This document shows, piece by piece, positions 1 to 8,733 of a stretch of DNA of 8,733 nucleotides. Position 1 is the stretch's first letter; each line of letters starts with the position of its first letter. The position numbers were made by a program, and so were the translations under genes. This stretch comes from an uncultured Deferribacteres bacterium (GTDB taxonomy: Bacteria; Zhuqueibacterota; Zhuqueibacteria; Zhuqueibacterales; Geothermadaptataceae). The notes beneath the pieces are model-generated. The model was not told the origin of the DNA. It ran no database searches and was given only the letters and a program-made list of their open reading frames with translations. Location: positions 1-8,733 of the forward strand of contig CAXHAT010000266.1 of the NCBI GenBank assembly GCA_964014485.1, read 5' to 3'.

Positions 1-2
1 GG

Positions 3-25
3 ATTCCCGCCTGCGCGGGAATGAC
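3..25. repeat. Short palindromic REP-like repeat ATTCCC-N8-GGGAAT(GAC), probably one arm of an element truncated by the window start
   Basis: ATTCCCGC-CTGC-GCGGGAAT at 3-22 is a perfect 8-bp stem hairpin followed by GAC. It fits the ATTCCC-N8-GGGAAT pattern of Neisseria dRS3 and similar dispersed palindromes in other bacteria. Confidence 0.75.
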
Positions 26-102
26 TTTGACGAGAGTTTCTACGGCGTCACGGCTGTCGCGTAACATCAGTTACTAAAACTGAATTCAAAGGCATGTGTG
101 AC

Positions 103-198
103 AAACATCCCTCTGATTTGTTCGTTGGACGCTTCACAAATCGTCTCCCTTTCGAAGGGGGAATCGCAAAACTCCCTTCGAAAAGCAGAGGGATGTTT
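103..198. repeat. Nested inverted-repeat element (MITE-like or structured small repeat)
   Basis: A perfect 13-bp terminal inverted repeat, AAACATCCCTCTG (103-115) / CAGAGGGATGTTT (186-198), encloses two hairpins: GATTTGT (115-121) / ACAAATC (136-142), and TTTCGAAGGGGG (150-161) / CTCCCTTCGAAA (172-183, one G-T pair). Confidence 0.65.
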
Positions 199-242
199 CT
201 CCCTGGCCGCTGTGAAATTCATGAATTGTTCAGGTTAAAAAA

Positions 243-280
243 CTCTGCGAAGCTCTCCAATCTTTGCGTCTCTGCGTTAA
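243..280. repeat. Degenerate CT(C/T)TGCG short direct repeats
   Basis: CTCTGCG at 243-249, CTTTGCG at 262-268 and CTCTGCG at 270-276. It resembles a common dispersed intergenic motif; family membership is recalled, not verified. Confidence 0.4.
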
Positions 281-417
281 GTTCCGAAGTTGAATGACTG
301 CGCCTGATTGGTTCCGGCTTGTCCGGGTTAGGAGTGCATCGCATTACGCCTCTATTCAATACAATTACACGATAAATGTATCAACCAAACGACTTCACAA
401 AATAAAGAGAAACCGTC

Positions 418-2361
418 ATGGCAAAACGCAAACAAAGTCAACCTGCAAAACCTGATAACGAAAACCCGCGCTCGAATGATCCGATAGAGCAAAAGGGCAA
501 AAAACGCGGATCGAAACCGCCTAAGGGGGCGCCGCCTCCAGGGCAAACTTTTGGAGGCGCAACCATGCCAGACCCAATCGTTTTTATTGATTTGAAGGAA
601 AACGACGCTCGCGCGCGGCAGCGTCTCGAAAACCGAAGGTTCGAGCTCGAGCGCCAAAAAGAAGAGCTCGGCGGAACGCTGCCGCCGCCTTTGCAGGCGG
701 AGCTGGACGATATCGTCGATTTGCTCGATAATCAAAAAATACCTGAACGGGACGACTTGTCCGCCGTTGTGGATCCCATGTTCACGGCGATTCGCGACAA
801 ACTGGGAGAAATTTGTCCGCCGCCGGTTGGCGACCATTACCAAGGGAAGCTGCCAAGTCAGTATCCGCCACCACCACCTATAAGTGTCCCGGTTACTACG
901 TCTGAAGCAACCTATAGCAATATTGGCGGACCGATTTTGACCGAGCCGGAAAAAACGCTGGCGGCGATCTACGGTTTGATGGAGCAGGATAATCTGACAA
1001 ATCCTAAGCTGTCTCGTTTTGTCCCGGCGATTTCGATTGCCATGGGCGAATACACAGCGAATGAAGCGCTTTTCGATGCTGTTTTAAACATAGTTATTCA
1101 GGAATCGCTCGTCGCGATTCCGTCTTCGGCAATGTCACTAGGTACCGTCGGCCCTCAGGGACAAGTCTCGATGCCTGAATATCACGTTCGGGCGGATCGT
1201 TGGGTTGGCGTGGCGCGTATCTTGCGTTCCCAAGGCGTCACGGTAAATGACCCGCTGCTCGCCTTGAAAACGCGCCAAGCGCTGGCCGGTCTGGACGGAA
1301 GCGGCTCCGGCGACGTTTCATCGGCGCTCGATATTCAGTTGCCCAATCTGGAAGAACACGCCGACGTTGAAATAGTGGCGGACAACCTGCGCGCCATGCA
1401 AGCGCTCTACTTTTCCGCCAGTCTGGAAGAGCTCAAGGTATTTCAGGTCGTCGACAAATTGGTCGAATTGTTCCATATCGGCATGCTGCCGCTGGGACGC
1501 GGCAAGGCGGGCGATATTCTTTACAATTATTGGAAGAAAAGCGTCGACCGCTTGACCGAACTCGAACGCCGCAATCTTTATGCGCGCGCTTTCGGCTTTC
1601 CGGGCGGCGACGCAGGGCAGGGCATGCCGAACCGCGAGTTCGACAATTTGTGGCTGCGTTTCATTTCCGCCGTCTCCAATTTCGTGCGTCAGATTTACGT
1701 GGATGATCTTCTGCGCTCAAACGTTCCCGTAGCGGTGAGCCAGGAGCAGGTGCGTAAGTCCGGTCGCGATCTCGCCGCGAATCTCTCCCTGCATGGCTAC
1801 GGTGTTGCATTTTTCGCCGCAGCGGAATTGCAGAAGCAGCTCAACGAAATCATCACACTGCTTTCCGACGACGAAGTTAAAACAGCTTACGGCGCTCGCG
1901 ACATGTGGCAGGTCGTCGATCAAGTGGCGGCGATGGAATTGGGCGGCGCCAGAAACAGCATCCGCTATCGCACGATGGCCAATGCCGGGGCGATTATCGT
2001 TCGCTGGTTGGAGAAAAAAGCCAACGTTTTGGCCGGTGCTTCCTTGGTCGACGTCATCGATCTGCGTCAGGTGCGCAACCCGATTTCGCGTCCGGAAGGC
2101 GTCAGACCGACGGAAGACCCGACGGATTATGATCTTTTCAATGCTTGCGAACAGTGGCTCGCGGTTAACGGCATCCCGGATCAGGAAGTCGAACAATATT
2201 CTCAGCCGACTGAATCGCCGTTGATTACTTCGCGCCCGATCCAGATTCCGGCAATGGCGCGCGACATGCTCGAAGGCGTCGGCATTCAGGCCGGAACCGG
2301 AAACGGCGGCTACAATAACCGAAACATGGAGACGCATCATGAACGAAAAGCCTATGTCTGA
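418..2361 (+). CDS. Hypothetical protein A1 (647 aa): Lys/Pro-rich disordered N-terminus, Pro-rich linker and a C-terminal predicted all-helical domain paralogous to A2
   Basis: Long ORF after an AT-rich leader (AAAGAGAAA at 404-412). The region from about 1330 to 2170 aligns with A2 (LRA..Y...LE, W....DR.T..ERR.....FG, LAANL, FAA, GA...W..V, G.....WL). Alternative in-frame start at ATG 565 with GGAGG at 553-557. No obvious signal peptide or transmembrane helix. Confidence 0.9.
   Translation: MAKRKQSQPAKPDNENPRSNDPIEQKGKKRGSKPPKGAPPPGQTFGGATMPDPIVFIDLKENDARARQRLENRRFELERQKEELGGTLPPPLQAELDDIVDLLDNQKIPERDDLSAVVDPMFTAIRDKLGEICPPPVGDHYQGKLPSQYPPPPPISVPVTTSEATYSNIGGPILTEPEKTLAAIYGLMEQDNLTNPKLSRFVPAISIAMGEYTANEALFDAVLNIVIQESLVAIPSSAMSLGTVGPQGQVSMPEYHVRADRWVGVARILRSQGVTVNDPLLALKTRQALAGLDGSGSGDVSSALDIQLPNLEEHADVEIVADNLRAMQALYFSASLEELKVFQVVDKLVELFHIGMLPLGRGKAGDILYNYWKKSVDRLTELERRNLYARAFGFPGGDAGQGMPNREFDNLWLRFISAVSNFVRQIYVDDLLRSNVPVAVSQEQVRKSGRDLAANLSLHGYGVAFFAAAELQKQLNEIITLLSDDEVKTAYGARDMWQVVDQVAAMELGGARNSIRYRTMANAGAIIVRWLEKKANVLAGASLVDVIDLRQVRNPISRPEGVRPTEDPTDYDLFNACEQWLAVNGIPDQEVEQYSQPTESPLITSRPIQIPAMARDMLEGVGIQAGTGNGGYNNRNMETHHERKAYV
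553..567 (+). promoter_or_regulatory. Strong Shine-Dalgarno sequence and in-frame ATG inside A1 (alternative start)
   Basis: GGAGG at 553-557, a 7-nt spacer, then ATG 565 (MPDPIV...), in the same frame as 418. Confidence 0.5.
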
Positions 2362-3379
2362 CGTCGTGGCCCGTCGGCTGCAAACGGCGGCGCAGCGATT
2401 GGGTTCAGCGGATCCGCTGCCTTACGTTAAGCCGCTGATAGACCGCACTTTTTACCTGCCGCAGGGCGACAGCAAATATGCTGAAAATACGCTGACGCCC
2501 GGCGCGGCGCCGCTTGAGCCGTCTTTTTCCGAAAATGAGCCGCACGATCTGCGTTTTACCGTTGAGCCGCTGGGGCCGGAAGCGTCTCCGGTCATGCGGC
2601 GGGACGAAGCGACGCGGGAAATGCGACGCCTGGTGTCGCCGGTTTTTGGCCAGGACGCCCTGCGTTGGTTCGACGGACGCAGCGAAGAGTGGCGCGGCAT
2701 GGGGTCGCGCTCCCGATTGCGCTACGGCGCCTTTTTCGGAACATCATATGATCGCGACGGCATGCACGCCTCCAAAGTCTACTACGAAATGTCGCCGAAT
2801 CAGATCGACGCCCTGCCCCCGGCGCTGGCGAGCCTAGCGCGACAAGCGATGCAAACCCTGCCTTCGTTAGTGCCGATGTTTACAACTATTGCCTGCCGCA
2901 GAAACAGCGGCGTCCAGCGAACCACTTTCTTACAGCTCGGCCCGCTGCGTTTGGGTGATCTCAAACCCTTGCTGCAGCGCATCGGTCTGGCGCACCAACT
3001 GCCCGGCCTGATGCAGATGATGGGTTTGGCGCTCGGCGGACGCTTTGAACTGCCGCCGGAAACGGTGGTGCTGGCGCTCGGCCAAACCACCGAAGGGCCG
3101 GAACTGAAATTGGAAGTCATGTTGGGGCGCATCCCGGACTTGCCGCGGACTTTTCTTGATCTCCTCGCTCTCGGTCTGGCCGAAAAGCCAAAGGAGCTCA
3201 ATGCACTGATGAGTTGGCTGCGCGCTTTTACGCCGGAATCAAGCGAGCTGCCGGGAAGGTTTTCCGTTTTAAGCGTACGGATTACGCCGAAATCGCCGGC
3301 GCGCGTGAGTCTTTATTTACGGCCGATTGAGTTTGAAATCACTGATCGTTTTGTTGAACGCAATGGCGTTCCCGGTTAA
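2339..3379 (+). CDS. Putative ABBA (PT-barrel) aromatic prenyltransferase-like protein, DMATS/tryptophan dimethylallyltransferase-related (346 aa)
   Basis: GGAG at 2328-2331 lies 7 nt before the ATG, and the gene overlaps A1 by 23 nt. Motifs LTPGAAPLEPS (E60), LRFTVEP (R72), ALRWF, SKVYY (K146/Y148) and VSLYLRP (Y326) occur in the order of the DMATS PxExS, VRYxxEP, LxWF, KxY and terminal Tyr motifs as I recall them from FgaPT2-type enzymes. The CDS is near-certain; the family call is moderate. Confidence 0.7.
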   Translation: MNEKPMSDVVARRLQTAAQRLGSADPLPYVKPLIDRTFYLPQGDSKYAENTLTPGAAPLEPSFSENEPHDLRFTVEPLGPEASPVMRRDEATREMRRLVSPVFGQDALRWFDGRSEEWRGMGSRSRLRYGAFFGTSYDRDGMHASKVYYEMSPNQIDALPPALASLARQAMQTLPSLVPMFTTIACRRNSGVQRTTFLQLGPLRLGDLKPLLQRIGLAHQLPGLMQMMGLALGGRFELPPETVVLALGQTTEGPELKLEVMLGRIPDLPRTFLDLLALGLAEKPKELNALMSWLRAFTPESSELPGRFSVLSVRITPKSPARVSLYLRPIEFEITDRFVERNGVPG

Positions 3380-3405
3380 GCTCGGTTTAAGAAAAGAGAA
3401 AACAA

Positions 3406-4716
3406 ATGAGGTCACTAACAAAAAATCGAACGGACGGCGACGCTAATGCGCTGACGCCCCGGCAGACGCTGGACGTGGCGCGCGGCAAAGTTCGCGACTT
3501 GCTGTTGAAAAGCGACGCCTTTCGCGCCTTGCCGCAAGATAAGCAGCGAGACATTGCGAAGAACACCGTCGAAGTCGTCAACTACCTTGCCGCGCCGGAG
3601 GGCGTTCCCGGCAACAAGCTGGCAACGGCGAAACAGTTCGTCGGCGCCGGGCAAAGCGACGATCCTTACGCCCTTGCTCTCGAAGATGAGCCTGGCGGGG
3701 GGCGTCGTTCGAGAAGAGACGGCGATTTTTCCGCATTGGCGGCGCGCGAGGGCGCGCAAGTGGCCGGTCTGCTTCTGGATCAGGTCAATTTTCCGGAATT
3801 TGTCAGCGGGCTGATTAACGGCGTGTTCCATTCCATTGTGCAATCATCAATGCAGCAGATGGAAGCCTATGGCCGACTGGTCGCGGACGTCGCCAAATCT
3901 CTCAACCAATTTCGCGATGAAAACGTGTCGATGAATCAAGGACGCGATCATCTCGTCGAACAGTTTTCCGATACTTTCATGCTCGACGTCGATACCGGCG
4001 ATAGTTTTGGCGGAGGGGGCGGCCCCAGAATCAGGCTGCGCGAAGACGTCGACGAAGAACAAGCATTGGCAAAAATCAACGACTTGCCTGTTGCCGGCGG
4101 CAAGTTGACCAGCCTCGATCTGGAAGACGACGAAGTGGAAGAAAAGCTGGTGCAGGCCGCGCGCACGCAATTGGCAACCAGCCGTCAGCAACTTTTGGCG
4201 ACGATGGTGATGATGGGCATCAACCGCATTATCGTGACCGAAGGACGGATTTCGGCAAAAGTAATGTACGATTTCCGTGCTCGCGATAATTTTCAGCGCA
4301 GCGCCACGAGCTTTGATTATGACAACCTGGGTACAAAGACGGTTCGTGAAGGCGAACATGAATACGAGCGCGAAGGAAGCAATTACACTTGGGAGAGAGA
4401 TGGAGACAAGTCGGAAGGCGAGTATCGAGGGCCAAGCTATTACTCAAAAGGGCAGTATAAAACAACACAGGAACCGCTGGTTAAACTCAAGAGCGCTACC
4501 GCTGAAGCGCAAGACGCGCAGTTGCAGTCCAAAGCGAGCCTTGCGGGCACCGTCGACGTGAATTTCAAAAGCGAGACCTTCCCGTTGGAAAAACTGGCCG
4601 ATTCGTTTCAGATCGCTCAAATACAGAATGCGGCGCAGCCCAAGAGGACGGCTCCGCAAGGCGGAAGCCGGGCGGCGTCAGAACCGCCAAGTTCGCCGTC
4701 AACTCCTGCTACCTAA
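3406..4716 (+). CDS. Hypothetical protein B1 (436 aa), family B paralog with helical core and long predicted beta-hairpin; possibly distantly DUF2589-like
   Basis: Starts 26 nt after the previous stop. Shares VNFPEFVSGLINGVFHSIVQSSMQQMEAYGRLVADVA, RQQLLATMVMMGINRIIVTEGRI and VDVNFKSETFPLEKL blocks with B2 and B3. Pro/Ser-rich tail. Confidence 0.9.
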   Translation: MRSLTKNRTDGDANALTPRQTLDVARGKVRDLLLKSDAFRALPQDKQRDIAKNTVEVVNYLAAPEGVPGNKLATAKQFVGAGQSDDPYALALEDEPGGGRRSRRDGDFSALAAREGAQVAGLLLDQVNFPEFVSGLINGVFHSIVQSSMQQMEAYGRLVADVAKSLNQFRDENVSMNQGRDHLVEQFSDTFMLDVDTGDSFGGGGGPRIRLREDVDEEQALAKINDLPVAGGKLTSLDLEDDEVEEKLVQAARTQLATSRQQLLATMVMMGINRIIVTEGRISAKVMYDFRARDNFQRSATSFDYDNLGTKTVREGEHEYEREGSNYTWERDGDKSEGEYRGPSYYSKGQYKTTQEPLVKLKSATAEAQDAQLQSKASLAGTVDVNFKSETFPLEKLADSFQIAQIQNAAQPKRTAPQGGSRAASEPPSSPSTPAT

Positions 4717-4741
4717 GTGAGTATGCGAAGGATATTGAAAT

Positions 4742-5944
4742 ATGAAAAACCAAAACGGCAAGCCGGCTGCCTGGGCGGATGATCAAACCCTGAGCGCCGT
4801 ACGTCCGGAAGTTCGTAAAATTTTGCAAGCTTCGCCAGGGTTTCAGCAGCTTTCGGAGCCGGAGAAAAAAGAGTTGGCTTCAAAAATGGTGAAGGTGGCT
4901 TCGTACATGTCCAATCCGGACGGCTTGGCGGCGCAGGAGCTTTCCCCGGAAGGCGGCGTTCTCGCCCACGCCCAGGAAGACGATCCGGTTGAAGCGACGA
5001 AAAGACGGTTGAGCCAAGCGCCGGGCGTTGTTGGAGAAGATTTCGAAGCGGGGGCGGTCAAGCAAGGCGTCAAGCAGTTTGGCGCGCTGGTGCAAAAGGT
5101 TGATTTTCCGAAATTCGTCGGCGGACTAATAGAGAATGTGTTCCAGGCGATTGTGGATTCCTCGATCAAACAGATGCGCGCTTACGGCGAGTTGCTGGCC
5201 AATGTGGCGAAAACGGTCGACCAGTTTGCGCAAGATAATATCACGGAAAATAATGCGCGCGATTGGATGGCCGAACGCTTTCCGGACGCTTTGGGCGTCG
5301 AAACGGAAGACATGGGTTTTGGATTTGCCGAAGGAGACGAGGAAGAAGCGCCTGGGCCGCAGCCCAAAATCGTAGCCACAGGAGAGGAGCCGGAAGAAGA
5401 CTTAAAGCGCATTTCGGAGGAATTGGGGCTGGAAAAACCCGTTACCGACATTTCCGATCCGAACGAAGAACTGCGTCTCGTCTTGGGAGCCCGCTTGCAG
5501 ATTGCCCGTGCGCGTCAACAGTTGCTCTCCTCGATGGTTATTTTGGGCATTAACCGCATCGTCGTTACCGACGGTCTTATTCATGCCAAAGTTGTTTTCG
5601 ACATGCGCGCCCGCGATACGGCCAGGCGTGTGGCAAAAGCTTCGATGCATGACAGAGAATCGCAATCGCACAAGATTTCGACGCGCGCCGAATACGGCAG
5701 TTGGTTGTCTCCGGTTTCCGCCAGCGTGGGGACTGAGCATGCTATGGAGCATGTCGCAACTGTTGAATCATCGGTCGATGATACGTCCGAATCGAAAGCG
5801 GAAGTGAAAGCCAAGCTCACCGGCGAAGTGCGGGTCAATTTTAAGAGCGACCACTTCCCGATGGAGAAGCTGGCTAGCCCGGAAATGATCGCCGCCATCC
5901 AAGGTAACGCCGAGCCGCCGAAGAAAATAGTCGAAGGCGCCTGA
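4742..5944 (+). CDS. Hypothetical protein B2 (400 aa), family B paralog
   Basis: AAGGA at 4728-4732 and a 25-nt gap after B1. Conserved blocks VDFPKFVGGLIENVFQAIVDSSIKQMRAYGELLANVA, RQQLLSSMVILGINRIVVTDGLI and VRVNFKSDHFPMEKL. Confidence 0.9.
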   Translation: MKNQNGKPAAWADDQTLSAVRPEVRKILQASPGFQQLSEPEKKELASKMVKVASYMSNPDGLAAQELSPEGGVLAHAQEDDPVEATKRRLSQAPGVVGEDFEAGAVKQGVKQFGALVQKVDFPKFVGGLIENVFQAIVDSSIKQMRAYGELLANVAKTVDQFAQDNITENNARDWMAERFPDALGVETEDMGFGFAEGDEEEAPGPQPKIVATGEEPEEDLKRISEELGLEKPVTDISDPNEELRLVLGARLQIARARQQLLSSMVILGINRIVVTDGLIHAKVVFDMRARDTARRVAKASMHDRESQSHKISTRAEYGSWLSPVSASVGTEHAMEHVATVESSVDDTSESKAEVKAKLTGEVRVNFKSDHFPMEKLASPEMIAAIQGNAEPPKKIVEGA

Positions 5945-6000
5945 CGCCAATGGCACTAATTTTTTGTATTTCTGAGTTTAAAATGTTGGTTTCAGAAAAG

Positions 6001-6092
6001 ACACGCTAAAGCGTGGACTACGAACGATGACGCTCGCTTCTACCCTGAGTGTTGGGCATGCACTGTCGTTTGTAGTCCATGCTTTAGCATGT
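6001..6092. repeat. Inverted pair of GTAG-family REP elements (REPIN/BIME-like doublet)
   Basis: 6001-6027 and 6066-6092 are 27-bp inverted copies with 3 mismatches. Each reads GTAG-TC followed by a 6-bp-stem hairpin (CACGCT-TT-AGCGTG on the minus strand, CATGCT-TT-AGCATG on the plus strand). A T7 run occupies 6092-6098. Confidence 0.75.
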
Positions 6093-6133
6093 TTTTTTCA
6101 AAACCGCTGTTTTGGACAAAATTTAAAATCCAA

Positions 6134-7108
6134 ATGACAACGCCCAAGTCACAAATAAATTCCAATGACCAAACTATAGAGCAACGCCTGAGCGGCTTTT
6201 CTGAAATCGACTTTGCGTTCCGGACGGACGACCTCGACGCGGCGCTGGCGCTTGGCTGGCGAATGTTAGAAGCGTCGGAGCGGTTCGCGGGTCAGTTTGC
6301 TCTGCCGGACGTCGGCTTGCCCGAACTGCCGCCGGTTGTGGGAGGCGAGTTTGATCAGTCCCAACTGCGCGCCGTCGCGCCGTTCTACCTGGCTTCCGAA
6401 TTGGAGGCCGTTCGATTGATACCGGCGGTTGAGACGTTGGCGGGGTTGTTCATAAGCGGCGGATTGCGTGCGCAGCTTGGTTCGGCGGGATCAATGATTG
6501 GGCGGTTTTGGCGGGCGCGACGAGATCGTTTTACGAAGGAAGAGAGACGGGCGTTTTTCTCGCAGGTTTTTGGCGCCAATCACGGCCCCGTCCTGGCCGC
6601 TCGCGGCGGGCGCAACGAGAAGTTCGAAATCTTGATGATCGATTTTGCCGAAGCGCTTTATCAGTTCAGTCAATATGCTGGGTATGTCGGACGCACGCCG
6701 CCGCAAACGCACCTTTTTCTCGCTGCGAAAAAGCTTGCCGCCAATCTAACGCGGTACGGCGGCGGCGTGGTCGGCTTTGCGGCGCGCGATATTCTCGAAA
6801 CCGTCAGCAAGGCGTTGGATATTCTGAAACAGCCGACGGTGCAGCGCGCCGTCGGAGCCGTTTCCGTTTGGGACGCGGTGCGAAGAATCAATCAACGCTA
6901 TCTCGGCGAGACCGTCGAAATCGCCAACCATGTGAGACGAGCCAAATCAGGCGTGACGATGCTGGCCTGGCTGGCTGAACATTTGCCGGAGTTGGGCACG
7001 GGCAGATCGGTTGACTTTTCCTCCGAAAACAACGTCGTCTCCGCCGCGACGACCTGGCTGCAGGCGACATTGTCGATGGCTGAGCAAGCCTTCGCCCCGC
7101 AATTTTGA
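6134..7108 (+). CDS. Hypothetical protein A2 (about 324 aa), stand-alone paralog of the A1 C-terminal domain; start codon uncertain
   Basis: The ORF-track start at 6089 lies inside the REP hairpin, so ATG 6134 or a later codon is more plausible. There is a gapless alignment of about 90 aa to A1 (DVGLPELPP...ERRAFFSQVFG vs DIQLPNLEE...ERRNLYARAFG), plus LAANLTRYGGGVVGFAA vs LAANLSLHGYGVAFFAA. Confidence 0.85.
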   Translation: MTTPKSQINSNDQTIEQRLSGFSEIDFAFRTDDLDAALALGWRMLEASERFAGQFALPDVGLPELPPVVGGEFDQSQLRAVAPFYLASELEAVRLIPAVETLAGLFISGGLRAQLGSAGSMIGRFWRARRDRFTKEERRAFFSQVFGANHGPVLAARGGRNEKFEILMIDFAEALYQFSQYAGYVGRTPPQTHLFLAAKKLAANLTRYGGGVVGFAARDILETVSKALDILKQPTVQRAVGAVSVWDAVRRINQRYLGETVEIANHVRRAKSGVTMLAWLAEHLPELGTGRSVDFSSENNVVSAATTWLQATLSMAEQAFAPQF

Positions 7109-7115
7109 GGCTTTG

Positions 7116-8733
7116 ATGATGAACGATGCGGCAACAAACTCGACGTCCGTTCCGCCCGCAGGGCAACCCGAAGTCGTTCGCGATCCTCTGCCGCTTGTCC
7201 GACAAACCGTGCGTTCGCTGCTTTTGTCGAGTCCCGCTTTTCGCGAGCTTGACGATGAGCAGAAAAAGCAGATGGCCGCGGCGATGGTTAAGGTTTGCCA
7301 CGCCGCCGCCTCAATGGTTCGCGAGGAAATGCAGAGCGACGAGCAAGTCGCCGGCGCGCTTTCGGCGGAGCGGGAAAACGGAGCTTTTGCTAATGACCTC
7401 CGGGAGGACGCTCCCGCCGCGCCATTAGCGACGACCCAGGGCTTTGGCGACGCCGCGAATCGTGTTGCGGGAACGACGCGGAGCATTCTGAACGCCGTTT
7501 CTTTTCCCCGATTCGTCACCGAACTCATCAACGGCGTTTTTAAGGCCATTGTCGATTCCAGCCAGCAGCAAATGCACGGTTATGTTGAGTTATTGAATAA
7601 CGTTGCCGCTTCGCTAGACGGATTTGCCGGCGCCAATTACGGCCCGGATCGCGCGCGCCAATGGCTGGCGGAACGCTACCCCGGCTCATTCGAAATCATC
7701 GGTGAAGTTTTAGAAGGCGGTTCAAGGAAAGATCCAAACGACGATTGGGAGACTGACGAGGATGAGAGCGGGGGAGAATTGACTTTAAGATTAAGGCCGG
7801 GCGCCTCTCCTCCTCCGCCGGAAACTCTGCGGGTGGATTTGGGTTTGGGACAAAACGAAACAATCCCCACGGGCGATCCTGAGAGAACACTGGTTCCCTT
7901 GGTTAGGCGCGCATTGGCGCGGCAACGTCAGCAAATGTTGGCAACGATGGTGATGATGGGCATGCAGCGTATTGTCATTGACGCCGGACGCATTACCGCT
8001 TCGATGCGGTTTCACATCGATACGCGCAGCGCTCTCAACGAAGACAAGGCCAGTCGGTTCGATTTTCAACATCAATCCAGCGGTGCAGCGAGTTATGGCG
8101 GCGGGCCTTGGGGGGTAAGCGCTTCGATGACAAATACAATCGGCTATGTCAACACACAGCGAACGCAAACCACTGAGGAGTTGAACACAGAACTCGATTT
8201 GAATTCGTCGGTGGAGTTGAATTTCCGGACGGATTACTTGCCGCTAGACCGCATGACCGGCGATGATCGCGCCAAACTCATCCGGGCGAACTCTCTCAAT
8301 CCGGAAACGGAAGCCCGCCTCGCTTCGGAGGCGGCGAGAGAACGTCAGTCGAGACGAGACAATGCCGCAACGCGTGAAGCCTCCAGAAGAACCCAAATCG
8401 ATACTGATACCAGACCCCGCCAAACGCCGCGAGCCACTCCAGGGGCTCCCGGAACTGTTGAACACGCTGAACGGGCGCGGCGGGAAGCGCAAACGCGCGA
8501 GCGACAAAGCGGTTCCGGCGGCCAACCGTCGACCGGCGGGACTGGCGGGGACCAATCGGGAAGCGCTCGTCCGTCGACCGGCGGAACTGGCGGCGGCCAA
8601 TCAGGAAGCGCTCGTCCGTCGACCGGCGGAACTGGCGGGAGCCAATCGGGAAGTGCTCGCCCGACGACCGGCGGAACTGGCGGAACTGGCGGCGGCCAAT
8701 CAGGAAGCGCTCGTCCGTCGACCGGCGGAACTG
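7116..8733 (+). CDS. Hypothetical protein B3 (more than 539 aa, 3' partial), family B paralog with an Arg/Glu-rich extension and a Gly/Ser/Thr tandem-repeat tail
   Basis: Not in the ORF track. Hand translation from ATG 7116/7119 (GAGG at 7107-7110) shows no stop to the window end: MMNDAATNSTSVPP...VRSLLLSSPAFRELDDEQKKQMAAAMVKV...VSFPRFVTELINGVFKAIVDSSQQQMHGYVELLNNVA...RQQMLATMVMMGMQRIVIDAGRI...VELNFRTDYLPLDRM. Confidence 0.92.
   Translation, partial: MMNDAATNSTSVPPAGQPEVVRDPLPLVRQTVRSLLLSSPAFRELDDEQKKQMAAAMVKVCHAAASMVREEMQSDEQVAGALSAERENGAFANDLREDAPAAPLATTQGFGDAANRVAGTTRSILNAVSFPRFVTELINGVFKAIVDSSQQQMHGYVELLNNVAASLDGFAGANYGPDRARQWLAERYPGSFEIIGEVLEGGSRKDPNDDWETDEDESGGELTLRLRPGASPPPPETLRVDLGLGQNETIPTGDPERTLVPLVRRALARQRQQMLATMVMMGMQRIVIDAGRITASMRFHIDTRSALNEDKASRFDFQHQSSGAASYGGGPWGVSASMTNTIGYVNTQRTQTTEELNTELDLNSSVELNFRTDYLPLDRMTGDDRAKLIRANSLNPETEARLASEAARERQSRRDNAATREASRRTQIDTDTRPRQTPRATPGAPGTVEHAERARREAQTRERQSGSGGQPSTGGTGGDQSGSARPSTGGTGGGQSGSARPSTGGTGGSQSGSARPTTGGTGGTGGGQSGSARPSTGGT
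8526..8733 (+). repeat. Coding tandem repeat with a 45-bp unit encoding PSTGGTGG(D/G/S)QSGSAR; at least 4.4 copies, truncated by the window end
   Basis: Units start at 8526, 8571, 8616, 8661 and 8715. The fourth unit is 54 bp because of an extra GGCGGAACT (Gly-Gly-Thr). All units are in frame with B3. Confidence 0.95.

Follow-up and report, generated by a model that had tools for sequence, protein, structure and literature searches.

Trypco1/2, or Pepco, is among the closest described counterparts of the locus reported here and has been shown experimentally to be a beta-barrel pore that a protease activates (bioRxiv 10.1101/2025.11.14.688446). Pepco modules are treated by Kaur et al. 2020 (PMC7159879) and Evans et al. 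2025 (bioRxiv 10.1101/2025.11.14.688446); in these sources, Pepco is a homo-oligomeric protein of about 117 aa with one partner protease that is fused to a sensor. Further points of comparison are phage holin-endolysin modules, bacterial gasdermins, polymorphic toxin systems and Type VII secretion.

The locus is a unit of about 13 genes, shown by comparison of genomes to be conserved and horizontally mobile. Its 3' half occupies an 8,733-nt contig of an uncultured Deferribacteres bacterium (GCA_964014485.1, CAXHAT010000266.1:1-8733), which we call the window. Pepco and the B proteins of this cassette are alike in being non-enzymatic and in combining a basal helix and an amphipathic beta-hairpin with a disordered C-terminal tail, a resemblance of architecture only: none of 97 B sequences matched Trypco1 or Trypco2 at E<=0.01. 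In both cases the effector gene adjoins serine and cysteine proteases, represented here by an S8 protease (39 of 39 loci) and by trypsin and C70 domains in a giant protein. Unlike Pepco as those texts present it, the cassette holds four hairpin paralogs of 400–540 aa, two A proteins, the prenyltransferase-fold protein PT and a giant wall hydrolase, and it lacks a sensor NTPase.

The likeness to phage holin-endolysin lies in a signal-less peptidoglycan hydrolase, with Amidase_2, M15-like or NlpC/P60-like domains, that is encoded with candidate membrane openers. However, the cassette has no small transmembrane holin and no phage context (B2 matched none of 50,697 phage records), and it comprises 13 genes, with additional protease and prenyltransferase parts, where holin-endolysin comprises 2–4. 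Polymorphic toxin systems, the reported subject of Zhang et al. 2012 (PMC3482391), are echoed by the constant N-domain of the giant protein, its swappable enzymatic domains and its constant papain-like protease, which could release them; yet the variable domains are central rather than C-terminal, neither a recognisable secretion-system domain nor an adjacent immunity gene was identified, and the A, B and PT partners belong to no described trafficking route. With bacterial gasdermins the cassette would share the logic of a neighbouring protease that frees a latent pore former and, if the B prenylation proposed below holds, a lipid-modified pore former, since gasdermin undergoes palmitoylation; it differs in having no sequence match to gasdermins in PADLOC, another predicted architecture and a far larger, multi-paralog cassette. 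In contrast to Type VII secretion, the S8 protease falls under the mycosin cut-off and no EccC/EccD-like genes are annotated in the cassette.

The features of the window are as follows.

1..75, contig start: REP-like high-copy element with 189–275 further copies in the genome (blastn-short)
418..2361, + strand: A1, 647 aa; core residues ~305–546 paralogous to A2
2339..3379, + strand: PT, 346 aa; DMATS / indole prenyltransferase-type ABBA (PT-barrel) fold
3406..4716, + strand: B1, 436 aa; B-family paralog
4742..5944, + strand: B2, 400 aa; the most conserved of the B paralogs
5945..6088: B2–A2 intergenic gap, 144 nt, with two REP-like elements as an imperfect inverted pair
6089..7108, + strand: A2, 339 aa from 6089, more likely 324 aa from 6134
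7116..8733, + strand: B3, at least 539 aa, open at the 3' end; B-family paralog
8526..8733, + strand: tandem repeats of the B3 tail, 45-nt period (15 residues, Gly/Thr/Ser-rich)

All of these genes are annotated by NCBI as "hypothetical protein". The preliminary description, made from the window alone, had proposed an operon of six co-directional genes built from three families in the order A-PT-B-B-A-B. ORF calling places all six on the + strand, and their coordinates reproduce the junctions given there: a 23-nt overlap of A1 and PT, and spacers of 26 nt (PT–B1), 25 nt (B1–B2) and 7 nt (A2–B3). The three-family composition also holds, with paralogy found within A and within B, and profile tests finding no homology among A, B and PT. 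The genes are real as described, but the six do not make up the whole operon, being the distal half of the larger cassette. Both the database's gene call and an alignment of orthologs favour 6134 over 6089 as the A2 start. The two short elements in the B2–A2 gap have 9 and 21 further copies elsewhere in the genome, which makes this gap REP-like, as had been supposed.

Repeats also lie where the assembly breaks. The REP-like element at 1..75 is the probable cause of the break upstream of A1, while the 15-residue repeats at the C-terminus of B3 interrupt the assembly, running off the window contig (C266) and resuming on contig C416. The upstream half of the cassette in this genome is contig C99, which we join to the window by the synteny of other genomes, the putative junction itself being unassembled. 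Three DNA metagenome runs from one study, and no RNA runs, are listed for this material.

Gene order is rigid across 52 loci drawn from at least 10 phyla, and in every locus all matched genes share one strand. A PspF-like sigma-54 activator, often present, stands in front; a small protein, the giant polymorphic protein, in some genomes a further gene (U400), and B4 follow; then come an 81-aa protein (s81), a Trypco2-like/TIG protein (T298) and a mycosin-like S8 protease; and the distal part runs A1-PT-B1-B2-A2-B3. Counting only loci with enough flanking sequence out of the 52, co-occurrence is near-perfect, both for the window genes (A1 42/42, PT 45/45, B1 46/46, A2 52/52, B3 46/47) and for their upstream neighbours (S8 39/39, T298 38/38, B4 36/36), the co-occurrence of A, PT and B across genomes being a check proposed in the preliminary description. 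Genes downstream of B3 are not conserved across 16 loci, and B3 is the last gene of the cassette. A plasmid of B. pyrrocinia (NZ_CP091309.1) carries the identical order in its annotation, and a reduced variant on a Tolypothrix plasmid lacks PT and retains S8 and a peptidoglycan-binding protein together with a single A, a single B and a T298-like protein. Distribution is patchy, with the cassette present in 4/167, 4/151 and 9/94 genomes (about 3–10% of those sampled); phyla are intermingled in a quick IQ-TREE phylogeny of B2, and B2 and PT retain 55–74% identity across phyla. Cultivable carriers include Sphingomonas, Burkholderia, Roseobacter, Phenylobacterium, Amycolatopsis and Cellulomonas.

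All 14 cassette proteins are soluble, acidic and nearly cysteine-free, and a crude Kyte-Doolittle scan found no transmembrane or signal segment in any of them (maximum 1.67 over a 19-residue window). At E<=1 the six window proteins match no family in PADLOC-DB v2, and matches of the upstream genes there are confined to generic subtilase, trypsin and RtcR/PspF-type AAA families; the cassette contains no sensor NTPase of the kind typical of defence systems. A and B match no family in Pfam, NCBIfam, PADLOC or PHROGs, none of the six window proteins, PT included, exceeds a cut-off in these four libraries, sequence profiles of A, B and PT find nothing significant in the PDB, and no description of the cassette was found in the literature searched. 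The earlier impression that no named system has this composition stands across these resources.

Clustering at 50% identity divides the B family into about 1,950 clusters. Its members are proteins of about 400 aa conserved over their entire length, and B1 and B3 align with B2 over the full length at 38% (E 6.6e-59) and 31% identity (E 3.9e-41) respectively. B2 itself has 1945 homologs, with 63–74% identity between phyla. An AF2 model of B2, of moderate confidence (pLDDT 70.6, pTM 0.48), contains the beta-hairpin attributed to the family from the sequence, although helices make up two thirds of the protein: a helical body carries one long amphipathic hairpin, with strands at 278–295 and 350–367 and a disordered insert at the tip, and residues 261–270 form a hydrophobic helix end. 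Across 97 family members both strands keep a strict alternation of hydrophobic and polar columns, as expected of a barrel-forming stem. The hydrophobic face in B2 is Ala-rich (A282, A290, A294, A355, A357), a composition that suits packing of the sheet against another sheet or a helix no less well than a lipid-facing barrel. In B1 the hairpin tip carries a long insert that is charged and Tyr-rich, and the tail is rich in Pro and Ser; B3 has a long disordered C-terminal tail. The B tails, disordered and variable in length, follow the hairpin after a conserved I-x-x-I-Q-G-N-x-x-P motif.

The whole-chain B2 model has no significant counterpart in the PDB by Foldseek, the check suggested in the preliminary description (best E 0.11), in BFVD (best E 0.022) or by VIA (best Z 4.8 in a wide search and 3.8 on a second look), and the ESM Atlas returned unnamed clusters only, together with DUF2589 at 0.78, which is under the trust level. 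Among the sub-threshold fold matches, ring-formers with barrel-building hairpins are enriched, namely FliF, anthrax PA, iota Ib, CDTb pores and the phi29-type lower collar. A match of DUF6683 to the B N-terminus was weak, confined to 5 of 97 members, and set aside; DUF6683 is not mentioned in the literature searched. For the putatively helical A family, a 244-residue alignment of A1 with A2 gives 28% identity (E 4e-23). The N-terminus of A1 is a low-complexity stretch with much Lys and Pro; the ESM Atlas model of A2 is poor (pLDDT 0.36) and gave no usable match.

For PT, the prenyltransferase fold read from the sequence is upheld by a structure model. The AF2 model (pLDDT 92.5) pairs its ten strands into five hairpins, with two helices after each, and Foldseek gives 124 PDB matches at E<=0.001 (best E 4e-12, TM 0.70), led by CymD 6os3, PriB 5jxm, IptA 7w8u and DMATS1 8db0 (E 4e-12 to 1e-8). 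With these ABBA enzymes and FgaPT2 (3i4z), PT shares the PT-barrel over its whole length (E 4e-12 to 1e-9, TM 0.63–0.72) at a mere 11–17% identity, and it reaches neither Pfam Trp_DMAT (PF11991; 16.3 bits, cut-off 25) nor NCBIfam TIGR03429 (12.9 bits, cut-off 163.85). Eight residues on the barrel strands (E60, R72, K146, Y148, R194, R322, Y326, R328) are at least 90% conserved, and may correspond to FgaPT2 residues of the diphosphate-binding Arg/Lys/Tyr ring and the catalytic Glu. DMATS enzymes have their setting in secondary-metabolite clusters, whereas PT lies within a protease and pore-like cassette, and the probable substrate of PT is a protein, which would be unusual for this fold.

It is the upstream half, with its proteases, giant peptidoglycan hydrolase, B4, Trypco2-like protein and sigma-54 activator, that points to a mechanism. 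The giant protein joins a conserved N-domain to swappable peptidoglycan-hydrolase and trypsin domains and a constant AvrRpt2-type C70 cysteine protease, without an N-terminal hydrophobic segment. In this genome's copy Extensin-like_C accompanies Trypsin_2 and two stretches of Peptidase_C70 (E 6.5e-51); among orthologs Amidase_2, Peptidase_C92 and trypsin interchange, while the N-domain and C70 are invariant. Each cassette encodes three to four protease domains. The S8 protease (Peptidase_S8, E 1e-33) scores 172.2 bits against mycosin TIGR03921 (cut-off 278.75) and has a sub-threshold match to the PatA/PatG family (E 9.5e-26, 90.7 bits, cut-off 421). T298 orthologs match Trypco2 (PF19631) weakly in 24 of 27 cases (best E 0.0013), the copy in this genome reaching 12.2 bits where the cut-off is 24.2. 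Homology of B to T298 (hhalign probability 0.4%) or to s81 was rejected by hhalign and hmmsearch. The activator combines a Sigma54_activat AAA+ domain (PF00158, E 2e-65) with a Fis-type HTH (weak HTH_8 match) and, like PspF, lacks both a receiver and a sensor domain. Sigma-54-type promoters lie behind it in three genomes, with a one-mismatch version in the window genome, which encodes rpoN; none was found within the window.

Our preferred reading, to which we give a probability of roughly 0.4, is that the B proteins form a protease-gated, hetero-oligomeric pore or translocon, prenylated by PT, that serves the wall-degrading giant protein in self-lysis or attack. The four B paralogs, whose hairpin strands count about 18 residues each, would assemble a beta-barrel in the cytoplasmic membrane; the A proteins, the disordered tails and hairpin-tip inserts of B, or both, would keep them latent. 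The cassette proteases would release B by the logic of Pepco and gasdermins, and PT would prenylate a conserved aromatic residue of B or A, promoting membrane insertion. The pore would let the signal-less hydrolase reach the wall in holin-endolysin fashion, and either the producer itself would lyse, in abortive infection or programmed death, or a wall-degrading weapon would be released against neighbours. Several observations speak against this reading: the B fold is without a significant structural match or profile similarity to T298 or Trypco2, its hairpin face is Ala-rich and the B2 model is of moderate confidence; B2 and PT show more conservation than is usual in conflict systems; there is neither a defence-type sensor NTPase nor a PADLOC match for A, B or PT; PT scores under the DMATS family cut-offs; and the upstream half in the window genome is joined through synteny in other genomes.

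The same Ala-rich face, together with the soluble, acidic, nearly cysteine-free character of all the proteins, the diverged paralogs in fixed order, the very high conservation of B2 and PT, and the presence of phage collar and MS-ring proteins among the weak fold matches, would suit a non-lytic structural assembly of A and B, such as a tube, filament, cage or scaffold, cytoplasmic or released, in which the hairpins make inter-subunit sheets rather than a membrane pore and the proteases and PT mature the assembly. We regard this as unlikely, since it leaves unexplained the constant pairing with a giant peptidoglycan hydrolase/protease, the Trypco2-like gene and a patchy distribution driven by horizontal transfer. 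If instead A and B served the S8, C70 and trypsin proteases of a signalling or regulatory cascade as substrates, adaptors or inhibitors, with no B pore and the giant wall hydrolase as sole effector, this would fit the number of protease domains and the long disordered inserts and tails of B, and one of the cassette proteins could regulate the sensor-less activator in trans. Such a cascade seems to us quite unlikely: a signal-less cytoplasmic hydrolase would still require a path to the wall, and a mere substrate needs no strict amphipathic hairpin conserved in 97 sequences.

Cyanobactin pathways employ PatA/PatG proteases with PatF-type enzymes, and the DMATS fold of PT and the sub-threshold PatA/PatG match of S8 could accordingly be read as a RiPP or natural-product pathway in which PT and S8 mature a peptide, with A and B as scaffolds or precursors. 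This is highly improbable, since the cassette lacks a YcaO, a cyclase, an exporter and any short precursor whose core is hypervariable, B is about 400 aa and conserved throughout, wall hydrolases are always present, and the Tolypothrix variant dispenses with PT. To return to the protease-gated pore, the bolder proposal that it represents a new class of envelope-independent protein-export or lysis machine, in which a hetero-oligomeric barrel of four soluble B paralogs, restrained by A and proteases and armed for membrane insertion by PT as a protein prenyltransferase, would deliver a giant, domain-swapping peptidoglycan hydrolase to the wall, and which would move between monoderm and diderm phyla, strikes us as decidedly doubtful.

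Although present in at least 10 phyla and with about 1,950 clusters of B alone, the core genes are all annotated as hypothetical. Even if the mechanism is wrong, a rigidly ordered 13-gene unit shared across phyla is a well-defined, testable unknown. If it is right, the B proteins would be a multi-paralog pore former with a fold unmatched in the PDB, PT would possibly be the first DMATS-fold enzyme to modify proteins in a cell-death or attack system, and wall hydrolases without signals would be able to leave the cytoplasm with neither a holin nor a classical secretion system.

The six genes of the window belong to a longer cassette with a single rigid order: ORF-by-ORF BLAST at the 52 loci obtained from a scan of a genome collection gives giant protein - (U400) - B4 - s81 - T298 - S8 - A1 - PT - B1 - B2 - A2 - B3, on one strand in all 52. 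Here A1 and A2 are paralogs of one family and B1 to B4 of another, PT is a prenyltransferase-fold protein, S8 a mycosin-like protease, T298 a Trypco2-like/TIG protein, s81 an 81-residue protein and U400 an extra gene. The six-gene operon of the preliminary description was right in the genes it contained and too short in its extent, the genes from the giant protein to S8 preceding A1. The A, PT and B families that it grouped into one system do co-occur across genomes (A1 42/42, PT 45/45 and B1 46/46 loci). B3 is the final cassette gene, since genes 3' of it are not conserved in 16 loci.

Presence of cassette genes at loci with enough flank.
Giant protein: 31 of 36 loci; four of the five misses arise because U400 shifts it beyond the flank
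B4: 36 of 36 loci
s81: 31 of 38 loci; a small ORF close to the 70-residue calling limit
T298: 38 of 38 loci
S8: 39 of 39 loci
A1: 42 of 42 loci
PT: 45 of 45 loci
B1: 46 of 46 loci
A2: 52 of 52 loci
B3: 46 of 47 loci; the sole miss is a prematurely ending contig

The window spans the whole of one of the 465 contigs of an 8.4-Mb genome, and its six ORFs, co-directional as had been claimed, all lie on the + strand.

Genes of the window.
418-2361, + strand: A1, ORF call
2339-3379, + strand: PT, ORF call
3406-4716, + strand: B1, ORF call
4742-5944, + strand: B2, ORF call
6089-7108, + strand: A2, ORF call; a start at 6134 is favoured by the database gene call and ortholog alignment
7116 to contig end, + strand: B3, ORF call, 3'-open in the window

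The junctions (-23, 26, 25, 144 and 7 nt) agree with the earlier reading, as does the division into three families, profile tests detecting no relation among A, B and PT. Paralogy within families is equally firm: B1 and B3 share 38% and 31% identity with B2 over their full length (E 6.6e-59 and 3.9e-41), and residues 305-546 of A1 share 28% identity with A2 (E 4e-23). The repeats reported in the 144-nt gap are two short elements with 9 and 21 further genomic copies. Just upstream of A1 lie a palindromic element (1-75), with 189-275 other genomic copies, and a second element (235-330) with about 30; the spacer between S8 and A1 is only about 50 nt in other genomes, so that both are insertions inside the operon. 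At 7011-7115 an alternative TTG start would add 35 residues to B3 and overlap A2, the ATG at 7116 being favoured by ortholog alignments. The C-terminal end of B3 consists of 45-nt tandem repeats that cross the contig edge and continue on another contig (C416), where the frame closes.

The upstream half in this genome is found on contig C99, which carries a sigma-54 activator, a 91-residue protein, the giant protein (1,351 residues), U400, B4, s81, T298 and S8, and brings the genome to exactly four B paralogs. From synteny we infer that C99 adjoins the window in the native genome and was assembled separately. Its first 60 or so bases (L020:1-60), at the end expected to join the window, resemble what we take to be Nextera transposase adapter, which would be contamination at an assembly break.

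The giant protein, a polymorphic peptidoglycan hydrolase/protease, begins with a conserved domain of about 130 residues, followed by a variable middle and an AvrRpt2-type Peptidase_C70 domain that is constant among orthologs.

Variable middle of the giant protein.
Window genome: Extensin-like_C and trypsin
G163, a compared genome: trypsin and Peptidase_C92
Sphingomonas and Amycolatopsis: Amidase_2
Burkholderia: Amidase_2 and C92
Roseobacter: DUF3238

The exchange of one hydrolase type for another is consistent with adjustment to the wall of a new host following transfer, and equally with diversification directed at targets. The nearest model to S8 is the T7SS mycosin, with a score under that model's cut-off. 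T298 has a TIG-like C-terminal domain; in 24 of 27 orthologs the N-terminal domain gives a weak match to Trypco2, at best E 0.0013 and short of the cut-off. Like PspF, the activator combines a sigma-54 AAA+ domain with an HTH and lacks a sensor domain; it is also found upstream in Sphingomonas deserti and Burkholderia, and is absent from the Roseobacter and Amycolatopsis loci. Promoter-like TGG-N9-TTGC sites follow it in three genomes, a one-mismatch version is present in the window genome, and that genome encodes rpoN. A crude hydropathy scan of 14 cassette proteins gave no signal peptide and no transmembrane helix.

Two slots in this half vary in content. The first small gene between activator and giant protein is annotated as DUF3467 in Proteobacteria (L085, L088, L093); in the window genome and its order-level relatives this slot holds an unrelated protein of 91-109 residues with no BLAST match. 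The U400 slot, between giant protein and B4, is occupied in Bacteroidota-like, cyanobacterial and acidobacterial versions and empty in proteobacterial and actinobacterial ones; its gene has no family match.

Occupants of the U400 slot.
L020:4267-5469: U400, 400 residues, the size in most genomes
L019:13027-13497: slot gene of G163, a 156-residue protein with a hydrophobic start

Searches of Pfam, NCBIfam, PADLOC and PHROGs gave no score above a curated cut-off for any of the six window proteins. The prenyltransferase fold assigned to PT proved correct: its model (pLDDT 92.5, 46-sequence alignment) has five beta-hairpin/two-helix repeats and the same fold as the DMATS-type ABBA prenyltransferases CymD, PriB, IptA, DMATS1 and FgaPT2 (Foldseek E 4e-12 to 1e-9, TM about 0.7), sequence scores falling under the family cut-offs. 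Residues E60, R72, K146, Y148, R194, R322, Y326 and R328, on barrel strands, are at least 90% conserved and would be compatible with diphosphate binding.

The B2 model is of moderate quality (pLDDT 70.6, 97 sequences), with N-terminal helices followed by long ones at 104-179 and 240-269, and a single long hairpin (278-295 / 350-367) bearing a disordered insert at its tip. On both strands of the hairpin, hydrophobic columns alternate with polar or charged ones among the 97 sequences, and the hydrophobic face is alanine-rich. The tip inserts contain an invariant tryptophan (W321 in B2, W332 in B3) or, in B1, a conserved tyrosine. The B2 fold has no significant match among solved or viral structures; its sub-threshold matches, a lead only, include several ring-forming proteins with barrel-building hairpins. 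The A family has no PDB profile match.

B2 has 1,945 homologs in a set of 5.8 billion proteins, the best 120 at 63-74% identity and with Cyanobacteria, Acidobacteria, Chloroflexi and Gemmatimonadetes among their sources; of the 1,954 clusters (50% identity) recovered with the B profile, 476 have E<=1e-30. The cassette is present in 4/167 genomes of the window's phylum (including the window genome and an unpublished genome, G162, that enters into nothing else claimed here), 4/151 in the family of S. deserti and 9/94 Burkholderia species genomes. In a quick IQ-TREE phylogeny of 51 B2 sequences, 10 phyla are intermixed, with Amycolatopsis and Cellulomonas nested within Sphingomonadales (SH-aLRT 97). 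B2 matches four plasmid records and none among phage records. The NCBI annotation of the 13 genes on the plasmid NZ_CP091309.1 of Burkholderia pyrrocinia lists a sigma-54 regulator, a DUF3467 protein, an N-acetylmuramoyl-L-alanine amidase, three hypothetical proteins, an S8 peptidase and six hypothetical proteins. Genes directly 3' of the cassette there (L093, 20059-25334) encode a 1,151-residue protein with an adenylate/guanylate cyclase domain, a patatin-like phospholipase and a hypothetical protein; they may be a separate conflict module, and would then hint at a defence-island setting. A Tolypothrix plasmid carries a reduced variant, made up of S8, a T298-like protein, one A-like and one B-like protein, a peptidoglycan-binding protein, an alpha/beta hydrolase and three unknowns. 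PT is missing from it, and the A gene stands ahead of the B gene as in the full cassette; S8, A, B, T298 and a wall-targeting protein thus make up the older core.

Proteases, helix and amphipathic-hairpin proteins with disordered tails, and a wall hydrolase lacking a signal appear to form a coherent set. By analogy with Pepco, we propose that B1 to B4 would assemble into a hetero-oligomeric barrel, held latent by tails, inserts and the A proteins, whose genes both stand immediately before B genes, and released by S8, trypsin and C70. PT might prenylate a conserved aromatic residue (candidates W321 of B2, W332 of B3 and the tyrosine of B1), and the pore would give the giant hydrolase access to the wall. 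The outcome may be that the producer kills itself, as it might when infected by a phage, or that a weapon is released. We place the probability of this whole reading at roughly 0.4. Counting against it are the lack of a sensor NTPase in the cassette, the lack of PADLOC matches for A, B and PT, the alanine-rich face of the hairpin, and a degree of conservation that is unusually high for a conflict system. Assembly of a non-lytic structure seems unlikely, a protease cascade operating without a B pore slightly more so, and a RiPP pathway highly improbable.

Among known systems five come closest. Pepco modules (the Trypco1/Trypco2 protease-activated pore formers, so named in PMC7159879) and gasdermin protease-effector modules share the proposed logic, holin-endolysin cassettes the proposed outcome, polymorphic toxins the giant-protein architecture, and DMATS enzymes the fold of PT. 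The A and B families are not established as members of Pepco, gasdermin, holin-endolysin, polymorphic toxin or DMATS systems, membership having come out negative or undecided. No named system had been recognised at the outset, and literature searches, one on Trypco2 included, yielded no description of the cassette in the papers covered; we therefore rate it as new in composition. If the proposed mechanism is true, the cassette would elaborate greatly on the logic of protease-gated pore formers.

Follow-up and report, generated by a model that had tools for sequence, protein, structure and literature searches.

A divergent PT-barrel protein related to DMATS prenyltransferases is encoded in a conserved, protease-rich gene cluster

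An 8,733-nucleotide stretch of DNA from an uncultured Deferribacteres bacterium (the window, analyzed here as a whole) encodes a PT-barrel protein, PT, that is homologous to the DMATS prenyltransferases and has a conserved place in a gene cluster containing several proteases. Judged from its sequence, PT is probably an active, divergent prenyltransferase of the DMATS/CymD lineage. Its fixed position among proteases and unknown proteins may point to a protein or a signal molecule, and not a natural product, as the target of its lipidation.

Fold and family of PT

The window contains the following genes and signals.

418..2361, + strand: A1, 647 aa; constant upstream neighbor of PT, with a C-terminal half paralogous to A2
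2328..2331, + strand: GGAG, Shine-Dalgarno-like as read from the sequence; the ATG lies 7 nt downstream
2339..3379, + strand: PT, PT-barrel (DMATS-like) protein, 346 aa; member of a family without annotation
3406..4716, + strand: B1, 436 aa; paralogue of B0, B2, and B3
4742..5944, + strand: B2, 400 aa; helical N-terminal part and a long amphipathic beta-hairpin
6089..7108, + strand: A2, 339 aa; distantly paralogous to the A1 core
7116..8733, + strand: B3; 3' end open at the contig end

In the predicted model of PT, DSSP assigned helices 6 to 21 and 27 to 37, strands 59 to 64 and 71 to 75, helices 84 to 103 and 105 to 119, strands 131 to 138 and 141 to 150, helices 153 to 158 and 161 to 173, strands 177 to 187 and 191 to 199, helices 205 to 214 and 218 to 231, strands 243 to 250 and 253 to 261, helices 272 to 280 and 284 to 297, and strands 306 to 315 and 322 to 329, which is the secondary structure expected of the PT-barrel (ABBA) superfamily. 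The structural similarity of the model to solved PT-barrels was well above that to unrelated folds. All top matches were small-molecule DMATS enzymes, and the structural alignment to DMATS covered 321 of the 346 residues, N-terminal helices included. Moreover, hhalign aligned PT with the DMATS/CymD family over 316 columns (95.3%; E, 2.4e-8). Taken together, these data bear out the DMATS-like PT-barrel that a preliminary description had read from this DNA. The protein has no hydrophobic span, in keeping with the soluble nature of ABBA proteins, and its translation contains neither DDxxD nor NDxxD; the phenol/phenazine ABBA prenyltransferases NphB/CloQ/EpzP are likewise soluble PT-barrels without a DDxxD motif.

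At the sequence level, PT shares 11 to 17% identity with the bacterial DMATS/CymD indole prenyltransferases (CymD, 6os3; 6-DMATS, 6zry; 5-DMATS, 6zrz; PriB; IptA; and TleC/MpnD). Unlike them, it scored below the cutoffs of PF11991 (16.3 versus 25 bits; Pfam) and TIGR03429 (12.9 versus 163.85 bits; NCBIfam). Only 5 of 52 PT family members gave even a subthreshold match to the DMATS/CymD family, and a HMMER search of the PDB with the single PT protein and two family profiles returned no prenyltransferase or DMATS match. Since the Pfam and NCBIfam scores are below their cutoffs and its homologues are all labeled hypothetical, PT represents a divergent PT-barrel family that has had no annotation so far. 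Clustering of this family gives at least 993 groups of sequences at 90% identity and at least 248 at 50%.

Gene cluster around PT

PT belongs to a gene cluster with the order trypsin/amidase/C70 protein (G1), B0, small Trp protein (S), Trypco2-like protein (U), S8 subtilase, A1, PT, B1, B2, A2, and B3. The same ten-gene order was found in every testable locus of the 80 examined, with A1 directly upstream of PT in 77 of 77 testable loci and B1 directly downstream in all 80. The overlap with A1 pointed out in the preliminary description is present in the window, where the PT start lies 23 nt inside A1, but it is not conserved, the two genes being separated by 33 nt in locus L017 and by 50 nt in L087.

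G1 carries Trypsin_2, Peptidase_C70, and Amidase_2 (peptidoglycan amidase) domains. Protein S, of about 80 aa, has a conserved Trp and a W-R-W motif, located in a DLPxWRW segment, and matched no Pfam family. Trypco2 was matched weakly by 6 of 22 U proteins (best E, 1.7e-4; one recorded score of 16.7 bits, below the 24.2-bit cutoff), and the U profile had no match in the PDB. As for the A and B proteins, A2 aligned with A1 residues of about 300 to 540 at 24 to 30% identity (tblastn); A1 itself had no Pfam family and no usable ESM Atlas match. For B2, no known fold was found, and the ESM Atlas gave unnamed relatives only, plus a 0.78 lead to DUF2589. PADLOC matched the cluster at the protease-domain level only, PADLOC and PHROGs returned nothing for the six window proteins, and neither STAND nor other sensor NTPases were encountered in the cluster.

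Neither the window nor the conserved cluster in the 80 related loci contains NRPS, PKS, P450, or terpene genes, which agrees with the initial placement of PT outside a small-molecule biosynthetic context. PT was always located within the A1-PT-B1 cluster and never in a metabolite gene cluster, whereas true DMATS loci that we compared have P450 and flavin-monooxygenase-like genes as neighbors. An ordinary natural-product DMATS lying beside unrelated genes by chance would share the DMATS-like fold and residues of PT; however, this explanation is already contradicted by the synteny, which extends over at least 8 phyla among the 80 loci. Given also the missing biosynthetic neighbors and the low family scores, we consider it highly improbable.

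Putative active site

Residue conservation was counted in a 52-member PT family alignment, in which identity reaches down to 22%, and DMATS residues, numbered as in 6ZRZ-type DMATS, were assigned by profile alignment to PT. The codons concerned are listed below.

2516..2554, + strand: E60 (2516-2518) and R72 (2552-2554), strands 1 and 2; putative catalytic Glu and first diphosphate-binding Arg
2774..2788, + strand: K146-V-Y148-Y-E150, strand 4; K-x-Y diphosphate motif and family-specific E150
2912..2926, + strand: V192-Q-R194-T-T196, strand 6; altered R-x-K-x-Y motif
3101..3115, + strand: E255-L-K257-L-E259, strand 8; charged triad specific to the PT family
3302..3325, + strand: R322-V-S-L-Y326-L-R328-P, strand 10; last diphosphate Arg and retained Tyr

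E60 aligns with the invariant E76 of DMATS and is kept in 49 of the 52 members, and R72 aligns with R90 (44/52). K146 and Y148 correspond to K160 and Y162 (36/52 and 42/52, respectively; E150, 40/52), while R322 and Y326 correspond to R347 and Y351 (30/52 and 46/52). Residues singled out at first sight (E60, R72, K146/Y148, and, within the terminal SLYLRP, Y326) are among these. The two middle motifs described as degenerate (QRTTF and LKLEV) are indeed altered. V192-x-R194-x-T196 aligns with R213-x-K215-x-Y217, so that the first Arg of R-x-K-x-Y is lost (R213 to V192), and Lys is replaced by Arg at R194, which is kept in 43/52 members. Hence, three members of the DMATS diphosphate-anchoring set are identical in PT (R72, K146, and R322), one is substituted conservatively, and one is gone. 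The tyrosine shield of the window PT is reduced to Y148 and Y326, with Y217 replaced by T196, H/Y283 by E259, Y335 by V310, and Y357 by F332; of the three TleC-type shield tyrosines, one is left. Position 196 is Tyr in 36/52 and Thr in 10/52 members. Compared with bacterial DMATS, the putative lumen also has additional conserved Glu, Lys, and Arg residues. In the strand 8 triad, E255 is kept in 44/52, K/R257 in 50/52, and E/D259 in 49/52 members; among 30 close homologues, the prevailing residue pairs at 257/259 are K/E (16 K and 16 E) and E/Y (14 E and 13 Y). The alignment to DMATS suggests that these side chains face the lumen. Of 13 lumen positions with a DMATS equivalent, 10 rank in the top 70 of the 346 columns for conservation.

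These changes might indicate a noncatalytic barrel that acts either as a sensor or sink for a prenyl diphosphate (or for a different anionic lipid) or as a structural subunit bound to A1 or B1. An undecaprenyl-diphosphate-linked wall precursor would be an example of such a ligand, as G1 contains a peptidoglycan amidase domain. The loss of one basic residue and of most of the tyrosine shield, the subthreshold family scores, the overlap with A1 in the window, and the constant flanking by A1 and B1 are in line with this idea. On the other hand, the putative catalytic Glu is retained in 49 of 52 members, the other basic and Tyr positions rank with the most strongly conserved columns, Tyr is the common residue at position 196 and occupies position 259 in 13 of 30 close homologues, and the A1 overlap varies between loci. 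Because the Glu remains, as do four of the five basic positions (one of them, R194, as Lys to Arg), a dead enzyme appears less likely than a retuned one. The pseudoenzyme option raised at the outset is weakened accordingly, and we regard a noncatalytic barrel as rather unlikely.

Possible acceptors

Cyanobactin F-family peptide prenyltransferases (PagF, 5tty; PatF, 4bg2; and DciF, 9lwv) share the PT-barrel fold with PT and act on side chains of ribosomal peptides. Cyanobactin pathways also include subtilisin-like proteases. Based on the gene context, we tentatively favor a protein or peptide encoded in the cluster as the acceptor of PT. The complete reading, in which an active PT prenylates such an acceptor within a protease-rich cluster of cytoplasmic proteins, is plausible though still short of an even chance. 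In this mechanism, four basic residues (R72, K146, R194, and R322) and two tyrosines (Y148 and Y326) would keep a prenyl diphosphate in place within the barrel, where its ionization would generate an allylic cation. The acceptor would be a protein or peptide of the cluster, and E60 would hold an N-H or O-H group of the accepting side chain or remove its proton. The conserved Trp of protein S, in its W-R-W motif, is one candidate, and a B paralogue with a long amphipathic beta-hairpin is another. The lipid may then confer membrane affinity on the acceptor as part of a conflict or lysis system that is directed at membranes and controlled by proteolysis. More speculatively, and with a low probability, PT could attach a lipid to S or the B paralogues, at Trp or a different side chain, and thereby license membrane insertion in a sigma-54-controlled, protease-gated envelope-attack or abortive-defense system, with a sister branch serving TcA-type toxin loci.

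Alternatively, PT could be an active PT-barrel enzyme with a small-molecule acceptor, which might be a free amino acid (for instance Trp), a nucleotide, a nucleobase, or some other metabolite, and whose product is a signal, a cofactor, or a toxic compound. The extensive structural match to small-molecule DMATS and the retained Glu, which hydrogen bonds the indole N-H, point in this direction, and the extra conserved lumen charges (E150, E255, K257, E259, and R314) would suit a polar or zwitterionic acceptor. In addition, the gene after PT in a distant branch encodes a Pol-beta nucleotidyltransferase/methyltransferase, a small-molecule or nucleic acid enzyme. Nevertheless, we recognized no further gene in the cluster for the metabolism, transport, or reception of such a product, and strict adjacency to nonenzymatic A/B proteins at every locus is unusual for a stand-alone metabolite enzyme. 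We consider a small-molecule acceptor only slightly less likely than one encoded in the cluster.

If PT is active, the acceptors of ABBA prenyltransferases would include a new class, possibly proteins, and the mass shift would provide a biochemical handle on a widespread cluster of completely unknown function; PT is also a candidate new biocatalyst. If it lipidates proteins, it would be the first PT-barrel to act on folded proteins outside secondary metabolism, and bacteria would have their own version of lipid-gated pore formation. PT-barrel enzymes are described as confined to secondary metabolism in the accessible portion of one account (PMC3227686). Our search of the literature on PT-barrels or prenyltransferases with subtilases, protein prenylation, defense, or Tc toxins found no PT-barrel in a protease-rich, nonbiosynthetic cluster, and that on the cluster and on DUF3467 found nothing relevant. 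The review PMC7839719 likewise contained none of the terms sought.

Related systems and distribution

The cluster resembles Pepco (Trypco1/2), EACC1, and bacterial gasdermin defense modules, in which trypsin-like, cysteine, or subtilisin proteases also lie beside small or pore-former-like proteins of unknown enzymology. Pepco-associated proteases can bear peptidoglycan-binding domains, according to the available part of a preprint (bioRxiv 10.1101/2025.11.14.688446). In contrast to Pepco-type modules, the cluster is far larger and its Trypco2 matches are subthreshold; none of these modules is reported with a PT-barrel, and the word "prenyl" does not occur in that part of the preprint.

The cluster has probably spread horizontally. 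Its occurrence across many phyla is patchy and includes Acidobacteriota, Bacteroidota, Cyanobacteria, Chloroflexota, Actinomycetota, and Pseudomonadota. No PF11991 match was found in the genome of the window or in 20 relatives, and phage and viral contigs yielded no match. Metagenomes were queried with a 5-member PT alignment; among the matching sequencing runs listed, none was an RNA run. Two putative PT fusions were discarded: a 1041-aa record, the only longer match, looks like a run-on through PT, B1, and B2 caused by frameshifting, and a 597-aa record was unconvincing, with a hydrophobic, unrelated C-terminal extension. A plasmid search gave a single match, an 880-kb replicon of Burkholderia pyrrocinia, and the distant PT branch adjoins TcA-like toxin genes. 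Finally, the tail of B3 consists of a Gly/Ser/Thr-rich tandem repeat (8526-8733; unit of 45 nt, or 15 aa; 4.4 copies) that continues past the contig end.

The protein has a PT-barrel fold and shares ancestry with DMATS

The preliminary description took the 346-residue product of the gene at 2339 to 3379, here called PT, for a DMATS-like PT-barrel protein. Domain libraries support this weakly: Pfam Trp_DMAT matched residues 50 to 118 only (E value of 0.0065; 16.3 bits, cut-off 25), NCBIfam DMATS gave an E value of 0.049, and no prenyltransferase was retrieved from PDB sequences with PT alone or two family profiles as queries. To settle the fold we relied on an AlphaFold2 model, calculated with 30 homologues as input (pLDDT 88.7, pTM 0.87). 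Checked for whether it is a PT-barrel at all, the model shows that architecture, with exactly five repeats of helix-helix-strand-strand. Foldseek returned 123 PDB matches at E ≤ 1e-3, and the rows listed were all PT-barrel prenyltransferases, headed by CymD, PriB, DMATS1, IptA, and FgaPT2 (best E value, 9.7e-13; TM, 0.61 to 0.74; identity, 11 to 17%); the chain next after the PT-barrel structures in the model comparison was unrelated and scored 7.3. Furthermore, Trp_DMAT genes proper were taken from genomes of actinomycetes and Bradyrhizobium, one of them being the orthologue of the solved 5-DMATS 6ZRZ; 24 of these were aligned and compared profile to profile with 52 PT-family members, giving 95.3% probability and an E value of 2.4e-8 over 316 columns. 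Together, the model, the Foldseek matches, and the profile comparison bear out the DMATS-like assignment and establish, as far as computation can go, that PT has the PT-barrel fold and a common ancestry with DMATS.

Conservation of the predicted active site

Residues were mapped by hhalign against the 6ZRZ-type DMATS, and every PT residue quoted in the preliminary description was found at its position. Six PT/DMATS pairs are identical: E60/E76, R72/R90, K146/K160, Y148/Y162, R322/R347, and Y326/Y351. In the middle motifs, previously described as appearing degenerate, V192 and T196 stand for the lost R213 and Y217, K257 and E259 replace T281 and H283 (the latter being Tyr in the 6ZRZ chain), and R194 is a conservative change from K215. 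In addition, Y335 is lost (V310 in PT), and F332 lacks the hydroxyl of Y357. TleC is described as having the catalytic residue Glu106, the diphosphate anchors Arg119, Lys187, Arg248, and Arg378, and a "tyrosine shield" of Tyr252, Tyr317, and Tyr382 (accessible text of PMC4786772). Judged from spacing, Glu106 would correspond to E60, the anchors to R72, K146, V192 (R194 follows two positions later), and R322, while T196, E259, and Y326 would match the shield. Conservation was counted in 52 diverse family members, with identity down to 22%.

Conservation of mapped positions in the PT family (members of 52)
E60, kept in 49/52
R72, kept in 44/52
K146, kept in 36/52
Y148, kept in 42/52
R194, kept in 43/52
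Position 196, Tyr in 36/52, Thr in 10/52
K/R257, kept in 50/52
E/D259, kept in 49/52
R314, kept in 41/52
R322, kept in 30/52
Y326, kept in 46/52

Ten of the 13 mapped positions rank in the top 70 of the 346 alignment columns by conservation (hypergeometric P of ~1e-5, a rough value since the sequences are related and the positions were picked from the DMATS alignment). On the residue map and these counts, the predicted donor site of this DMATS homologue looks largely intact, most putative donor-binding residues being retained, and the cation-shielding and acceptor side looks remodelled and unusually charged (E150, E255, K257, E259, R314, and R328). A noncatalytic protein with a binding or scaffolding role seems improbable; we infer that PT is probably an active prenyltransferase, and its acceptor may belong to the gene cluster around it. 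Positions 257 and 259 (codons within window 3107 to 3115) vary among 30 close homologues: 257 carries K in 16 members and E in 14, and 259 carries E in 16, Y in 13, and H in one. In the alignment K mostly pairs with E, and E with Y, a pattern resembling a coupled exchange along a single face of strand 8.

PT lies in an invariant cluster with proteases

Six open reading frames occupy the + strand of the window, a complete contig of 8,733 bp. A and B denote two paralogue sets of unnamed families.

Genes in the window
418 to 2361, + strand, A1
2339 to 3379, + strand, PT
3406 to 4716, + strand, B1
4742 to 5944, + strand, B2
6089 to 7108, + strand, A2
7116 to contig end, + strand, B3

PT starts with ATG, preceded by GGAG at 2328 to 2331, and overlaps A1, as had been claimed, by 23 nt. 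The 3' end of B3 (8526 to 8733) is a 45-nt tandem repeat of 4.4 copies with 83% matches, coding for a 15-residue unit rich in Gly, Ser, and Thr; the contig stops within this repeat, the probable cause of the break in the assembly. G+C content is 0.46 over the first 500 bases, versus 0.52 to 0.62 elsewhere, and no remnant of the subtilase gene S8 was found there (1 to 417 lie upstream of A1).

To define the cluster, loci were scanned with one genome per species; 154 relatives were returned, and the best 80 loci were used. These span Cytophagia, Acidobacteriota, Gaiellaceae, Chloroflexia, Anaerolineae, Chthonomonadales, Cyanobacteria, and Alpha-, Beta-, and Gammaproteobacteria. All loci have one strand and one order: G1, B0, (S), U, S8, A1, PT, B1, B2, A2, B3. 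G1 combines Trypsin_2, Amidase_2 (N-acetylmuramoyl-L-alanine amidase), and Peptidase_C70 domains, S8 is a subtilase by domain match, and U gave sub-threshold Trypco2 matches in 6 of 22 proteins.

Neighbours of PT (loci with the gene/loci with enough flank, best 80 of 154 relatives)
G1, 51/52
B0, 53/53
U, 55/55
S8, 61/61
A1, directly upstream of PT, 77/77
B1, directly downstream of PT, 80/80
B2, 67/67
B3, 52/53

In the one locus scored without B3, the final gene had been classed with the B2 paralogue, and no conserved gene lies beyond B3. In the window's own genome, B0, S, U, and S8 lie at the end of another contig (G000:C99:170-2706); thus, the cluster is complete there and split by assembly. 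PT is the protein best conserved across phyla (its identity to the copy in Pseudoxanthomonas has a median of 57%, versus 25 to 56% for other cluster proteins). A simple hydropathy scan of six window and ten L017 cluster proteins found no membrane span or signal peptide. PT keeps invariant synteny with proteases and proteins of no known family, and metabolite-pathway genes are absent, in agreement with the earlier view that it stands outside a small-molecule biosynthetic context.

Where the flank extends far enough, the stretch upstream of G1 repeatedly encodes a sigma-54-dependent activator together with a DUF3467 protein, namely in Burkholderia, two Acidobacteriota, and one Bryobacteraceae (L087:5057-6588 on the Burkholderia pyrrocinia replicon; also upstream in L003, L004, and L067). 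In B. pyrrocinia, PGAP names the amidase and the S8 peptidase and calls every other cluster gene hypothetical. Pycsar-type cyclase-like and patatin-like phospholipase effector-like genes follow that cluster (L087:22570-27167).

A large, patchy, and divergent family

A word-indexed search found at least 993 PT relatives at E ≤ 1e-3 (8,000 candidates scored). The best 120 share 60 to 72% identity, the window's own entry aside; no precomputed Pfam domain is listed for any of them, and the names given are "hypothetical protein" without exception. An exhaustive profile search yielded 248 family clusters (50% identity) at E ≤ 1e-3 and 89 at E ≤ 1e-30. No convincing fused form was found among PT relatives. 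The distribution is patchy: of 167 genomes from the window's phylum, 3 gave a match, its own counted, and of the 9 others in its taxonomic family none did. A sample of 401 Actinomycetota genomes yielded the seed genome itself and a single marginal match (E value of 5e-4). Phage records and viral contigs gave no match, and one plasmid or chromid, that of B. pyrrocinia, carries the family. High cross-phylum identity combined with sporadic occurrence points to an accessory system that has spread horizontally. A Bradyrhizobium genome with the cluster (L060) also encodes, on another contig, a 562-residue open reading frame scoring 50.4 bits with Trp_DMAT, above the cut-off (L082:1309-2997), so a canonical-type DMATS and the PT family coexist in one genome.

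Distant members, ~27% identical to PT, keep the signature E / R / KxY / RxY / KxE / Y. In all four recovered metagenome loci (L093:5326-6336, L094:8001-8948, L095:7968-9023, and L096:871-1521), the gene directly follows a TcA-like gene (ABC_toxin_N, Neuraminidase-like, and TcA_TcB_BD domains) and precedes a gene with Pol-beta nucleotidyltransferase/methyltransferase domains; no A, B, U, or S8 proteins were found at these four. A 2011 analysis, in its accessible portion, confined PT-barrels to aromatic prenyltransferases of secondary metabolism (PMC3227686), and PDB titles add peptide-acting cyanobactin enzymes. In the openly searchable literature, no account turned up of a PT-barrel within a nonbiosynthetic cluster rich in proteases or beside Tc-type genes. 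We class the PT family as a new, divergent family within the PT-barrel superfamily, in a setting that is also new.

Possible acceptors and role of the cluster

S, a conserved protein of ~80 residues encoded between B0 and U, was detected by tblastn in 13 loci and matched no Pfam family. Copies lie at L004:5691-5933, L003:5566-5808, L087:11515-11778, and, in the window's own genome, L097:2325-2558 on the − strand. Its motif is of the DLPxWRW type, with Trp shortly after DLP/DVP in 13 of 14 sequences examined, the Burkholderia copy lacking it. S is a candidate prenyl acceptor. A protein or peptide acceptor is the leading, though tentative, reading, suggested by a cluster without other biosynthetic enzymes, by the Trp of S, and by the protein weapons adjoining both family branches; the pairing of a PT-barrel with a subtilase also recalls peptide-modifying pathways. 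The nearest structures to PT all act on small molecules, and its lumen appears polar (orientation taken from the DMATS alignment rather than coordinates), which favors a small-molecule acceptor, a reading nearly as likely as the first.

As for the whole cluster, Pepco/Trypco proteins are described as pore formers that proteases activate, and these proteases can bear peptidoglycan-binding domains (bioRxiv 10.1101/2025.11.14.688446, accessible text). This precedent, the weak Trypco2 matches of U, PADLOC matches at the domain level, and the cluster distribution tentatively suggest a protease-gated conflict or lysis system.

B0 to B3 are mutually paralogous and have a long beta-hairpin in common. 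A model of B2 (pLDDT 72), which matched no solved fold, has a helical N-terminal part and a hairpin of two strands of ~25 residues each (270 to 294 and 349 to 372) with a disordered tip; its arms show a strict hydrophobic/polar alternation that is conserved in 60 paralogues.
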